A DNA stretch of 64,000 nucleotides, from contig CAXXXF010000015.1 of NCBI GenBank assembly GCA_963667175.2, positions 224,001-288,000 of the forward strand, written 5' to 3'. Each line of letters begins with the position of its first letter. Within the stretch, counting starts at the first letter, position 1. Of this stretch, positions 1 to 64,000 are shown in pieces. The translations under genes and the position numbers were made by a program. This DNA comes from Candidatus Latescibacterota bacterium (GTDB lineage: Bacteria; Latescibacterota; UBA2968; GCA-2709665). The notes beneath the pieces were generated by a model, which searched no databases, was not told the origin of the DNA, and was given only the letters and a program-made list of their open reading frames with translations.

Positions 1-28
1 ACAGGGCGCCAGGTCGGAGGAGCCTCGC

Positions 29-895
29 GTGGGTATTGTCTCAACCACGCGGCTGCTGGGAGTGATTGGCGACCCGATTGCCCATTCGCTGTCGCCGGAC
101 ATGCACAATGCGGCCATCCGCGTTCTTGATATAGACTACTGTTACGTGGCGTTCCACGTTTTGCCGGCCAGGGTTGAATCGGCGCTTCGGGGTATGCGCG
201 CATTGCAGATCCGGGGATTGAACGTCACCCTTCCCCACAAGACCGCGGTGATGGCGCACCTTGACCGGATTTCGGAAGAAGCGCTGGCCGTAGGCGCGGT
301 GAATACGATTTCTTTCGAGGAGGGCGACCTCGTCGGCCACAATACCGACGTGTACGGGCTGGCCACGGCGCTGGAGCGGACCGCGGGCCTCGCGGGTTTG
401 CCGGAGCACTGCGTGATTCTCGGCGCGGGCGGCGTCGCGAGGGCCGCCGTTTACGCGCTGGCAACCAATGACGAAGTGCGCCGCGTGAGCATACTCAATC
501 GGACCGTTTCCCGGGCGGAATCGCTTGCGCATGACATGGAAAGGATCACGGGAAAGACGATAGACGCAGGCGAACTGACGGCAGACACCCAGTTTAGAGT
601 CTTCGCGGATGCCGGCCTGGTTGTAAACGGGACGTCGCTGGGGATGGTTCCGGACGTGGAGCGGACGCCGCTGGCCGACACCTCTGCGCTTCACTCTGAG
701 CTTGTTCTGTACGATACGGTTTTCAACCCGCTGGACACGCTGCTGATGCGGCAGTTCCGGTCCGCGGGCGCGCCGGCGTTTGGAGGACTGGATATGCTCG
801 TGCACCAGGGAGCGCGTTCGTTTGCCATCTGGACGGGTGTCGAGCCGCCCGTCGACGTGATGAAGCGGGCGATTATCGGACGGTTTCGGGCGTAA
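29..895 (+). CDS. aroE: Shikimate dehydrogenase
   Basis: GDPIAHSLSP, NVTLPHK, GAVNT, NTD and GAGG motifs; lies near aroK/aroB. Confidence 0.95.
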   Translation: MGIVSTTRLLGVIGDPIAHSLSPDMHNAAIRVLDIDYCYVAFHVLPARVESALRGMRALQIRGLNVTLPHKTAVMAHLDRISEEALAVGAVNTISFEEGDLVGHNTDVYGLATALERTAGLAGLPEHCVILGAGGVARAAVYALATNDEVRRVSILNRTVSRAESLAHDMERITGKTIDAGELTADTQFRVFADAGLVVNGTSLGMVPDVERTPLADTSALHSELVLYDTVFNPLDTLLMRQFRSAGAPAFGGLDMLVHQGARSFAIWTGVEPPVDVMKRAIIGRFRA

Positions 896-897
896 CG

Positions 898-1626
898 GTG
901 GCGAGTTCCTATCTTCAGGAACGCAATGCCAGGCGGGCCTTTGTGCGCCAGACGTTCGACGGCATTGCGAGCACCTACGATCTGTTGAACCACCTGTTGA
1001 GCGCCGGCGCGGATATCCTCTGGCGGCGATGGACCATCGACGCGCTGGCATTGGAAACGGGCTGGTGGATCCTGGACCTTGCAACCGGTACGGGCGACCT
1101 GGGTCTCGAAGCGGCTGCGCGCGATCCGGGGGCGCGGGTTGTGGGCGCCGACCTTTCCCGGCCGATGCTGCGGCTGGGAAACAAGAAACAGGAGAAGAGA
1201 TCCGGTCGGCTTTTTTTTCTTTGCGGAGACGCGGAGCGGCTGCCGTTTCCCGATGCGCGGTTTCATGCCGTAACCATTGGCTTCGGGGTACGGAACTTTT
1301 CGGACCTGGCGACTGGATTGCGGGAAATACACCGGGTGATGCGTCCCGGGGGCCGGCTGGCAATCCTGGAGTTCTCCCGGCCCAGGGCGTTTCTGTTGCG
1401 CAGGGTCTACTTCTTCTATTTCAGATATATTCTGCCCGGGATCGGCCGGGTTGTTTCCCGGAATCCCCGGGCGTATCGGTATCTTTACGAATCTGTAATG
1501 GGTTTTCCTGAAGGGGACGCATTCCTGAGACGTCTGGCGCGGGCCGGTTTTGTGGAACCTGAGGAACGCCGGTTCTCCTTTGGCATCGCCACACTTTACC
1601 TGGCGCGAAAACCTCAAATGTCCTAG
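898..1626 (+). CDS. menG: Demethylmenaquinone/ubiquinone methyltransferase (UbiE/MenG)
   Basis: YDLLNHLLSAG, LDLATGTGD SAM-binding motif, FGVRN, ILEFS, YRYLYES. Confidence 0.9.
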   Translation: MASSYLQERNARRAFVRQTFDGIASTYDLLNHLLSAGADILWRRWTIDALALETGWWILDLATGTGDLGLEAAARDPGARVVGADLSRPMLRLGNKKQEKRSGRLFFLCGDAERLPFPDARFHAVTIGFGVRNFSDLATGLREIHRVMRPGGRLAILEFSRPRAFLLRRVYFFYFRYILPGIGRVVSRNPRAYRYLYESVMGFPEGDAFLRRLARAGFVEPEERRFSFGIATLYLARKPQMS

Positions 1627-1661
1627 TCAGGCAGCATAGGGAGCCGGGGGCGGCAGTCACC

Positions 1662-1719
1662 GGAGCGAGGGCATCTTGCCCTCGCTGCGCCTCGCGGGCG
1701 GTTCACGAACCGCCCCTGC
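1662..1719. repeat. Two REP-like palindromes (GCGAGGGCA-TCT-TGCCCTCGC and GGGCGGTTC-AC-GAACCGCCC)
   Basis: Perfect short inverted repeats in the menG-argS spacer. Confidence 0.6.
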
Positions 1720-1801
1720 ACGAACGCGGACGTCCGTAAATTGACGTTGATATCTGTTTTTCCTGCTGCTTCTCGATTGCCGCGAGAAGAGGTCCTCGTT
1801 C

Positions 1802-3505
1802 ATGAACAATCCATTCATTGATGAAATCGTATCGCAGGTCTCAAAAGCGACTGACGCGCGTCCCGATGAGGTGAGGCCGCTGATCGAAGTCCCTCCCAAA
1901 CCCGAGATGGGGGATTACGCGCTGCCGTGTTTCGGGCTTGCGAGAACGCTTCGGAAGGCGCCGAATCAGATCGCGAAGGATCTTGAAGCGCGAGTGCGCA
2001 CGGGCGCGCGTATTGCCCGGGTGAGCGCCGTGGGCCCGTATCTCAATATCTTCCTGAGCCAGGCCGAATTCGTCCGGGAAACGCTTTCGCAGATTCTCGC
2101 CAGTGGCAGGCAGTTCGGACACAGCCGGGCGGGCGCCGGGAAAACGGTCGTGATCGATTTCTCGTCACCGAATATCTCCAAGCCGTTCACGATAGCCCAC
2201 GTCCGTTCGACGGCAATCGGGAATTCGCTCTGCAGGATTTACGGGGCGCTCGGCTGGAACGTGATCGGCATCAATCACCTCGGCGACTGGGGCGCCCCGC
2301 ACGGGATGAATATCGCGGCGTACAAGCGATGGGGAGATGAGAACGCGGTCCGCAGGAATCCTCCCTTCGAGCTGTTCAATCTGTACGTGAAGTTCAATGC
2401 CGAGATGGAAAGGGATCCGTCTCTCGGCGATGACGTCAAGCTCTGGACCAGGAAACTGGAGGCGGGCGACGCCGAGGCGCTGCGGCTGTGGAAATGGTTC
2501 CGGGAAGAGACCATAAGCGACTTCAAACGAATTTACGAATTGTTGGACGTGACATTTACCGAATACACGGGTGAGAGTTTTTTTCATGACAAGGTGGGGC
2601 CGGTTGTCGACGAATTGAAGGAAAAAGGGCTTGCCGTGGAGAGTGAGGGCGCCCTCGTTGTCATGCTGGACGACGACGACAAGCCGCCGGCCATCATCCA
2701 GACGGGACACGACACCAGCGTCTATCTCACGCGGGACCTGGCCGCTGCGATTTACCGCAAGGAAACCTACGACTTCGATAAGTTGATCTACGCGACCGAC
2801 GCCGGACAGTCCCTGCATTTCCGGCAGCTATTCAAGATACTCGAACGGATGGGCTATGAATGGGCGAAAGACTGTGTTCACGTCCCGTTCGGCATTATTT
2901 CCTTTAAAGAGGGAAGGATGTCGAGCCGCAGGGGCAACGTGATTTTCCTGGAGCACGTGCTGAACCGGGCGGTTGAGTTGACGCGGGAAATCATCGAGAA
3001 CAAGAATCCGGATCTTCCCGAAAGGGACGCGATCGCCCGGGACGTGGGCATCGGCGCGGTGGTCTACGCGGACCTGGACTCGCGCCGGACGCGGGACGTG
3101 GTATTCGACTGGGATGAGATTCTGAATTTCAACGGCGAGACCGGCCCATACGTTCAATATACCCATGCCCGCTATTGCAGTGTGCTGCGCAGGTACGGAG
3201 GTCCGGCGCCGCCGGCCGGGGCAGACCTTTCTCTGCTGAGCGAACCCGAGACCGTGGCCGTTGTCAAGTGCCTGGAGCGGTTTCCGCAGCGTATCCGGAA
3301 CGCGGCCGAGGCCTGTGAGCCGTCTCTGATTGCCGGGTTCCTGATCGAACTCTGCGCAGAGGCAAACCGGTTTTACAACGCCCACCGGGTCATTTCGGAA
3401 GACGCGACCCTGACACGGGCGCGTGTCGCCCTCGTTTATTCGATCACCGCCGTGCTGGCCGCCGGACTCCATCTGCTGGGCCTGAAGGCGCCGGAGGAAA
3501 TGTGA
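1802..3505 (+). CDS. argS: Arginine--tRNA ligase
   Basis: DFSSPNISKPFTIAHVRS (HIGH region), NHLGDWG, MSSRRG, GPYVQYTHAR, C-terminal APEEM. Confidence 0.97.
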   Translation: MNNPFIDEIVSQVSKATDARPDEVRPLIEVPPKPEMGDYALPCFGLARTLRKAPNQIAKDLEARVRTGARIARVSAVGPYLNIFLSQAEFVRETLSQILASGRQFGHSRAGAGKTVVIDFSSPNISKPFTIAHVRSTAIGNSLCRIYGALGWNVIGINHLGDWGAPHGMNIAAYKRWGDENAVRRNPPFELFNLYVKFNAEMERDPSLGDDVKLWTRKLEAGDAEALRLWKWFREETISDFKRIYELLDVTFTEYTGESFFHDKVGPVVDELKEKGLAVESEGALVVMLDDDDKPPAIIQTGHDTSVYLTRDLAAAIYRKETYDFDKLIYATDAGQSLHFRQLFKILERMGYEWAKDCVHVPFGIISFKEGRMSSRRGNVIFLEHVLNRAVELTREIIENKNPDLPERDAIARDVGIGAVVYADLDSRRTRDVVFDWDEILNFNGETGPYVQYTHARYCSVLRRYGGPAPPAGADLSLLSEPETVAVVKCLERFPQRIRNAAEACEPSLIAGFLIELCAEANRFYNAHRVISEDATLTRARVALVYSITAVLAAGLHLLGLKAPEEM

Positions 3506-4065
3506 GTCGGACCGCGCATGGTTCTCTGCTGCGGGGCAGACAGATTTTCCTGACCGGTTTCATGGCGACCGGAAAGAGCAAGGTCGGCCCGATTCTGGCG
3601 CGGCGCCTGGATCGGGTATTCGTGGATACGGACGAGTTGATCGTGGAGAAGGCCGGGAAGTCGATCCCGCGGATCTTCGCTGAAGACGGAGAAGGCGCAT
3701 TCCGTCGCATCGAGCGCGAATGCGTGTCACGCGCGGCCGGAATGCCCCATGCCGTCATTGCGCTGGGTGGCGGCGCCGTAACGCAGGAAGGCAACTGGGT
3801 CACGATTCGGGCATCCGGAGTCTGCCTGTGTCTTCGGGCATCGGCGGAGACCATTTTCAAGCGCTTGCGCAGGACCGAGGGAGAACGGCCGCTGATGGCA
3901 GGTGTGACCGATGAAGGCCGGATGGCGAAGATCCGGTCGATGCTGGCGGCCCGGGCGCCGTTTTACGAACGTGCGGACGCGTTCGTGGAGTCGACGGAGT
4001 CTCGCACGCCGGAAGAGACGGTTCAGCTGGCGGTGTCGGCATTGGAAGGCCTGCAATCGCGATAA
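3502..4065 (+). CDS. aroK: Shikimate kinase
   Basis: GFMATGKS P-loop, IFAEDGEGAFR, ALGGG, RPL. Confidence 0.95.
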   Translation: MSRTAHGSLLRGRQIFLTGFMATGKSKVGPILARRLDRVFVDTDELIVEKAGKSIPRIFAEDGEGAFRRIERECVSRAAGMPHAVIALGGGAVTQEGNWVTIRASGVCLCLRASAETIFKRLRRTEGERPLMAGVTDEGRMAKIRSMLAARAPFYERADAFVESTESRTPEETVQLAVSALEGLQSR

Positions 4066-4103
4066 GAGAGCTGCTTATGGAATTTGAGGGCGATCAGAGC
4101 GGA

Positions 4104-5225
4104 ATGGAAACCGTACAGGTCGATCTGGGCAGCCGCAGCTATCCGATCCTGATCGGACACGGGACATTGTCCGACTTCGGCAGCGCGTACGCGGCGAGGG
4201 GGCTGGGGTCGGCCGCGGCGATCGTGACCAACCATACCGTGGCGCCGCTCTACCTGGATCCGGTCAGGGCCGGTCTCGAGGCTCAGGGTGTGGCGGTAAC
4301 GGTGGTTGAGGTCCCCGATGGAGAAGAATACAAGACACTGGAGACAGCCGGCCGGATATACGGCGAACTGATTCAGGCGGGCCTGGACAGGCGCAGCTGC
4401 ATCGTCACGCTGGGCGGCGGCGTCGTGGGCGACGTGGCCGGATTCGTGGCGGCCACCTATCTGCGCGCTATCGATTTCGTACAGGTACCCACCACCCTCG
4501 AAGCGCAGGTCGACGCCAGCGTGGGCGGAAAGACCGGGGTCGACCACCCGCTCGGCAAGAATATGATCGGAGCGTTCTATCAGCCGAAGCTGGTATATAT
4601 CGACGTGGAAACGCTGATGACGCTGCCAAGGCGGGAGGTGGTTGCCGGGATGGCGGAGGTGATCAAGCACGGACTGATCCGTGATGGAGACCTCGTGCAA
4701 TTCCTGGAGCGCGAGATCGAACGCGTGGCGGATCTGGCGGTTGTACCGGAAAAGCTGGTGGGCCTGATCGCTCGAAATTGCCGGATTAAAGCGGACGTCG
4801 TGGCGGCGGACGAGACCGAAGCGGGATTGAGGGAGATTCTGAACTACGGCCATACGGTTGGACACGCCATTGAGGCGGTGACGAATTACACGGATTACAA
4901 ACACGGAGAGGCCGTTATGCTGGGCATGCTGGCCGCCGGCAGAATCGGCGTCATCAAGGGGTTCTGGAAACCGTCGGAACTGGAACGCCAGAACGCGCTG
5001 ATCGAAAGACTCGGGATCCCGCCCGGCGCCCGCGCACTTGAAGCGGACGAACTGATGGGGCGTATGGCGAGCGACAAGAAAGCGCGGGACGGGGTGATCC
5101 GGTTTGTCCTGCCGGAGGCGATCGGCCGTGCCACGTCGTGCGACACCGTGACGCGGGAAGAGATCGGAGAGGGAATCCGGTATATGCAGAAACGCTCACC
5201 CGAATCGGGTTGCGGGTCGTTGTGA
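4104..5225 (+). CDS. aroB: 3-dehydroquinate synthase
   Basis: GEEYK, LGGGVVGD, PTTLEAQVDASVGGKTG, LNYGHT, HGEAV; start may be 4077 or 4104. Confidence 0.97.
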   Translation: METVQVDLGSRSYPILIGHGTLSDFGSAYAARGLGSAAAIVTNHTVAPLYLDPVRAGLEAQGVAVTVVEVPDGEEYKTLETAGRIYGELIQAGLDRRSCIVTLGGGVVGDVAGFVAATYLRAIDFVQVPTTLEAQVDASVGGKTGVDHPLGKNMIGAFYQPKLVYIDVETLMTLPRREVVAGMAEVIKHGLIRDGDLVQFLEREIERVADLAVVPEKLVGLIARNCRIKADVVAADETEAGLREILNYGHTVGHAIEAVTNYTDYKHGEAVMLGMLAAGRIGVIKGFWKPSELERQNALIERLGIPPGARALEADELMGRMASDKKARDGVIRFVLPEAIGRATSCDTVTREEIGEGIRYMQKRSPESGCGSL

Positions 5226-5242
5226 GCAGGCGGCCGTCGGCT

Positions 5243-5746
5243 TCAACGCGTCAACCGCTCGATGACGGCGTTCTGTTCGGGAAAGCTCCGGATCAGGTCG
5301 GCCCGATTCGCCAGCTCGAAGTCTTCGAATTCGAATCCGGGAGCGACCGTACCGCCCACAAGGGCGTATGAGTCGTACTCGTTCACCGTAGCGCCGTACC
5401 AGCAGCCGGCGTTGATGACCGTTGCGAACGATTCGTTGTTGTCGGGATCGTTGCCGAGCAGGATGCGGTTGTATCCGCCGCTTCGATCGATCGTATGGAT
5501 GGTGATGGGCGATCCGGCATAGAAGTGCCAGATTTCATCGGACTGAATCCGGTGAAGCGCGGAAAAGTCGTTGCCCTCAAGGAGGAAGTAAATTGCGGTT
5601 GAGAATGTCCGCGGGCCGTTAAACCTCTCCGGCAGGACCTCAGCCGGGACGGTCTCATCCGAGCGGTATATTTCCCGATAGTAGCCGCCTTCGGGATGCG
5701 GCCTGAGATTCAGTCTTGAGATCCAGTAATCCGCATTTCGGTCCAT
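5243..5746 (-). CDS. Cupin_5 (DUF985) family protein
   Basis: LRPHPEGGYYRE, TAIYFLL, HRIQSDEIWHFY, VAPGFEFEDFELA. Confidence 0.92.
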   Translation of the reverse strand: MDRNADYWISRLNLRPHPEGGYYREIYRSDETVPAEVLPERFNGPRTFSTAIYFLLEGNDFSALHRIQSDEIWHFYAGSPITIHTIDRSGGYNRILLGNDPDNNESFATVINAGCWYGATVNEYDSYALVGGTVAPGFEFEDFELANRADLIRSFPEQNAVIERLTR

Positions 5747-5766
5747 GGCAATTGGACAACCCCGCG

Positions 5767-5803
5767 GAACAGGGGCGAGAAAACCTCGCCCCTGTTCTTT
5801 TTT
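5767..5803 (+). terminator. 13-bp perfect hairpin with T-tract (terminator or REP-like)
   Basis: GAACAGGGGCGAG-aaaac-CTCGCCCCTGTTC followed by TTTTTT. Confidence 0.6.
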
Positions 5804-5861
5804 CGTGACGACGCGCTTCCGGTTTCAGGTCAGGAACGGGAACGATACGCCACGAATTCGG

Positions 5862-6914
5862 CTACGCAATAACACCGCCCCCCAGACACACTTCGCCATC
5901 GTAGAAGACGGCCGATTGTCCTGGCGCCACGCCCGGGTCCGCTTCCGCCATCTGCACGGCAAGGCCGTGATTCCCGGCGGACGCGATGCGGCACCGGACG
6001 AATTGCGGACCGTGTCGGATCTTGACCTGAACGTCGTGCCGATCGGGGACGCCGGAGATCCAGTTCGGACTCGACACCGTGAAACGGCTCAACGCCCGTT
6101 CGTCCCGGTGGGTCTTGTGGGACACGTAGACCGTGTTGCCGCAGACGTCTTTCCTGACCACGTACCAGGGGCCCGCGGCCATGCCCAGCCCTTCGCGCTG
6201 TCCGATGGTGTGGAACCAGTAGCCCCGGTGGCGGCCGAGCCGGGCGCCGGTCTCCAATTCGACGATGTCGCCGGGCTGTTCTCCCAGGTGCGCCCTGACG
6301 AAATCGGGGTAGCTTATCTTGCCCAGAAAACAAATGCCCTGGCTGTCTTTGCGGTCCCGGTTCGGCAGGCCGAAGCTCCGGGCGTATTCCCGGACCTGCT
6401 TCTTGGTGAGATGCCCGATGGGGAAACGCGCGCGTTGGAGCTGGGCCTGGCTGAGTCCGGAAAGAAAATAGGTCTGGTCCTTAACGGGATCCGGCGCCCG
6501 CTTTAAATAACGGGTACCGCTGATTTCCTCGATCCGGGCATAGTGCCCGGAAGCGACGCTGTCGAAACTGCCGCCGATCCGGGCGGGGAACTCGCCGAAT
6601 TTGATGTGCCGGTTGCAGACAATGTCCGGGCTGGGAGTACGACCGGCTCTCAGTTCGGACACGGCGTGCGAGACCACCCGTTCCAGGTATGCCGCCTGAA
6701 GGGGGATGATTTGAAGCGGTACCCCCGCCTGTTCGCAGACGGCGCGTGCGTACTTGAGGTCTTCCTCCCAGGGGCAGTCGCCCAGAAAGGCAAGTTCGTC
6801 TTCAAGCCAGACCTTGAGATAGAAGGCCGTGATTTCGTGCCGGTCTTCCCGGCACAGCAGATGAAGGGCAACGGAACTGTCGACGCCGCCGGAGAGCAGA
6901 AGGGCGATTTTCAT
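5862..6914 (-). CDS. mnmA: tRNA 2-thiouridine(34) synthase
   Basis: SGGVDSS PP-loop, PSPDIVCNRHIKF, SGHYA, KDQTYFL, DSQGICF, TIGQR, APGQ. Confidence 0.96.
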   Translation of the reverse strand: MKIALLLSGGVDSSVALHLLCREDRHEITAFYLKVWLEDELAFLGDCPWEEDLKYARAVCEQAGVPLQIIPLQAAYLERVVSHAVSELRAGRTPSPDIVCNRHIKFGEFPARIGGSFDSVASGHYARIEEISGTRYLKRAPDPVKDQTYFLSGLSQAQLQRARFPIGHLTKKQVREYARSFGLPNRDRKDSQGICFLGKISYPDFVRAHLGEQPGDIVELETGARLGRHRGYWFHTIGQREGLGMAAGPWYVVRKDVCGNTVYVSHKTHRDERALSRFTVSSPNWISGVPDRHDVQVKIRHGPQFVRCRIASAGNHGLAVQMAEADPGVAPGQSAVFYDGEVCLGGGVIA

Positions 6915-6922
6915 GGCTCGCT

Positions 6923-7837
6923 TCAATCGCTTAGGATCTGACTTTCGACGTCCAGCCCCACCCGGTTGCTCCAGGCGGTCATTATCTCTCTGAATAGCGG
7001 TCCGGGTTCACCGCTGCCAACGGGTACGTTGTTGAATTTCGTACAGGGAGCGATGCAATAGGGCGTGGTGGTGAGCCACGCTTCGTCGGCGTTCACGACG
7101 TCGTATGGTTGAAGGTCCTTTTCAATCCAGCTGAGACCGAGATCCGCCGCGAATTCTTTCACCGTGAGCAGGCTGACGCCCTGGAGGATGTTCCGTGTGG
7201 TGGGGGAGTAGACGGTTCGGTCCGAAACGATGACAAAGTTGGAACCCGCGCATTCCGTGACGTTGCCGTCGAGGTCGAGAAGCAGCGTAATCGCTTCCGG
7301 GTCGACCGTGTGGGTCTGCCGGTCGGCAAGCCACCAGTGCAGGCGGGACCGGTTCTTGGATTTCGGGTCCAGGCACTGGGGCGGGACGTGGCGCACAGCC
7401 GGCGTGACCACGTGGGCGCCGGCCTCGAAGAGATGACGCCAGACACGGAAGGGAAGCGGAAAGGAGTGGATACAGACTGTTGGCGTGAGACGGACGCCGG
7501 CGGCGGCGCTGCCGGCGTAGATTTCGTTTTCACCCGGGGTGATGAAGTGAACGATGCCAAGGTCGGCTTCGGGTTCGATCAAGTCCCGGTTCGCCTGTAT
7601 GAGTTCGTGCGTCCTGTCCCGCATCTCGTCGCAAGTGAGGCCGGGATGAATGCCGGCGTACTTGCACGATCTGTAGAGCCGGTCCAGGTGATCGTCCAGG
7701 CGAAACGGCGCATGGGCGAAGGTTCGGGTCATTTCGGTTAACGTGGCGCCCAGAATGATGCCCAGGTCGTAGATCCTGATTGCGGCCTGAGAGGCAGGCA
7801 CGAAATCTCCATTCAGATAGACGATAGGTTCCTTCAT
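6923..7837 (-). CDS. Class IV PLP aminotransferase (IlvE/PabC-like)
   Basis: YLNGDFV, FRLDDHLDRL, catalytic K in KSKNRS, ECAGSN, ILQGVS, ADEAWLT. Confidence 0.9.
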   Translation of the reverse strand: MKEPIVYLNGDFVPASQAAIRIYDLGIILGATLTEMTRTFAHAPFRLDDHLDRLYRSCKYAGIHPGLTCDEMRDRTHELIQANRDLIEPEADLGIVHFITPGENEIYAGSAAAGVRLTPTVCIHSFPLPFRVWRHLFEAGAHVVTPAVRHVPPQCLDPKSKNRSRLHWWLADRQTHTVDPEAITLLLDLDGNVTECAGSNFVIVSDRTVYSPTTRNILQGVSLLTVKEFAADLGLSWIEKDLQPYDVVNADEAWLTTTPYCIAPCTKFNNVPVGSGEPGPLFREIMTAWSNRVGLDVESQILSD

Positions 7838-8168
7838 ATACTCGCTCCAACCGTCGGGTTACCGGAGTGACGTCGAAATGGGTTGACAACCCGTCCATAA
7901 TATAGCGGCCGGGTGACGTCAGGACAAACGGAAAGGGATTTTGCGGAGGCAGGAGGGAAAGGCTACCATCTGGGTAAGGGCTCTGGTGCGCGCCATGCCG
8001 TGAAAGGCGCTACCGCATATAAAGATGATGCCTCAGCCCGAGGAGGGATTCGAGACGTGAGGCATTGGAGGGTAAAGACGATGATTGTGCGGGAGTGGGT
8101 TGACTCTCGCCGGTTTCCGCTGAGCGCTTGATTTCTGCTTGCGCCTCTTGCTGTACGCTTCCAATTGT

Positions 8169-8408
8169 CTAACCAGTTCCAGGTGGCGCGTCAAGAAAGA
8201 GCCACCGAACAATAACACCAAACCAACCAACGATGGCAATAATGATAAGACCCCAAACGATCCTGTACATTCTATCAAAATTGGACGAAGAGTTGGTCAG
8301 CGAAAGTTGAAACTGATAGAAGCCTGCCTCAAGACCTGCCAGGCGTTCTCTAATATCCCGGATATCTTTGCGCAGTTCGGGTTCGCTAATTTGATCCACG
8401 TCGGTCAC
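8169..8408 (-). CDS. Small coiled-coil protein with C-terminal TM helix; putative toxin partner of the Panacea antitoxin
   Basis: 79-aa ORF overlapping the 3' end of the Panacea gene; GGAG RBS; hydrophobic IVWGLIIIAIVGWFGVIV. Confidence 0.6.
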   Translation of the reverse strand: MTDVDQISEPELRKDIRDIRERLAGLEAGFYQFQLSLTNSSSNFDRMYRIVWGLIIIAIVGWFGVIVRWLFLDAPPGTG

Positions 8409-8907
8409 GGCTTCTCCTTTGCTTTTCCCTAAAATGTTTTTTTATTTCTTCGCTATCGATAACAAGATCAGACGGGAAGTGATCGCCGTATCGATCGTAA
8501 AGTTTCCTCCAGGGCGTTCCGGGTAGATGCGTAACTTCTGATAATTTAAAGGCAGATACCGAACCATAGATCTCCCACACTTTTTCCAACAGCGGACCGA
8601 TTTCCTCTTCTTCCCTTTGCGAAAGAACAGGAAAACGTTGCGTATTATCCACCCGTTCACAAACATCGTGGTCTATGGGTGAGTTGCGATATTGCTTGAA
8701 TTCATGATATACGGAAACGACAACAGGACCGTATTTCCATGCCACGATATCTTCATCCAATAAAGGTTCTCCGCCTGGATGTAGCGCCAGGTGCCAGCCA
8801 TGTGCAAAATAAAGCAATTTCTGCAATTTCAGCGGTGAAATGTCAACTTCATTCTCCCGCCCCAATCTTAAAAAGTAACTCACTATCTTTCCTACTTGAT
8901 ACGGCAT
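8386..8907 (-). CDS. Panacea domain (DUF4065/GepA/SocA-like) antitoxin
   Basis: ISPLKLQKLLYFAHG, AWKYGPVV, LSEVTH...PW signature motifs. Confidence 0.9.
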   Translation of the reverse strand: MPYQVGKIVSYFLRLGRENEVDISPLKLQKLLYFAHGWHLALHPGGEPLLDEDIVAWKYGPVVVSVYHEFKQYRNSPIDHDVCERVDNTQRFPVLSQREEEEIGPLLEKVWEIYGSVSAFKLSEVTHLPGTPWRKLYDRYGDHFPSDLVIDSEEIKKHFREKQRRSRDRRGSN

Positions 8908-9039
8908 CCCGGCGCCCCTCACGACAAAAGCGGCGCATTTCCAGTGTAATCTGAAAACGCGCCATTTACAAACAGCGTCATCCCCAAATCCTCCATGACT
9001 TGCCCTTCACGGAGCGATTTTTGCGTAAACATCCATTTT

Positions 9040-9068
9040 AATTTATGCTCGATTAAACACAAAGTCAA
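9040..9068 (-). promoter_or_regulatory. Sigma70-type promoter for the Panacea operon
   Basis: TTGACT-17 bp-TAAATT on the minus strand. Confidence 0.6.
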
Positions 9069-9100
9069 GTACCTATGCCGTGCACGGCCCTCGACGGAGG

Positions 9101-10636
9101 TTACATCCAGAGATTCCGGTCGAGGCTGCGGTACTGAATGGCCTCTCCGACGTGCTGGGGTTTGATTTCCTGTTCTTCTTCCAGGTCGGCGATGGTGCGG
9201 CTGACTTTCAGGATGCGGTCGTAGGCGCGCGCGGAAAGGCCGAGTTTCGTGATGGCCATCTTGAGCAGTTCCTCGCCCTTCCCGTCGATTCGGCAGTATT
9301 CCCGGATTTCCGCGGCGCCCATGTGCGCATTGCAGAACAGGTGTTGTTTCTCACTGAAGCGACGAAGTTGCACCGCTCGTGCGGCGTTGACCCCTTCTCG
9401 GATGGCATCGGACGATTCTCCTCCGGGATCATCGGCAAGCTCAGTGTAGTCGACCCCGGGTACTTCGATGTGAATGTCGATACGGTCGAGAAGCGGCCCG
9501 GAAATTCGGGCCATATACCGCTGGATCATGGGTGGGGAACACGTGCATTCGTTCCGGGAATCGCCGAAATATCCGCAAGGGCACGGGTTCAGGGCGCAGG
9601 CCAGCATGAACTGGGCGGGATAGGTCAGAGAGACCAGGGCACGGGCAATGGTGACAAATCCGTCCTCGACCGGTTGGCGCAGAACTTCGAGAACGTGCTT
9701 TTTGAACTCCGGCAGTTCGTCCAGGAAGAGAACGCCGTGGTGAGCGAGAGAGACTTCGCCGGGACGCGGATGAGGTCCGCCGCCGATCAGACCCGCGTCG
9801 GAAATGGTGTGGTGAGGGGAGCGAAAGGGTCGGATCGCCACCAGGGTGGTGTCCGGAGGGAGCAGCCCGGCCACAGAGTGGATTTTGGTGGCTTCGATCG
9901 CTTCATCCAGGGTCAGGTCGGGTAGGATGGTGGGCAGGCGGCGCGTGAGCATGGTTTTGCCGGAGCCTGGCGGGCCGATCATGATGATGTTGTGGCCGCC
10001 GCTGGCGGCCACCTCCAGCGCACGCTTGGCGTGCACCTGGCCCCGGACGTCGCGGAAATCAATCCTGTAGTCCAGGGCCTGGCTGAATATCCGGTCGACG
10101 TCGACCTGGAGCGGCGGCACCGTCCGATAGCCTTCCAGGAAGTCCAGTGTCTCCATCAGGTCCTCGACCGGATGGACGTCAATACCGCCCGCAATGGCGG
10201 CTTCGCGCGCGTTCTCCCTGGGGAGAATCATGCCTTTGAGGCCTGTCTGACGGGCCTCCACCGCCATCGGCAGGACGCCGCGGACGGGCCGGACGGCCCC
10301 GTCGAGAGCGAGTTCGCCGAGAATCGCGTATTGGGAGAGGATTTCAGGCGAGATGTCACCCGCCGCGGCCAGAATCCCCACGGCAATGGGCAGGTCGAAG
10401 GCCGAGCCCTCCTTGCGGATATCCGCGGGAGCGAGATTGACGGTGACGCGCCGAACGGGAAAGGGTCGACCGGTGTTCTTGATGGCGGCGGTCACGCGAT
10501 CCCGGCTTTCCTTGACGGCGTTGTCCGGCAGACCCACCACGGAAAACGCGGGAAGCTGGTAATCCAGGTCCGTCTCGATGCGTACGATATACGCGTCAAT
10601 GCCCAGGGTGGCGCAGCTCAACACGCGGGACATCAT
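9101..10636 (-). CDS. comM: YifB/ComM Mg-chelatase-like AAA+ ATPase
   Basis: VGLPDNAVKESRDRV, NLAPAD, GPPGSGKT, PFRSPHH, LFLDELPEF, NPCPCG, SGPLLDRID. Confidence 0.93.
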   Translation of the reverse strand: MMSRVLSCATLGIDAYIVRIETDLDYQLPAFSVVGLPDNAVKESRDRVTAAIKNTGRPFPVRRVTVNLAPADIRKEGSAFDLPIAVGILAAAGDISPEILSQYAILGELALDGAVRPVRGVLPMAVEARQTGLKGMILPRENAREAAIAGGIDVHPVEDLMETLDFLEGYRTVPPLQVDVDRIFSQALDYRIDFRDVRGQVHAKRALEVAASGGHNIIMIGPPGSGKTMLTRRLPTILPDLTLDEAIEATKIHSVAGLLPPDTTLVAIRPFRSPHHTISDAGLIGGGPHPRPGEVSLAHHGVLFLDELPEFKKHVLEVLRQPVEDGFVTIARALVSLTYPAQFMLACALNPCPCGYFGDSRNECTCSPPMIQRYMARISGPLLDRIDIHIEVPGVDYTELADDPGGESSDAIREGVNAARAVQLRRFSEKQHLFCNAHMGAAEIREYCRIDGKGEELLKMAITKLGLSARAYDRILKVSRTIADLEEEQEIKPQHVGEAIQYRSLDRNLWM

Positions 10637-10734
10637 ACGGGCCTCCTCGGAACATGCCGGGAACGCGCCTGAACTCCGCTTCGTTTTGCAATGAGTCCGG
10701 TGTTGACAGAGCCCGTTCCAGACAGGCTCTCAAA

Positions 10735-10751
10735 CTGCAAAGGGCGTGCCA
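10735..10751 (-). promoter_or_regulatory. Sigma54 (-24/-12) promoter upstream of comM
   Basis: TGGCACGCCCTTTGCAG on the minus strand matches TGGCACG-N4-TTGC, about 100 bp upstream of the start. Confidence 0.7.
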
Positions 10752-11070
10752 GAGATACGGGAACTACCTAACCCGCTGTACGGAAAAGAGATGGAGACGG
10801 CGGCGGGAGAAGTGGAGGCGACGACGGGAAACGGATGTTCAATATTCGGGAAGGGATTGAACAATTCGTCGATGGACCTGCTGACGCCCGACGGCCCGGA
10901 TGGAATGATTCAACGGACTGCTAACCTTGATTCGTGGTTCTCATGGAACGTGAATTCGAATAAACGCAGGTGAATGAAGGCGATTTGACGTCGGATTTTC
11001 AGGAACCTTCAGGTCACTGGACGTGAACCGAGCATATGGACGACCTCTACACGCCGTTTCGCAGCCGTGC

Positions 11071-11099
11071 CCTTTGTGTCTTTTGTGCTTTTTGTGGCT
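11071..11099. repeat. 9-nt periodic array (YTTTGTGNY)n; related copy at 50877-50902
   Basis: CTTTGTGTCTTTTGTGCTTTTTGTGGC; reverse complement resembles GCCACAAAAAGCACAAAAGGCACAGA at 50878. Confidence 0.7.
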
Positions 11100-11130
11100 G
11101 ATTTTTCGGTTGTCGTTTTTCGAATTGAGG

Positions 11131-12309
11131 CTAAAGAGACAGATCCGGGTCAACGTCGGCCGCATAGTCGACAGACGGAAGACCGAAGCCGAACAGTTTG
11201 AGGAATTCTTCGCGATAGTTCTGCATGCCCGCTGCCGCTTCCAGGTTTTCGGTCGTTACGGATTCCCACAGGGATGCGATGCGTGACTGCACGTCTTCCC
11301 TGAGTTCAAGGTCATCGACGCGGATCCGACCCTCTTCGTCCGTGGGAACCGGCGTTCCCGCGTAGATGCGATCCTTCAGGAGCCGGTACATCTGTTGGAT
11401 ACAGCCTTCATGAAGTTTCATTTCCCTCATGACTTTGTAAAGCGTGGAAATATAGAGCGGTACGACGGGAATGGCCGCGCTGGATTGGGTGACCACGGCC
11501 TTGTTTACCGAGACGTGAGCGCTCCCGGTTTTCTCTTTCAGCCGGGCGTCCAATTCCCTGGCCGTGGCCTCCAGGTGCGTTTTCGCTTTCCCGATGGCGC
11601 CCTCCCTGTAGAGCGGCCGGGTCAACTCCGGGCCGACATAGGTGAAGGCGACCGTTCGCACGCCTTCCGAAAGCACGTCGGCCGCTTCAAGTGCTCGAAT
11701 CCACAGGTCCCAGTCTTCGCCTCCCATTACGGCCACGGTATTGTCGATCTCGTCCGCATTGGCCGGCTCGATGGCAACCTCCGAGACGACGCCTGTGCGG
11801 ACGTCGACCGTTTTGCCCGTGTAGGGTTCGCCCACAGGTTTCAGTACGGAGGTGTGTTGGGCTCCTGTCCGGGGGTGGGTGCGCCGCGGCGACGCCAGGC
11901 TGTATATCACGAGGTCGACCGCTCCCAGGTCTTCCTTGATGGCGGAGATGGTCTGTTCTTTGATTTCATCGGAAAACGCGTCACCGTTGATGCTCTTCGA
12001 ATAGTAACCCGCGTCTTTCGAGGCGCTTTCGAAGGCGACCGAATTGTACCATCCCGCCGAGGCCGTGCGATTCCTCAAGGCCGGCCTTTCAAAGAAAACA
12101 CCCACGGTCCCGGCGCCTCCACCAAAGCAGGCGGCAATCCGGGAGGCCAGACCGTAACCGGTCGATGCGCCGACAACCAGGACGTTCCGGATGCCTTCCA
12201 CGGGAGGCTGCTGCCTGACCCAGTCGATTTGTTCCTGAACATGCCGCGCGCATCCGACAGGGTGTGCGGTCGTGCAGATGAAGCCTCGAATTTTGGGTTT
12301 GATGACCAT
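11131..12309 (-). CDS. fabV: Enoyl-ACP / trans-2-enoyl-CoA reductase FabV
   Basis: IRGFICTTAHPVGC, GASTGYGLASRI, YSLASP, VMGGEDW, NKAVVTQSS, HEGCIQQ, FGFG. Confidence 0.95.
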   Translation of the reverse strand: MVIKPKIRGFICTTAHPVGCARHVQEQIDWVRQQPPVEGIRNVLVVGASTGYGLASRIAACFGGGAGTVGVFFERPALRNRTASAGWYNSVAFESASKDAGYYSKSINGDAFSDEIKEQTISAIKEDLGAVDLVIYSLASPRRTHPRTGAQHTSVLKPVGEPYTGKTVDVRTGVVSEVAIEPANADEIDNTVAVMGGEDWDLWIRALEAADVLSEGVRTVAFTYVGPELTRPLYREGAIGKAKTHLEATARELDARLKEKTGSAHVSVNKAVVTQSSAAIPVVPLYISTLYKVMREMKLHEGCIQQMYRLLKDRIYAGTPVPTDEEGRIRVDDLELREDVQSRIASLWESVTTENLEAAAGMQNYREEFLKLFGFGLPSVDYAADVDPDLSL

Positions 12310-12338
12310 GGAACCGTCCTTTTTCGTCTATCAGGTTG

Positions 12339-13739
12339 TTACGTGGCGGGTCTTGTCTCTGTCCAGGGCGCGATGTTCTCAAGGGCGGCCGAGGCGCGCA
12401 GCACGCCCGCGTCGTCGCGCCAGCGCCCGACAATCTGCAGTCCAACCGGCAGTCCGTCGCCTGCAAAGCCGGCCGGAACGGTGGCCGCCGGCTGGCCCGT
12501 GATATTGAACGGATACGTGAAAGCCGTCCAGCCGAGATAGCTGGTCGGATGCCCCGCGATATCACCGGGATGGTCGTTACCCGCGTTAAAGGCGGTGACG
12601 GGAAGCGTTGGGCTGAGAAACAGGTCGTAGGCGTCCATGAATTCACGCCAGCCGTGGTAGTAGTCGTTGCGCCGCGCGTACGCGGTTGCCAGTTCGGCGC
12701 CGGAGACGCCCCGGCCTCTATCGATCACGGCGACGAGGCCGGCGTCCAGGAGGTCGCGGACTTCGTTCAGGTTGTCCTTGAATACCCCGGCGAAAGAGGC
12801 GGCCCAGATCACGTCGGCGATTTCCCAGGGGTCGGACAGACCGGGATGGGCCTCTTCGACGTTGCAGCCCAGTTCCTGAAACCGGGCCGCCGCTGCCGCT
12901 GCGACCCTTTGGACGTCGGGGTCGATCCGGGCGTACCCGAGATCCGGAGACCACGCAATGCGCAGGCCGTCGATGCCGCCTTCCATCTCGGCGAGGTAGT
13001 CGGTGGAATCGGGCAGTGAAAGGCGGTCCATTGGGTGGGCGCCGGCCATGGCCGTGAGCATCATCGCGGCATCCTTCACGGTGCGGGTAATCGGACCCGC
13101 GTGGGAGAGCAATTCGACCACACTGGCGGGATATTGTGGAACACGCCCCCAGGACGGTTTGAGACCGTAGAGACCGCAAAATCCGCACGGGATGCGGATC
13201 GAGCCGGCGCCGTCCGTTCCCTGTGCGATCGGACCCAATCCCAGGGCGACGGCTGCCGCCGCGCCCCCGCTGGACCCGCCAGCCGTACGGCCGACCATCC
13301 AGGGATTGTGCACCGGACCGTTCACGCGGTTTCCGGAGTCTCCCTTCCAGCCCAGTTCGGGGGTGGTGGTCTTGCCAAGCAGGACCATCCCGGCATCGTC
13401 GAGGCGTTCCGCAATCGGCGCGTCGTAATCCGGCGCCCAGTTCCTGTAGAGCAGGGACCCCCGGGCGGTGAGGATGCCCTTTGTGGGGGTGAGATCCTTG
13501 AGCGATCCGGGGATGCCGGCCAGAGTCCCGGCGTTTCCCGCCATATATGCGCGTTCGGCGCGAACTGCCTGTTCGAGGGCGTGTTCGTGAGTGACGGTGA
13601 CGTAGGGATTGAAGACGGGATTGAGCCGTTCAATCCGGTGCAGAAGCGCCTTGGTGACTTCGACGGGCGAGAGTTCTCGCTTCAGATACAGATCGCGCAG
13701 TTCGTATGCCGAAAGATAGCAGAGATCGTCTGAACTCAT
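12339..13739 (-). CDS. Amidase signature family enzyme
   Basis: GKTTTPELG, GGSSGG, GTDGAGSIRIP, YPFNITGQPA. Confidence 0.93.
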   Translation of the reverse strand: MSSDDLCYLSAYELRDLYLKRELSPVEVTKALLHRIERLNPVFNPYVTVTHEHALEQAVRAERAYMAGNAGTLAGIPGSLKDLTPTKGILTARGSLLYRNWAPDYDAPIAERLDDAGMVLLGKTTTPELGWKGDSGNRVNGPVHNPWMVGRTAGGSSGGAAAAVALGLGPIAQGTDGAGSIRIPCGFCGLYGLKPSWGRVPQYPASVVELLSHAGPITRTVKDAAMMLTAMAGAHPMDRLSLPDSTDYLAEMEGGIDGLRIAWSPDLGYARIDPDVQRVAAAAAARFQELGCNVEEAHPGLSDPWEIADVIWAASFAGVFKDNLNEVRDLLDAGLVAVIDRGRGVSGAELATAYARRNDYYHGWREFMDAYDLFLSPTLPVTAFNAGNDHPGDIAGHPTSYLGWTAFTYPFNITGQPAATVPAGFAGDGLPVGLQIVGRWRDDAGVLRASAALENIAPWTETRPAT

Positions 13740-14365
13740 CCAGCCGCTCCGGATTCTCTACAACGCAGGTCCGGGGCTGTCGGCGTTGCAGGGAAAGGGA
13801 TTCCCGCAAGCGCGAATAATTGCGCCACCAGGCGGTACGAAATGCCCCAGAGGACACGCCGGCCGGGACCCGGGAGATCGACGGTGGAAAAGCGGCGTTC
13901 CGCGTCGTCGATCCGGAACCTGCGCCTATGGTGTCGTCTGGCGACGACGAGTTCGCTCAGCCGGACCCAGAAAGCCTGTTTCACTTCGTCGTTCGGATGA
14001 AGCCGGCCGGCGGATCGGACGTTGTAGACGAAACCCGACACGAGGACGGGGAGGGTGGCGCCGGTGACGTCATCCAGTCGTCCGAGGTATTCGGCAGGTC
14101 CGAGATCCAGCCCGACTTCCTCCCGTGTCTCGCGCTCGGCGGCAAGACGCGGGCTCCCGTCCAGGCGGTCCACCCTGCCGCCGGGGAACGCGACGTGGCC
14201 CGACCACGGATCGTCATCGCGTTGCGACCGCTCAATAAAGAGAAGTTGTACCGCTTCCTCCTGTTGATGCAGTACCATTGCGACGGCGGCGCGGGTCCCG
14301 TCTCGTGACGAAAGACACGGCTTGTGTCCGGCCAGGACCCGGCGGATGTCAGCAATCGAAGTCAT
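13736..14365 (-). CDS. Nudix hydrolase, CoA pyrophosphatase-like
   Basis: WSGHVAFPGGR...AAERETREEVG Nudix box; LWGISY. Confidence 0.9.
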   Translation of the reverse strand: MTSIADIRRVLAGHKPCLSSRDGTRAAVAMVLHQQEEAVQLLFIERSQRDDDPWSGHVAFPGGRVDRLDGSPRLAAERETREEVGLDLGPAEYLGRLDDVTGATLPVLVSGFVYNVRSAGRLHPNDEVKQAFWVRLSELVVARRHHRRRFRIDDAERRFSTVDLPGPGRRVLWGISYRLVAQLFALAGIPFPATPTAPDLRCRESGAAG

Positions 14366-14796
14366 GAGGGCCTGGACTTCCGAACCTGGTAGTATATGAG
14401 AAATCCAAGGCCGAAGCCCGCGTTGACCAGCACCGGGATGCGGTAACCGCTGACCACGTCGTACCTGAACACGGCGCCCGATGCGCCCGCGGAGACGATC
14501 AGAAACGACAGGACGATCAGGGGCTTGCAGATTGCCGGCGGTACAAACGCCGCCGTTACGATAGACATGAGCGCCGAGTGGAAGATAAGGAACCCGGCGT
14601 AGCCGTTTCGGACCGCCATCGCGATCTGCCAGTCGTACCGGTACGCCCAGACCAGGGTTACGTGGGCGACGGCAACCAGCGCAACCAGCGCGATGGCCGG
14701 GCGGTTGCAGGCGCCTCTGGCGACGAGTACCAGATTCACCGAAAGGCCGAGATACCCGAGAAAAGCGAGAAGAAACGTGACGTTTTCAAGCGTCAA
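14362..14796 (-). CDS. Hypothetical integral membrane protein
   Basis: Four to five hydrophobic segments; stop overlaps the Nudix start (ATGA); start uncertain. Confidence 0.65.
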   Translation of the reverse strand: MTLENVTFLLAFLGYLGLSVNLVLVARGACNRPAIALVALVAVAHVTLVWAYRYDWQIAMAVRNGYAGFLIFHSALMSIVTAAFVPPAICKPLIVLSFLIVSAGASGAVFRYDVVSGYRIPVLVNAGFGLGFLIYYQVRKSRPS

Positions 14797-15043
14797 GACG
14801 AGGTCTTTGCCGGAAACGGTGAGGCAGGGAACAGAACCCCGGACCGGTGGAGAGCGAACCGGGACGGCGCGCGGAAACCGCGAACGGACGTCGTACGCCG
14901 GGACGGTCTGGTCGGGAGTACGGGAAGGCCGCCTGCCCTGAGCAGACGATCGGGACGTGAATTCGTAACTTCAGGGAATGGGGCTGAATCCGGGCGCGCG
15001 CCGGCGCAGGGAGGTTTCCTACCGGGACTTTCGATTCGTGCAG

Positions 15044-16258
15044 TTATTCTCCTGTATCGACCGGGTTCTTGATCCGGTCGATCTTGTCCTCGCAGTACTT
15101 TTTGAATTTCCGATCTCCAAGGCCCTTCTGATAGCTCCGGATGGCTTTTTCCTTCCAGCCCTGCGGCCGCCAGGCGTCGTACACGTCGCCGATAATAACA
15201 TGCGCCGGCACACCGAATGTTCGGCTCGACGTGGCTCTTCGGGCGTTGTTCAGTGCGTTCTGGTACTGTTTGAGTTCGAAATAGGCATCCGCCGCCCGGT
15301 ACTGGGCTTCGCTGTCTCTGGAATTCAGCGCGAGCGCCTGCCGATAGGCCGAGACCGCACTCTTATAGTTCCTCCCCAATGCGTGCGAGTATCCCAGCGC
15401 CGTGTAGATTCTGACTTTGTCTCTATTGGTAGGCGCAACCGCAACGGCTTTTCTCAGCGTAGCGACGGCTTTCGAATGTTGTTTTGTCCGATTGTATACG
15501 ACCGCCAGGCTGCGATAGGCGTTGATGTTCTTCCTGTCCTTGCAGTTCGGATCGCTGTCGATCGCCCGATTGTAACTCCGGATTGCCCGGCTGTTTCTCT
15601 TGGTTACCCGATACAGGTCGCCAAGCTGTCTATGGGCCTTGGCGTATCGGGGGTTGAGCTCGACGGCCGTACCAAAGGCGTTCTCGGCCTGTTTGATCTT
15701 GCGCGCGTTTCTGGCGGCCAGCCCCAGATTGTAGTAATTGGTGGCGTCCGTAGGGTCGAGCTGCGTGGCGTTTTCGTACTCCTCGATGGCCTTCCGGTAA
15801 TTCTTGCGGATGAGGAACGCCCTTCCCTGCTGCGCATAGGCCGCTTTCAGAAGTTGCCTGGCGCGGCCGTCCTGAAAATTGCCGTCCAGGTTCAGGACCG
15901 CTTTAAACGCCGACTGCGCTTCCTTGTATTTCTTCAGGTTGTAATAAAGGTTGCCCAATTCATAATGGGCCTCTACGTAGTCCGGCTTTACCGAAGTCGC
16001 CATCCTGAAATTGCTGACGGCCTTGTCGGTATCCTTCAGCTTCTGGTAGGTCTTGGCGATGCCGCGATAGGCCTGGGCGTTGTCGCCGTCGAGTTTGACG
16101 GCATCTTCGAACGCCTGGAGGGCCTGCTGATATCGCCTTTTTTCGAAGAGGGCCTGACCGGCGTTGTATTTTTCCGCCGATTCGGGCGCCACCTGAGCCC
16201 ACGCCGGCTGACAGAATAGAAGACACAGAAGCAGGGGTAACGACTGTCGACAACGCAT
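15044..16258 (-). CDS. Secreted tetratricopeptide-repeat protein
   Basis: Signal peptide ending AWA; many TPR motifs such as AHYELGNLY and YYNLGLAA. Confidence 0.9.
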   Translation of the reverse strand: MRCRQSLPLLLCLLFCQPAWAQVAPESAEKYNAGQALFEKRRYQQALQAFEDAVKLDGDNAQAYRGIAKTYQKLKDTDKAVSNFRMATSVKPDYVEAHYELGNLYYNLKKYKEAQSAFKAVLNLDGNFQDGRARQLLKAAYAQQGRAFLIRKNYRKAIEEYENATQLDPTDATNYYNLGLAARNARKIKQAENAFGTAVELNPRYAKAHRQLGDLYRVTKRNSRAIRSYNRAIDSDPNCKDRKNINAYRSLAVVYNRTKQHSKAVATLRKAVAVAPTNRDKVRIYTALGYSHALGRNYKSAVSAYRQALALNSRDSEAQYRAADAYFELKQYQNALNNARRATSSRTFGVPAHVIIGDVYDAWRPQGWKEKAIRSYQKGLGDRKFKKYCEDKIDRIKNPVDTGE

Positions 16259-16319
16259 ATCCGGTGATCCTCTCGATAATGCAGGTTAAGAATAACAGAA
16301 ACGCGATTTACAGGCTGAT

Positions 16320-16348
16320 AATATTGCCAATTACCAGGTTGATGTCAA
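16320..16348 (-). promoter_or_regulatory. Sigma70-type promoter for the TPR gene
   Basis: TTGACA-17 bp-AATATT on the minus strand. Confidence 0.5.
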
Positions 16349-16365
16349 CCGTTTTGGACATGCGG

Positions 16366-16396
16366 AAAGGCCACCACCGGTTGTGTGATGGCCTCC
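16366..16396 (-). terminator. Putative terminator after tonB
   Basis: GGCCATCAC...GTGGTGGCC hairpin followed by TTT on the minus strand. Confidence 0.45.
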
Positions 16397-16424
16397 GTGG
16401 AACGGATAACTGCTTGAGTTGAGG

Positions 16425-17096
16425 TCAATTGTGCAGCTTGAATCGGATGCGTTGGGTCATCCAGACGTTGACGGGCTTGTCGTTCTGGATGGCCGGCTTG
16501 AAAACGAACTGTCTGACCGCATCGATGGCTGCCTGCCTGAATATCTCCTGGCCCTTCAATACCGAGACCCGGTCCGTACGCCCGTCTCTGCGCACCATGA
16601 ACTTGACGAAAACATTGCCCTCCAGTCCGGCCTTCCGCGCTATTTCGGGGTACTTGGGGCTGACCGCCCTGATCTGCACCGGCTTCTCCTCCACGCTCCA
16701 GAACTCCATCACTTCTTCTTCCATCGGCGCTTCGGTAGCGCCCGGCGGCGGGGGCGGAAGGTCGACCGGGGCCTGATCCAGGTCGAGGTCGGTCGTTTCG
16801 ATGGTCACGTCGTCCGGTACGTCTTCGCTCTCGGTTTCAATCGGCATGGCCGGCCTCGGCGGCGGCGGCGGGCGCTGAATCTGCCGGGTCTCCGGAATTT
16901 CTTCCATCTGGATGATGATCTGGTCTTTCTTTCCCGCCGAGGCCCGTATATCGAACGTGGGGAAAAGGATAGCCATGAAAAGGTGCAGGGCGCAGGAAAT
17001 GCCGACAGACGTCCAGAAGACTTTGGGATAACGACGTCTGAGGTCGTGCTCCGGGTGTTTCCGGCGGACGATGTCCTTTCCTTTGATATAGGCCAT
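16425..17096 (-). CDS. tonB: Energy transducer TonB
   Basis: N-terminal TM, Pro-rich linker, PKYPEIARKAGLEGNV...FKPA C-terminal domain. Confidence 0.92.
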   Translation of the reverse strand: MAYIKGKDIVRRKHPEHDLRRRYPKVFWTSVGISCALHLFMAILFPTFDIRASAGKKDQIIIQMEEIPETRQIQRPPPPPRPAMPIETESEDVPDDVTIETTDLDLDQAPVDLPPPPPGATEAPMEEEVMEFWSVEEKPVQIRAVSPKYPEIARKAGLEGNVFVKFMVRRDGRTDRVSVLKGQEIFRQAAIDAVRQFVFKPAIQNDKPVNVWMTQRIRFKLHN

Positions 17097-17101
17097 ATGC
17101 G

Positions 17102-17512
17102 TTACCTTTCCCGATCCGTGGCAAAGTTGACGCGCAGGGCGTCGGCCTTGCGAAGTTCCTCGATCACTTCGGATACCAGCCCGTAGGGCGCCCGCGTATC
17201 GCACTTCAGGGAAACGATAAGACGCGGGTTCTGTACCCGGCGTTCGTAGAAAATGGGCGCAACCTGGTTTACCTGGGCAATTTTGTCATCGATATAGACC
17301 TTCCGGTCCGCGGAGATCCAGACGTAGGAAATATGGCGGCGCGTCTTGATTTCCTCGACCTTTTCAGCCCTGGGCAGCACGATACCGGTGACCCGATAGC
17401 GGACGAAAACCGTCGTAACCATGAAAAAGATCAGGAGGAGAAAGGCGATATCCGCCATTGAACCGGTCGGAATGGACGTATGTACCCCTGATTTTTTTGA
17501 AAAATCCGCCAT
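17102..17512 (-). CDS. exbD: ExbD/TolR family protein
   Basis: SMADIAFLLLIFFMVTT TM with conserved Asp. Confidence 0.92.
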   Translation of the reverse strand: MADFSKKSGVHTSIPTGSMADIAFLLLIFFMVTTVFVRYRVTGIVLPRAEKVEEIKTRRHISYVWISADRKVYIDDKIAQVNQVAPIFYERRVQNPRLIVSLKCDTRAPYGLVSEVIEELRKADALRVNFATDRER

Positions 17513-17539
17513 GCTGAGAACTCCTGTTGCCGGACGAAC

Positions 17540-17956
17540 CTACTTTTCCGGGGATGCTAGTGAGATCCGGGTTGCGCCGGAAAGCTTGATCTCATCCAGA
17601 ACGTCGATGAACGCGTTATAGGGCGTTTCCTCGTCGGCCTTGAGTGAGACGATCAGCTTGTCGTTTTCGCTCAGGCGCCGCTCGACGTCGGCGCGGAGCT
17701 GGCTCAGAGGCACTTCCTGTTCCAGGTTGATCAGGATATCCCCGGCGGCATTCACCCAGACGTTGCAGATATTCTTCTTCTGGATCTTCTTGTTTTCTCC
17801 GGCGGGCGGAAGCTGCATGCCGATGCCCTTGTCCTGGTTCATTGTGGTGGTCACCAGGAAGAACACGATCAGCAGAAAGGCGATATCCGCCATGGACGAA
17901 GTCGGGATTTCGGGATTGGATTTGTTCCGCCTTGCCAATTCTGGCTTGCCTGCCAT
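17540..17956 (-). CDS. exbD: ExbD/TolR family protein
   Basis: SMADIAFLLIVFFLVTT, LKADEETPY. Confidence 0.92.
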   Translation of the reverse strand: MAGKPELARRNKSNPEIPTSSMADIAFLLIVFFLVTTTMNQDKGIGMQLPPAGENKKIQKKNICNVWVNAAGDILINLEQEVPLSQLRADVERRLSENDKLIVSLKADEETPYNAFIDVLDEIKLSGATRISLASPEK

Positions 17957-17959
17957 GAC

Positions 17960-18586
17960 TCACTCTCCCGCGGGCGTATCGTAGCCGGCCTGGATCAGTT
18001 CGTCGATGAACTGAGAGGAACTCTCCTGCATATCGATGATGATCTTATCGATCTTGGAGACGAAGAGGTTGTGAAGTGCCTGGATCGGAATGGCGATCAC
18101 CAGACCGGACGCCGTGGTGATGAGCGCTTCGGAAATACCCGCGGCCACGATACTGGGCTCGACGTCGCCAGCCTTCGCGATGGCGTCGAAGGCGCTGATC
18201 ATACCGCTCACCGTACCGAGGAATCCGAGCAGCGGCGCGATATTGGCCACGGTGGATAACCAGACCATGCCTTTTTCCAGGAATGCCATTTCGATGGCGC
18301 CGGATTCTTCAATGGCCTTTTCGACGTGTTCAATCCCCCGATCAAGGCGAAGAAGACCGGCATGGAGAACCGAGGCGACGGGGCCGCGGTGACTCGCGCA
18401 AACCTCGGCGACGCCTTCCGGCCCCCGTTGCTTCAGCGCCTCCTGAACCGCAGTGAAGAATTCCCGGGTGTTAATTGAAGACCGCCACAACGACCAGAAT
18501 CGTTCGATACTGACCGCGATACCGAAAAGCAACATCAGCAGAAGCGGGTGCATAAAGGGCCCGCCATTGACGTAAAGTTCAACCAT
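17960..18586 (-). CDS. exbB: MotA/TolQ/ExbB proton channel protein
   Basis: APLLGFLGTVSGMI, GISEALITTASGL. Confidence 0.94.
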   Translation of the reverse strand: MVELYVNGGPFMHPLLLMLLFGIAVSIERFWSLWRSSINTREFFTAVQEALKQRGPEGVAEVCASHRGPVASVLHAGLLRLDRGIEHVEKAIEESGAIEMAFLEKGMVWLSTVANIAPLLGFLGTVSGMISAFDAIAKAGDVEPSIVAAGISEALITTASGLVIAIPIQALHNLFVSKIDKIIIDMQESSSQFIDELIQAGYDTPAGE

Positions 18587-18775
18587 AACTTCAATCCCCC
18601 AGTTGATGATGTGAATGCTCGCTGCGGTGGAATCGTGCGCGCCGGAAGCGCAGGTCCGGACGTCTGTCCAGCGGTTTCGAGATGGATCGAGGATCGTCGG
18701 AAGGCATCGGTTTTCTCAGTTCTGCCGCGACGGAAGAAAGGAAGAAACGTCGCATATCCAGAGACCAAGCTCCCC

Positions 18776-19978
18776 TTACTTTTTCCCTTCGATATCTACC
18801 TCCTCCTCTTTCTTCTTTTTGAAGAACTCCAGTCTCTTTTTCTCTTCTTCCGACATCGGCGGGTCGATTTCGTCGATCATCCGCCTGGCGTTTCCCGCCC
18901 AGAGCGGATCCTTACCGGCCTTCTTGAACCATCTCAGCGCGTTGACGGAATCCCGGGCGGCATTGGACTTCTTCCACCTCTTATAATGGTACTCTCCCCG
19001 CATGTAGTTGAATTTTCCGTTTCCCGGATCCAGTCTGAGACCTCTGTCGACCAGGCCGATATCGCCGGTCAGGTCGGCCAGTTGCTCGACGACGCTCAGG
19101 TTGTCGGGCTGAATCCTGATCATCTTTCTCAGCAGGCCGATCTGAAACCGCCTGGATTTTCCGAGCTGTTTACCCAGTGTGAGCAACTGGTCCAGATAGA
19201 GAAAATCCTCCGGGCTGTGGGCGTGGAGTTTCTCGTATGCGCTGAACGCCTTCCGGTCCATGCCCAGCCGGCTGTACATCCTGGCGAGATTGTCCAGAGT
19301 CTTGAAATCGTCGGGGTTTATTTCGAGAAGACGCTCCATCTCCTTCAGGGCTTCGTCTTCATCGCCCATATGCAGCGTCAGCTTGGCGATCGCATCCTGG
19401 ACGTCGGGGTTATTCGGTTCCAGTTCGCCCCAGCTGCGTGTGTGCTTCAACGCCGATTCGTAATCCTCTATTTCAATATACAGCGCGACCAGCTGATGCA
19501 GGTATTGAATCTTCTGTTCCGGTTTTTTGGCTATGGCCAGAAGCTTTTCGTAGACATCGATGGCCTTCTCGGGCATCTGTTCCAATACGTAAAGCTGGCC
19601 GAGGTAATAGAGCGCGTTTCGCGCATTGGGACCCGTTGGATTCAGCTCGATCGCTTTCTCGAACCAGTCGATGGCGTCCCGGGGCTCTTCCGTCTCATTG
19701 TACAGCTTGCCCAGATAGTACGCGGTCTGGGCGTTCCGGGAATTGAAGTCCCAGGATTTCGTCAGCTGCAGAAGCGCGTCTTCGTACTGTTTGTTATCCA
19801 GATATCGCTTGCCGAAATAAACGTGTTTCCTCGACATGGCGCCGGAGTCGACGGGCGCCTCTCGCGCCTTGTGATCATCCTTCTTCGACTTTCTTCTGGC
19901 ATCGACCGGCGAAAACAGACCCAGGATCAGGAAGCCGCAGAGAAAGATGGTGACGCCGTCCGCAAGCCTGTATTTCAT
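18776..19978 (-). CDS. Secreted TPR protein
   Basis: GAGGAG RBS before ATG at 19978; signal peptide; TPR motifs AYYLGKLY, ALYYLGQLY. Confidence 0.85.
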   Translation of the reverse strand: MKYRLADGVTIFLCGFLILGLFSPVDARRKSKKDDHKAREAPVDSGAMSRKHVYFGKRYLDNKQYEDALLQLTKSWDFNSRNAQTAYYLGKLYNETEEPRDAIDWFEKAIELNPTGPNARNALYYLGQLYVLEQMPEKAIDVYEKLLAIAKKPEQKIQYLHQLVALYIEIEDYESALKHTRSWGELEPNNPDVQDAIAKLTLHMGDEDEALKEMERLLEINPDDFKTLDNLARMYSRLGMDRKAFSAYEKLHAHSPEDFLYLDQLLTLGKQLGKSRRFQIGLLRKMIRIQPDNLSVVEQLADLTGDIGLVDRGLRLDPGNGKFNYMRGEYHYKRWKKSNAARDSVNALRWFKKAGKDPLWAGNARRMIDEIDPPMSEEEKKRLEFFKKKKEEEVDIEGKK

Positions 19979-20079
19979 GACGTAACACTCCTCGGCGGGA
20001 CAACCGCACACTTCCGCCGATTTTTCGTAAATCGCTGGCATCAAGACGCATAGACACCTGTAGCACTTAGAAACATAGA

Positions 20080-20108
20080 AATCTAACGAATCGGAAATTG
20101 GATGTCAA
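20080..20108 (-). promoter_or_regulatory. Sigma70-type promoter for the TPR-exbB-exbD-exbD-tonB operon
   Basis: TTGACA-17 bp-TAGATT on the minus strand. Confidence 0.6.
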
Positions 20109-20237
20109 GGCAAAATCCATACCTGTTTATTGCGATTCTGTTACGAATCGAAATTGCGACACGTCAGGGAAATGTACCCGCGTCAGAACGGTGGACGGGC
20201 CGACGGCCGCTTGCCGGCCATGGGCGCCAGTTGCGTG

Positions 20238-20266
20238 TTGACACAACCCGGCGAATCCGGTATATT
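20238..20266 (+). promoter_or_regulatory. Sigma70-type promoter
   Basis: TTGACA-17 bp-TATATT. Confidence 0.65.
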
Positions 20267-20271
20267 CGGTC

Positions 20272-20465
20272 ACGATTCCCATCAGGATGTGCGTATCGTA
20301 TCTGTCACACCCGGGAGTTTCGCATGCGCAATACAATCCGGGCGTTGGGGCCTGCCATTAGGGACAGGTCTTCTCCGCCCCTGGTCGCCTCCGCACCGAG
20401 GAGGCGTCCGGCCTTGTAACGGGCGGTTGTGCAAACCCCTTGACACGTGTGTCAAGGGGTTTCCT
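20272..20465 (+). ncRNA. Candidate ~190-nt small RNA (or short-peptide transcript)
   Basis: Bounded by a near-consensus promoter and a 14-bp perfect hairpin AAACCCCTTGACAC-gt-GTGTCAAGGGGTTT; contains internal hairpins. Confidence 0.4.
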
Positions 20466-20689
20466 GTATCCGGCTACGTTGTGAAGGAAAGCGTATCGCG
20501 TGAATCATTCACGAGAATTCTCCGTTTTCTTGAATAACCTGTTGTTTTTCTGAATATTCAGTGTATGACATAAGAAAAACCGTAAAAGTTCAGGGATCGC
20601 GGTGGTCGTTGCGACGACGTGCGGTCTATGGTGAATCGACTCACTGCCGCAACTCGTTTTCTCGTGCTTTTGTCGCGCTTTTTGGTCTT

Positions 20690-20920
20690 TATCCTGTTCA
20701 TCCTGCTTTATCCTGTTCATCCTGTTCATCCATGTAAATTCATGTTTCGCGGACGATTCAGAGAAAACGGGTCAGCTATGGATTTTTCGTTTTTTTCGCG
20801 CGTTTCGTAGTTTCTGATGTTCGTTTTCTCGTGATTTTCGGCTTTCATCCTGCTCCTGGTTTCTAATCCTGTTAATCCGGTAAATCCTGATCGGTTTTCA
20901 TCACTGTCCATCCATGTAAG
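20690..20920. repeat. Mosaic of 9-nt periodic arrays (ATCCTGTTC)n and (TTTCGNNNN)n
   Basis: ATCCTGTTCATCCTG...ATCCATGTAA occurs in two blocks; 20772-20819 is an inverted copy of 32500-32547. Confidence 0.75.
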
Positions 20921-20989
20921 TTCTGTTTTGGTGAATTAATAGGGGTTGTGCTTTTTTCGAATTGAGATCAATAAACCGGGGAGACATTT

Positions 20990-22462
20990 ATGGACAGATC
21001 CACGGAAAAAATCGCCAAAGAGGGACTGACGTATGACGATGTGTTGCTGATTCCCGGAAAATCCGAGGTATTGCCCGGCCAGGTGGATCTGACCACGCAA
21101 CTCACCCGCGGGATCAGGTTGAATATCCCTCTGGTCAGCGCCGCCATGGATACCGTTACCGAGGCCCGGCTCGCAATCGCACTCGCCCAGGAGGGCGGTA
21201 TCGGAATCGTCCATCGGAATCTGTCCGTGGAGGAGCAGGCCGAAGAGGTGGCCAAGGTCAAGCGGTCGGAAAGCGGCATGATCGTCGATCCGCTGACGCT
21301 TTCGCCGGACAATTATATCCGGGAAGCGCTGGAGATGATGTCCAAGTATCGAATTTCCGGCGTGCCCATCGTCGACGAGAGCAGGAGGCTGGTGGGCATC
21401 CTGACCAACCGGGACCTCAGGTTCGAGAAAAACGTACACCGCAAGGTGTCCGAGGTCATGACGCACAAGGGGCTGGTGACGGCCCGGCTGGGAATCTCGC
21501 TTGAGGAAGCACAGGAAATCCTGCAGGAGCATCGCATCGAAAAGCTTCCCGTCGTCGACGATAAGGGCGTGCTGAAGGGTCTGATCACCGTGAAGGATAT
21601 CGAGAAGAAAATCCAGTATCCGCACGCGTGCAAAGACGGGCTGGGAAGGCTCCGCGTCGGCGCCGCCGTAGGGGTCGGCAATGACCTGGAAGCCCGCGTC
21701 GGGACGCTGGTCGACCGGGACGTGGACGTGATTGTCGTGGATACGGCGCACGGCCATTCGCGCGGCGTTCTCGAAGCGGTCGAACGGATCAAGAATGCCT
21801 TTCCCGAAACCGAAGTGATTGCCGGCAACATCGTAACCGCCGAAGCGGCGCGGGATCTGATTCTGGCCGGAACGGATGCCGTCAAGGTGGGTATGGGCCC
21901 GTCGGCGAGTTGCACCACCCGGGTCATCGCCGGCGCCGGCGTGCCGCAGATATCGGCGATCATGGACTGCGCGGAGGTCGCGGAGAAGGCAGGCGTCCCC
22001 GCGATTGCGGACGGAGGAGTCACCCAGTCGGGAGATATCACCAAAGCCCTCGCGGCGGGCGCGAATTCCGTAATGATCGGGTTCCTGTTCGCCGGGACGG
22101 ACGAGAGTCCCGGAGAAACGGTCATTTACCAGGGACGGACGTTCAAGGTGTATCGGGGTATGGGTTCGCTGGGGGCGATGCAGCGCGGGAGCAGGGACAG
22201 ATATTTCCAGGGAGGCGTTGAAGCCAATAAGCTGGTCCCGGAAGGAATCGAAGGGCAGGTGCCATACAAGGGATCGATCTCGGGATTCATCTATCAGCTC
22301 ATTGGCGGTCTGAGAGCCGGCATGGGCTATTGCGGGACGAGAACCATCGCGGAGCTCAGGAGGAACGGTCGATTCGTGAAGGTGTCGTCCGCGGGTTTCC
22401 GGGAAAGCCACGCGCACGACGTATCGGTGACGAAAGAGGCGCCAAACTACCGGCTCGAGTAA
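20990..22462 (+). CDS. guaB: IMP dehydrogenase
   Basis: [19 protein letters not shown] pair, [28 protein letters not shown]. Confidence 0.98.
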
Positions 22463-22484
22463 AACGCCGACCCCCGGAAGGCAC

Positions 22485-22515
22485 ACGGCAGATGCTAATG
22501 TACATCTGCCGTTTC
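22485..22515 (+). terminator. Hairpin after guaB
   Basis: ACGGCAGATG/CATCTGCCGT 10-bp stem with only a short T run. Confidence 0.5.
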
Positions 22516-22539
22516 ACATGCACATCAGGGACCGGGGAG

Positions 22540-23673
22540 ATGAGCGCAAGGTTCGATATCGAGGAGATTCGGACGCGGTTTCCGGTGACGCGGAACTGGA
22601 TATACATGAATCACGCCGGAATCGCGCCCATCTCCGAGTGCGTCTATCGGGCGATGGACGGCATGCTGCGGGACCTGACCCGCAACGGCATGGCAAACCT
22701 CCCGGAATGGGACGACGTATGCATGCGGACGCGGGCATCGGCCGCCCGCCTGGTCGGCGCGAACGCTGCGGATATCGCCTTCGTCAAGAATACGTCCGAA
22801 GGCATCCTGACCGTTGCAAACGGATTAACGTGGCGGGAGGGCGACAACGTCGTGATCCCCGACCGGGGGTTTCCGGCCAACGTCTACCCGTGGATCAATC
22901 TGGGGTCATCGGGCGTCGAGGTGAGGCGCGTCCCCGAGGTTGACGGGCGTATCCCGCTGGACGGTCTGTTGAATGCCGTCGACGCCCGGACACGCGTGCT
23001 GTCGGTGAGTTCGGTGGAATTCGCGAGCGGATTCCGTCACGACCTCCGGGAGATCGGCAGATTCTGCAAAGCGCGGGACGTTCTCTTCTTCGCGGACGTC
23101 ATTCAGAGCCTGGGCGCGCTTGCCCTGGACGCGGAGGACGCCGGGATCGATTTTCTTTCGGCCGACGCCCACAAGTGGCTTCTGGGTCCGGAGGGAATTG
23201 GCGTCTTCTATTGCTCGCCCCGCGCCAGGCAGCGCCTGCGAGTGATGAATCTGGGATGGGCGAACGTCGTGGATCCCAGGGACTTTCTGTCGTACAATAC
23301 CACGCTGTTGCCCGACGCCCGCCGGTTTGAATGCGGCACGTTGAATACGGTTGGCATCCACGGGCTGAGCGCCGGTCTCGAACTCCTTCATCGCGTTGGC
23401 ATCGATCGGATCGAAGCGAGAGTGCTTTCGCTGACCGATCGACTCTGTGCCGGCCTCGAGGAAAAAGGCTATGCCGTGCTCAGTTCGAGGGCGCCCGGCG
23501 AAAAGTCGGGCATCGTCGTCTTCCGTCACCCCCGCATCGACACGGAAGCGGTTTTTAAGACGCTGTCCGACGCTCGGGTCGTTTGCGCGATCCGTGGGGG
23601 TCGCGTCCGGCTCTCGCCGCATTTCTACAATACCGAAGAGGAAGTCGATCGTGTGCTGGGAGCGATTCCGTGA
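22540..23673 (+). CDS. Class V PLP aminotransferase (cysteine desulfurase / IPN-epimerase-like)
   Basis: YMNHAG, DVIQSLG, DAHKWLLGPEG, RLSPHFYN. Confidence 0.9.
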   Translation: MSARFDIEEIRTRFPVTRNWIYMNHAGIAPISECVYRAMDGMLRDLTRNGMANLPEWDDVCMRTRASAARLVGANAADIAFVKNTSEGILTVANGLTWREGDNVVIPDRGFPANVYPWINLGSSGVEVRRVPEVDGRIPLDGLLNAVDARTRVLSVSSVEFASGFRHDLREIGRFCKARDVLFFADVIQSLGALALDAEDAGIDFLSADAHKWLLGPEGIGVFYCSPRARQRLRVMNLGWANVVDPRDFLSYNTTLLPDARRFECGTLNTVGIHGLSAGLELLHRVGIDRIEARVLSLTDRLCAGLEEKGYAVLSSRAPGEKSGIVVFRHPRIDTEAVFKTLSDARVVCAIRGGRVRLSPHFYNTEEEVDRVLGAIP

Positions 23674-23682
23674 AGAGGGGAA

Positions 23683-24005
23683 AGCAGCTTTCAGCCATTA
23701 GCTCTCAGCACTCACCTTAAACCCGTTTACGATACGGCATCGCATTATGAGTCAGGGATAACTGCGACGGGAGGTGGGAAACCCCAGGAGTTTGGGAGAC
23801 GATAGAGAGAAACGGTTAGACTGGCAAGAAGAGACAAATGGTCGGGAGATGTGAGAAAGTAGACGGGAGAAGGCCACACGACCTGGCAACGGCATTGCGG
23901 TGTTGTGTTTGCAAGGTTTGCGGTGTTTGGTCTTCGGTCTTTGTTTCAAGCTGATTGCCGACGGCTGACTGCTGATTGCTGCTCTTTCTGACGGCTGATC
24001 GCCGC
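23683..24005. repeat. Inverted pair of 7-nt periodic arrays (NNTCAGC)n ... (GCTGANN)n around a ~240-bp spacer
   Basis: AGCAGCtttcagccattagctctcagc at 23683-23709 versus gctgattgccgacggctgactgctgattGCTGCT at 23950-23983. Confidence 0.7.
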
Positions 24006-24038
24006 TTTTCCTGGTGATAGGGGAGACAGGACACGACG

Positions 24039-24458
24039 ATGACGGGGAATGCCGCGGCGGCGGTCGAGGATGTTCTGGACGCATTGGAAAACGCCGTGGT
24101 CGGCGGGGATTCCGATGCATTGGGAGAAATCCTGGATGAGGACGTCTGCGCGTTTTTTTCGGGTGGAGATACGCCGGTACGGGGACGGCAGGCCGTCCTT
24201 GCGACCTGGATACGACACTTCAAGCGCTGGTCTGACGTACGAATACTGCGACGAAAGACGGTGATGGAAACCCATGGAAACGTGGCGTGGGTACACTTTC
24301 TGTGGGACGGCGAAGGCAGGACGGGCGCGCAACGCTACAGGCTGGAAGGCGAGCGGTGGACCGTGGTTCTGCGATTCGAGGACGGTTGCTGGCGGTTTGT
24401 ACAGATGCATTCGTCGATGCCTTACAGAGATTGGGAAGCGCACAGGGTCAGTGGATGA
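24039..24458 (+). CDS. NTF2/SnoaL-like (DUF4440) protein
   Basis: GRQAV, VAWV, RWTVVL...WRFVQMHSS pattern. Confidence 0.8.
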   Translation: MTGNAAAAVEDVLDALENAVVGGDSDALGEILDEDVCAFFSGGDTPVRGRQAVLATWIRHFKRWSDVRILRRKTVMETHGNVAWVHFLWDGEGRTGAQRYRLEGERWTVVLRFEDGCWRFVQMHSSMPYRDWEAHRVSG

Positions 24459-24464
24459 AAAAGC

Positions 24465-24501
24465 AGTGGTCGGTGGATAGTGGTCAGTGGCCGGTGGATA
24501 G
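24465..24501. repeat. 7-nt periodic array (RGTGGNN)5
   Basis: AGTGGTC GGTGGAT AGTGGTC AGTGGCC GGTGGAT; same unit as at 55405 and 63905. Confidence 0.75.
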
Positions 24502-24654
24502 CAGAAACCTCGCCACACCGCCCCGACCTATCCCCCCTGCCTGCCGAGAAACCACCGTCAGGCAGGGATCCTTTCCTGAAGGAACGGGAGAGGCGTCGTT
24601 AGCCTGGCAGCTTCCTCAGGATGTCAGCTACGGCGAGACGGTGGAAACCGGCGG

Positions 24655-25785
24655 ATGAAGAGGGTCGCGGTGGAGGAATTGCCGGAGACGATTCTGCAAT
24701 TTGGCGGAGGCAGCTTTCTCCGGGCGTTCGCCGATGTATTCGTACATGAAGCGAATGCCGGCGGTCACGCCGTGGGGCGGATTGTGGTGGTGCAGTCCAC
24801 CTCGGGCAACCGCGCGGCGCTGCTGAACGCGCAGGGCGGGCGCTATCACGTGGTCGTGAGGGGGTTGGCGGACGGCGTCGAAGTCGACAAGACCCTCGCG
24901 GTCCGGAGTATCAGCAGGGCGCTGCCGGCGAAATCGGAATGGGCCCGGGTGATCGACGTCGCCCGGACGCCGGCTCTGCGCATGGTGATCTCCAATACGA
25001 CGGAAGCGGGGTACGCGCTCGTCGATAACGATCGACCCGAAGTGCCCCGTTCGTTCCCCGCCCGGCTGCTCTGCGTTCTTCAGGCGCGGTACAGAGCCGG
25101 GTTGCCCGGGCTGGCGGTGCTGCCCTGCGAACTGGTGGCGCCGAACGGCGAGTTGCTTCGGGACCTGGTGCTTTCCCAGGCCGAAGCCTGGCGTCTGGAT
25201 TCAGGACTGAAGGACTGGATCCGGCGGGACGTGCGATGGGTGAACACGCTGGTGGATCGTATCGTCAGCGGCAGGCCGGCAGCGCATCCGCTCCTGGAAT
25301 CAGACGGGTTGCTGACGGCAGCGGAGCCGTTTGCGCTCTGGGTGGTCGAGGCGGAACCTGGCGATCTTTTCCCGCATCCCTGCGTCCGCTTCGTCCGCGA
25401 CGTGCGACCGTACGCATTGCGGAAGGTGCGCATCCTGAACGGCGCGCATACGGCGCTGGTGTGCAGGGCGCTGCCGGAGGGGTTGCGGACGGTCCGGGAG
25501 GCGGTCGGGAACCCGGTGGTCGGGCGGTGGCTGAGGCGCCTGGTTTTCGAGGAAATCGTACCCACGCTTCAGGACGTGGTGGAAGATGCGGGCGGGTTTG
25601 CCGAACAGGTGATGGAGCGATTCGCCAATCCCTTCCTGGACCACCGGCTCGAGGATATCGCGCTGCATCACGAAGAGAAAGTCCGCGTCCGCCTGACGCC
25701 GACCTATCAGGCGTTTCTGAAGGCATTCGGGCGGCCGCCGGAGTTGCTGTGGAACATCATCGCCCCGTACCTGGAGGAAAGTTAA
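24655..25785 (+). CDS. uxaB: Altronate/tagaturonate oxidoreductase (mannitol dehydrogenase family)
   Basis: LQFGGGSFLRAF, SNTTEAG, SFPARL, PCEL, NTLVDRIV, RKVRILNGAHT, RFANPFL. Confidence 0.85.
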   Translation: MKRVAVEELPETILQFGGGSFLRAFADVFVHEANAGGHAVGRIVVVQSTSGNRAALLNAQGGRYHVVVRGLADGVEVDKTLAVRSISRALPAKSEWARVIDVARTPALRMVISNTTEAGYALVDNDRPEVPRSFPARLLCVLQARYRAGLPGLAVLPCELVAPNGELLRDLVLSQAEAWRLDSGLKDWIRRDVRWVNTLVDRIVSGRPAAHPLLESDGLLTAAEPFALWVVEAEPGDLFPHPCVRFVRDVRPYALRKVRILNGAHTALVCRALPEGLRTVREAVGNPVVGRWLRRLVFEEIVPTLQDVVEDAGGFAEQVMERFANPFLDHRLEDIALHHEEKVRVRLTPTYQAFLKAFGRPPELLWNIIAPYLEES

Positions 25786-25806
25786 CAGTCCGTTGAGGAG
25801 GTGTTA

Positions 25807-27036
25807 ATGGATAACGCGGCGCTCCTGGGCGGGACCCCCGTCCGATCCGAACCGTTTCCGTCCTGGCCGCAGTCGGACGGACGCGACCTGGATCATTTGC
25901 GCGAGGTCCTGAAAACCAGCCTCTGGGGAGGCACGATTCATGGTCCGAGGGTAACGGCGTTCTGCGATGCTTTCGCAGAGTATTCGGATGCGCGGCGCGG
26001 CGTGGGGATGGGCAGCTGTACGGCCGGGCTGGAGTTGTCCCTCCGGGCATTCGGCGTCGGTCCGGGGGACGAAGTCATCGTCCCGGCCTACACGTTCATC
26101 GCAACGGCGCTGGCGCCGCTGGCAGCGGGCGCGGACGTCGTCTTCGTGGATATCGATCCCCGGACGTTCTGCGCAACGCCGGAGACCATCGAAAGCGCGA
26201 TTTCCTCCCGCACCAAAGCGGTGATTCCCGTTCATTTCGCCGGTCACGCCGCGGACGTGGAAGGCATCCGGGCACTGGCCGACAGGCACGGGCTGAAGGT
26301 CGTATGGGACGCGGCCCATGCCCACACCTCCGGATGGCGGGGCCGGATGCTGGGCGGTCCGGGCGACGTGGCGGTTTACAGTTTCAACCACGCAAAGAAC
26401 CTGACCTGCGGCGAGGGCGGGATTGTGACCACGAACGACGAGGAACTGGCGGACTTCCTGAAGTATACGCTTTCGACGTTCGGAAGGAAAAAGGGCCGTC
26501 CATGGTACGAACATCACCATCTGGGGTTTTCCGACCCACTGACCGAGTTTCAGGGCGCGATTCTGCAGGCGCAGTTCGAGCGGCTGGAGGAGCAGAGTCT
26601 CAAGCGCGAGGAGAACGCCAGGCTGCTGATACGCGGTCTGACGGAGGTTGACGGCGTCGATCCGCCGTACCTCTCTCCGGACGTCACCCGCCACGGTTGG
26701 CACTTGTTTGTAATGAGGTATGACGCGGACGCCTTTGGGGGGCTTCCGAAGGAGACCTTTCGCAGGGCGCTCGAAGCGGAGGGCATACCCAACGGCGGGT
26801 ATACCTATCCTCTATACGACAATCCCATGTTCAACCTGGAAACGGGGGAGGTCGCCGGCGCACAGGGCAGGTGCCGCGCGATGCCCTGTCCGGTGAGCGA
26901 ATGGGCGTGCCGGGACGGCGTATTCAATATCGCGCAATCGGTGCTGCTGGATGAGCCCGACGGCATGAACGATATCGTGACCGCGATCGAGAAGGTGAAA
27001 GCGAATGCCGGCGAGCTTCTGGACCGGAAGGAGTGA
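25807..27036 (+). CDS. DegT/DnrJ/EryC1/StrS PLP aminotransferase
   Basis: GDEVIVPAYTFIAT, PVHFAG, DAAHAH, SFNHAKNLTCGEGG. Confidence 0.93.
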   Translation: MDNAALLGGTPVRSEPFPSWPQSDGRDLDHLREVLKTSLWGGTIHGPRVTAFCDAFAEYSDARRGVGMGSCTAGLELSLRAFGVGPGDEVIVPAYTFIATALAPLAAGADVVFVDIDPRTFCATPETIESAISSRTKAVIPVHFAGHAADVEGIRALADRHGLKVVWDAAHAHTSGWRGRMLGGPGDVAVYSFNHAKNLTCGEGGIVTTNDEELADFLKYTLSTFGRKKGRPWYEHHHLGFSDPLTEFQGAILQAQFERLEEQSLKREENARLLIRGLTEVDGVDPPYLSPDVTRHGWHLFVMRYDADAFGGLPKETFRRALEAEGIPNGGYTYPLYDNPMFNLETGEVAGAQGRCRAMPCPVSEWACRDGVFNIAQSVLLDEPDGMNDIVTAIEKVKANAGELLDRKE

Positions 27037-27039
27037 ACG

Positions 27040-27855
27040 ATGGCGGAGAAGGGTGCTCTGACGTTATCCCAGCGCTTTCATTTCGACACGTACGGATACG
27101 TCCTGCTGGAAGACGCGTTGACCGAGAACGAGGTGGAACGGATGAAAGCGGCTCTGTACCGCCTGAAAGCGAACCCCGCGGCCGCGCCGCAGGTCTATAC
27201 TCGACCGAGGGGCGACCATCACGTGCTGTTCGGGAATCTGGTGGAGTTCGACCCCGCCCTGCTGGCATATGCGGCCCATCCCGGGCTGGTTCCCCTGGTT
27301 GAAGAGGTGGTGGGCGGCGCCGTGCGGCTGGAGGAGACGGAGGCGATCATCAACCGGCGGGATCCGAACGCGGATCCGGACCAGCTTCGGAAACGCCGGA
27401 CCAATCCCACGGGTTTCCACAGGGGAACGACGGCGACCTGGGGCTGCTATACGGAGCAGGACCGGCATCACTGCGTCTTTGTGAAGACGCTTGCATACCT
27501 GACGGACGTGGGGCCGGACGACGGCGGCACCTGCCTGATTCCCGGCAGCCACCGGCTGACCTGGCCCCGAGAGGAAATGGTCCGGGCGGCCATGGACGAC
27601 GAGCGGCTGATCCATCAGGTCGAGGCCAGGGCCGGATCGGTACTCCTGTTCGGGGAGTCGTTGATTCACAGCACCACGGCGATTCGGAGCGACAAGGAAC
27701 GGGTGATTCTGGTTGCGGGGTACACGCCGCCAATGCTCCGGGAGTGGATGGGCAACGAAGTGAGTCCCGAATTCGTCGCGAGCCTGCCCGAAGCCATACG
27801 ACCGCTGATTTCGGGCAGCGACAGCTGGAACTGGCGGCGGAATTACGAACACTGA
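27040..27855 (+). CDS. Phytanoyl-CoA dioxygenase (PhyH) family Fe/2OG enzyme with HxG motif
   Basis: FDTYGYV, YLTDVGPDDGGT.LIPGSH, AGSVLLF...LIH...R; FHRG in place of HxD. Confidence 0.88.
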   Translation: MAEKGALTLSQRFHFDTYGYVLLEDALTENEVERMKAALYRLKANPAAAPQVYTRPRGDHHVLFGNLVEFDPALLAYAAHPGLVPLVEEVVGGAVRLEETEAIINRRDPNADPDQLRKRRTNPTGFHRGTTATWGCYTEQDRHHCVFVKTLAYLTDVGPDDGGTCLIPGSHRLTWPREEMVRAAMDDERLIHQVEARAGSVLLFGESLIHSTTAIRSDKERVILVAGYTPPMLREWMGNEVSPEFVASLPEAIRPLISGSDSWNWRRNYEH

Positions 27856-27882
27856 CATCGATTCTTTCGAGGAGTTCCCAAC

Positions 27883-28626
27883 ATGGCGGACGAGCGGGTA
27901 TTCGTAGGGGATTTGACCCGGACGGAATTTCGAGAGCGGATGGAATCGGGAACGATTGAAGCGGCGATCGTCCCGACCGGCGCCACCGAGCAGCACAACG
28001 AACACATGGAGATGATTCACGACGCGTTTCACGTGACCCACGTCGCGGAACAGGCCGCCAGGCGGCTTCATCCCCGGGTCGTGGTGGCGTCACCCGTGAG
28101 CATTGGCGTATCGGAGCAGTGGATGGCGCACATCGGGACGCTGACGGTTCGGCCGGAGGTCTTCTGCGAGTACGTTTACGACGTGTGCGATTCACTCCGG
28201 CGGGCGGGGATTCGGAATATCCTGATTCTGAACGGCCACGGGGGCAACGTGAAACCGATCATGCGCCGCATAGACGAGTACCGGGAGCGGCTGGGTGTGA
28301 ATCTCCGGTTTCAGTCGTACTGGGACGTGTACGATCCCGCGCTGGTTTTCTCGACCATGGAGGCCGGACGCCTTCCCGGACACGCCTGTGAATTCGAAAC
28401 GTCGACGATGATGGCGCTGGCGCCCGAACGGGTGCACGCGGCGGATATGGTCAATGAGGCGGCGGGGCTGGCAACGAAGGAAAAAGGAGAACGGCTGCTC
28501 GGACTGGCGATTGAGGGTGTGGCGGACGTGCTGAGCAGCATGATCGCGGGAGAAGCGGTGGACAAGCCCCCGGTCACGTACGTGGACGGGCAGCGCATTC
28601 ACATGGTAACCGGCGACCCGGTGTAG
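27883..28626 (+). CDS. Creatininase family amidohydrolase
   Basis: GATEQHNEH...D, NGHGGN, GHACEFETS. Confidence 0.93.
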   Translation: MADERVFVGDLTRTEFRERMESGTIEAAIVPTGATEQHNEHMEMIHDAFHVTHVAEQAARRLHPRVVVASPVSIGVSEQWMAHIGTLTVRPEVFCEYVYDVCDSLRRAGIRNILILNGHGGNVKPIMRRIDEYRERLGVNLRFQSYWDVYDPALVFSTMEAGRLPGHACEFETSTMMALAPERVHAADMVNEAAGLATKEKGERLLGLAIEGVADVLSSMIAGEAVDKPPVTYVDGQRIHMVTGDPV

Positions 28627-28645
28627 TGTTCTGTCCAACAAAAAA

Positions 28646-28667
28646 TGGCGCCGCCCGGGGGACTCAA
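28646..28667 (-). repeat. Degenerate duplicate of the tRNA-Thr 3' end (att-like)
   Basis: TGGCGCCGCCCGGGGGACTCAA versus TGGAGCCGCCCGGGGGGTTCGAA at 28960. Confidence 0.65.
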
Positions 28668-28903
28668 GATTTATTCAACGTCAGGATGATCGTGACAGCC
28701 GTTCCGATGTTGGCGATGAGAACCGTCGTCAGCAGGCCGACAAGCCATTTGAAGTTGCTGTTGATTCGATTTTCGATGTTCGTAAAACCGCCGTCCATGC
28801 GGTTGTCCATATTGTTCAATCGCCTGTCGATGCTAATCAATCGGTGGCTGATCTGTTCAACAATCGCTTCCATGGCGGCGACGAGGCTTTCAATAGAGGG
28901 CAT
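28664..28903 (-). CDS. Small coiled-coil protein with C-terminal TM helix
   Basis: Heptads IDRRLNNMDNRMDGGFTNIENRI, then FKWLVGLLTTVLIANIG. Confidence 0.65.
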   Translation of the reverse strand: MPSIESLVAAMEAIVEQISHRLISIDRRLNNMDNRMDGGFTNIENRINSNFKWLVGLLTTVLIANIGTAVTIILTLNKS

Positions 28904-28959
28904 GTACTATGTGTTCTTTGTGCGGGCGATGGGCGGCCAGTGTATGACCGTCCAAAAAT

Positions 28960-29034
28960 TGGAGCCGCCCGGGGGGTTCGAACCCCCGACCTACGGATTA
29001 CAAATCCGTTGCTCTACCACTGAGCTAGGGCGGC
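28960..29034 (-). tRNA. tRNA-Thr(TGT)
   Basis: GCCGCCC acceptor stem, AGCTCAGTGGTAGAGC D-arm, ACGGA-TTTGTAA-TCCGT anticodon arm, GGTTCGAA T-loop, encoded CCA. Confidence 0.96.
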
Positions 29035-29114
29035 TTGAATTCACGACATGCTTCGCTCTATTCAATTAATGAATAACAGGGCGGCGATTCGGCCCGTGTG
29101 GCGCTCGCGGCCCG

Positions 29115-30527
29115 TCATGACCGCTTCCAGACCGTTCCTTCGGGCGTGTCCTCCAGCGTGTAGCCCGATTCGGTAAACCGGTCCCGAATCTCGTCCGCCC
29201 GAGCCCAGTTCCTCTCCTTCCTCGCCTGGTCGCGTTCCGCGATCAGCACCGCAAGATCCTCCGGAAGATCTTCCTCCCGGGCATCGTCGGCAGCCCCGTC
29301 GAAAACCCCCAGGACCTGATCGATCTCGTCCAGGAAGCCGTCGACCAGGCCGGCGCCGTCCCGATCCATCCGTCCGTCGCCGAGCAGGTCCTCCACCGCG
29401 TTGACCATCTCAAACACGGCGCTCATCGCGCGCGGCGTGTTCAAATCGTCATCCATGAATCCGACGAACCCGTGCCGGACCGAATCCACCAGCGGCGTTA
29501 CATCCTCCCCCCCGCCCGTCCGCGTGACCTCGCTCAGCCTGCGCCGGAAGTTGTCCAGCCTGCGCATGGTGTTCCGGGCGGCGTCGAGCACCTCACCGGA
29601 GAAATTAAACGCGGTACGATAGTGATTGCTCACCACCAGGTACCGGAAAGCCCGCGCGTCATCGGGCGTATTCACGATATCCCGCACGGTCAGGAAATTG
29701 CCCAGGCTCTTCGACATCTTTTCGTCGTCGACGTTGATATGCGCGCCGTGCAGCCAGTAATTGACGAAGCGCTTGCCCGTGACCGCCTCGCTTTGCGCGA
29801 TCTCGTTCTGATGGTGCGGAAAGATCAGGTCCACCGCCCCCGCGTGGATGTCGATGGTTTCGCCCAGATACTTGATGGCCATGCACGAGCACTCCATGTG
29901 CCAGCCCGGCCTACCCTTGCCCAGGTCCGTCTTCCAGAACACCTCTCCGTCTTCCGCTTTCCACGCCTTCCACAGCACGAAATCCCGCGCGTCTTCCTTG
30001 TCGTATTTGTCCGTGTCCACGCCGCTGGCCCCGGTCTGCAGCCCGGAAACGTCCAGCTGCGCCAGTTCGCCGTACGAAGGAAAGCGCCTTATTGAAAAAT
30101 ACACGGAGCCGTTGTGTACGTATGCGTAACCGTCTTCGATCATCCGCGAGATCATTTCCACCATTTCTGGTACGTGGTCCGTGGCCCTCGGCGTGTGATC
30201 GGCCGGGAGGATGTTCAACGTCTCCATATCCTCGAAAAACGCGGCCGCATACCGATCCGTGAGCGCCTTCAGCGTTGTCTTTGCGTCGCGCACTTTACCG
30301 ATAATATTGTCGTCCACGTCCGTAATGTTCATCACGTGGCAGACCCGATAACCCCGATAGGTCAGATAGCGCTTGATCAGGTCGAAAACGATGAATGTCT
30401 TGAAATTCCCGACGTGGGAATAGTCGTGAACCGTCGGCCCGCAGCTGTAGAACGTAACCCTGCCCGGACGGATCTCCTTGAACTCCTCTTTTTGCCGGGT
30501 CAGACTGTTGAATAGTCGAATGGCCAT
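29115..30527 (-). CDS. cysS: Cysteine--tRNA ligase
   Basis: CGPTV, HVGN, NITDVDD, GRPGWHMECS, FPHHQNE, KMSKSLGN. Confidence 0.97.
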   Translation of the reverse strand: MAIRLFNSLTRQKEEFKEIRPGRVTFYSCGPTVHDYSHVGNFKTFIVFDLIKRYLTYRGYRVCHVMNITDVDDNIIGKVRDAKTTLKALTDRYAAAFFEDMETLNILPADHTPRATDHVPEMVEMISRMIEDGYAYVHNGSVYFSIRRFPSYGELAQLDVSGLQTGASGVDTDKYDKEDARDFVLWKAWKAEDGEVFWKTDLGKGRPGWHMECSCMAIKYLGETIDIHAGAVDLIFPHHQNEIAQSEAVTGKRFVNYWLHGAHINVDDEKMSKSLGNFLTVRDIVNTPDDARAFRYLVVSNHYRTAFNFSGEVLDAARNTMRRLDNFRRRLSEVTRTGGGEDVTPLVDSVRHGFVGFMDDDLNTPRAMSAVFEMVNAVEDLLGDGRMDRDGAGLVDGFLDEIDQVLGVFDGAADDAREEDLPEDLAVLIAERDQARKERNWARADEIRDRFTESGYTLEDTPEGTVWKRS

Positions 30528-30531
30528 TGAC

Positions 30532-30583
30532 CTTCCCTCGTCCTTTCGTTCCCTCGTCTTCTCGTTCCCTCGTTCCCTCGTCC
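30532..30583. repeat. 8-nt tandem array (TYCCCTCG-like)6 between ddl and cysS
   Basis: TTCCCTCG TCCTTTCG TTCCCTCG TCTTCTCG TTCCCTCG TTCCCTCG. Confidence 0.75.
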
Positions 30584-30603
30584 CGGAACCCCGTCGCACG
30601 CGC

Positions 30604-31707
30604 CTATAGGGAGGTTTTCAGCCGCTGCTCCCGACGGCGCCTGTCAATAGCGAGTTGAATCAGGCGGTCGACCAGTTCCGTGTAGGATATCCCGCTCGCT
30701 TCCCACAGCTTCGGATACATGCTGATCCGCGTAAAGCCGGGTATGGTGTTGATTTCGTTGATCAGCACGTCGTCTTCTCCGCGCACAAAACAGTCCACGC
30801 GCGCCATTCCTTCGCAGCAGAGCACCTTGAAGGCCCGAATCGCCAGTTCCTGTACCTTGCGCACGGTCGCCTCGGGGAGGTCTGCAGGAATCGCCAGACC
30901 GGCGCCGTTCTCGTCTATATATTTCGCTTCGTACGTGTAGAAATCGTGATGCGGAATCACCTCACCCGGAACCGAAACGACGGGATCGTCGTTGCCCAGC
31001 ACCGAGACCTCGATCTCGCGGCCGTCCGCGTCGGCCTCGATCAGAATCTTGTGGTCGTACTGAAACGCCAGTTCGAGCGCGCCGGGAAACGCCTCCCGGC
31101 CGTCCACCCGGCTCACGCCCACCGACGAGCCCAGATTGGCCGGCTTTACATATACGGGCAATCCCAGCCGCGTCACAACCGCGTCGAAATCGACTTCGGC
31201 GCCGGGCCTGGAAAACGCCAGAAAATCAGGCGTCGGAACGCCGGCCTCGCGCAGCAGGCGTTTCATGACGTCTTTGTCCATCGCTACGGCCGAACCCAAA
31301 ACGCCGGCGCCCACGAAAGGAACATCCGCCAGTTTCAACATCCCCTGAACTGTGCCGTCTTCTCCGAATGGTCCGTGCAGAACGGGGAACACCACGTCCA
31401 GCGCCTCCAGCGGCCGGTGATCGGACGAACGTACGAGATGCGCGCCGCCGGTGTCCCGCGGCGCCAGCGTCACTCCCACGTCCGTATCCCCTGCCTTCAG
31501 CGCCGGAAGCGTGGAGCCGGCGGCCTCGACGCGCAGACGGGATGGAGCGCTCAGATGCCACTTTCCTCCCCGGTCGATTCCGATCAGAACAACCTCGTAT
31601 GTGTCCTTGTCGATTGCTTCTACGACGTTCCTGGCAGACTCCAGCGACACTTCATGTTCGGCGGATTTTCCGCCGAAAAGCACGCCGACGCGGATCTTCT
31701 TATCCAT
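30604..31707 (-). CDS. ddl: D-alanine--D-alanine ligase
   Basis: FGGKSAEHEVSL, LHGPFGEDG, KPANLGSSVG, NEINTIPGFT. Confidence 0.97.
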   Translation of the reverse strand: MDKKIRVGVLFGGKSAEHEVSLESARNVVEAIDKDTYEVVLIGIDRGGKWHLSAPSRLRVEAAGSTLPALKAGDTDVGVTLAPRDTGGAHLVRSSDHRPLEALDVVFPVLHGPFGEDGTVQGMLKLADVPFVGAGVLGSAVAMDKDVMKRLLREAGVPTPDFLAFSRPGAEVDFDAVVTRLGLPVYVKPANLGSSVGVSRVDGREAFPGALELAFQYDHKILIEADADGREIEVSVLGNDDPVVSVPGEVIPHHDFYTYEAKYIDENGAGLAIPADLPEATVRKVQELAIRAFKVLCCEGMARVDCFVRGEDDVLINEINTIPGFTRISMYPKLWEASGISYTELVDRLIQLAIDRRRREQRLKTSL

Positions 31708-31779
31708 CGACGATACCTCGAGCGATTGTTGGGACCCTTTGTGCCCGAACCCGGGAGTCACATTCTACGAGGCGCGCCG

Positions 31780-32502
31780 TCACGACGCCCCGGCAGCAGG
31801 TGGTGTCGGATCCCCTGAATTCCCGGATTCTTTCCTTTTCTTCTTCCTTCGCCACAACCAATACCCGATCCCGCCCGCCACCATCAGCACGAGAATCACA
31901 CGGTTATAGGCCCGCAGCACGTCGACCACGAGCCCCCAGTTTTCGCCCACCTTCAGTCCGAAATACACCAGCAGGCTGTTCCAGAGCAGTGTGCTGAGAA
32001 CGACGTATACAGACATTCGAACCGGATGTATCCGGCTGATGCCGGCGACGATTCCGACAAATGCCCGTACGGTTGGTAGAAACCGGTTGAAGATTACAAT
32101 CCGATCGCCGTACCTCGAAAATCCCGCCTCGACCCGGCCCAGGTTCTTTTCCGTGAGAATCCGGGACTTGAAGCCCAGAAAAAACGCACGCCCCTTCCAG
32201 TACGCCACCGCGTAAACCAGCAGACACCCCAATGTGCTGCCCAACCACATTGCCAGATAGGCCGGCGCCAGCCGGACAATGCCCATACCGGCCAGATACG
32301 CGCCGAATACGATCAGGGTATCTCCGGGAATCGGCGGTATCAGATTCTCCAGGAAAGCGCCGAGGAACAAGATAAAACAGATCAATTCCGGGGACTGATC
32401 GTCCAGGTACGCCAGAAACTGCTCCCATGCCTGTGAAAGGAAAGCAAGATCGAACGGATAATCCAACAAGCCCTCCATTGGAAGCGAATTCGAAAAACCC
32501 AT
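31780..32502 (-). CDS. DedA family membrane protein
   Basis: ENLIPPIPGD, RFLPTVRAFVGIVAG; start uncertain. Confidence 0.9.
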   Translation of the reverse strand: MGFSNSLPMEGLLDYPFDLAFLSQAWEQFLAYLDDQSPELICFILFLGAFLENLIPPIPGDTLIVFGAYLAGMGIVRLAPAYLAMWLGSTLGCLLVYAVAYWKGRAFFLGFKSRILTEKNLGRVEAGFSRYGDRIVIFNRFLPTVRAFVGIVAGISRIHPVRMSVYVVLSTLLWNSLLVYFGLKVGENWGLVVDVLRAYNRVILVLMVAGGIGYWLWRRKKKRKESGNSGDPTPPAAGAS

Positions 32503-32598
32503 TAGAAGCTACGAAACACGCGAAAACAACGAAAAATCCGTGGCTGAAATCAATTGCCACAAGAGGCCTGCCCGCGCGGCAGCCATATCAACGGACTG

Positions 32599-33804
32599 TC
32601 AGCCCGCGGACCCTTTTCCGTGGTCGACGATCCCGGCGCCAGGCGAAACCAGCGCGACCGCCTGAGCGGCGATTCCCTCTTCTGCGCCCGCGAATCCCAG
32701 GCCTTCCGTCGTCGTTGCCTTCACCGACAAGCGTTCCACCGCGATGCCGAGGGCCCCTGCCATCTTTCTCCGCATGTCGAAGATGTACGGCGCGAGCTTC
32801 GGGCGCTGCGCGATTACGGTAGCGTCAACGTTGATAATCTCGGCGCCCGCGTCATTGACCAGGCCCGACACCCGCTTCAGGAGAACCAGACTTGAAATTC
32901 CGGCATACGCAGGGTCGGCGTCGGGGAAATGACCGCCGATATCGCCCAGACCCATGGCGCCGAGAATCGCATCCGCAACCGCATGAGAGATCACGTCGGC
33001 GTCGGAGTGCCCCTGAAGTCCCCGGTCGAAAGGGATCTTCACGCCGCCCAGAATCAACGGCCGGCCGGCCGTAAGCCGATGGACGTCGTAACCCTGCCCC
33101 GCTCGCAGGTTCACGTTCGCGCTCCCGGCTCTGGATTTCAGGATCGACTCGGCCATCGCCAGATCCTCCGGCGCTGTGATCTTCAGATTGTCATCCCGGC
33201 CGTTTACCACGTGTACCGGGGCATTCAGGCGTTCGACAAGCGACGTGTCGTCCGTTCCCACGTATCCCGATCGGGCCGCCGCCTCGTGCGCCCGCCGCAA
33301 TATCAACGCGCGAAACGCCTGGGGCGTCTGAACCCGCCACATCCGCGACCGGTCGAGCGTCTGCAGCACGCGCCCGTTTTCGACCTCCTTGACCGTATCC
33401 GTTACGGGCGCGGCCAGCACCGCCGAGCCCTTCTCCCGCGCAAGATTGATGACAGCGTCGATCTGTCCGGGCAGTATCAGCGGCCTCGCCCCGTCGTGGA
33501 CCGCGATGACGCTCGCGTCGCCCGGCACCGCGCCGAGTCCCTGCGCAACGGAATCCTGGCGCTGCGCCCCGCCTTTCACGACGGCGGCGACCTTCCGGAT
33601 GCCCCACCGGCGGACCATCTCGCGGCATCGGTCCACGCGGTCCGACAGCGAGACAAGCACCACGTGGTCGACCTGACGCGCACGTTCGAATGCCGCCAGG
33701 GCATGGACGAGTACCGGACGCCCGGCCATGCTCAGGAACTGCTTGGGCAGGCCGTCCCCCATCCGGCGGCCGGCGCCCGCGGCAAGCAGGATTGCATAGA
33801 CCAT
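32599..33804 (-). CDS. ispDF: Bifunctional IspD/IspF
   Basis: [23 protein letters not shown] (IspD) fused to GQGYDVH, GHSDAD, GDIG.HFP, KATT.EGLG (IspF). Confidence 0.95.
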
Positions 33805-33833
33805 AGTGACCGAACCGATCCCTGGAAGCTGTC

Positions 33834-34871
33834 TTAAAGAATCAGCATCGCGTCGCCGTAGCTGTAAAACCGATACCGCTTTCGCACCGCCTCTTCGTAC
33901 GCCTGCAAGATGAACGCCCGTTCCGCAAATGCGGAAACAAGCATGAGCAGGGTCGAACGCGGCAGATGAAAATTGGTGACCAGCGCGTCTACGAGCTTGA
34001 ACCGGTACGGAGGATGGACAAATAACCGGGTCCAGCCGGACCCGGGATTCAGCGTCCAGCGATCCCGGGTTCGCAACGCCGACCACTCGAGCGCGCGTAC
34101 GGTCGTTGTGCCCACCGCCACAACGCGCCCTCCATTCCCCCGGCACGCATTCACCTTCGCAGCGGTTTCCGGGCCGACCTCGAAGTACTCCGCATCCATT
34201 TCGTGGCGCCGGGGATCTTGCGCTTCCACGGGCTTGAACGTACCGGGACCCACGTGAAGCAGCAGCGGGACGATTTCGACACCGGACGACCGGATCCGGT
34301 CCAGGAGATCGGTCGTAAAGTGCAGTCCCGCGGTGGGCGCCGCCACGGCGCCGGGGATTCGCGCGTACACCGACTGATATCGTTTCCGGTCCGTCGGGTC
34401 CGCTTCCCTTCTGATATACGGGGGCAGCGGGATGCGCCCCTGGCTCTCCAGAACCCTTTCCAGGGATGTGGCGCCCTTGAACCGAACCATCCGCCGGCCG
34501 GAGGGCAGAACCTCCGTCACTTCCGCAACAAGGTCCGCGTCCTGAAAGGCCACTTTCGCCCCCTCCCGAAGACGACGGCCCGGACGCGCGAGAACTTCCC
34601 AGCAATCTCCGTTGCAGCGAACCAGCAAGAGCTCCACGGCCCCGCCGGAGCCGGGACGGTACCCGTTGAGGCGCGCCGGAAAAACGCGCGTTTCGTTGAC
34701 GACCAGACAGTCTCCGGGACGCAGAAAGTCCGGAAATGACCTGAACACCGCATGGTCAATCCGCCCGACTCTTCGATCCAACACCATCAGACGGGCGCCG
34801 TCCCGCTCCGAGGCGGGGAACTGAGCGATCAGTTCCTCCGGTAGCTCGTAATCGTAGTCGGCGAGGTTCAT
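33834..34871 (-). CDS. queA: SAM:tRNA ribosyltransferase-isomerase
   Basis: [46 protein letters not shown]. Confidence 0.97.
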
Positions 34872-34886
34872 GCAATCCGATTGGAT

Positions 34887-35111
34887 TCAACGCCGGGAAA
34901 TGAGGTTCAGGACCAGGGTCAGGACGATGCTGACCGCAATACACGTCACGATCGGGAAATAGAAGCTGAACCCCTCCCGGCGAACGACGATATCTCCCGG
35001 AAGCCGCCAGGGAAAGGAGATCCTGTTCCCGATCCATATCAGGAAGCCGACCGAAAACATCAGAATCCCCAGAATCATCAGGATCCTGCCAAAGCCGGAA
35101 AACTCGCTCAT
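34887..35111 (-). CDS. DUF2905 family membrane protein
   Basis: RLPGDI...FYFPIVTCI; directly upstream of queA. Confidence 0.85.
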   Translation of the reverse strand: MSEFSGFGRILMILGILMFSVGFLIWIGNRISFPWRLPGDIVVRREGFSFYFPIVTCIAVSIVLTLVLNLISRR

Positions 35112-35251
35112 GACGACGACCCTTCAGAGAAGCCAGAACTTACGGAATTCTGTACCCGGCGTCAACAGTCCGTTTAAAAAACAAAAACGTGAAACACGCC
35201 GCACCGCAGCGGTGGGCCGTTTCACGTCTGGCGTTCGGCTTGCGGCGACGA

Positions 35252-36286
35252 TCAGGGCGTGAAGACGACCTTCAACGCCTCCATATTCTCCGCCGCGGCA
35301 AATCCCTTTTCCCATTCGGCAAGCGGCAGCCGATGCGTAATGATGGGATCCACGTCGATCTTTCCGTCTGCAATCATCCAGATGGTCTTGTCCCAACTCG
35401 CGTATTCCGTCGACATGTTGAAATAGAGCGTGACGACCTTGGTCATTGCCGCGTCCCAGTCCAGTTGCACGGGCCGTTTGCCGGTAAGGCCGATCGCGCA
35501 AATCCGGCCCCACTTGCACACCAGATCGACAGCCTGGGCGATGGCAGGCGGCGCGCCCGAGCACTCGATGACCAGATCGGCCCCTTTTCCATCGGTCAAC
35601 GCCAGGCAGCGCTCCACCGGATCGGCCTCCGCGAAATTCACCACGTGGTCGACGCCGAGCTTGCGCGCCGTGGCCAGGCGCAATTCCTCGTCCGCCTGGG
35701 CGCCCACCATCATCACCTCCCTGGCGCCGGCCACCCGGGCGACCTGCGCGGCCAGCAATCCGATCGGGCCCGGACCCAGAACCACCACAAAATCGCCCAC
35801 CTCAATCGCCTGCCGATCGACAATATCCGTAACCGTATTGGCCGCCGGTTCAACCAGCGCCCCCTGCTCGAAACTCATGTGATCCGGTATGCGATGCAGC
35901 AGGTTCGTGGGATATTTCATATATTTCGTGAACGCGCCGTCTATCCCCCACCCCGGAGACCTTTTCTCCAGGCAGTTCTGAATATGCCCTTTTCGACAAA
36001 GGAAGCACTTGCCGCAGTGCAGCGTATGCGGCTCTCCAACCACACGGTCTCCCACTCTCCAATCCGTTACGGCCCGTCCGACTTCGACGATTTCACCTGA
36101 AAACTCATGACCCAGGACAACCGGCGGCCAATAAGGAAACGTATCGTGTTTCACGTGCACGTCCGTGCCGCAGATCCCCGCCGCCCTGATCTCGATCAGG
36201 ACCTCCTCGTCCGTAATCTCGGGCTCCGGCACGTCGCGCAATTCCAGAAACCCGACGCCTCGTTCGGTCTTGACAACCGCATCCAT
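35252..36286 (-). CDS. Zinc-dependent alcohol/polyol dehydrogenase
   Basis: GICGTD.H, GHEFSG, CxxCxxC, GPGPIG. Confidence 0.92.
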   Translation of the reverse strand: MDAVVKTERGVGFLELRDVPEPEITDEEVLIEIRAAGICGTDVHVKHDTFPYWPPVVLGHEFSGEIVEVGRAVTDWRVGDRVVGEPHTLHCGKCFLCRKGHIQNCLEKRSPGWGIDGAFTKYMKYPTNLLHRIPDHMSFEQGALVEPAANTVTDIVDRQAIEVGDFVVVLGPGPIGLLAAQVARVAGAREVMMVGAQADEELRLATARKLGVDHVVNFAEADPVERCLALTDGKGADLVIECSGAPPAIAQAVDLVCKWGRICAIGLTGKRPVQLDWDAAMTKVVTLYFNMSTEYASWDKTIWMIADGKIDVDPIITHRLPLAEWEKGFAAAENMEALKVVFTP

Positions 36287-36431
36287 AATCCGCTCCCTTT
36301 TTTCATATCAACGGCGGTTCGAACGCATCCGGGGCACTGCGAAACGGACATCCCGGGACGGGGGGTTCTCACCTGAACCCGTCACACTGCAAAATCCCGA
36401 GAAAGGCGCCCGTCCGAGACGTGAATTCCCC

Positions 36432-36460
36432 TTGAATTTCGGGGTTCGATACTGTATAAT
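36432..36460 (+). promoter_or_regulatory. Strong sigma70-type promoter facing dinG
   Basis: TTGAAT-17 bp-TATAAT. Confidence 0.65.
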
Positions 36461-36471
36461 CCACCATCAAG

Positions 36472-36663
36472 TCAGCCGCAATCCAGACAACGAACCTCGT
36501 CAAAAATCCGATCCTGCTCATCCGGTTCGTCGATTGAAAAATTCACGAGGCACCTTACGGCCTTGGAAGCGTCTTCCAGACGGTATCGGGCGGCGACCTC
36601 TTCCAAAAAAGCCATCTGGTGAGTTTCCAGCTGGATTTCGAAGGTCTGTTTTTCCTTGAACAC
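36472..36663 (-). CDS. Small hypothetical protein (63 aa) ending RCLDCG
   Basis: GGAGG RBS and GTG start; MFKEKQTFEIQLETHQMAFLEE...KAVRCLVNF...RCLDCG; has its own promoter. Confidence 0.7.
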   Translation of the reverse strand: MFKEKQTFEIQLETHQMAFLEEVAARYRLEDASKAVRCLVNFSIDEPDEQDRIFDEVRCLDCG

Positions 36664-36730
36664 GCCAGGGCCTCCATGCGGTTTCGGATTCCACCGTGTG
36701 AACTCAATATCTCCACGTATTCGACGGTCC

Positions 36731-36759
36731 ATGATAGGATTTCCACCTCGCATTGTCAA
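36731..36759 (-). promoter_or_regulatory. Sigma70-type promoter of the 63-aa gene
   Basis: TTGACA-17 bp-TATCAT on the minus strand. Confidence 0.65.
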
Positions 36760-36861
36760 TGGAGATTCAACTTCCGGCGCCCTCTTTTTCCGGAACGGCC
36801 GGTACCCGACGCGATATATCGAAGAAATCGAAACGTCTGCTGATCGCCGGCTCCCGAATTC

Positions 36862-39720
36862 ATGTCGATACTCGAATCTTTCATCGCCGTTGACCTCGAA
36901 ACCACCGGGCTCGAACCACCCGCTGCCGAAATCCTGGAAATCGGCGCGGTGCGGGTGGATAACGGTCAGATCGTCGATCGGTTCCAGACGTACGTCAAAC
37001 CCGTCGGCGCCGTCCCGGAAGAAACGACGCGGCTCACCGGGATCACGGCAGCCACGGTCCGGGATGCGCCGAGGATCGACACCGCTTTCGAGGAATTCCG
37101 GAGTTTTGCCGCCGAACTGCCCCTCATCGCCCACCACGGACGCTTTGAGTCCCGTTTTTTGAACGCCCTGGACGGTATCCCGATTGAGAATTCGATACCC
37201 AGCGTGCGCGACCTCGCCCGCGCCGCGGCGCCCACCCTGCACGATCACCGCGTTGAGACCCTCGCCGAAACCTTCTCCGTTCAATGCGAAACACCCTATA
37301 AGGCTCTTTCCGACGCGGAAACCCTGGCGGGGATTTACCTCAATCTGATTGAGCTGCTCCGATCCGTTTCTCTGGAACTCAAGCAACAGATGCTTCGATT
37401 GCTGCAGGGCTCGCAGTCGGACCTGCTTCCCATCCTGGCCGCGCTGGCCGACGAAGGCGTGAGGAAGGAATTCCTTGCTCCCAAGCCGGGCGGAGGGCTG
37501 CCGGACGCCCCGTTGTTCAACGCGGGCGGGGAGACCCCCAGGGTTCAGCGCGAGCCCTCCGACCATCCGCTGGACGTCAAGGCGGTCTGCGACATGCTCA
37601 AACCCGGCGGTTGCTTCGAGGAGGGGGTCTCCGGGTACGAATACCGTCCCCAACAGGTCGAAATGGCACAGGCCGTAACCGAAGCCATCAACAACGGGCG
37701 GCACCTGGCCGTGGAAGCCGGCACGGGCGTGGGCAAGTCGATCGCCTACCTCGCGCCGGCAATTCTGTATGCAATGAAGAACAGCGTAAGATTCATCGTA
37801 TCGACCAACACCAAGAACCTCCAGGAGCAGCTTTTCTATAAGGACCTGCCCGCGCTGGCGGCGATTCTGGACGTGCCCTTCCGCTACGCCCTGCTCAAGG
37901 GTCGCAACAACTATATCTGCCTGAACAGGTGGGCGTCCGTTCTGGACAATCCGGACGCCAGCCTCACGCCGAACGAACGCATCGGCGCGCTGCCACTGGT
38001 GCTCTGGGCGGAAACCACCAAAACAGGAGACATCACCGAGAATACGGGTTTCAACCCGCAGCGGCTTGCAGGGCTGTGGACGAAAATCTGCTCCGACTCG
38101 GGCTTCTGCCGAAGCCAGCGTTGCCGCAACAACGGCCGGTGTTTTGCCAACAACATCCGCAGGAACTCCGCAAAAGCGCATCTGGTGGTGATCAACCATT
38201 CATTGCTCTTCTCCGATCTGGTCACCGAAAACGCCATCCTCGGCGAGTACTCCCACCTTGTCCTGGATGAAGCCCACAACCTGGAGAAGGTCGCGGCGCA
38301 CTATCTGGGAACGGAGCTGAGTGTATGGCGGGTGAAGAACCTGACCGATCAGCTGTGCGGACCGGGTTCGTCGGACGCGGGGACTCTGCCTGCCCTGAAA
38401 CACTGGATCGCCGCTGCGGATCCGGAACCGGCCACGGCAAAAGCCTTTGACGCCGGCATCAAATCCGCGACGATTTCGGTTCAGGAACTCTGGCTAAGGG
38501 CGCGGACCTATTTTGAAGACCTCACCCAACACCTTCTGAAACAGGCCGGCGCGCCGAGAAGCGCACACAGGGAGAAGATCCGCTATCGACCGGGGGAGTC
38601 CGCCTTCGAGGCCATGGCCGATTCGCTGAACCCGTTTTCGCTCGCTCTGGGTGAGTTGTGCAGCCGCCTCAAGGACATTTCGGACTGGCTTCGAGACCTG
38701 CCCGGGCACACCTTTCTCAACCAGGACGAGATCAATAACGAACTGGAAGGGTGCATGGAGACCGCCCGGACCATTCTGGACGATCTGAACGACCTCGTTG
38801 CGGCAAACGATGAGAACGCCGTCTACTGGATGGAATTGCCAGGGAGCGAAAAGAGCGCCGACACCCGCCTCTTTTCCGCTCCTCTGGACGTTTCGGGGAT
38901 GTTGAGCGGTGGGCTGTACGAAGGCAAATCAACGATCGTATTTACGTCCGCCACGCTGGGAATACGAGGCAAACTCACCTATTTCCTCCGGCGCATGGGC
39001 CTCGAAACCATGCCCGAGACCCGCCTCCGGACCCTCTGTCTGGGCTCCCCGTTCGACTACGGGAGACAGGCTCTGGTGTGCGCCCCGCGCTTTATGCCCT
39101 CGCCCAAATCGGCCGATTACCAGCAGGCGGTGGACACGCTGCTGCACGAACTCATGCTCCGGACGAAACGGGGCACGCTGGCCCTCTTCACCTCGTACAG
39201 GATGTTGAACCGCACCTACGATACCATCAAGCCCGACCTGCACACCAACGGCGTACTCGTGCTGGGACAGGGCATTGACGGATCCCGCACGAATATCACG
39301 GATCGGTTCAAACTCGAAAAAACCGCCATGCTGCTGGGTACCGACAGCTTCTGGGAAGGCATCGACGTACCGGGCAACGCGCTCCAGGTCCTGGGCATTG
39401 TGCGGCTTCCGTTCGCCGTGCCGTCCGAACCTCTTGTTGCGGCCCATATCGAGGAACTTGAAAAGCAGGGCAAGAACGCGTTTCTGAATTACTCCGTACC
39501 CGAGGCCATCCTGAAATTCCGGCAGGGTTTCGGTCGACTGATCCGCAACAGGACCGACCGGGGCGCGGTCGTGGTACTCGACAGCAGGGTACTTAGCACC
39601 CGATACGGCCGCGCGTTTCTGGAGGCCCTTCCCGTGGGGCATCGTACGTTCAACACCAGGGAAGAGATGATCGGCGCCATCGCCGCCTGGTTTGACGAAC
39701 CAAACGGAACAAGCCATTGA
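36862..39720 (+). CDS. dinG: DinG-family helicase with N-terminal DEDDh exonuclease domain
   Basis: DLETTG exonuclease motif; YRPQQ, EAGTGVGKS, LKGRNNYIC, DEAH, SAT, FWEGID, QGFGRLIR. Confidence 0.93.
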   Translation: MSILESFIAVDLETTGLEPPAAEILEIGAVRVDNGQIVDRFQTYVKPVGAVPEETTRLTGITAATVRDAPRIDTAFEEFRSFAAELPLIAHHGRFESRFLNALDGIPIENSIPSVRDLARAAAPTLHDHRVETLAETFSVQCETPYKALSDAETLAGIYLNLIELLRSVSLELKQQMLRLLQGSQSDLLPILAALADEGVRKEFLAPKPGGGLPDAPLFNAGGETPRVQREPSDHPLDVKAVCDMLKPGGCFEEGVSGYEYRPQQVEMAQAVTEAINNGRHLAVEAGTGVGKSIAYLAPAILYAMKNSVRFIVSTNTKNLQEQLFYKDLPALAAILDVPFRYALLKGRNNYICLNRWASVLDNPDASLTPNERIGALPLVLWAETTKTGDITENTGFNPQRLAGLWTKICSDSGFCRSQRCRNNGRCFANNIRRNSAKAHLVVINHSLLFSDLVTENAILGEYSHLVLDEAHNLEKVAAHYLGTELSVWRVKNLTDQLCGPGSSDAGTLPALKHWIAAADPEPATAKAFDAGIKSATISVQELWLRARTYFEDLTQHLLKQAGAPRSAHREKIRYRPGESAFEAMADSLNPFSLALGELCSRLKDISDWLRDLPGHTFLNQDEINNELEGCMETARTILDDLNDLVAANDENAVYWMELPGSEKSADTRLFSAPLDVSGMLSGGLYEGKSTIVFTSATLGIRGKLTYFLRRMGLETMPETRLRTLCLGSPFDYGRQALVCAPRFMPSPKSADYQQAVDTLLHELMLRTKRGTLALFTSYRMLNRTYDTIKPDLHTNGVLVLGQGIDGSRTNITDRFKLEKTAMLLGTDSFWEGIDVPGNALQVLGIVRLPFAVPSEPLVAAHIEELEKQGKNAFLNYSVPEAILKFRQGFGRLIRNRTDRGAVVVLDSRVLSTRYGRAFLEALPVGHRTFNTREEMIGAIAAWFDEPNGTSH

Positions 39721-41189
39721 ATCCACAGGGCGTGACATCCATCAAGGAGCCCCTGGAGAAGCTACTCGCACAGGCGCCCCGGATTAACCACCCGCTGATC
39801 GGCCATGCGTATCACCTCGCAAACGCAAGCCACGAAGGACAGCACCGCGACGAGGGGCAGCCGTTTATCACCCATCCCATTGCCGTGGCGCTCATTCTGG
39901 CATCCGAACTCGGCTTCGCCAGAGACACGGATATGATCTCCGCCGCGTTGCTCCACGACGCCGCGGAAGACTCGGTGCTCACCCCGGAGGAGGACATCCT
40001 GCCCACGTTCGGCGCGCGGGTCACCGAACTGGTAAAGGGCGTAACCAAAGTTGACGAACCCGGCACACGCAGCCGATCCGCGCGCCGTTCCGCCACGCTC
40101 CAGCGTCTCTTCACCGCCGCGCACCGCGATCCGCGAGTACTCATCCTGAAACTCGCCGATCGGGTACACAACATGCGCAGCATCACGGGGATCAAGGACA
40201 CCAAACGACAGCATCGAATAGCGCAGGAGACCATCGACGTCTACGCGCCGCTGTCCCGTCTGCTGGGCATGGACCGTATACGCAGGGAACTGGAAGACCG
40301 CAGCTTCGGCTGCCTTCACCCCAGGGTCTACGACCAGCTTGTCCGGCTTACGCAAGGCGGCCCGCCGCAATCCTATCTCGACTTTCAGACCGCGATGCGC
40401 GATATTGTAACGAACAACGGTATCCGCACCCGCATCCGACTTCAAATGAAGAGCCTGAGCAGCATCTACGGCAAGGCCATCGGCGCCCGAACGGACGAAT
40501 CGCCGCTTCCGGTAGACAACGTCCACGACCGGTACACCGTTATTGCGATCACTTCCAGTCGTTACACCTGCTACAGAGCGCTCGGAGTCATCCATCACAG
40601 GTTCAACCCGCTAATGGACGGGATAAAGGACTTTATCGCCCTGCCAAAACGGAACGGTTACCAGGCGCTGCAGACAACCGTCATCCACAATGGACAACGC
40701 TTTGAAGTCGCGATCCAGACCCCTTCCATGTACAGAATGGGAGAACTGGGCGTGGCGACCCTGCGCGGCGGGGAACTCCAGGAAGAGCGGCGGACCCGGT
40801 GGCTTCAGGAACTGGCCGAGTGGCACGAACACGGCGGTTCCGGCATTCATTTCCTGGACGAAGTCAAACGCATGCTCTTTGTCCACGAAATGGCGGTATT
40901 CACGCCCAACGGCGATCCGATTATTCTGCCGGAGGGCGCAACCCTGGCGGATTTTGCTTTTGCCGTCCATACGGACCTGGGTCTCCACTGCATCGGCGGG
41001 CGCGTCAACGGCAGACCCGCATCGCGCTTTTCAGTTCTGAACTGGGGCGATACCATTGAAGTAGATACCACGCCCCACCGGCAACTGAAACGCAGCTGGC
41101 TGCGATATGTAAAGACCTACCGCGCACGCCGCCTGATCCGCCGTTACATCGCCCGCGCGGAGTCATCCGGCGAACAGATCATCGAGTAG
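39717..41189 (+). CDS. RelA/SpoT homologue (HD + degenerate SYNTH + TGS)
   Basis: GQPFITHP, LHDAAED, KLADRVHN; PKRNGYQ; VFTPNG...DFAFAVHT TGS domain. Confidence 0.88.
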   Translation: MNPQGVTSIKEPLEKLLAQAPRINHPLIGHAYHLANASHEGQHRDEGQPFITHPIAVALILASELGFARDTDMISAALLHDAAEDSVLTPEEDILPTFGARVTELVKGVTKVDEPGTRSRSARRSATLQRLFTAAHRDPRVLILKLADRVHNMRSITGIKDTKRQHRIAQETIDVYAPLSRLLGMDRIRRELEDRSFGCLHPRVYDQLVRLTQGGPPQSYLDFQTAMRDIVTNNGIRTRIRLQMKSLSSIYGKAIGARTDESPLPVDNVHDRYTVIAITSSRYTCYRALGVIHHRFNPLMDGIKDFIALPKRNGYQALQTTVIHNGQRFEVAIQTPSMYRMGELGVATLRGGELQEERRTRWLQELAEWHEHGGSGIHFLDEVKRMLFVHEMAVFTPNGDPIILPEGATLADFAFAVHTDLGLHCIGGRVNGRPASRFSVLNWGDTIEVDTTPHRQLKRSWLRYVKTYRARRLIRRYIARAESSGEQIIE

Positions 41190-41289
41190 CCGGGAATTCG
41201 CTTCCATACGAATGATACGCCGTCCGGATCGCCGACGTCGTTCGACAGTCCTTCTTTCATGTTGACCTGAATGCCCCGGGAGTCGTGCC

Positions 41290-41631
41290 TTGACATTCCG
41301 CCTCTTCCTCGTCGCGGCGCTGGTGGCCCTCACCGCCTGCGGTCGCGACGCCGAACGCTTGCAGACTGAGATCGCCGGGCAGGAAAAGAAAATCGTTGAG
41401 GCAAGGACCGTTTTTCAACTCGAACAAAAGCGCATGGGCGAGTTACGGGACAGCCTCGAAATCAACATCCGGCGGAATGTCGCACTGAAGTTGGACTCGA
41501 CCACTGCCGCGTCGATCGAAAAGGAACGCCTGGAACTCCAGGGAACGATCGTCGAAGCGGCGAAACGCAACCTGCACAGCCAGCGGGAATTCCTGGCCCT
41601 CCTGAAGAAACGTCTCCAGGACCACAGATAA
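41290..41631 (+). CDS. Putative coiled-coil lipoprotein
   Basis: Lipobox LTAC after a hydrophobic signal; GGGAG RBS. Confidence 0.7.
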   Translation: MTFRLFLVAALVALTACGRDAERLQTEIAGQEKKIVEARTVFQLEQKRMGELRDSLEINIRRNVALKLDSTTAASIEKERLELQGTIVEAAKRNLHSQREFLALLKKRLQDHR

Positions 41632-41723
41632 TCCCGTCGGCGCGCGCGACGGCACAATCTGCTTTTTCGAAGCCGCCGTCCTTCACTCCACGGTGTGGAA
41701 TCGATCTGCGTTAGAGGTCCAAT

Positions 41724-43973
41724 ATGAAAATCCCGATCAAAGAAATCACGGTTGCGAACCGATTCATCTATTATTACGCCAATTTTAAGGAACGCTTCTA
41801 CGGCTACGTCCTCCGCCGGGACGGCCGCAACATCCCCGACGAGCACTACGCGGGACGCTTCAAAGAATCCGGTGTAACGGCGCGTTCTCACCCCGACAAA
41901 GTGTCATCCCGACCCATTACCCGACGCAGGTGGCGGGAACTGCGTCCTCCGGTGCCGCCGGAAGGACGGGAAACCCTTGCGGAAACCGAACCCGGAGAAA
42001 TCGTGCTCTTTCTGTATCGCAAGCGCATGATGCTGGGGACGTTTTCTCATCGGGTCTGGGGAACCCGCATCTGTATTGCCGCGGAGGACGGGAGACGCCT
42101 GATCATTCGAAGAAACTCCCTGGTCTACCCTACCGGCGTCGGCGTTACGGGCAATCCCGACTTTCTGCGATCCTACGGGGCGTCTGTACGGGCGATGGCA
42201 ACACATATCGACCTCGGGGAGATCTGGAACGCGTTCAAAGACGACCAACCCGCTATCGAAATCTCTGACATCGGCGCGCTGTATTGGGGCGACGACCCCG
42301 ACCCCTCACGCTGGCTTGCCCTCTTCATTCACCTGGAATCCGATTGCCCTTATTTCGTACGGACCCGACTGTACACATATCGTCCGCTCGAAACGCATGA
42401 AGTCAAGAACCGGTTCGACCTCCTTGCCGGCAAGGAGACGCTGACTCACGAGCTGCAGGAATTCCTCCACTGGCTCGAAGAGGACGAGGAGGGTTACGAT
42501 CCGAAGACGCTTACCGGAAGGCAGCGGAACTGGCTGGAACAGATCAGACAATACGCGCTGTGGGGATCCAAATCGGAAAGCGCCGGGAACGCGCGGAAGA
42601 TGCTTCGTCAGATTTCCTTCGTGAAGGGTGATCTTCAGCGGCACGCGTTCGAATTGATGGTCAGGAAACGCATCTGGCGTCCGGATGAAAACCTGGATCT
42701 CCTCCGGTCGGATCTCTCGCCCGACTTTCCGTCCGACGTCCTGAAAGAGGCCGCGGCTGTCGACCTGTCGCGAATCCTGAGAGGCAGGCGAAGACTTCGC
42801 GGCGCGTCTTTCTGCCTGCAGACGGGTTCCGTGGACGATCCCGAACTCGCCTTCTCGCTCAGGCGCCGGTGGCGGGGCGGATACGAACTCGGTATCCACG
42901 TTCCCGATATTGCGGCCTGCGTACCCGCCGGATCCGCGCTGGACCGGTCGGCGTCGGACCGGCTGGCGACGCTCCGGCTGCCCGACCTCACGATACCCAT
43001 GCTGCCGACGCGTATCGCCGACGAAGTCGGCCGGTTCGGTGTGAAGCGGCGTCGACCCGCGCTAAGCCTGATCTGGAAGCTGGATCGAAATCTGAATTTC
43101 GGAGACATGAGGATCGTCCTCTCGTCGATCAGAATTCGGTCCCGTCTTTCCGCAGTAGAAGTCGAAAACATCGATGCGGGTGAACACCATCCCCTGGCCG
43201 GCCGCCTGCGGATCCTGAGCCGCCTGACAGACTCCCTCCGCGAACAGCGTCTGCGCCGCGGCGCATTCGAGGACTTCGGCCGGACCCGGGTCGAGGCCGG
43301 GAGTGGAGGGGCCCTCATCAGTCGGACGGACCCCGCGGACCCTGCATACAGAATTCGCCACGAGTTGGGCCTTCTTGCGGCGGCTGAACTGGCGACGTGG
43401 TGTGTACGTCACGACGTCCCGGCCATTTACATTGCCCAGGACGGCGTCGAAAACCGCCGCGAACTGGACGGAATCAGCCATTCAATTGTACGACGCCACG
43501 AAATCCGCCGCCAGTGCCCTTACCCGAAATTCAGCGCCGAACCCGCCGCCCATTACGGATACGGGATTCGAGCGTGCTGCGCGGCCGTCGCTCCCGGCGA
43601 TCGCTATCCGGACCTGATGGTCCAGAGACAGATCGTCCATCATCTGAACACCGGGGGCCCGTTCTACACAGTCAATGAACTTAACCTCGTCCGCTACCGG
43701 GCGCAGGAAGAACACGCGCACCATGTCAGCCTTCGCTCCCGCCACGAACGTCGCCTCATCCTGAACCGGCTTGCCGCATCCGAGGACCGCACGCTTTCCG
43801 CTGTCGTGCTCCATCCCCGGCGCGACGGGGCACTGGTGGAACTTACGGAATATCCTGTCAAAACCCTGGTCCAGGCGCCGCGACCCGTAAACCCGGGCGA
43901 CGTCCTTCGGCTTCGGGTCAACGGCATTGACCGCTGGCGCTGCGACCCCCATTTTCTTGTATTGCAGACATAG
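41724..43973 (+). CDS. RNB-domain (RNase II/R-like) protein, probably catalytically degenerate
   Basis: LGIHVPD, ATLRLPD.TIPMLP, RPALS, HYGYG...RYPDLMVQRQI. Confidence 0.75.
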   Translation: MKIPIKEITVANRFIYYYANFKERFYGYVLRRDGRNIPDEHYAGRFKESGVTARSHPDKVSSRPITRRRWRELRPPVPPEGRETLAETEPGEIVLFLYRKRMMLGTFSHRVWGTRICIAAEDGRRLIIRRNSLVYPTGVGVTGNPDFLRSYGASVRAMATHIDLGEIWNAFKDDQPAIEISDIGALYWGDDPDPSRWLALFIHLESDCPYFVRTRLYTYRPLETHEVKNRFDLLAGKETLTHELQEFLHWLEEDEEGYDPKTLTGRQRNWLEQIRQYALWGSKSESAGNARKMLRQISFVKGDLQRHAFELMVRKRIWRPDENLDLLRSDLSPDFPSDVLKEAAAVDLSRILRGRRRLRGASFCLQTGSVDDPELAFSLRRRWRGGYELGIHVPDIAACVPAGSALDRSASDRLATLRLPDLTIPMLPTRIADEVGRFGVKRRRPALSLIWKLDRNLNFGDMRIVLSSIRIRSRLSAVEVENIDAGEHHPLAGRLRILSRLTDSLREQRLRRGAFEDFGRTRVEAGSGGALISRTDPADPAYRIRHELGLLAAAELATWCVRHDVPAIYIAQDGVENRRELDGISHSIVRRHEIRRQCPYPKFSAEPAAHYGYGIRACCAAVAPGDRYPDLMVQRQIVHHLNTGGPFYTVNELNLVRYRAQEEHAHHVSLRSRHERRLILNRLAASEDRTLSAVVLHPRRDGALVELTEYPVKTLVQAPRPVNPGDVLRLRVNGIDRWRCDPHFLVLQT

Positions 43974-44013
43974 CGGAAAGCGCGAGCGAGTGACGGACAA
44001 AGAGGAGACCCGA

Positions 44014-45579
44014 ATGAACGACGACTCAGCATTGATCGCACATTGGGGACTGGACGGAGACTGCCGGGACCATGCAGGCGCCAGCCACGGCGAGAATCAC
44101 GGCGTGACGTTTTCCCCCGACGGCGCCGGGTTCAACGGCCGCGGCGCTCACGTCCTCGTGCCCGCCGGCCGATCGCTGGAACTCGGCGAGGGTGACTTTT
44201 CCATTTCGGTCCACGCGCATACCGACGAAATCCTCGACGATGTGCCGGGAGACATCCTGAGCAAATACGACCCGGACACGCGGACGGGCTTCAACTTCGG
44301 ACTCGCGAACAACGCGGGCGTCACCGCGGCCCAGGCAAACTATCGCCACCTTCACTTCGGGATCGACAGCGGTCACGTCGGCGAATGGATCGACTGCGGG
44401 CGCCCCGGAAACAACCTGCGCGTCTACTCCCTGTGCGTTTTCGACGGCGATCTGTACGCCGGTACGTTCGAAACCGGCGCGGACGAGTCGGGAGGCGTCT
44501 ACCGGTACGACGGAGACGCGGGATGGATCGACTGCGGGCATCCGGACAGGTGCAATACCATGGCGTCGCTGTGCGTATTCAACGGAACCCTCTACGCGGG
44601 TTCCTCCCGCTACAAGGCCGGCGGGTCCGCCCTTCCGGAATCCGAGAACCTGAACCCGGGGGGAAATATGTTCAGGTACGAGGGCGGGGCCGAGTGGACG
44701 CCCATCGGCCGCATGGAAGGCGCGGATTCCTGTGCCGGGATGGCCGTTTACCGGGGCGAACTCTATGCCATCCCCCTCTACAGCCAGGGCGTATTCCGGT
44801 ACGAAGGCGATGACGTCTGGAGCCACTGCGGCGCCCCCGGGCGGCGGATGATGTCCCTGGGGGTGTTCAACGGCGACTTATACGGCGCCGGGAACGAAGG
44901 AGGAGGGGCCGGCGGCGTCTTCCGCTACGACGGCGGAACCGGTTGGGCGCACGCCGGCGGTCAGGAGGGCGTGACCCAGGTCTATTCCTTCGCCGCCCAC
45001 AACGGCAGACTCCACGTGGGCACCTGGCCGGAGGGCAAGGTCTTCAGGGACGACGGCAACGATCCCTGGACGTGCGCCGGGCGCCTCGGCGAGGAAATGG
45101 AAGTCATGGCGATGGCCGTGTACAATGGAAAACTCTACGCAGGCACCCTGCCCCTGGGCCAGGTGTATCGTCACGACGGAGGCGACACGTGGACCCTGAC
45201 GGGCCAGCTCGACGTGACTCCGGACGTCAAATACCGGCGCGTCTGGTCCATGGCCGTTTACCGGGGAAGACTGTTCGGAGGCACGCTGCCGTCCGGCCGC
45301 GTCTACGCGCTGGAGGCCGGCGCGAACCTGAGCTACGATCACGAACTGGCGCCCGGATGGCGGCATCTCGTGGCCGTCCGGCAAGGCAGCCGCCTCCTCC
45401 TCTACGTGGACGGAGAGCAGGTCTCCAACTCGTCGCCCTTCGATCCTTCGCAATTCGACCTCACAAACGCAATGCCTCTAAAGATAGGCGGCGGCGCCGT
45501 CGACACCTTCAACGGGCGGCTGAAGGACCTTCGTCTCTATGGCCGCGCGCTCAGTGCGGCGGAGATCGCGAATCTGTAA
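44014..45579 (+). CDS. LamG/concanavalin-like domain protein with inserted beta-propeller repeats
   Basis: AHWGLDGD ... WRHLVAVR..LYVDG..FNGRLKDLRLY.RALS flanking about seven W..CG..v.sl.VFNG.LYAG..RYdG repeats. Confidence 0.8.
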   Translation: MNDDSALIAHWGLDGDCRDHAGASHGENHGVTFSPDGAGFNGRGAHVLVPAGRSLELGEGDFSISVHAHTDEILDDVPGDILSKYDPDTRTGFNFGLANNAGVTAAQANYRHLHFGIDSGHVGEWIDCGRPGNNLRVYSLCVFDGDLYAGTFETGADESGGVYRYDGDAGWIDCGHPDRCNTMASLCVFNGTLYAGSSRYKAGGSALPESENLNPGGNMFRYEGGAEWTPIGRMEGADSCAGMAVYRGELYAIPLYSQGVFRYEGDDVWSHCGAPGRRMMSLGVFNGDLYGAGNEGGGAGGVFRYDGGTGWAHAGGQEGVTQVYSFAAHNGRLHVGTWPEGKVFRDDGNDPWTCAGRLGEEMEVMAMAVYNGKLYAGTLPLGQVYRHDGGDTWTLTGQLDVTPDVKYRRVWSMAVYRGRLFGGTLPSGRVYALEAGANLSYDHELAPGWRHLVAVRQGSRLLLYVDGEQVSNSSPFDPSQFDLTNAMPLKIGGGAVDTFNGRLKDLRLYGRALSAAEIANL

Positions 45580-45675
45580 GTACCACGGTTGGAAATTGCA
45601 GCCGGCATCTGACCGGGCCGACACACAGACAGCAGGGGAACCGGCGTACGAACTCGAACCTTCGGGAGAACCGAG

Positions 45676-47001
45676 ATGTTTAAAGCAGGCGCATCCAAGG
45701 TCAACATTACCCCGTTTCTGGGTGGACCGATGGCGGGTTACGGGGCGCGCGATCGGGGCAGCGAGAGCATCCACGACGAATTGCACGCGAAGGCCCTGGT
45801 GCTGGATGACGGGAGTACCAGCGTCGCGCTGATTACCACCGACCTCATCGGCATCGATCGCGAGTTCGCCGAATGCGTCCGCGGGCTCGTCGAGGAGCGG
45901 GTGGGCATTCCTCCGGACCGGGTGTGGATGTGCGGTTCCCACACCCATTTCGGGCCGGCCGTCAGCTCGCGCCGGAAGGACGGGGACGATGCGGACGCTT
46001 ATGACAGGTCGTACGCGGAGGTATTGGCCGCGAAACTGTCCACGGCCGTGAAAGTCGCGCACGACCGTCTTCGCCCCGCCCGGCTCGGCGCCGGCGCCGC
46101 CCGCGCCGAAGGCATCAGCTACAACCGGCGGCTCATCCGGCACGACGGAAAGGTGGAAATGAGCCTCACCCTGCCGCCGCCTTACGAGGGTCTGAAGTTC
46201 GGTCCTGTGGACCCGGAAGCGGGCCTGCTGAAAATAGAAGGCGACGCCGACGGCGAGTCCATCGCATCGCTCGTCAACTTCGCCTGCCATCCCGTCTCCA
46301 GCACGGACCGTATGTATGAATTCACCGCCGATTATCCGGGTTACGCCATGGACCTGATCGAATCGGTGGAAGGCGGCATCTGTCTCTTTGCCCTCGGCTG
46401 CGCGGGCAATATCGTTCCCATCCAGCGGCGGGGCCGGTCCAAACGCCAGGTCGGCCTGTCGCTCGGCGGTTGCGCGCTGAACGCGCTCCAGTGGATACGG
46501 ACGACCGACCAGGTCCGCATCCGTGCCGCCAGAAAGTCGATCGAACTGCCCCTGCGCAGATTTCCGACGCCCGCGCGAATGGAGCGGCAGATTGCAGAAG
46601 CGGAAGCCACGCTTGACAGCGCGCGCGAACGGAAAGCGCCGTCGCGTGAGATCACTGAATGCAGGGAGGCCCTGGGCCTTGCCAGAAGTCTGCCTCACTG
46701 GGCCGAACGATTCGACCGGCGGAAGACGCGATCCACGGAAATCCAGGTGTTCTGGCTCGGCGACGTTCCGATGATCGGGCTGCCGGGAGAAGTCTTCGTC
46801 GAACTCGGACTCCGGATCAAGAAAGCCCTGGATGCCGATCCGGTCCTGGTCGTAAGTCTCAGCAACGACAGCGCCGGTTACATTCCGGTCCGGCGTGCGT
46901 ACCGTGAAGGCGGCTACGAATCCAACGTATCGGCTTTCGCGCCCGGGTGCGGCGAACACCTCGTCAAGGAAGCCCTGGCCCTGGCCGAATCGATACGTTA
47001 G
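45676..47001 (+). CDS. Neutral/alkaline ceramidase-like hydrolase
   Basis: GASKVNITP, HDELHAKAL, SHTHFGP, NRR, NFACHP, ADYPG, G.AGN, PGE.F. Confidence 0.85.
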   Translation: MFKAGASKVNITPFLGGPMAGYGARDRGSESIHDELHAKALVLDDGSTSVALITTDLIGIDREFAECVRGLVEERVGIPPDRVWMCGSHTHFGPAVSSRRKDGDDADAYDRSYAEVLAAKLSTAVKVAHDRLRPARLGAGAARAEGISYNRRLIRHDGKVEMSLTLPPPYEGLKFGPVDPEAGLLKIEGDADGESIASLVNFACHPVSSTDRMYEFTADYPGYAMDLIESVEGGICLFALGCAGNIVPIQRRGRSKRQVGLSLGGCALNALQWIRTTDQVRIRAARKSIELPLRRFPTPARMERQIAEAEATLDSARERKAPSREITECREALGLARSLPHWAERFDRRKTRSTEIQVFWLGDVPMIGLPGEVFVELGLRIKKALDADPVLVVSLSNDSAGYIPVRRAYREGGYESNVSAFAPGCGEHLVKEALALAESIR

Positions 47002-47038
47002 CCGGGCCGCACCACAGGGTCGGGCCCATGTCAGGACA

Positions 47039-48349
47039 ATGTCTATGTCGATGATCGCATGTCTGTTTCTCTTTATTGCCGTCTTTTTTTTCACGCGAAC
47101 ACGTGAGGCCGCCGCCGAAGTGTCCCTTTCGGCAGGCGCGGCCCGAACCGATATCACGCCCGACCCCGCGATGCCGAACTGGGTGGACGGCAGACCCTAT
47201 GACGGCGTTCTGGATCCGTTGACGCTGCGCGGGCTCGTTCTTTCGGACGGGAAGACCGAGTTCGCCCTGATCTGCTGGGACCTCATCGACGTGACGGAGG
47301 AATGCGCCGCCAGCGTGCGCCGGGCCGTCCACGGCGCAACGGGCATCCCGGATACGCACGTCCTGATGGCCGCCTCGCACACCCACTCGTCGCCCCGGTC
47401 TCCATATGCCGCGTCCACGTTTCCCGGCCGCAAGAGCGAGCGTCTCCGGGGGATTCTGGACGATCCCGTATTCCGGGCATGGAGCGAACGCCTGCCGGGA
47501 CAATGCGCCGACGTCCTCAAACGGGCTCAGGGCCGCCGGCAGCCCGTCACTTTGAACATCGGACGCGCGAACGCCTCGGAATGGCTGTTCAACCGGCGCC
47601 CCCTCGATCCTGACGGCAACGTCGTTACCATGTTTCGCCCCAAAGATCCGCAAACGTTGCCGGACGGCCTGCGTTTCGGACCTCTGGACCCCACCCTGAC
47701 CGTTCTCACCCTTCGGAACGGCGCGGGCGCGAACGTCGCCACCCTGTACAGCGTTCCCTGCCACCCCGTCTCCATCTATCCCCACCACCGCGGCGTCTCG
47801 GCGGACTGGCCCGGGCCGGCCAATGAGCGGGTCTCGGAAGTCCTGGGCGGCGAGACCTTCTTCCTGCAGGGCTGCGCGGGGGACATCGTCCCCGCAAGGC
47901 GAGGGGAAGAAGCGCGCGCGAAAATGGCCCGTTTCTTCGCGAAACGGACCATCGCGGCGGCCCGGATTTCCCACTCCCTGCCGTCGTCGCCCCTGAGAAT
48001 CGCAACCCGGGTCGCCGGCCTGCCTCTCGTATCCGAAGCGCGACAGCAGGCGGGCGCCGACGTCCGGCCGGTCGAACTCCAGGCGGTGGTGTGCGGACCC
48101 TTCGGCCTCGCCGTGATTCCCGGAGAACCCCTGAACGGACTCGCGCGTGAGATTCAGGCTCGTTCACCACTGCCCCACACGCTTGTCATCGGATATGCCA
48201 ATGGCCGCGGGGTGAGTTACGTCGGCCTTCCCGGAGAAAAAGCCAGGGGCGGATACGAGGCAGGCGCCGGCCAGGGTACCGAAGAAGCCGGCGACTTCAT
48301 CGTCCAGACGACGTTGCGGCTGCTCAGCGAAGCGGCGGAAGAAATCTGA
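47039..48349 (+). CDS. Neutral/alkaline ceramidase-like hydrolase, secreted
   Basis: Signal-like N-terminus; DITP, SHTHSSP, NRR, CHP, SADWPG, QGCAGD, PGE; start uncertain. Confidence 0.83.
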   Translation: MSMSMIACLFLFIAVFFFTRTREAAAEVSLSAGAARTDITPDPAMPNWVDGRPYDGVLDPLTLRGLVLSDGKTEFALICWDLIDVTEECAASVRRAVHGATGIPDTHVLMAASHTHSSPRSPYAASTFPGRKSERLRGILDDPVFRAWSERLPGQCADVLKRAQGRRQPVTLNIGRANASEWLFNRRPLDPDGNVVTMFRPKDPQTLPDGLRFGPLDPTLTVLTLRNGAGANVATLYSVPCHPVSIYPHHRGVSADWPGPANERVSEVLGGETFFLQGCAGDIVPARRGEEARAKMARFFAKRTIAAARISHSLPSSPLRIATRVAGLPLVSEARQQAGADVRPVELQAVVCGPFGLAVIPGEPLNGLAREIQARSPLPHTLVIGYANGRGVSYVGLPGEKARGGYEAGAGQGTEEAGDFIVQTTLRLLSEAAEEI

Positions 48350-48392
48350 AAGCGGGGTGAGGGGCCGTGGGGTGAGGGCGCTCTTGATTCAA

Positions 48393-48423
48393 GCTAACTG
48401 CTGACTGCTGAGAGCTGATAGCT
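48393..48423. repeat. 7-nt periodic array (GCTGANN)4
   Basis: GCTAACT GCTGACT GCTGAGA GCTGATA GCT; same unit as at 23950. Confidence 0.7.
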
Positions 48424-48588
48424 TATTCATTTCTGTTCATCCTCGATTCGATGCTGGCGGTCGATGGAATCAAAGAGGGATCTGACGTCGAAGAACCCGC
48501 CGATGCCCACGACAACGGTGACTACCGCGAAGACAAGCAGTCCGAGAACGAGCACGGCGCCCCAGAAAGGAACCCAGAATGCCATGGA

Positions 48589-50142
48589 TCAGGCCTCCTC
48601 TTCTCTGCGTGCGCGGTCCGGAAACAGGAGGGAACCGAGAACCATCAGGACCAGCGCCAGCACGGTCGCGCCAAGGCCGACGTGGGCGCCGGTGAACGCG
48701 TCCAGCCCCAGGGCCCTCTTTACGGGCGTCAAACCGGCCACGGCGGCGGCGCCCGCGACAAGCGCGAGGTATGCGCCGGCGGTACTGGCGCGTTTCCAGT
48801 AGATCCCCGTGAGGAGCAGGGCGAACGCGCCGGTGAAGTAGATCGCGCCGCTCACCAGCATATAGTCCCAGAGGTCCTGGCCAAGCTCGTACCACAGGCC
48901 CCACACGAGCAGAAAAGCGCCGATGACAAAGATGAAGATCCGGGACATCGTCAGGCGGGCGCGGGTGGAAAGGGTATCGCCGGTGGCGGGGGCGACCACG
49001 TCGTGGGTAAGGACCGACGACCAGCAAAGCAGATAGCTGTCGTGGGTGGACATGAAGGCCGCCAGCAGTCCCGCCCCGATGAGGCCGATGAGACCGGCGG
49101 GGAGGATCTGGCTGAGGAAGACGGGCATGGCCAGAAGGGTGAGGTCCGAATTCCCCGTGGGGCCGCCGCCCGGAGAGAAGAAAACCCCGCGGGTCGTCTC
49201 GTCCTGGTAGAGAAAGACAAGAGCGCAGATGCCCAGAAACTGGGGCACCATGAACCGTACCAGAAAACCGATGGAGGACCAGGCGTAGAGTTTCTTCACC
49301 ACGGACGCGTTCTCAGCGGCGCAGGCCCTCATCACGGCGGTCTGCCACACGGCGCAGGAGACGATCCCGGCGGTGAAGATCATCCAGACGACGTACGACG
49401 GACCGAATCCTCCCCCCGCGTGAAGCGGATTGAACCCGGGCTCCCCGTGGATCGCCGCGACGGTATCGACGATTGCCGACCATCCGAGCCTGTCCACGGC
49501 GATCCCGCATGTGAGGATAACACCCACGGATAGCACGATAAACTGGACGTAATCCGTGATGACGACCGAAACCATGCCGCCGAGTATGGTATAGCACAGA
49601 ACCAGCAGGAGCATCACGGTCATGATCAGGGCGACGGACGTGGGATTCGTGATCCCGGTCAGGCCGGCGACGAAGATCGCGCCCGCCTTGAGGAACAGGC
49701 CCATGTTGAGGATGCCGGAAAGGGCGAGCAGCAGGCCGCCGAAGATACGGACGCCGCGACTGAATCGTCTTTCGTAGAATTCGGGAATCGTCATCACGCC
49801 CAGCTCGCGTAGCGGGACCACGATAAATCCGGTGAGGCCGATGATCAGGGTAACGATGCCGGCGATCAGGCCGATGTGAAAGGCCGCGAACCCGCCGGTG
49901 AATCCCTTCTGGGCGGAATACATGACGGTCACGAGCCCGAGTTCGCTTCCGATCATCGTGGCGACGGCCAGGTACGGTTTCAGTGAGCGGCCGGCGACGA
50001 TATAGTCGCTCATGCTGCGGATGTACCGGTTGGCATACAGACCGATGGCGACGGCGCCGAGCATGTACAGGGCGACAATTGCCCAATCGACGGAGCCGAA
50101 GTTGGAACTGATGCCGGTCAGGAGATCGGATGACATTTGCAA
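48589..50142 (-). CDS. Sodium:solute symporter family transporter
   Basis: DYIVAGRSL, TIPEFYERRF, GGMVSVVITDYVQ, AAFMST; many TM helices. Confidence 0.93.
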   Translation of the reverse strand: MQMSSDLLTGISSNFGSVDWAIVALYMLGAVAIGLYANRYIRSMSDYIVAGRSLKPYLAVATMIGSELGLVTVMYSAQKGFTGGFAAFHIGLIAGIVTLIIGLTGFIVVPLRELGVMTIPEFYERRFSRGVRIFGGLLLALSGILNMGLFLKAGAIFVAGLTGITNPTSVALIMTVMLLLVLCYTILGGMVSVVITDYVQFIVLSVGVILTCGIAVDRLGWSAIVDTVAAIHGEPGFNPLHAGGGFGPSYVVWMIFTAGIVSCAVWQTAVMRACAAENASVVKKLYAWSSIGFLVRFMVPQFLGICALVFLYQDETTRGVFFSPGGGPTGNSDLTLLAMPVFLSQILPAGLIGLIGAGLLAAFMSTHDSYLLCWSSVLTHDVVAPATGDTLSTRARLTMSRIFIFVIGAFLLVWGLWYELGQDLWDYMLVSGAIYFTGAFALLLTGIYWKRASTAGAYLALVAGAAAVAGLTPVKRALGLDAFTGAHVGLGATVLALVLMVLGSLLFPDRARREEEA

Positions 50143-50154
50143 TACTCAAGGGAG

Positions 50155-50193
50155 TCCGGAAAAGCACAAAGCCCTTTCCGGATTTTTTTTTTT
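50155..50193 (+). terminator. Hairpin with T-tract oriented against the flanking minus-strand genes
   Basis: TCCGGAAA..G/C..TTTCCGGA followed by a long T run. Confidence 0.5.
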
Positions 50194-50199
50194 GTCACA

Positions 50200-50817
50200 T
50201 CAAGGCCAGTTGGGGCGTTCCATCGAGAAGGAGTCGTCGACGCACACGTAGTCCAGGTACCCGAGGCGCCCCACGGGTCTCAAAGCCACGGTGTCGACGC
50301 GGCCGTCCTTTATTGCCCAATCCGCAATATGAATGCCGATCACCTGACCGAAAACGACCGTGTTCGGATCGTCCGGAACGTCGGTCGGCAGGTCCACGGT
50401 ACGGGTGTGGATACATTCCAGATGGACCGGACTTTCCGCCACGCGGGGAGGTTTTACGAGTTCTGACGGCGCCTGCGTGACGCCCGCGTACTCGAACTCG
50501 TCGACGTGTCCGGGCGCGGGCACGGCAGTGGCGTTCATCTGGGTGCGAAGCGCCCAGGTGGCGAGGTTGACCACGAATTCGCCGGTTTCCCGGGCGTTCC
50601 TTATCGAATCCTTCAGCCCGCCATGGGAGTGCGTGGTCGTTGCGGCGAACATGACCTGCGGGGGTGTGTAGGCCACCGCGTTGAAAAACGAGTACGGGGC
50701 CAGGTTGACCGTACCCCGTGCGTCGATGGATGAAATCCATCCGATCGGTCGCGGCACGACGATGGCGTTGAAGGGATCGCGGGGCAGGCCGTGGTTTTCA
50801 GACGTCCTGTAAAACAT
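50200..50817 (-). CDS. Flavin reductase-like (DIM6/NTAB) protein
   Basis: VPRPIGWIS, NLAPYSFFN, KDS..N...GEFVVN, RLGY..Y. Confidence 0.92.
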   Translation of the reverse strand: MFYRTSENHGLPRDPFNAIVVPRPIGWISSIDARGTVNLAPYSFFNAVAYTPPQVMFAATTTHSHGGLKDSIRNARETGEFVVNLATWALRTQMNATAVPAPGHVDEFEYAGVTQAPSELVKPPRVAESPVHLECIHTRTVDLPTDVPDDPNTVVFGQVIGIHIADWAIKDGRVDTVALRPVGRLGYLDYVCVDDSFSMERPNWP

Positions 50818-50957
50818 GCTCGCGGCCTCCCATACCGGAGGTTTACCTCAAATCGAATGATGACAACCGTTAAATTGGCCACAAAAAGCACAAAAGGCAC
50901 AGAAGGTCTCGGTGCAAAACGGCGAGAAGGTCTAGTTCGTCTTCCTTGTAGCTGGGG

Positions 50958-51965
50958 CTATTTCCATTTGAAAACGACGCCCAGCGCGTCACCGGGATCG
51001 TCGGCGAGCATGGTGTAGATTTCCTGGCACTGTTCCGGATCCGCGACGTGGGTGATCAGGTCTTCCACGGGCAACCTGCCCTCTCCCATCAGGCGCATCA
51101 CCAGCGCCCGGTCCCGTTCCTTCGCCCACCGGTAGTAGATGTGATCGGCCTCCGGCGTTTTGGGCTGGTGGGCGCCCAGGATGCTGACTTCCCTCAGGTG
51201 TACGTCGGCCAGAAAATCCATGTCGACGGCGCCGCGCGGGGAACCCAGTGCGACCACACGCCCTGCCGTGCACGCAAGCCGGACGGCGGTGGGATAAACC
51301 GCGGGTTTTCCGGTCGCTTCGATCACGACGTTGGCGCCGTCTTCCACGCAGTGTCCGCCGATCGCGTCCCTGACGTCGTCCACGTCGCCGGGATTGATGC
51401 AGAACCCGGCGCCGCGGCGACGGGCCGCGTCCAGGCGGAAACCGTCCAGGTCGACGGCGATCACCGGGAGGGCGCCGGAGAGCCGCGCGAGGGTCGCCGC
51501 GAGCTGACCGACGATTCCCAGGCCGATGACGACCACGACCTCGCCCAGTTCAATGCGCGCCACACGGATTCCGTGGATGGCGATTGCGCCCATGACCATA
51601 AAGGCGGCGGCTTGCGATGACACGGCGTCGGGGACTTTCCGATGGAAGGACCTGGGGCCCGAGAGGACGGAATGGCTCGCGTGATTCCCCTGTCCGGCAA
51701 CGCGGTCGCCGGGGCGGATGCCCTCAACGTCCCTGCCGACTTCCAGGACCGTGCCGACGTTGCAATAGCCGGCGCCGCGGGGGAAACGGACCGGGTTACC
51801 GGGTTCGCCTCCATGCGTCCAGCCGTGGATCTCGGTTCCGACGCTGACGGCGGTGTACTCGTTTTCGATAAGGACACCGTCATCCGGTACAGGCCCGGTC
51901 TCGAGGGACGCGACTTCCATCCGGCGAATGCCGGGAATGAGGAGACGTCTGGCTTTCATCTGCAA
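50958..51965 (-). CDS. MDR-family (zinc-binding-type) dehydrogenase
   Basis: SVGTE, GYCNVG, GLGIVGQL, IEATG. Confidence 0.88.
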   Translation of the reverse strand: MQMKARRLLIPGIRRMEVASLETGPVPDDGVLIENEYTAVSVGTEIHGWTHGGEPGNPVRFPRGAGYCNVGTVLEVGRDVEGIRPGDRVAGQGNHASHSVLSGPRSFHRKVPDAVSSQAAAFMVMGAIAIHGIRVARIELGEVVVVIGLGIVGQLAATLARLSGALPVIAVDLDGFRLDAARRRGAGFCINPGDVDDVRDAIGGHCVEDGANVVIEATGKPAVYPTAVRLACTAGRVVALGSPRGAVDMDFLADVHLREVSILGAHQPKTPEADHIYYRWAKERDRALVMRLMGEGRLPVEDLITHVADPEQCQEIYTMLADDPGDALGVVFKWK

Positions 51966-52045
51966 GTCCTTTCATAATGGTCGATCGCGGACACGACGGG
52001 AAATGGTGACGGGCGCAGGAACCCGCCGGTCGGCGGGCGCGGTTT

Positions 52046-53083
52046 CTACGCCTGCCCGCGGTCCAGAGTCCCGCGGAAGAGTCGAAGGAAGTTGCCGCCC
52101 CAGACCTTGCGGATTTCGTTTTCCGAGAGGCCGCGGGCGAGCATGGCGCGGGTGAGCCGCACGAGCTTTGAGACGTCTCCGAAAACCGGAGTGGCCGAAC
52201 CCATGCCGTCGTAGTCGGAGCCGATGGCAACGTGGTCGATGCCCACCAGGTCCGCCACGTAACAGATATGGTCGACCATTCGATCCGCGGAAGGGTTTTC
52301 CGGATCGATAAAGCCCGGGAGAAACGCAATCCCCATCACCCCGCCGGCCCCGGCCAGCGCCCTGAGTTGATCGTCGGTCAGGCAGCGCCAGTGGTTGCAA
52401 ACGGAGAAGGCCGCGGTGTGGGTCATCGTTACCGGTAGCGAAGACTGCTCCAGAACCTGGTAGAAAGCCCTGTCGTTAATGTGGGCCAGGTCCGTGATGA
52501 TGCCCAGCCGGTTGCTCTCCTCAAGTACGGCTCTGCCAAAGTCCGTCAACCCGCCGGCGCTTCCGCGTTCCCGATCGCGGTCTTCAGGCGCGCACGGCCC
52601 GAACGGACTTCTGCTGCCCTGCAGCAAGGTCGGGTCGTTACCGCCTTCGCCGTGGGTGATTCCAATGCAGCGAACTCCCAGGCGGTAGTAAAGGCGCAAT
52701 GTGTCCATCTCTCCTTCCAGCCAGCGTCCGGCGCCTTCGATTGTAAGCAGGATGCCGATTTTGCCGGTTTCTCTCGCCCGTTCAACGTCCCGTGACGAGA
52801 ACACCAGCATCAGGTCATCGGGATAGAGCTCCACCGACGCAAGGGTCTGTTCCAGGGTAACCCGGACGTTTGCCGTGGGACCGTTGCCGACCACGAAAAA
52901 GCCGGCGTCGAACCCGCCCTCTTTCATCCGGTGAATGTCCATATGGTAGGCATCGTCCGGTTTTTTCAGGTCCATCGGACGTTCGCCCCGGTGCACGCGC
53001 TCCACGGGCGTGTCGTTGTGGCCGTCGACGATCAGGCACCTGTCGTGGACCGCCTGCGCTTCTTCAAGGGTGATTTCCGGCAT
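52046..53083 (-). CDS. Membrane dipeptidase (M19 family)
   Basis: DGHND, TIEG, DLAH, TH, R.LTD, IGSDYDG, GGNFLR. Confidence 0.92.
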   Translation of the reverse strand: MPEITLEEAQAVHDRCLIVDGHNDTPVERVHRGERPMDLKKPDDAYHMDIHRMKEGGFDAGFFVVGNGPTANVRVTLEQTLASVELYPDDLMLVFSSRDVERARETGKIGILLTIEGAGRWLEGEMDTLRLYYRLGVRCIGITHGEGGNDPTLLQGSRSPFGPCAPEDRDRERGSAGGLTDFGRAVLEESNRLGIITDLAHINDRAFYQVLEQSSLPVTMTHTAAFSVCNHWRCLTDDQLRALAGAGGVMGIAFLPGFIDPENPSADRMVDHICYVADLVGIDHVAIGSDYDGMGSATPVFGDVSKLVRLTRAMLARGLSENEIRKVWGGNFLRLFRGTLDRGQA

Positions 53084-53153
53084 GACGAATTTCCTCTGCT
53101 GAACGTGGACGGTGAGGTTCCAGCGGGTCGGACATGCGCCGGTTCAGTACCGA

Positions 53154-54476
53154 CTACGGCGGATCGACGGGTACTTTCTGGTTCTTGCGGACCAGCGGAT
53201 CGTACGTGAATCCGTCGGAGCGTTTTTCGAACTCCGCGCGCGCCTTCTTCAGGAGATCCGGATTCCCGCAGAGATCGATCGCGCTTCCGGCAAAAACCTT
53301 GGCGGTCTGCCGGACGGCGCGTTCGGCGAAAGGCAGGGCGGCCTGCGCGGCCATGTCCCGGTGGTGTCCGGGCGTTCCCTTTGCGTAACAGACCATCTCG
53401 AAGCGACCCAGGGGCGCCAGCCATGAAACATTGTCCTCGTCGGTAGACCCCCTGCCCTGCGAGCCGCTGCCCTTGCCGATCTTCGTATTGAATCCCTTCT
53501 TGAATCCCAGGGCTTCGGCGCGCTCCCTGTCGGCTTCCGTGGGTTTGGGCGGCCCGAAGCGTTTCAGGTTTTCACGTACGATCTCACACATCGCCTTGTT
53601 GGGCAGACGGGGGTATACGGCGGTGATGCGAGACCATTTCATCTTCGTGTCCGTGGCTCTGGCGGCGCCCCGTGCGCATGCGGTGAGACGCTCGCGCACG
53701 TCGTCGACCTGCTTGCGGTCTTTCCCCCGTACGAAGTACCAGATTTTCGCATAGGCCGGCACCACGTTGGGTGCGTCGCCTCCATCGCGGATCACGGAAT
53801 GGATCCTGACGTTTTCGGGGACATGCTCCCGGAGATAGTTGGCGGCAATATCCGTGAGCATCACCCCGTCCAGCGCGCTGCGGCCCCGGTGGGCCGACGC
53901 CCCGTGGGCGGTACGTCCGAAGAATTCGTAGACGACGGAGTCCAGCGACGAACCCCCGAAATTATCGACGCCGGAAGAGTTTCCCGGATGCCAGGCGAGG
54001 CAGGCGTCCAGGTCCCGGAACGCGCCGTCGCGGGCCATATAGACTTTGCCGGCCAGCGTCTCTTCCGCCGGGCAGCCGTAGTAGACGATTTTTCCGGATG
54101 TGCCGGTTGATTCGAGAATCTTCGCAGCGGCGACCGCACCCACGGCCGGGGCAACGCCCAGGAGGTTGTGGCCTCAGCCGTGACCCCATTGCCCCTCCTC
54201 GGGACCGCAGTTGGGCAGCGCATCGTATTCGCCGAGCATCCCTACCGCCGGCTTGCCGGCGCCGCTGGTCGCGCGAAATGCCGTGGGGATATTCTTGAAC
54301 GGGAACTCGACGTCGAAGCCGCGCGAGGCCAGGTAGTCCGCGATGGCCCGGGAGGATTTAACCTCCCGGAACGGCCGTTCCGCCCAGGCGTGCACCCGGC
54401 CGGAGAGGTCCCTGGCCCGCTTCGACTCGGCAGCGACGGCGCGATTGACGAGACGCTTCTTGTCTTTCGGCTTCAT
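53154..54476 (-). CDS. M20D amidohydrolase (AbgB-like) with in-frame TGA at the conserved Cys (putative selenocysteine, residue 101)
   Basis: The ORFs 54174-54476 and 53154-54143 are in one frame: GEYDALP...GHG-TGA-GHNLLG...GCPAEE...WHP...GSTD; family consensus is GHGCGHN. Confidence 0.8.
54140..54173 (-). promoter_or_regulatory. Putative bacterial SECIS element
   Basis: GGGC-GUU-GCCC hairpin with the loop starting 19 nt after the UGA, extended by CC/GG and CCAC/GUGG pairs. Confidence 0.5.
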
Positions 54477-54567
54477 GAGATTTCCCTTTCCATCCTGTCC
54501 ATGTTAATTCCGATTCTTGTACCGAATGTATTATTACGGGGAGTACCGTATCGTTTACATCCTCCAC

Positions 54568-54629
54568 TCTTCTTTGGTGGGCCTGGATGTCGACGATCTG
54601 CCGCTCCTGAGAATAAACGGAAGCTGACA
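54568..54629 (+). repeat. Left half of intron-interrupted dispersed repeat (5' exon; IBS1 GCTGACA)
   Basis: 53/63 match to the reverse complement of 63938-64000. Confidence 0.85.
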
Positions 54630-55390
<761 letters not shown>

Positions 55391-55444
55391 ACTGCTCTTC
55401 CTGACCACTGGCCACTGTCCACTATTTACTGCTCCTGGTATTAA
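55391..55444 (+). repeat. Right half of intron-interrupted dispersed repeat, containing (CCACTNN)3
   Basis: 51/54 match to the reverse complement of 63884-63937. Confidence 0.88.
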
Positions 55445-56529
55445 AGACTCGCGACGGCATCGGCCACCGCATCGCCCGCCTCGCGCGTCTCGGCGGCGCC
55501 TCCCAGGTCAGCGGGGTGGTTCTTCGGACTCTCCAGCGTTCGATCCACGGCGCGGTCAATTGTCTCCGAGGCGGCGGCGGCTTCGGGATCGTTGTGGCGC
55601 GCACCCAGCCAGGACAGCATCATTCCCGCCGACAGGATCTGAGCCATGGGGTTGGCAACACCCTCCCCCGCGATATCGGGGGCGGTACCGTGGGATGGTT
55701 GAAAGACGCCGTAGCGGTCGCCCACGTCCGCGGACGGCGCCATCCCCATTCCGCCGATGGTGGCGGCGGCCAGGTCGGAGATGATATCACCGAACATATT
55801 TTCCGCGACGACGACGTCGTACCAGCCGGGGTTGCGCAGCTGGTACACGGTGAACGCATCCACGTAGGCATAGTCCCGTTCGACGTCGGGATAGGTTGCC
55901 GCGGTCTCGTCGTAGATCTGCCGGAAGAACGCCATGCTCTTCAGAATGTTGGCCTTGTCGACCGAGGTGACGCGGCTGGCGCCGTCCGAGGGCGCTCCCT
56001 TGCGCTGCCTTGCGATTTCAAAGGCGTACCGGACGATCCGCTCGGTGCCGGCGCGGGTGATCACCATGTTGTCCACGGCGAGGCTGTCACCGACGCGAAC
56101 CCCGGCGCCGCGGGAGGCATAGAGGCCCTCTGTATTCTCACGCAGGATGACGTAATCGAGCGGCGGATCTCCATCGAGAAGCGGAGGCACGCCGCGGTAT
56201 TTCTTGATGGGCCGGATCCCGGCGTAAAGGTCCAGTTCGAAGCGGAGCGTCAGTTGGGGCGCGATTTCCGTTCCGTCGGGAAAGCGGACGTCCGGATCGC
56301 CGGCCGAGCCGAAGAGCACGGCATCGGCCTGTTTGCAGGCTTCGAGCGTGGATTCCGGGAGGTCTTCGCCGGTCTCAGCGTAACACCCGGCGCCCACCGG
56401 ATGTTCGGAAAACGTGAATCGAAGGTCGGGATGCGGCTCCTCCAGGGCGAGGAGCACTTTGAGCGATTCCGCGACCACTTCCGGGCCGACGCCGTCTCCG
56501 GGGAGCACCGCAATGTTGTACGTTGGCAT
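55441..56529 (-). CDS. Isocitrate/isopropylmalate/tartrate dehydrogenase family (LeuB-like)
   Basis: LPGDGVGPEV, RENTEGLY, DKAN, NMFGDIISD, PSHGTAPDIAG, ANP. Confidence 0.92.
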   Translation of the reverse strand: MPTYNIAVLPGDGVGPEVVAESLKVLLALEEPHPDLRFTFSEHPVGAGCYAETGEDLPESTLEACKQADAVLFGSAGDPDVRFPDGTEIAPQLTLRFELDLYAGIRPIKKYRGVPPLLDGDPPLDYVILRENTEGLYASRGAGVRVGDSLAVDNMVITRAGTERIVRYAFEIARQRKGAPSDGASRVTSVDKANILKSMAFFRQIYDETAATYPDVERDYAYVDAFTVYQLRNPGWYDVVVAENMFGDIISDLAAATIGGMGMAPSADVGDRYGVFQPSHGTAPDIAGEGVANPMAQILSAGMMLSWLGARHNDPEAAAASETIDRAVDRTLESPKNHPADLGGAAETREAGDAVADAVASL

Positions 56530-56539
56530 TCCCGTCCTT

Positions 56540-57718
56540 TCAGGGGATGAAGTTCTGTGAAGGGCGGCGAGGACGCTGGCGATCGTGAATGCCGATGCGG
56601 AATCCGCCCTCGGACTTCACGCCCCGTTCCAGTACGTCCGGTTCGACGTCGAATCCCGCGCCGGGCGTTTCAGGGACGACCAGCCTGCCGTTTCGCGTCC
56701 GCCATCCGTCCAGGACGATGCCCGGCATGTCCGCGGGGGCCGCTTCCAGGAGGCTGAAGTTGGGAATGGACGCGGCGAAATGGGCATGGGCGTACCGTTC
56801 GATGACGCTGCCCCAGCAATGGGGCGCGCACGTCGCGCCCCATTGCTGGATTCGGTCCGCCGTGGCTTTCCACCAGGTAAGCCCCTTGTCGCGGAAGTCG
56901 TGCTGCACGACGTCAATCCATCCCTTTTCCACCATATGGAAGAAGTCGGGCGGAGGCGGCCCGGATTCACCGTCGGCAACGAGCGTGTCGTAGCCTCTCC
57001 GGTCGATGGCTTCCTTAAAGGCCTCATTGAACGCCCGGTCTTCGGGAAAGGGCTCTTCGAACCAGTAGATCCCCGCGTCCCGGCAGCGTTCGAGAATGTC
57101 CAGTGCGATATTGAGCGTGGCGCCGTTGTTGGCGTCAACGAGAATCTTCGCGTCCGGTCCCGCGGCTTCCCGGACCGCGTGGATCACCAGCACGTCCCTG
57201 TCGGCGCCTTCGCGAACCGGCATCCAGCGCGCGCCGCGCCCGATTTTGATTTTGAAATTGCGGTAGCCGGCATCGCGCCCGGTCCGGACTTCCTCGTGGA
57301 AGATTCGCCGCGCCCCGTCGTCGTTGGTTTCCAGATCGTCAATGTAGATGGAGCCGTCGTAGAGTTCCACTTCACGGGCGCCGCGCGCGCCCAGGAGATG
57401 GAAAAGGGGCGTCCCTTCACATCTGGCGGCCAGGTCCCACAGAGGCAGATCGATTGGCGCGCCCTCGGCGGTTGACCCGCCTGGAAGGTCAAAGAGCGCC
57501 GAGGGGCGCATTCCGAGCAGTGCTTCGGCGCGCTCCCTGTCAATGGCAGACCAGCCGATGCCCACGGCGCCGCCCGTGGTGCAGATGCGCACAACAGGAT
57601 CGGTGACGGCGGGACCATGGACGCCGATGCGGGCGTTGGATCCCACGACGCGCGGGCGCTTTCCGTGCAGTACGACTTTTTCGATCCTGGCGATCGGGTC
57701 GGAAAAAGCAATTGACAT
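56540..57718 (-). CDS. Mandelate racemase/enolase-superfamily protein
   Basis: DLPLWDL, FKIKIG, DAN, WFEEP, DGE, PHCW. Confidence 0.85.
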   Translation of the reverse strand: MSIAFSDPIARIEKVVLHGKRPRVVGSNARIGVHGPAVTDPVVRICTTGGAVGIGWSAIDRERAEALLGMRPSALFDLPGGSTAEGAPIDLPLWDLAARCEGTPLFHLLGARGAREVELYDGSIYIDDLETNDDGARRIFHEEVRTGRDAGYRNFKIKIGRGARWMPVREGADRDVLVIHAVREAAGPDAKILVDANNGATLNIALDILERCRDAGIYWFEEPFPEDRAFNEAFKEAIDRRGYDTLVADGESGPPPPDFFHMVEKGWIDVVQHDFRDKGLTWWKATADRIQQWGATCAPHCWGSVIERYAHAHFAASIPNFSLLEAAPADMPGIVLDGWRTRNGRLVVPETPGAGFDVEPDVLERGVKSEGGFRIGIHDRQRPRRPSQNFIP

Positions 57719-57837
57719 GAAGGGCTACCGGGATCCGGGATGGGTGTACGATCCGGTAAAGTAAGCCAAAAACCGGTGGTTGGAAATCAAAAAAGCCGGC
57801 GTTACAGGGCCTCTCAATCGCACGCGGCAATTAAGTC

Positions 57838-57866
57838 TTGACGGACGCTACAAGATGTAGTACTAT
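57838..57866 (+). promoter_or_regulatory. Sigma70-type promoter upstream of smc
   Basis: TTGACG-17 bp-TACTAT. Confidence 0.55.
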
Positions 57867-58098
57867 TCAGACACCGCAACGGATTATTCCCCAATCTGTT
57901 GCGTATTCCTCACCTCCCCATCGATCCCCGTCTCGTTTTTATTTTCGTGATACCAAACTCATAGCGAACGTCCTCGCGGTCCGGGTGGCGACGTGGCGGA
58001 CAGGAATGCTTGTCGTTCCTGCCGTGCTGCTGCGCCTCTTGGTTTCGTTGCGTGCGCCCGTACCGGCCGGACGTTTGTGCTTTTCAGGGGGCGGAACC

Positions 58099-61000
58099 TT
58101 GCATCTTTCGCGACTGACGGCATCGGGCTTCAAATCTTTCGTGCAACAGCTGGACCTTTCGCTGCAGAAAGGCATCACCTGCGTTGTCGGCCCCAACGGC
58201 TGCGGTAAATCCAACGTGGTGGATGCGCTGCGCTGGGCGCTGGGCGAACAGCGGGTCCGGTCGCTGCGCAGCAACAATATGGAAGACGTGATATTTTCGG
58301 GTACGCGAAACCGGAAACCGCTCGGCATGGCGGAGGTATCGATCACCATTGACAATGCGGAGCGGTTTCTCTCGACCGATTATTCCGAAGTGACCGTGAC
58401 CCGCCGGCTGTTCCGGTCCGGAGACAGCGATTACCTTTTGAACAAGGTTCCCTGCCGGTTGAAGGATATTCAGAGTCTGCTGATGGATACGGGGCTGGGC
58501 GCGCATGCCTATTCCGTGATCGAGCAGGGAATGATGGACGAGATCATCAGCGACAAGCCCGAGGAACGGCGGCGGCTGTTCGAAGAGGCGGCGGGTGTGA
58601 CCCGGTACAAGGTACAGCGCCGGGCGGCGTGGAACCGTCTGGAGTCCGTCCGGCGGGACCTGGAGACCGTGGATGCCGTCATGGGGGAAATCGAGCGGCA
58701 GGTGAAGTCGCTCGCCCGTCAGGAGCGGAAGGCCCGCCTTTACAGACAGCTTGCAGACCAGATGAAGGACCTCGACGTCCGGCTCGGTCGCCACCGGTTC
58801 TTTCGGACGTCCGAAAGGTCCCGTCCCATCGCGGACGAGATGGCTCTTCTGAATGAGGACGTCGAAGTCGCCGCCGGAGAAATCGCCCGCCTGGAGGCGC
58901 GGCTGGAAGCCGTCCGGACGGAACTGGCGGAGCGCGATCAGGCGCTTGCGGAAGCGAACGTGGAAGTGAGCAGACAGAGTCAGCTCGTGCATCGGAAAGA
59001 GACGCACATCGCGGTCGCTCAGGAGAGAATCCGATCTATCGACGCCTTCCTGGAGCAGGCCGACCGGCGGCAGGAGGTCATGGCGGCGCGGCTGGATACG
59101 GCTCGGAGGGAATCGGAGGCGGCAAAGCGGCTGGGAGCGGAGGCCCGGGATGCATTGCAGCGGGCGGAAGGGGAATTGGAGACGGAGCGAGGCGATCTGG
59201 AAGCGACCAATCATGCGCTCGACGCACGGCGAACCCGCGCGGGCGAACAGAAAACCCAACTGATCGCCGCCCTGGGTGAAATCAACAAGGGAAGCGGCCG
59301 GCTGGAACGCGAACGCGCGCGGCTGGAGGGAATCGCGCAACACCAGGCCCGCCTCGAAGCCGATGCAAAGCAGTCGGCGCTCCGGAAAGCGGAGGCGGAC
59401 GACTCCGGACGGGAGGCGGAACGGCAGATCGACCTTCTGGAACGCGAGAATGAAGAAAAGAGCCGGCTGAGAGAGACGTACGCAGCGAAATACGGGCGGC
59501 TGCTCGAACAACAGGAAGACCTGACCGGGGCGCGCAGCCGGCTGCTGGCCAGAAAAGAGGCCGACGACGCGCGGGTTGGACTTCTGAAAAGGCTTCGGGA
59601 AGGATTCGAGGGGTATTCGAGCGGCGTCCGCGCCCTGGCGGTGGACTCTCCGTTTGCGGACCGCGTGCGCGGCGTGGTTGCGGACCGGATCGACGTGGAC
59701 GGGCGGTACGCGATCGCCATCGAAGCCGCCCTCGGACGCGCGCTGGAATGTTTGCTGGTGGATGAGCCCGCCGACGCGATGAAGGCCATAGACTACCTGC
59801 AATCGGGCGACCTCGGTTCGGCGGCGTTTCTGCCGCTGGATTCGGTTTCGAACGGAAACGACGTTTCCTGGACCTCGCCGGACGCGGACGGCGTGGCGGG
59901 CAGGGCTTCGGACCTGCTGCACGGCGAGGATTCTCCGGTGCACGCGCTGCTTCGCCGGACGCTCGTGGTAAACAACGCCGAAACCGCAGTTGGGCTGTTG
60001 GAGGAAACGCGGACTCGCGGTTTGGACGTGGTAACCGAGAACGGCGTGTTGTTCTCGGCCGACGGCACGATATACGGAGGGAATGCAGCCGACGGCGGCA
60101 CGGGCCTGATCGGGCGCAGGCAGGAGATCGAAACGCTGGAAGCAAACCTGAGCGCCGCCGGCGCCGACCTGCAGGCGTTGGATACGCGAATCGAGGAAAC
60201 CTCTGCATCGCTGGTCGAGACTCAGGCGCTTATCGACGAGACGGACGGGATTCTGGCCGACCTGAACCATCGCCTGGCCGCGCATCGCCGGGACCTTCAG
60301 ATCGCGCAGGCCGAAGAGCAGCGACAGTTGCGGATGGGGGTGGACCTGCGGGAGGAAATCGCGGCTGCGATGAACGACGAAACCGGGCTGAGAGAAGCGA
60401 TCGCTTCCGAGGAGGCGGAACTCGGCGTGCTTCAGAAACGCCGGGAACAACTGGAAGCGGCGGCACGCGAGGCCGACGCGGCGCTGCGGGAGCGCGAACG
60501 TCAGCAGCGGGCCGAACAGGACGCGGTTTCCAGGAGGCTGGTGGAGATCACTTCACTGAAGGGCAGCGTAGACCGGCACGAACGCGAAGGGCAGACGCGG
60601 ACCCGGGACATGGACGAAACCGACCGGGAAATGAAACGACTGGCCGCCGACTGCGAGGAACGGCAGACGGAGAGGCTCGACCTGGAAAGGGCCGCCCAGG
60701 ATTCCGAAGAGGAACTGGAGCGCCTGCATCGCACGCAGGACGAACTGGAGGCGAAGCGGGACCGGCAGGCGGAGCGGCAGCAGGCGTTGTTGACGGATAC
60801 CCGGAAGCTGGAAGAGGAAGCGCGGGACAAGAACCGCCAGGCGAATCAGAACCGGGACCGTCTGGTTGAGCTGCAGGGAGAGATGGCGGAATTGAAGACG
60901 GGATCCGAGGTGTTGCACGCTCGAATTCTGGACGAATACGAGGTGGACGTCAGGGAGGCGGGCGCATTGGACGATCCGGAATTCGATGAAGACGCGACCG

Positions 61001-61695
61001 AAAAACGGGCAGGCGAGCTACGCGAACGGCTCCGCCGGATGGGTCCGGTCAATCTCGCCGCCGTGGAAGAATACGAGGACCAGAAGAGCCATCACGAGTT
61101 TATGGCCAAACACAGGAACGATCTGCTCGAAGCGGCGGAGATCCTTCAGCGGACCATTACGCGGATCGACCGTACGGCCCGCGGCCGGTTCATGGCGACC
61201 TTCGATCAGATCAAAGAGAATTTCCGGAACACGTTCACGGCGTTCTTCGAAGGGGGCCGGGCGGATCTCCTGATGCCCCCGGACGAAGACCCGCTGGAGG
61301 CGCCGCTGGAAATCATCGCCCGGCCCAGAGGCAAGCGACTCCAGCACATCAATCTGCTTTCCGGGGGAGAGCGGGCGCTCACCGCGATCGCGCTGTTATT
61401 CGCGATCTACCTGGTCAAGCCCAGCCCGTTCTGCATTCTCGACGAGGTGGACGCCCCTCTGGACGATGCCAACGTCACCCGCTTCGTGCGGGTGCTCAAA
61501 CAATTCGCGGCCGACACGCAGTTCATCGTGGTGACCCACAACAAGGTCACGATGGACGCGGCGGACTGCCTGCACGGCATTACAATGGAAGAGCCGGGGG
61601 TCTCCAGGCTGGTATCGGTCAGGCTGGACCACGAGACCCCGGGCGGCAACGGGCAGGCGAAGGCGTTGGCGGAGACCACGGCCGCGGACGATTGA
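58099..61695 (+). CDS. smc: Chromosome segregation protein SMC
   Basis: GFKSF, GPNGCGKSN, hinge GVVAD, coiled coils, LSGGE, LDEVDAPLD; TTG start inferred. Confidence 0.97.
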   Translation: MHLSRLTASGFKSFVQQLDLSLQKGITCVVGPNGCGKSNVVDALRWALGEQRVRSLRSNNMEDVIFSGTRNRKPLGMAEVSITIDNAERFLSTDYSEVTVTRRLFRSGDSDYLLNKVPCRLKDIQSLLMDTGLGAHAYSVIEQGMMDEIISDKPEERRRLFEEAAGVTRYKVQRRAAWNRLESVRRDLETVDAVMGEIERQVKSLARQERKARLYRQLADQMKDLDVRLGRHRFFRTSERSRPIADEMALLNEDVEVAAGEIARLEARLEAVRTELAERDQALAEANVEVSRQSQLVHRKETHIAVAQERIRSIDAFLEQADRRQEVMAARLDTARRESEAAKRLGAEARDALQRAEGELETERGDLEATNHALDARRTRAGEQKTQLIAALGEINKGSGRLERERARLEGIAQHQARLEADAKQSALRKAEADDSGREAERQIDLLERENEEKSRLRETYAAKYGRLLEQQEDLTGARSRLLARKEADDARVGLLKRLREGFEGYSSGVRALAVDSPFADRVRGVVADRIDVDGRYAIAIEAALGRALECLLVDEPADAMKAIDYLQSGDLGSAAFLPLDSVSNGNDVSWTSPDADGVAGRASDLLHGEDSPVHALLRRTLVVNNAETAVGLLEETRTRGLDVVTENGVLFSADGTIYGGNAADGGTGLIGRRQEIETLEANLSAAGADLQALDTRIEETSASLVETQALIDETDGILADLNHRLAAHRRDLQIAQAEEQRQLRMGVDLREEIAAAMNDETGLREAIASEEAELGVLQKRREQLEAAAREADAALRERERQQRAEQDAVSRRLVEITSLKGSVDRHEREGQTRTRDMDETDREMKRLAADCEERQTERLDLERAAQDSEEELERLHRTQDELEAKRDRQAERQQALLTDTRKLEEEARDKNRQANQNRDRLVELQGEMAELKTGSEVLHARILDEYEVDVREAGALDDPEFDEDATEKRAGELRERLRRMGPVNLAAVEEYEDQKSHHEFMAKHRNDLLEAAEILQRTITRIDRTARGRFMATFDQIKENFRNTFTAFFEGGRADLLMPPDEDPLEAPLEIIARPRGKRLQHINLLSGGERALTAIALLFAIYLVKPSPFCILDEVDAPLDDANVTRFVRVLKQFAADTQFIVVTHNKVTMDAADCLHGITMEEPGVSRLVSVRLDHETPGGNGQAKALAETTAADD

Positions 61696-61717
61696 CCGGG
61701 GCGGCCGACTTCCCGGT

Positions 61718-63793
61718 TCAGACTGATCCCAGGCTCTTCATAATCTTCGCGACAACGGCGTCCGTGTCGCCGATTCCGGCTCCGGACAGCCGCTCCAGGA
61801 TGATCCCCTGCGGGTCCACCAGGAAATACGCGGGTATCGCACGCACGCTATAGGCGCTGGTCGTCTCGGAACGCCATGCCCCTGGGCGCACGTGCACCCC
61901 TTCGATCTGATGTTTTTCGATGGCTTTGCGCCATGCGGCGTCGCTCGAATCCAGTGAGAGGTTGAGGAAAACCACCGGCTGACCGGCGGTTTCTTTCTTT
62001 ATCCTTCTGAGATCGGGCAAGTTGCTTATGCACGGACCGCACCAGCTTGCCCAGAAGTCCAGCAGCACGACCTTGCCCCTGAACTGGCTCAGCGATACGG
62101 GCCGGCCGTCCAGATCCTCCAGCGTGAAATCCGGCGCCGGACGTCCCGGCTGGAGGGCCATCGCCTTGTCCAGCGCCGCCTGGACCGGCGCGTTGTATTC
62201 GGGATAGGGATTGGTCGTCCGGTAGTCCCGCCACTTGCGACGGACCAGTTCAATGCTGTCACCGCCGTATTCGAAGGCACGGATCAATTCTCCCGCCAGG
62301 AACCAGTAGAGTACTTGCCCTTTCAGTTTCTTTTCGGCGAGGTCAATCCTGTGTGGAAGCATTGGCATTGACCGCTTCTTGATTGCATAGATCGAATCCA
62401 GTCTCGCCTGCACCGCCGGCGACAGACCCAGGTCCGAGAGGTCCAGCTTCCGGGACAGCCGGAGCGGCTGCCGGTTTTCGTACAGGGAGTCCAGATGCGC
62501 GACGAACTCCGACGACTGGTCCAATTCCGACAGATCCACCATTTCGGACAGTTTCTGCTTCTTGTGGATCGACTTCAACTGCCCGTCAAAGTCCGTGCCT
62601 TCTTCTACGGTCAGGCGGATAACCATCGAACCGCCTGTGGTATCGATTTCCGGTTTCTTCAGCTTGCTTGAAGTCGTGATCCTGTACGATCTGCCACTCC
62701 TTTCGTAGAAGGAATCGAGGCGGGCGTGAGCTGCCTGGGGGACGCCCAATTTCGGCAGATCGATGATGTCGGATAGTGTGGATTTGCTCCTGTTGTCATA
62801 CAGCGAGTCAAGTCTGCCTGCGACAGGTTTCGGCAGATCCGACGCACCCAGACGGATCATTTTTGACAGCTTCGGATGCCATCCGTACCGCGCGTAGAGT
62901 GAGTCGAGACCTGCCACGGTTTTCTCCGGAAGATTCAGACTCGACAGATCGTATTGATCGCTGAGCCTGTTCGACATGGGCATCCTCATCATTTCCAGGT
63001 CCAGCGTGCGGATGAGGTAGGTACTGTACGTACCCATGCCAATTGCCTTTTCGTCCACCAGAGGGACCCGTTTCAGGAAGTCGTGGAATTCAGGCGGGAT
63101 ATCCGGGTTCTCGCGGCCGGTGGCGCGCCGGTAATTTTCCGGGTATGATATCTTCAGAAAGGCATACGTGTAGTTGAAAAAGCGCTTCGCGTACTCGACG
63201 AATTCCGGCGAGAACACGTATCTCGTTCGCCGCATCTCCAGGAATTCAAGCTGGTCCGTGTGCCACCCGTCGGCCAGGCGGGAGAAGGCTTCCGCCTCCA
63301 TTTCCCTGTTTTCGCTGACTTTCTTCTGGAAATCCTGGAATCGGGGATACGATTCGGCAACAAAGCGGCTGTTGTCCGCGTTCGTGCCGCTGAACCGGTA
63401 GGACGTATAGAGACGTCCGGGATGGATCCTGATATGCAGGCTGTCGCCGGGCTCGACAAACACCACCAGTGGCCCGGGTTTGAATACGTACGACGCGGCC
63501 TGCCGCACCCATTTCCACGGGACGCTTCTGCTCTTGTAACTTCCCCTGACGAGAGTCCCGCGGACGACGGGGATCTTGACGGCGAAGCGGTCGCGGCTGT
63601 CCAGAGCCACGCGCTGCTCGGACTGTCGTCCCAGTGCCCAGGGCGAGTCGTACCGGAACGTGATTTCCCGCGACGTGGGGCTGCGCACTTCGCCGGTGAT
63701 GATCGCGACGGATGGCGGGCGGGTTTCTGACGCCGAACAGACGGTCAACATGGTGAGAATGGCGAACAGAACAATACCAGGTGTGTTCTTCAT
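61718..63793 (-). CDS. Exported TlpA-family thiol-disulfide oxidoreductase with internal repeats
   Basis: Signal peptide; C-terminal APDFTL...LDFWASWCGPC...IPAYFLVD. Confidence 0.88.
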   Translation of the reverse strand: MKNTPGIVLFAILTMLTVCSASETRPPSVAIITGEVRSPTSREITFRYDSPWALGRQSEQRVALDSRDRFAVKIPVVRGTLVRGSYKSRSVPWKWVRQAASYVFKPGPLVVFVEPGDSLHIRIHPGRLYTSYRFSGTNADNSRFVAESYPRFQDFQKKVSENREMEAEAFSRLADGWHTDQLEFLEMRRTRYVFSPEFVEYAKRFFNYTYAFLKISYPENYRRATGRENPDIPPEFHDFLKRVPLVDEKAIGMGTYSTYLIRTLDLEMMRMPMSNRLSDQYDLSSLNLPEKTVAGLDSLYARYGWHPKLSKMIRLGASDLPKPVAGRLDSLYDNRSKSTLSDIIDLPKLGVPQAAHARLDSFYERSGRSYRITTSSKLKKPEIDTTGGSMVIRLTVEEGTDFDGQLKSIHKKQKLSEMVDLSELDQSSEFVAHLDSLYENRQPLRLSRKLDLSDLGLSPAVQARLDSIYAIKKRSMPMLPHRIDLAEKKLKGQVLYWFLAGELIRAFEYGGDSIELVRRKWRDYRTTNPYPEYNAPVQAALDKAMALQPGRPAPDFTLEDLDGRPVSLSQFRGKVVLLDFWASWCGPCISNLPDLRRIKKETAGQPVVFLNLSLDSSDAAWRKAIEKHQIEGVHVRPGAWRSETTSAYSVRAIPAYFLVDPQGIILERLSGAGIGDTDAVVAKIMKSLGSV

Positions 63794-63883
63794 GGCGCGG
63801 TCCCTCCGTTCGGGTTCAGCTGAAACTCAAAAATCATCCGATCCCTCAGACATAGTTCGACACGGCAGGTCGAACCAGAGCAG

Positions 63884-64000
63884 TTATTACCTGGAGCAGT
63901 AAATAGTGGACAGTGGACAGTGGTCAGGAAGAGCAGTTGTCAGCTTCTACTTATTTTCAGGAGCAGCAAATAGTCGACATCCAGATCCAACCAAAGAAGA
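63884..64000 (-). repeat. Intron-free copy of the dispersed repeat (runs off the window end)
   Basis: Reverse complement reads ...GAAGCTGACA|ACTGCTCTTCCTGACCACTG..., i.e. the ligated exons of the 54630-55390 intron. Confidence 0.9.

Follow-up and report, generated by a model that had tools for sequence, protein, structure and literature searches.

A predicted selenocysteine at the metal-site cysteine position of an M20D-type metallo-amidohydrolase in Latescibacterota

The closest described relatives of the protein reported here are M20D hydrolases that carry a cysteine in the metal site. HmrA of Staphylococcus aureus (3RAM, M20D) is the nearest solved relative by sequence (E-value = 3e-44, or 1.5e-59 with a profile) and also by fold, and shares with it the H-x-C-G-H-N, PAEE and H-P motifs as well as the arrangement of a catalytic and a dimerisation domain. 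Human PM20D2 (beta-alanyl-lysine / Xaa-Arg dipeptidase; 7YH4, 8XZC) is second-best (E-value = 2.8e-33; Foldseek E-value ~1e-31), and has the corresponding motif as GHACGHN. In another enzyme, CsAga, the cysteine bridges two zinc ions (PMC11511702).

The gene described here differs from HmrA in having a UGA, read as selenocysteine (Sec), where HmrA has Cys. The two proteins share ~26% identity and the protein reported here is ~45 residues longer. PM20D2 differs in being eukaryotic and in using Cys. AbgB (p-aminobenzoyl-glutamate hydrolase subunit B) shares the broad M20 amidohydrolase superfamily with the protein, but the AbgB-like 3IO1 matches it only over residues 98–307.

The gene and its predicted product

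The gene is found on the minus strand at positions 53154..54476 of the window, i.e. the whole 64,000-nucleotide stretch of DNA that was analysed. It starts with an ATG at 54476, with GGAAAGGGAAA just upstream, and ends with a TAG at 53154–53156 (minus strand). The minus-strand open reading frames 54174..54476 (100 aa) and 53154..54143 (329 aa) share one frame and, in agreement with the initial annotation, only a single TGA (54174..54176, minus strand) separates them, in the context WGHG-TGA-GHNLLG. With TGA read as U, one frame of 440 codons results, the predicted complete selenoprotein gene for an M20D-type metallo-amidohydrolase. The GEYDALP, PAEE, WHP and GSTD motifs, cited earlier as a sign that the rest of the protein is intact, are all present in the 440-residue read-through. 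The frame is free of other stops and of frameshifts, and the catalytic motifs are all intact. The TGA is codon 101 and takes the slot of the Cys that is invariant in the H-G/A-C-G-H motif; HmrA and PM20D2 both have Cys aligned with this codon.

The protein was initially labelled AbgB/M20D, and the second half of this label stands. TIGR01891 matches residues 24–373 with 186.2 bits (cut-off 153.75). The AbgB half does not stand: 3IO1 gives an E-value of 3.9e-6 versus 3e-44 for HmrA, and no AbgB-specific match is found among the six NCBIfam matches. A Pfam search of the protein shows PF07687 (M20_dimer) only; PF01546 is recorded for many homologues. Several Cys homologues carry the JGI label 'aminobenzoyl-glutamate utilization protein B'. 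The AF2 model (pLDDT 90.6, pTM 0.90) displays the two-domain M20 fold, with 3RAM, 7YH4/8ZEL, 6SLF, 4EWT, 1XMB and 1YSJ as best Foldseek matches and a TM-score of 0.81/0.90 against 3RAM. By sequence and modelled fold the predicted product is thus an HmrA/PM20D2-like M20D metallo-amidohydrolase and not specifically AbgB, and its substrates may be those of a dipeptidase or an N-acyl-amino-acid hydrolase.

Among 28 aligned homologues, C/U101, H103, E138–E139, H163 and H371–H372 are invariant, and the Cys, His, PAEE and HP positions align with those of HmrA and PM20D2. In solved M20D enzymes a cysteine bridges the two catalytic metal ions, and Sec101 is predicted to stand in its place, with His103, Glu139, His163, and His371 or His372 as the remaining predicted ligands.

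A gene for an M19 membrane-type dipeptidase (52046..53083, minus strand; PF01244, E-value = 2.3e-80) is found 70 nt downstream and is a probable operon partner, as context outside the recoding. It lies directly downstream in the orthologous loci of family f1 and not in those of family f2. The neighbours consist of this dipeptidase, a Zn-dependent dehydrogenase, an Iso_dh-family dehydrogenase and an MR_MLE enzyme; neither an abgA partner nor an abgT transporter was found among open reading frames of at least 150 aa within ~9 kb. Two metatranscriptome runs of one study yielded contigs that match parts of the gene to either side of the TGA. These were not accepted as evidence of transcription: a contig counts as bridging the TGA at 31 nt beyond it, those that include the TGA stop 25 nt past it, and DNA carry-over is possible.

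The RNA element downstream of the UGA

Codons 107–114 (54135..54158, minus strand; +16..+39 nt from the UGA, GGC GUU GCC CCG GCC GYR GGU GCG) have near-frozen synonymous sites. Mean synonymous diversity is 0.039 in this stretch, which is the lowest of 433 eight-codon windows and compares with a median of 0.476. The constraint exceeds chance and is the putative footprint of a recoding signal. Of three Cys forms with an identical encoded peptide, one differs at 2 of the eight codons and the other two at 7 each. The synonymous constraint is thus gone in two of the three, which ties it to the TGA. The third Cys form (L156) still keeps six of the eight constrained codons, so the link between constraint and TGA rests on the two clearly diverged Cys loci.

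Three predicted hairpins compete in this region, here termed H1, H2 and H3. H1 is the hairpin of the initial annotation, GGGC-GUU-GCCC (54149..54159, minus strand), with 4 bp and a loop that starts with G 19 nt past the UGA. It is present as described and its four pairs are invariant, while the loop reads GUA in 1/49 and ACA in 1/49 sequences, the latter (orthologue L046) being without G. The spacing of its loop agrees with that of the GGUC(U) loops of the selD and FdhA-like genes in the same genome. H1 alone has an energy of −5.4 kcal/mol, which falls short of the published bacterial SECIS model; its mean pair probability is 0.27, and 0.04 in the window's own sequence. That model gives a loop of 3–9 nt, a stem of 4–16 bp, a spacing of 16–37 nt, a G in the first two loop positions and an MFE of −7.5 kcal/mol or lower (PMC13188914, Fig. 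2 legend). The lower stem CCAC/GUGG that had been proposed beneath H1 is found in the window (+3..+6 and +31..+34) but is not conserved. Its pair probability in the window's own sequence is 0.01, and 33/49 orthologues have GCA, GCG or GTA in place of the GTG of the window's lower stem.

H2 (54131..54148, minus strand; CGGCCGY-RGGU-GCGGUYG) has a 7-bp stem and a 4-nt loop from +33, i.e. a spacing of 32 nt. It is the sole hairpin that agrees with the published model in all four criteria and is, on these sequence features, the best SECIS candidate under that model. H2 is present in the RNAalifold consensus with 99.6% of cells paired. One of its pairs varies among G-C, G-U and A-U and another is C-G or U-G. 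H2 alone has an energy of −10.0 kcal/mol and a mean pair probability of 0.63, and of 0.14 in the window's own sequence. Its loop is RGGU at +33, whereas the loops of selD and the FdhA-like gene of the same genome are GGUC(U) at +18/+19. It also differs from the bacterial consensus, since H1 occupies the space between the UGA and H2 and the H3 fold competes with it.

H3 is a long hairpin with two bulged U residues (54129..54158, minus strand; +16..+45) and is the MFE fold of the window's own sequence, in which neither H1 nor H2 is favoured. It begins and ends where the constrained stretch does. The share of paired cells in H3 is 93.5%. Of 40 distinct sequences, 24 break one of its two apical pairs and 4 break the other, and the third positions of codons 115 and 116, which lie opposite G, are only C or U. 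The predicted fold of the 51-nt stretch that follows the UGA is no more stable than those of its shuffles (z = 0.12; 108/200 shuffles fold at least as well) and folding energy is therefore not used as support for any hairpin. Significant covariation is absent both for H1 and H2 together (52/500 shuffles reach the observed score) and for H3 (500/500). The element is almost invariant; a double change is seen at a single pair, which is A-U in 3 of the sequences. As it hardly varies, covariation cannot pick between the folds.

Distribution of the TGA and rival readings

A search of 61 related genomes for the gene gave 52 matches, of which 49 have one TGA. In all 49 orthologues checked at codon level the TGA is the same codon and WGHG-U-GHNLLG is invariant. 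Among 168 genomes of the phylum there are 56 orthologues (69–100% identity, three families); 55 carry a single in-frame TGA and one carries TGC. The TGA genomes are species-level, and the codon-level check covers 49 of the 55. This exceeds chance, given the same codon in 49/49 and a single in-frame TGA in 55/56. Thus the TGA is not unique to one strain or assembly.

TGA and Cys alternate among the homologues. Eighty named genome loci consist of 23 TGA and 57 Cys forms, and 80 metagenome loci of 4 TGA and 76 Cys forms. The more distant relatives (57 + 76 loci) all have Cys, as TGC or TGT, at the position of codon 101. Likewise, the 25 full-length database homologues with fetched sequence (66–77% identity) all have C at position 101. 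Cys is the analogue of Sec. The Sec form probably has a single origin from the Cys form within the lineage, followed by several reversions to Cys.

The Sec machinery is present in the genome of the window. Matches for selA (551 bits), selB (355), tRNA-Sec (the selC product; 73) and selD (360) are all above curated cut-offs, and selD itself holds one TGA. TGA acts as a normal stop in this genome: it terminates 718/1246 long high-GC3 frames and is the commonest ordinary stop. TGA is also found at classical Sec positions in selD, an FdhA-like gene, a SelW-like gene and a UxxC redoxin. An AhpC/TSA-family match with a TGA (G000 C4:86808-87299) was rejected as a selenoprotein; it reads FRGTW-TGA-RRSRRQ. 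A genome-wide scan for SECIS-like tetraloops after in-frame TGAs gave 53 candidates that are nearly all arginine-rich wrong-frame noise, the only real-looking ones being selD and the M20D gene. Across genomes carrying the TGA form, selB is above cut-off in 53/55, and the two without a selB match are 84% and 91% complete.

The decoding of the UGA as Sec, proposed in the initial annotation, is supported by this machinery, by the conservation of the TGA, by the Cys homologues, by purifying selection and by the synonymous constraint tied to the TGA; none of the outcomes named there as refuting it was observed. The gene is not broken, and its internal TGA is almost certainly a codon for selenocysteine, at the metal-binding Cys position. 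A ribosome reaching UGA101 would meet SelB with Sec-tRNA(Sec), recruited by an RNA element within ~45 nt downstream. Selenocysteine would be inserted and translation would proceed to the TAG at 53154, giving a 440-residue M20D-type metallo-amidohydrolase with selenium in the product. We give this reading as a whole, a selenoprotein gene with Sec at UGA101 and read-through to the TAG, a probability of about 0.9.

The competing folds in the downstream element would suit a selenium-free read-through, in which near-cognate or suppressor decoding inserts Trp or Cys and the RNA is a general read-through stimulator. Homologues without TGA always have Cys and never Trp, however, and the TGA form occurs together with selB in nearly all of its genomes. 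The only Cys form in the phylum belongs to a genus without selB, as selB was found neither in that genome (G059) nor in its congener (G055). The TGAs at classical Sec positions in four other genes also argue against it, and this alternative appears very unlikely.

Still less probable is a split gene, in which translation stops at UGA101 and restarts, e.g. at the in-frame GTG (54143) 10 codons past the TGA, with the 100-aa and 329-aa polypeptides assembling afterwards. Codons 102–111 (GHNLLGVAPA, including the predicted ligand His103) would then be untranslated, yet at protein level they are invariant or nearly so in 49/49 sequences. Moreover, the GTG is preceded by GCCCCGGCC and not by a purine-rich ribosome-binding sequence, and the frozen synonymous sites start upstream of it.

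A pseudogene, i.e. a nonsense mutation in an ordinary Cys-type M20D gene with the two open reading frames as decaying remnants, is how standard pipelines treat the locus, and the public gene calls for TGA-form genes in the database records examined are only truncated products of 320–336 aa. The TGA nevertheless persists in 55 species-level genomes with protein identities as low as 69%, and the frame shows neither extra stops or frameshifts nor any loss of catalytic motifs. For pairs with an estimable dS, dN/dS is 0.05–0.13 downstream of the TGA (codons 102–440, nine pairs) and 0.08–0.22 upstream. There is purifying selection on both sides, strong downstream, with no sign of the relaxed selection expected of a simple nonsense mutation, and this origin of the TGA is highly improbable, more so than a split gene. 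An error in one assembly is negligible as an explanation, with the TGA in 55 genomes and in 4 further metagenome contigs and with independent assemblies in agreement, e.g. a 2287-nt contig from another run that covers the gene from end to end and shows 25 differences; those listed leave 54174–54176 unaffected.

Comparison with known selenoproteins

An M20D selenoprotein family is absent from an inventory of May 2026 that covers 119 families of prokaryotic selenoproteins, although the BSepDB and deep-Sep tables may list it. The gene thus appears to represent a genuine, uncatalogued selenoprotein family. PMC5658510, considered as a precedent for an amidohydrolase selenoprotein, is irrelevant in this respect; the passage concerned reports Campylobacter avium without selenium metabolism.

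It is likely, though less certain than the selenoprotein reading itself, that this is the first described Sec metallopeptidase/amidohydrolase family, a non-redox one in which a selenolate would bridge two catalytic metals, with a single origin in marine sponge-associated Latescibacterota and repeated reversion to Cys, including where no Sec machinery was found. In that case, selenium would tune Lewis-acid catalysis or metal selectivity and not redox chemistry. The gene calls examined are all truncated to 320–336 residues, so at least 55 species-level genomes and many metagenomes lack the enzyme in their annotation or have it wrongly annotated. The family would also give an extra entry for selenoprotein catalogues and for the training sets of predictors.

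To our knowledge, the known selenoproteins are redox enzymes almost without exception, and why Sec is used in place of Cys is a question usually posed in redox terms. A hydrolase with a predicted Sec between two Lewis-acid metals is a different test case for this question. Natural Sec/Cys pairs at 70–77% identity make metal affinity, selectivity, pH profile and oxidation resistance directly comparable.

Sec is a direct ligand of the active-site metal in formate dehydrogenase alpha (Sec-Mo/W) and in the [NiFeSe] hydrogenases (Sec-Ni) (PMC13188914, section 7). In these enzymes, as predicted here, Sec stands in for Cys as a metal ligand. However, they are redox enzymes with redox-active metals, whereas the M20D protein is a predicted hydrolase, and its Sec would form a bridge between two Lewis-acid metals.

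An in-frame TGA conserved among relatives

The gene at 53154–54476 on the minus strand encodes an M20D-type metallo-amidohydrolase in one 440-codon frame, the sole interruption being a TGA at codon 101 (54174–54176, minus strand), which reads in the context WGHG-TGA-GHNLLG. It is considered a genuine selenoprotein gene, with a probability of about 0.9. The motifs GEYDALP, PAEE, WHP and GSTD, which the initial annotation described as intact, are all found in the read-through frame. The TGA also holds in other sequence data: another public run contains a contig of 2287 nt that covers the entire gene, with 25 differences, and none of the differences listed falls at the TGA. Runs holding this stretch carry mostly sponge, marine or plain metagenome labels, or coded organism names.

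Of 61 genomes, made up of the window's own plus 60 relatives, 52 gave a match at E ≤ 1e-40, and 49 of these show exactly one TGA, with identities of 100% to 69%. All 49 extracted orthologues have the TGA at the same codon, and WGHG-U-GHNLLG is invariant. A survey of 168 genomes of the phylum (E ≤ 1e-120) found an orthologue in 56, of which 55, from three families, carry TGA and one carries TGC (genome G059, 67% identity). Alternation of TGA and TGC, a check proposed in the initial annotation, is seen as Cys codons (TGC/TGT) in more distant loci, and the TGA is not strain-specific. Eighty loci from named genomes consist of 23 with TGA, found in Candidatus Latescibacterota MAGs, some labelled Gemmatimonadota or just bacterium, and 57 with Cys, which include Kiritimatiellae, Planctomycetota, Lentisphaerae, Armatimonadota, Aminicenantes, Clostridia and Alphaproteobacteria. 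The best 80 loci of a metagenome scan comprise 76 Cys and 4 TGA forms.

The 49 TGA-bearing orthologues (loci L024–L072) all terminate with TAG or TAA and none with TGA, versus 58% TGA terminators among long frames in the window's genome; the orthologues are related and the count is not independent. The Cys form L073 terminates with TGA.

A split gene, with translation ending at the UGA and a second open reading frame starting from an in-frame GTG, was also considered. The GTG has GCCCCGGCC just upstream, and the ATG start at 54476 has a purine-rich GGAAAGGGAAA just upstream. Codons 102–111, the stretch between the TGA and this GTG, show little or no variation at the protein level, and this argues against a split gene. 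Selection downstream of the UGA, which the initial annotation proposed to examine, gives dN/dS = 0.05–0.13 for codons 102–440, and codons 1–100 give 0.08–0.22 (Nei-Gojobori; the most distant pairs gave no ratio, dS being saturated).

Selenocysteine machinery and the Sec and Cys forms

The window's genome (5.52 Mb, 18 contigs) contains all the components that were to be searched for: selA (551 bits), selB (355 bits) and tRNA-Sec (73 bits) are mutually adjacent on contig 6, and selD (360 bits) is present with its own in-frame TGA. The organism is able to make selenoproteins. TGA is not reassigned: 718 of 1246 long, high-GC3 frames end in it. Further probable selenoprotein genes, each with one TGA at a classical Sec position, are selD (C13:163286–164209), an FdhA-like gene with CSRA-U-HAPTV (C16:77163–77900), a SelW-like gene with CAA-U (C18:216149–216364) and a redoxin with U-P-T-C (C7:196395–196670).

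selB is over the cut-off in 128 of the 168 phylum genomes and in 53 of the 55 TGA-bearing ones, the two exceptions being 84% and 91% complete. No selB match was found in G059 (86% complete) or its congener G055 (90% complete). Genus g14 of family f3 comprises just these two genomes, and G059 has the only Cys-form orthologue of the phylum. The pattern fits a loss of the Sec trait in this genus together with a Sec to Cys change.

In a FastTree tree of 116 rows the Sec/Cys label takes 5 changes. A quick IQ-TREE tree of 54 rows, which left out 62 rows (near-duplicate Sec and distant Cys), takes 4, at least three of them forced by well-supported branches. The two Cys proteins P0003 and P0004 are nested within a clade of Sec forms that has 99% support. 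The downstream nucleotides are almost identical across all Sec forms, and therefore the simplest reading would be that Sec was gained once and later reverted to Cys several times, the trees being unrooted save for a chosen outgroup.

The probable recoding signal

Synonymous diversity (the share of sequence pairs that encode one residue by different codons) averages 0.47 over the gene and is 0.039 for codons 107–114 (GGC GUU GCC CCG GCC GYR GGU GCG; +16 to +39 nt after the UGA). No other of the 433 eight-codon windows is as low, and the eight windows with the least diversity all overlap this place. The two codons that follow have only C or U at the third position. Among three Cys-form loci encoding the same GVAPAVGA, L156 differs from the Sec consensus at 2 of the 8 codons and L162 and L164 at 7 each, and GTG or GCG occurs in these loci where Sec forms permit pyrimidines only. 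From these differences, the constraint goes with the TGA, the exception being L156, a Cys form that is still SECIS-like. L156, a metagenome contig, keeps 6 of 8 SECIS-type codons, and in place of the conserved Ser of DEDNVSWLAP (orthologue codon about 351) it shows an in-frame TAG; decay of this copy or an error in assembly may be the cause.

Three hairpins compete in this region. The hairpin first proposed, GGGC-GUU-GCCC (H1), is present with its loop at +19, and its four pairs never vary (the loop is GUA in one sequence and ACA in one), but its energy alone, −5.4 kcal/mol, falls short of the −7.5 of the published model. The lower CCAC/GUGG stem proposed with it did not hold up, with a mean pair probability of 0.01 over 40 distinct sequences. 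H2, CGGCCGY-RGGU-GCGGUYG, has its loop at +33 and forms part of the RNAalifold consensus, with 99.6% of cells paired; one pair varies as G-C, G-U and A-U and another as C-G and U-G. Its energy is −10.0 kcal/mol, and it agrees with all four published criteria. Over the 40 sequences the mean pair probability is 0.27 for H1 and 0.63 for H2. For the window's own sequence the minimum-energy fold is H3, a long hairpin at +16 to +45 with two bulged U, whose ends coincide with those of the constrained stretch; its two apical pairs are broken in 24 and 4 of the 40. The stretch after the UGA folds no more stably than shuffles do (z = 0.12), and covariation in the hairpin models was not significant. In favor of H1, the GGUC(U) apical loops of selD and the FdhA-like gene lie at +18/+19, a spacing like that of the H1 GUU loop. 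We conclude that a SECIS is probably located within +15 to +45, with H2 as the best single candidate.

Gene cluster and relation to known enzymes

The gene order in the window's family is an MR_MLE (enolase-superfamily) gene (56540–57718, minus strand), an isocitrate/isopropylmalate-dehydrogenase-family (Iso_dh) gene (55441–56529, minus), the selenoprotein gene, an M19 dipeptidase and a Zn-dependent dehydrogenase (50958–51965, minus). The sister family lacks the M19 gene and keeps the flanking genes at least partly, the Zn-dependent dehydrogenase throughout. This suggests that the MR_MLE, Iso_dh-family, Zn-dependent dehydrogenase and selenoprotein genes form one catabolic cluster.

The spacer between the Iso_dh-family and selenoprotein genes is occupied by a group II intron of about 910 nt (54531–55440, plus strand), antisense to both, with Rfam matches at 54656–54794 and 55243–55321 (RF02003, 100.7 bits; RF00029, 40.9 bits) and no long open reading frame. 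In the closest relative, L025, this spacer measures just some 53 nt. The window's genome contains at least 7 copies of the intron with 98–99% identity and about 9 of a 92% identical 765-nt variant; several copies are interrupted by an insertion of about 1.8 kb.

The Sec-containing family appears uncatalogued. None of the 119 prokaryotic selenoprotein families in an inventory of May 2026 is an M20, peptidase or amidohydrolase family (PMC13188914, Table 1). The terms amidohydrolase, M20, peptidase, hydrolase and aminoacylase occur neither in the inventory's text nor in the main text of deep-Sep or BSepDB, whose supplementary tables could still list the family. Term counts for the GOS, Olavius and 2022 review papers gave no amidohydrolase, hydrolase, M20, aminoacylase, acylase or deacylase, and 'peptidase' has 0 occurrences in the selenoproteome papers examined. 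Literature searches for selenoprotein with amidohydrolase/M20 or hippurate hydrolase/aminobenzoyl-glutamate/carboxypeptidase/dipeptidase gave nothing relevant, and none of the models in NCBIfam release 20.0 is a selenoprotein-specific one for the family. A collection of 5.8 billion proteins holds TGA forms only as 320–336-residue truncations, one named 'peptidase dimerization domain-containing protein'.

The read-through protein matches TIGR01891 'amidohydrolases' with 186.2 bits (cut-off 153.75), and a Pfam search gives the M20 dimerisation domain only. Of the AbgB/M20D label first given, M20D stands; AbgB does not, the AbgB-like 3IO1 giving E = 3.9e-6, far weaker than HmrA of S. aureus (3RAM), the closest solved structure by sequence (E = 3e-44). 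An AlphaFold2 model with 28 homologues as input (pLDDT 90.6, pTM 0.90) superposes on 3RAM with TM 0.81/0.90, followed by PM20D2 and the CsAga aminoacylase 6SLF. Together with the gene order, the kinship to HmrA and human PM20D2 (E = 2.8e-33) suggests dipeptides or N-acyl amino acids as predicted substrates for hydrolysis. Positions C/U101, H103, E138/E139, H163 and H371/H372 show no variation among the 28 homologues. HmrA and PM20D2 both have GHACGHN at the aligned place; by this homology residue 101 would be a bridging metal ligand, which places the Sec at a predicted metal-bridging position of a hydrolase.
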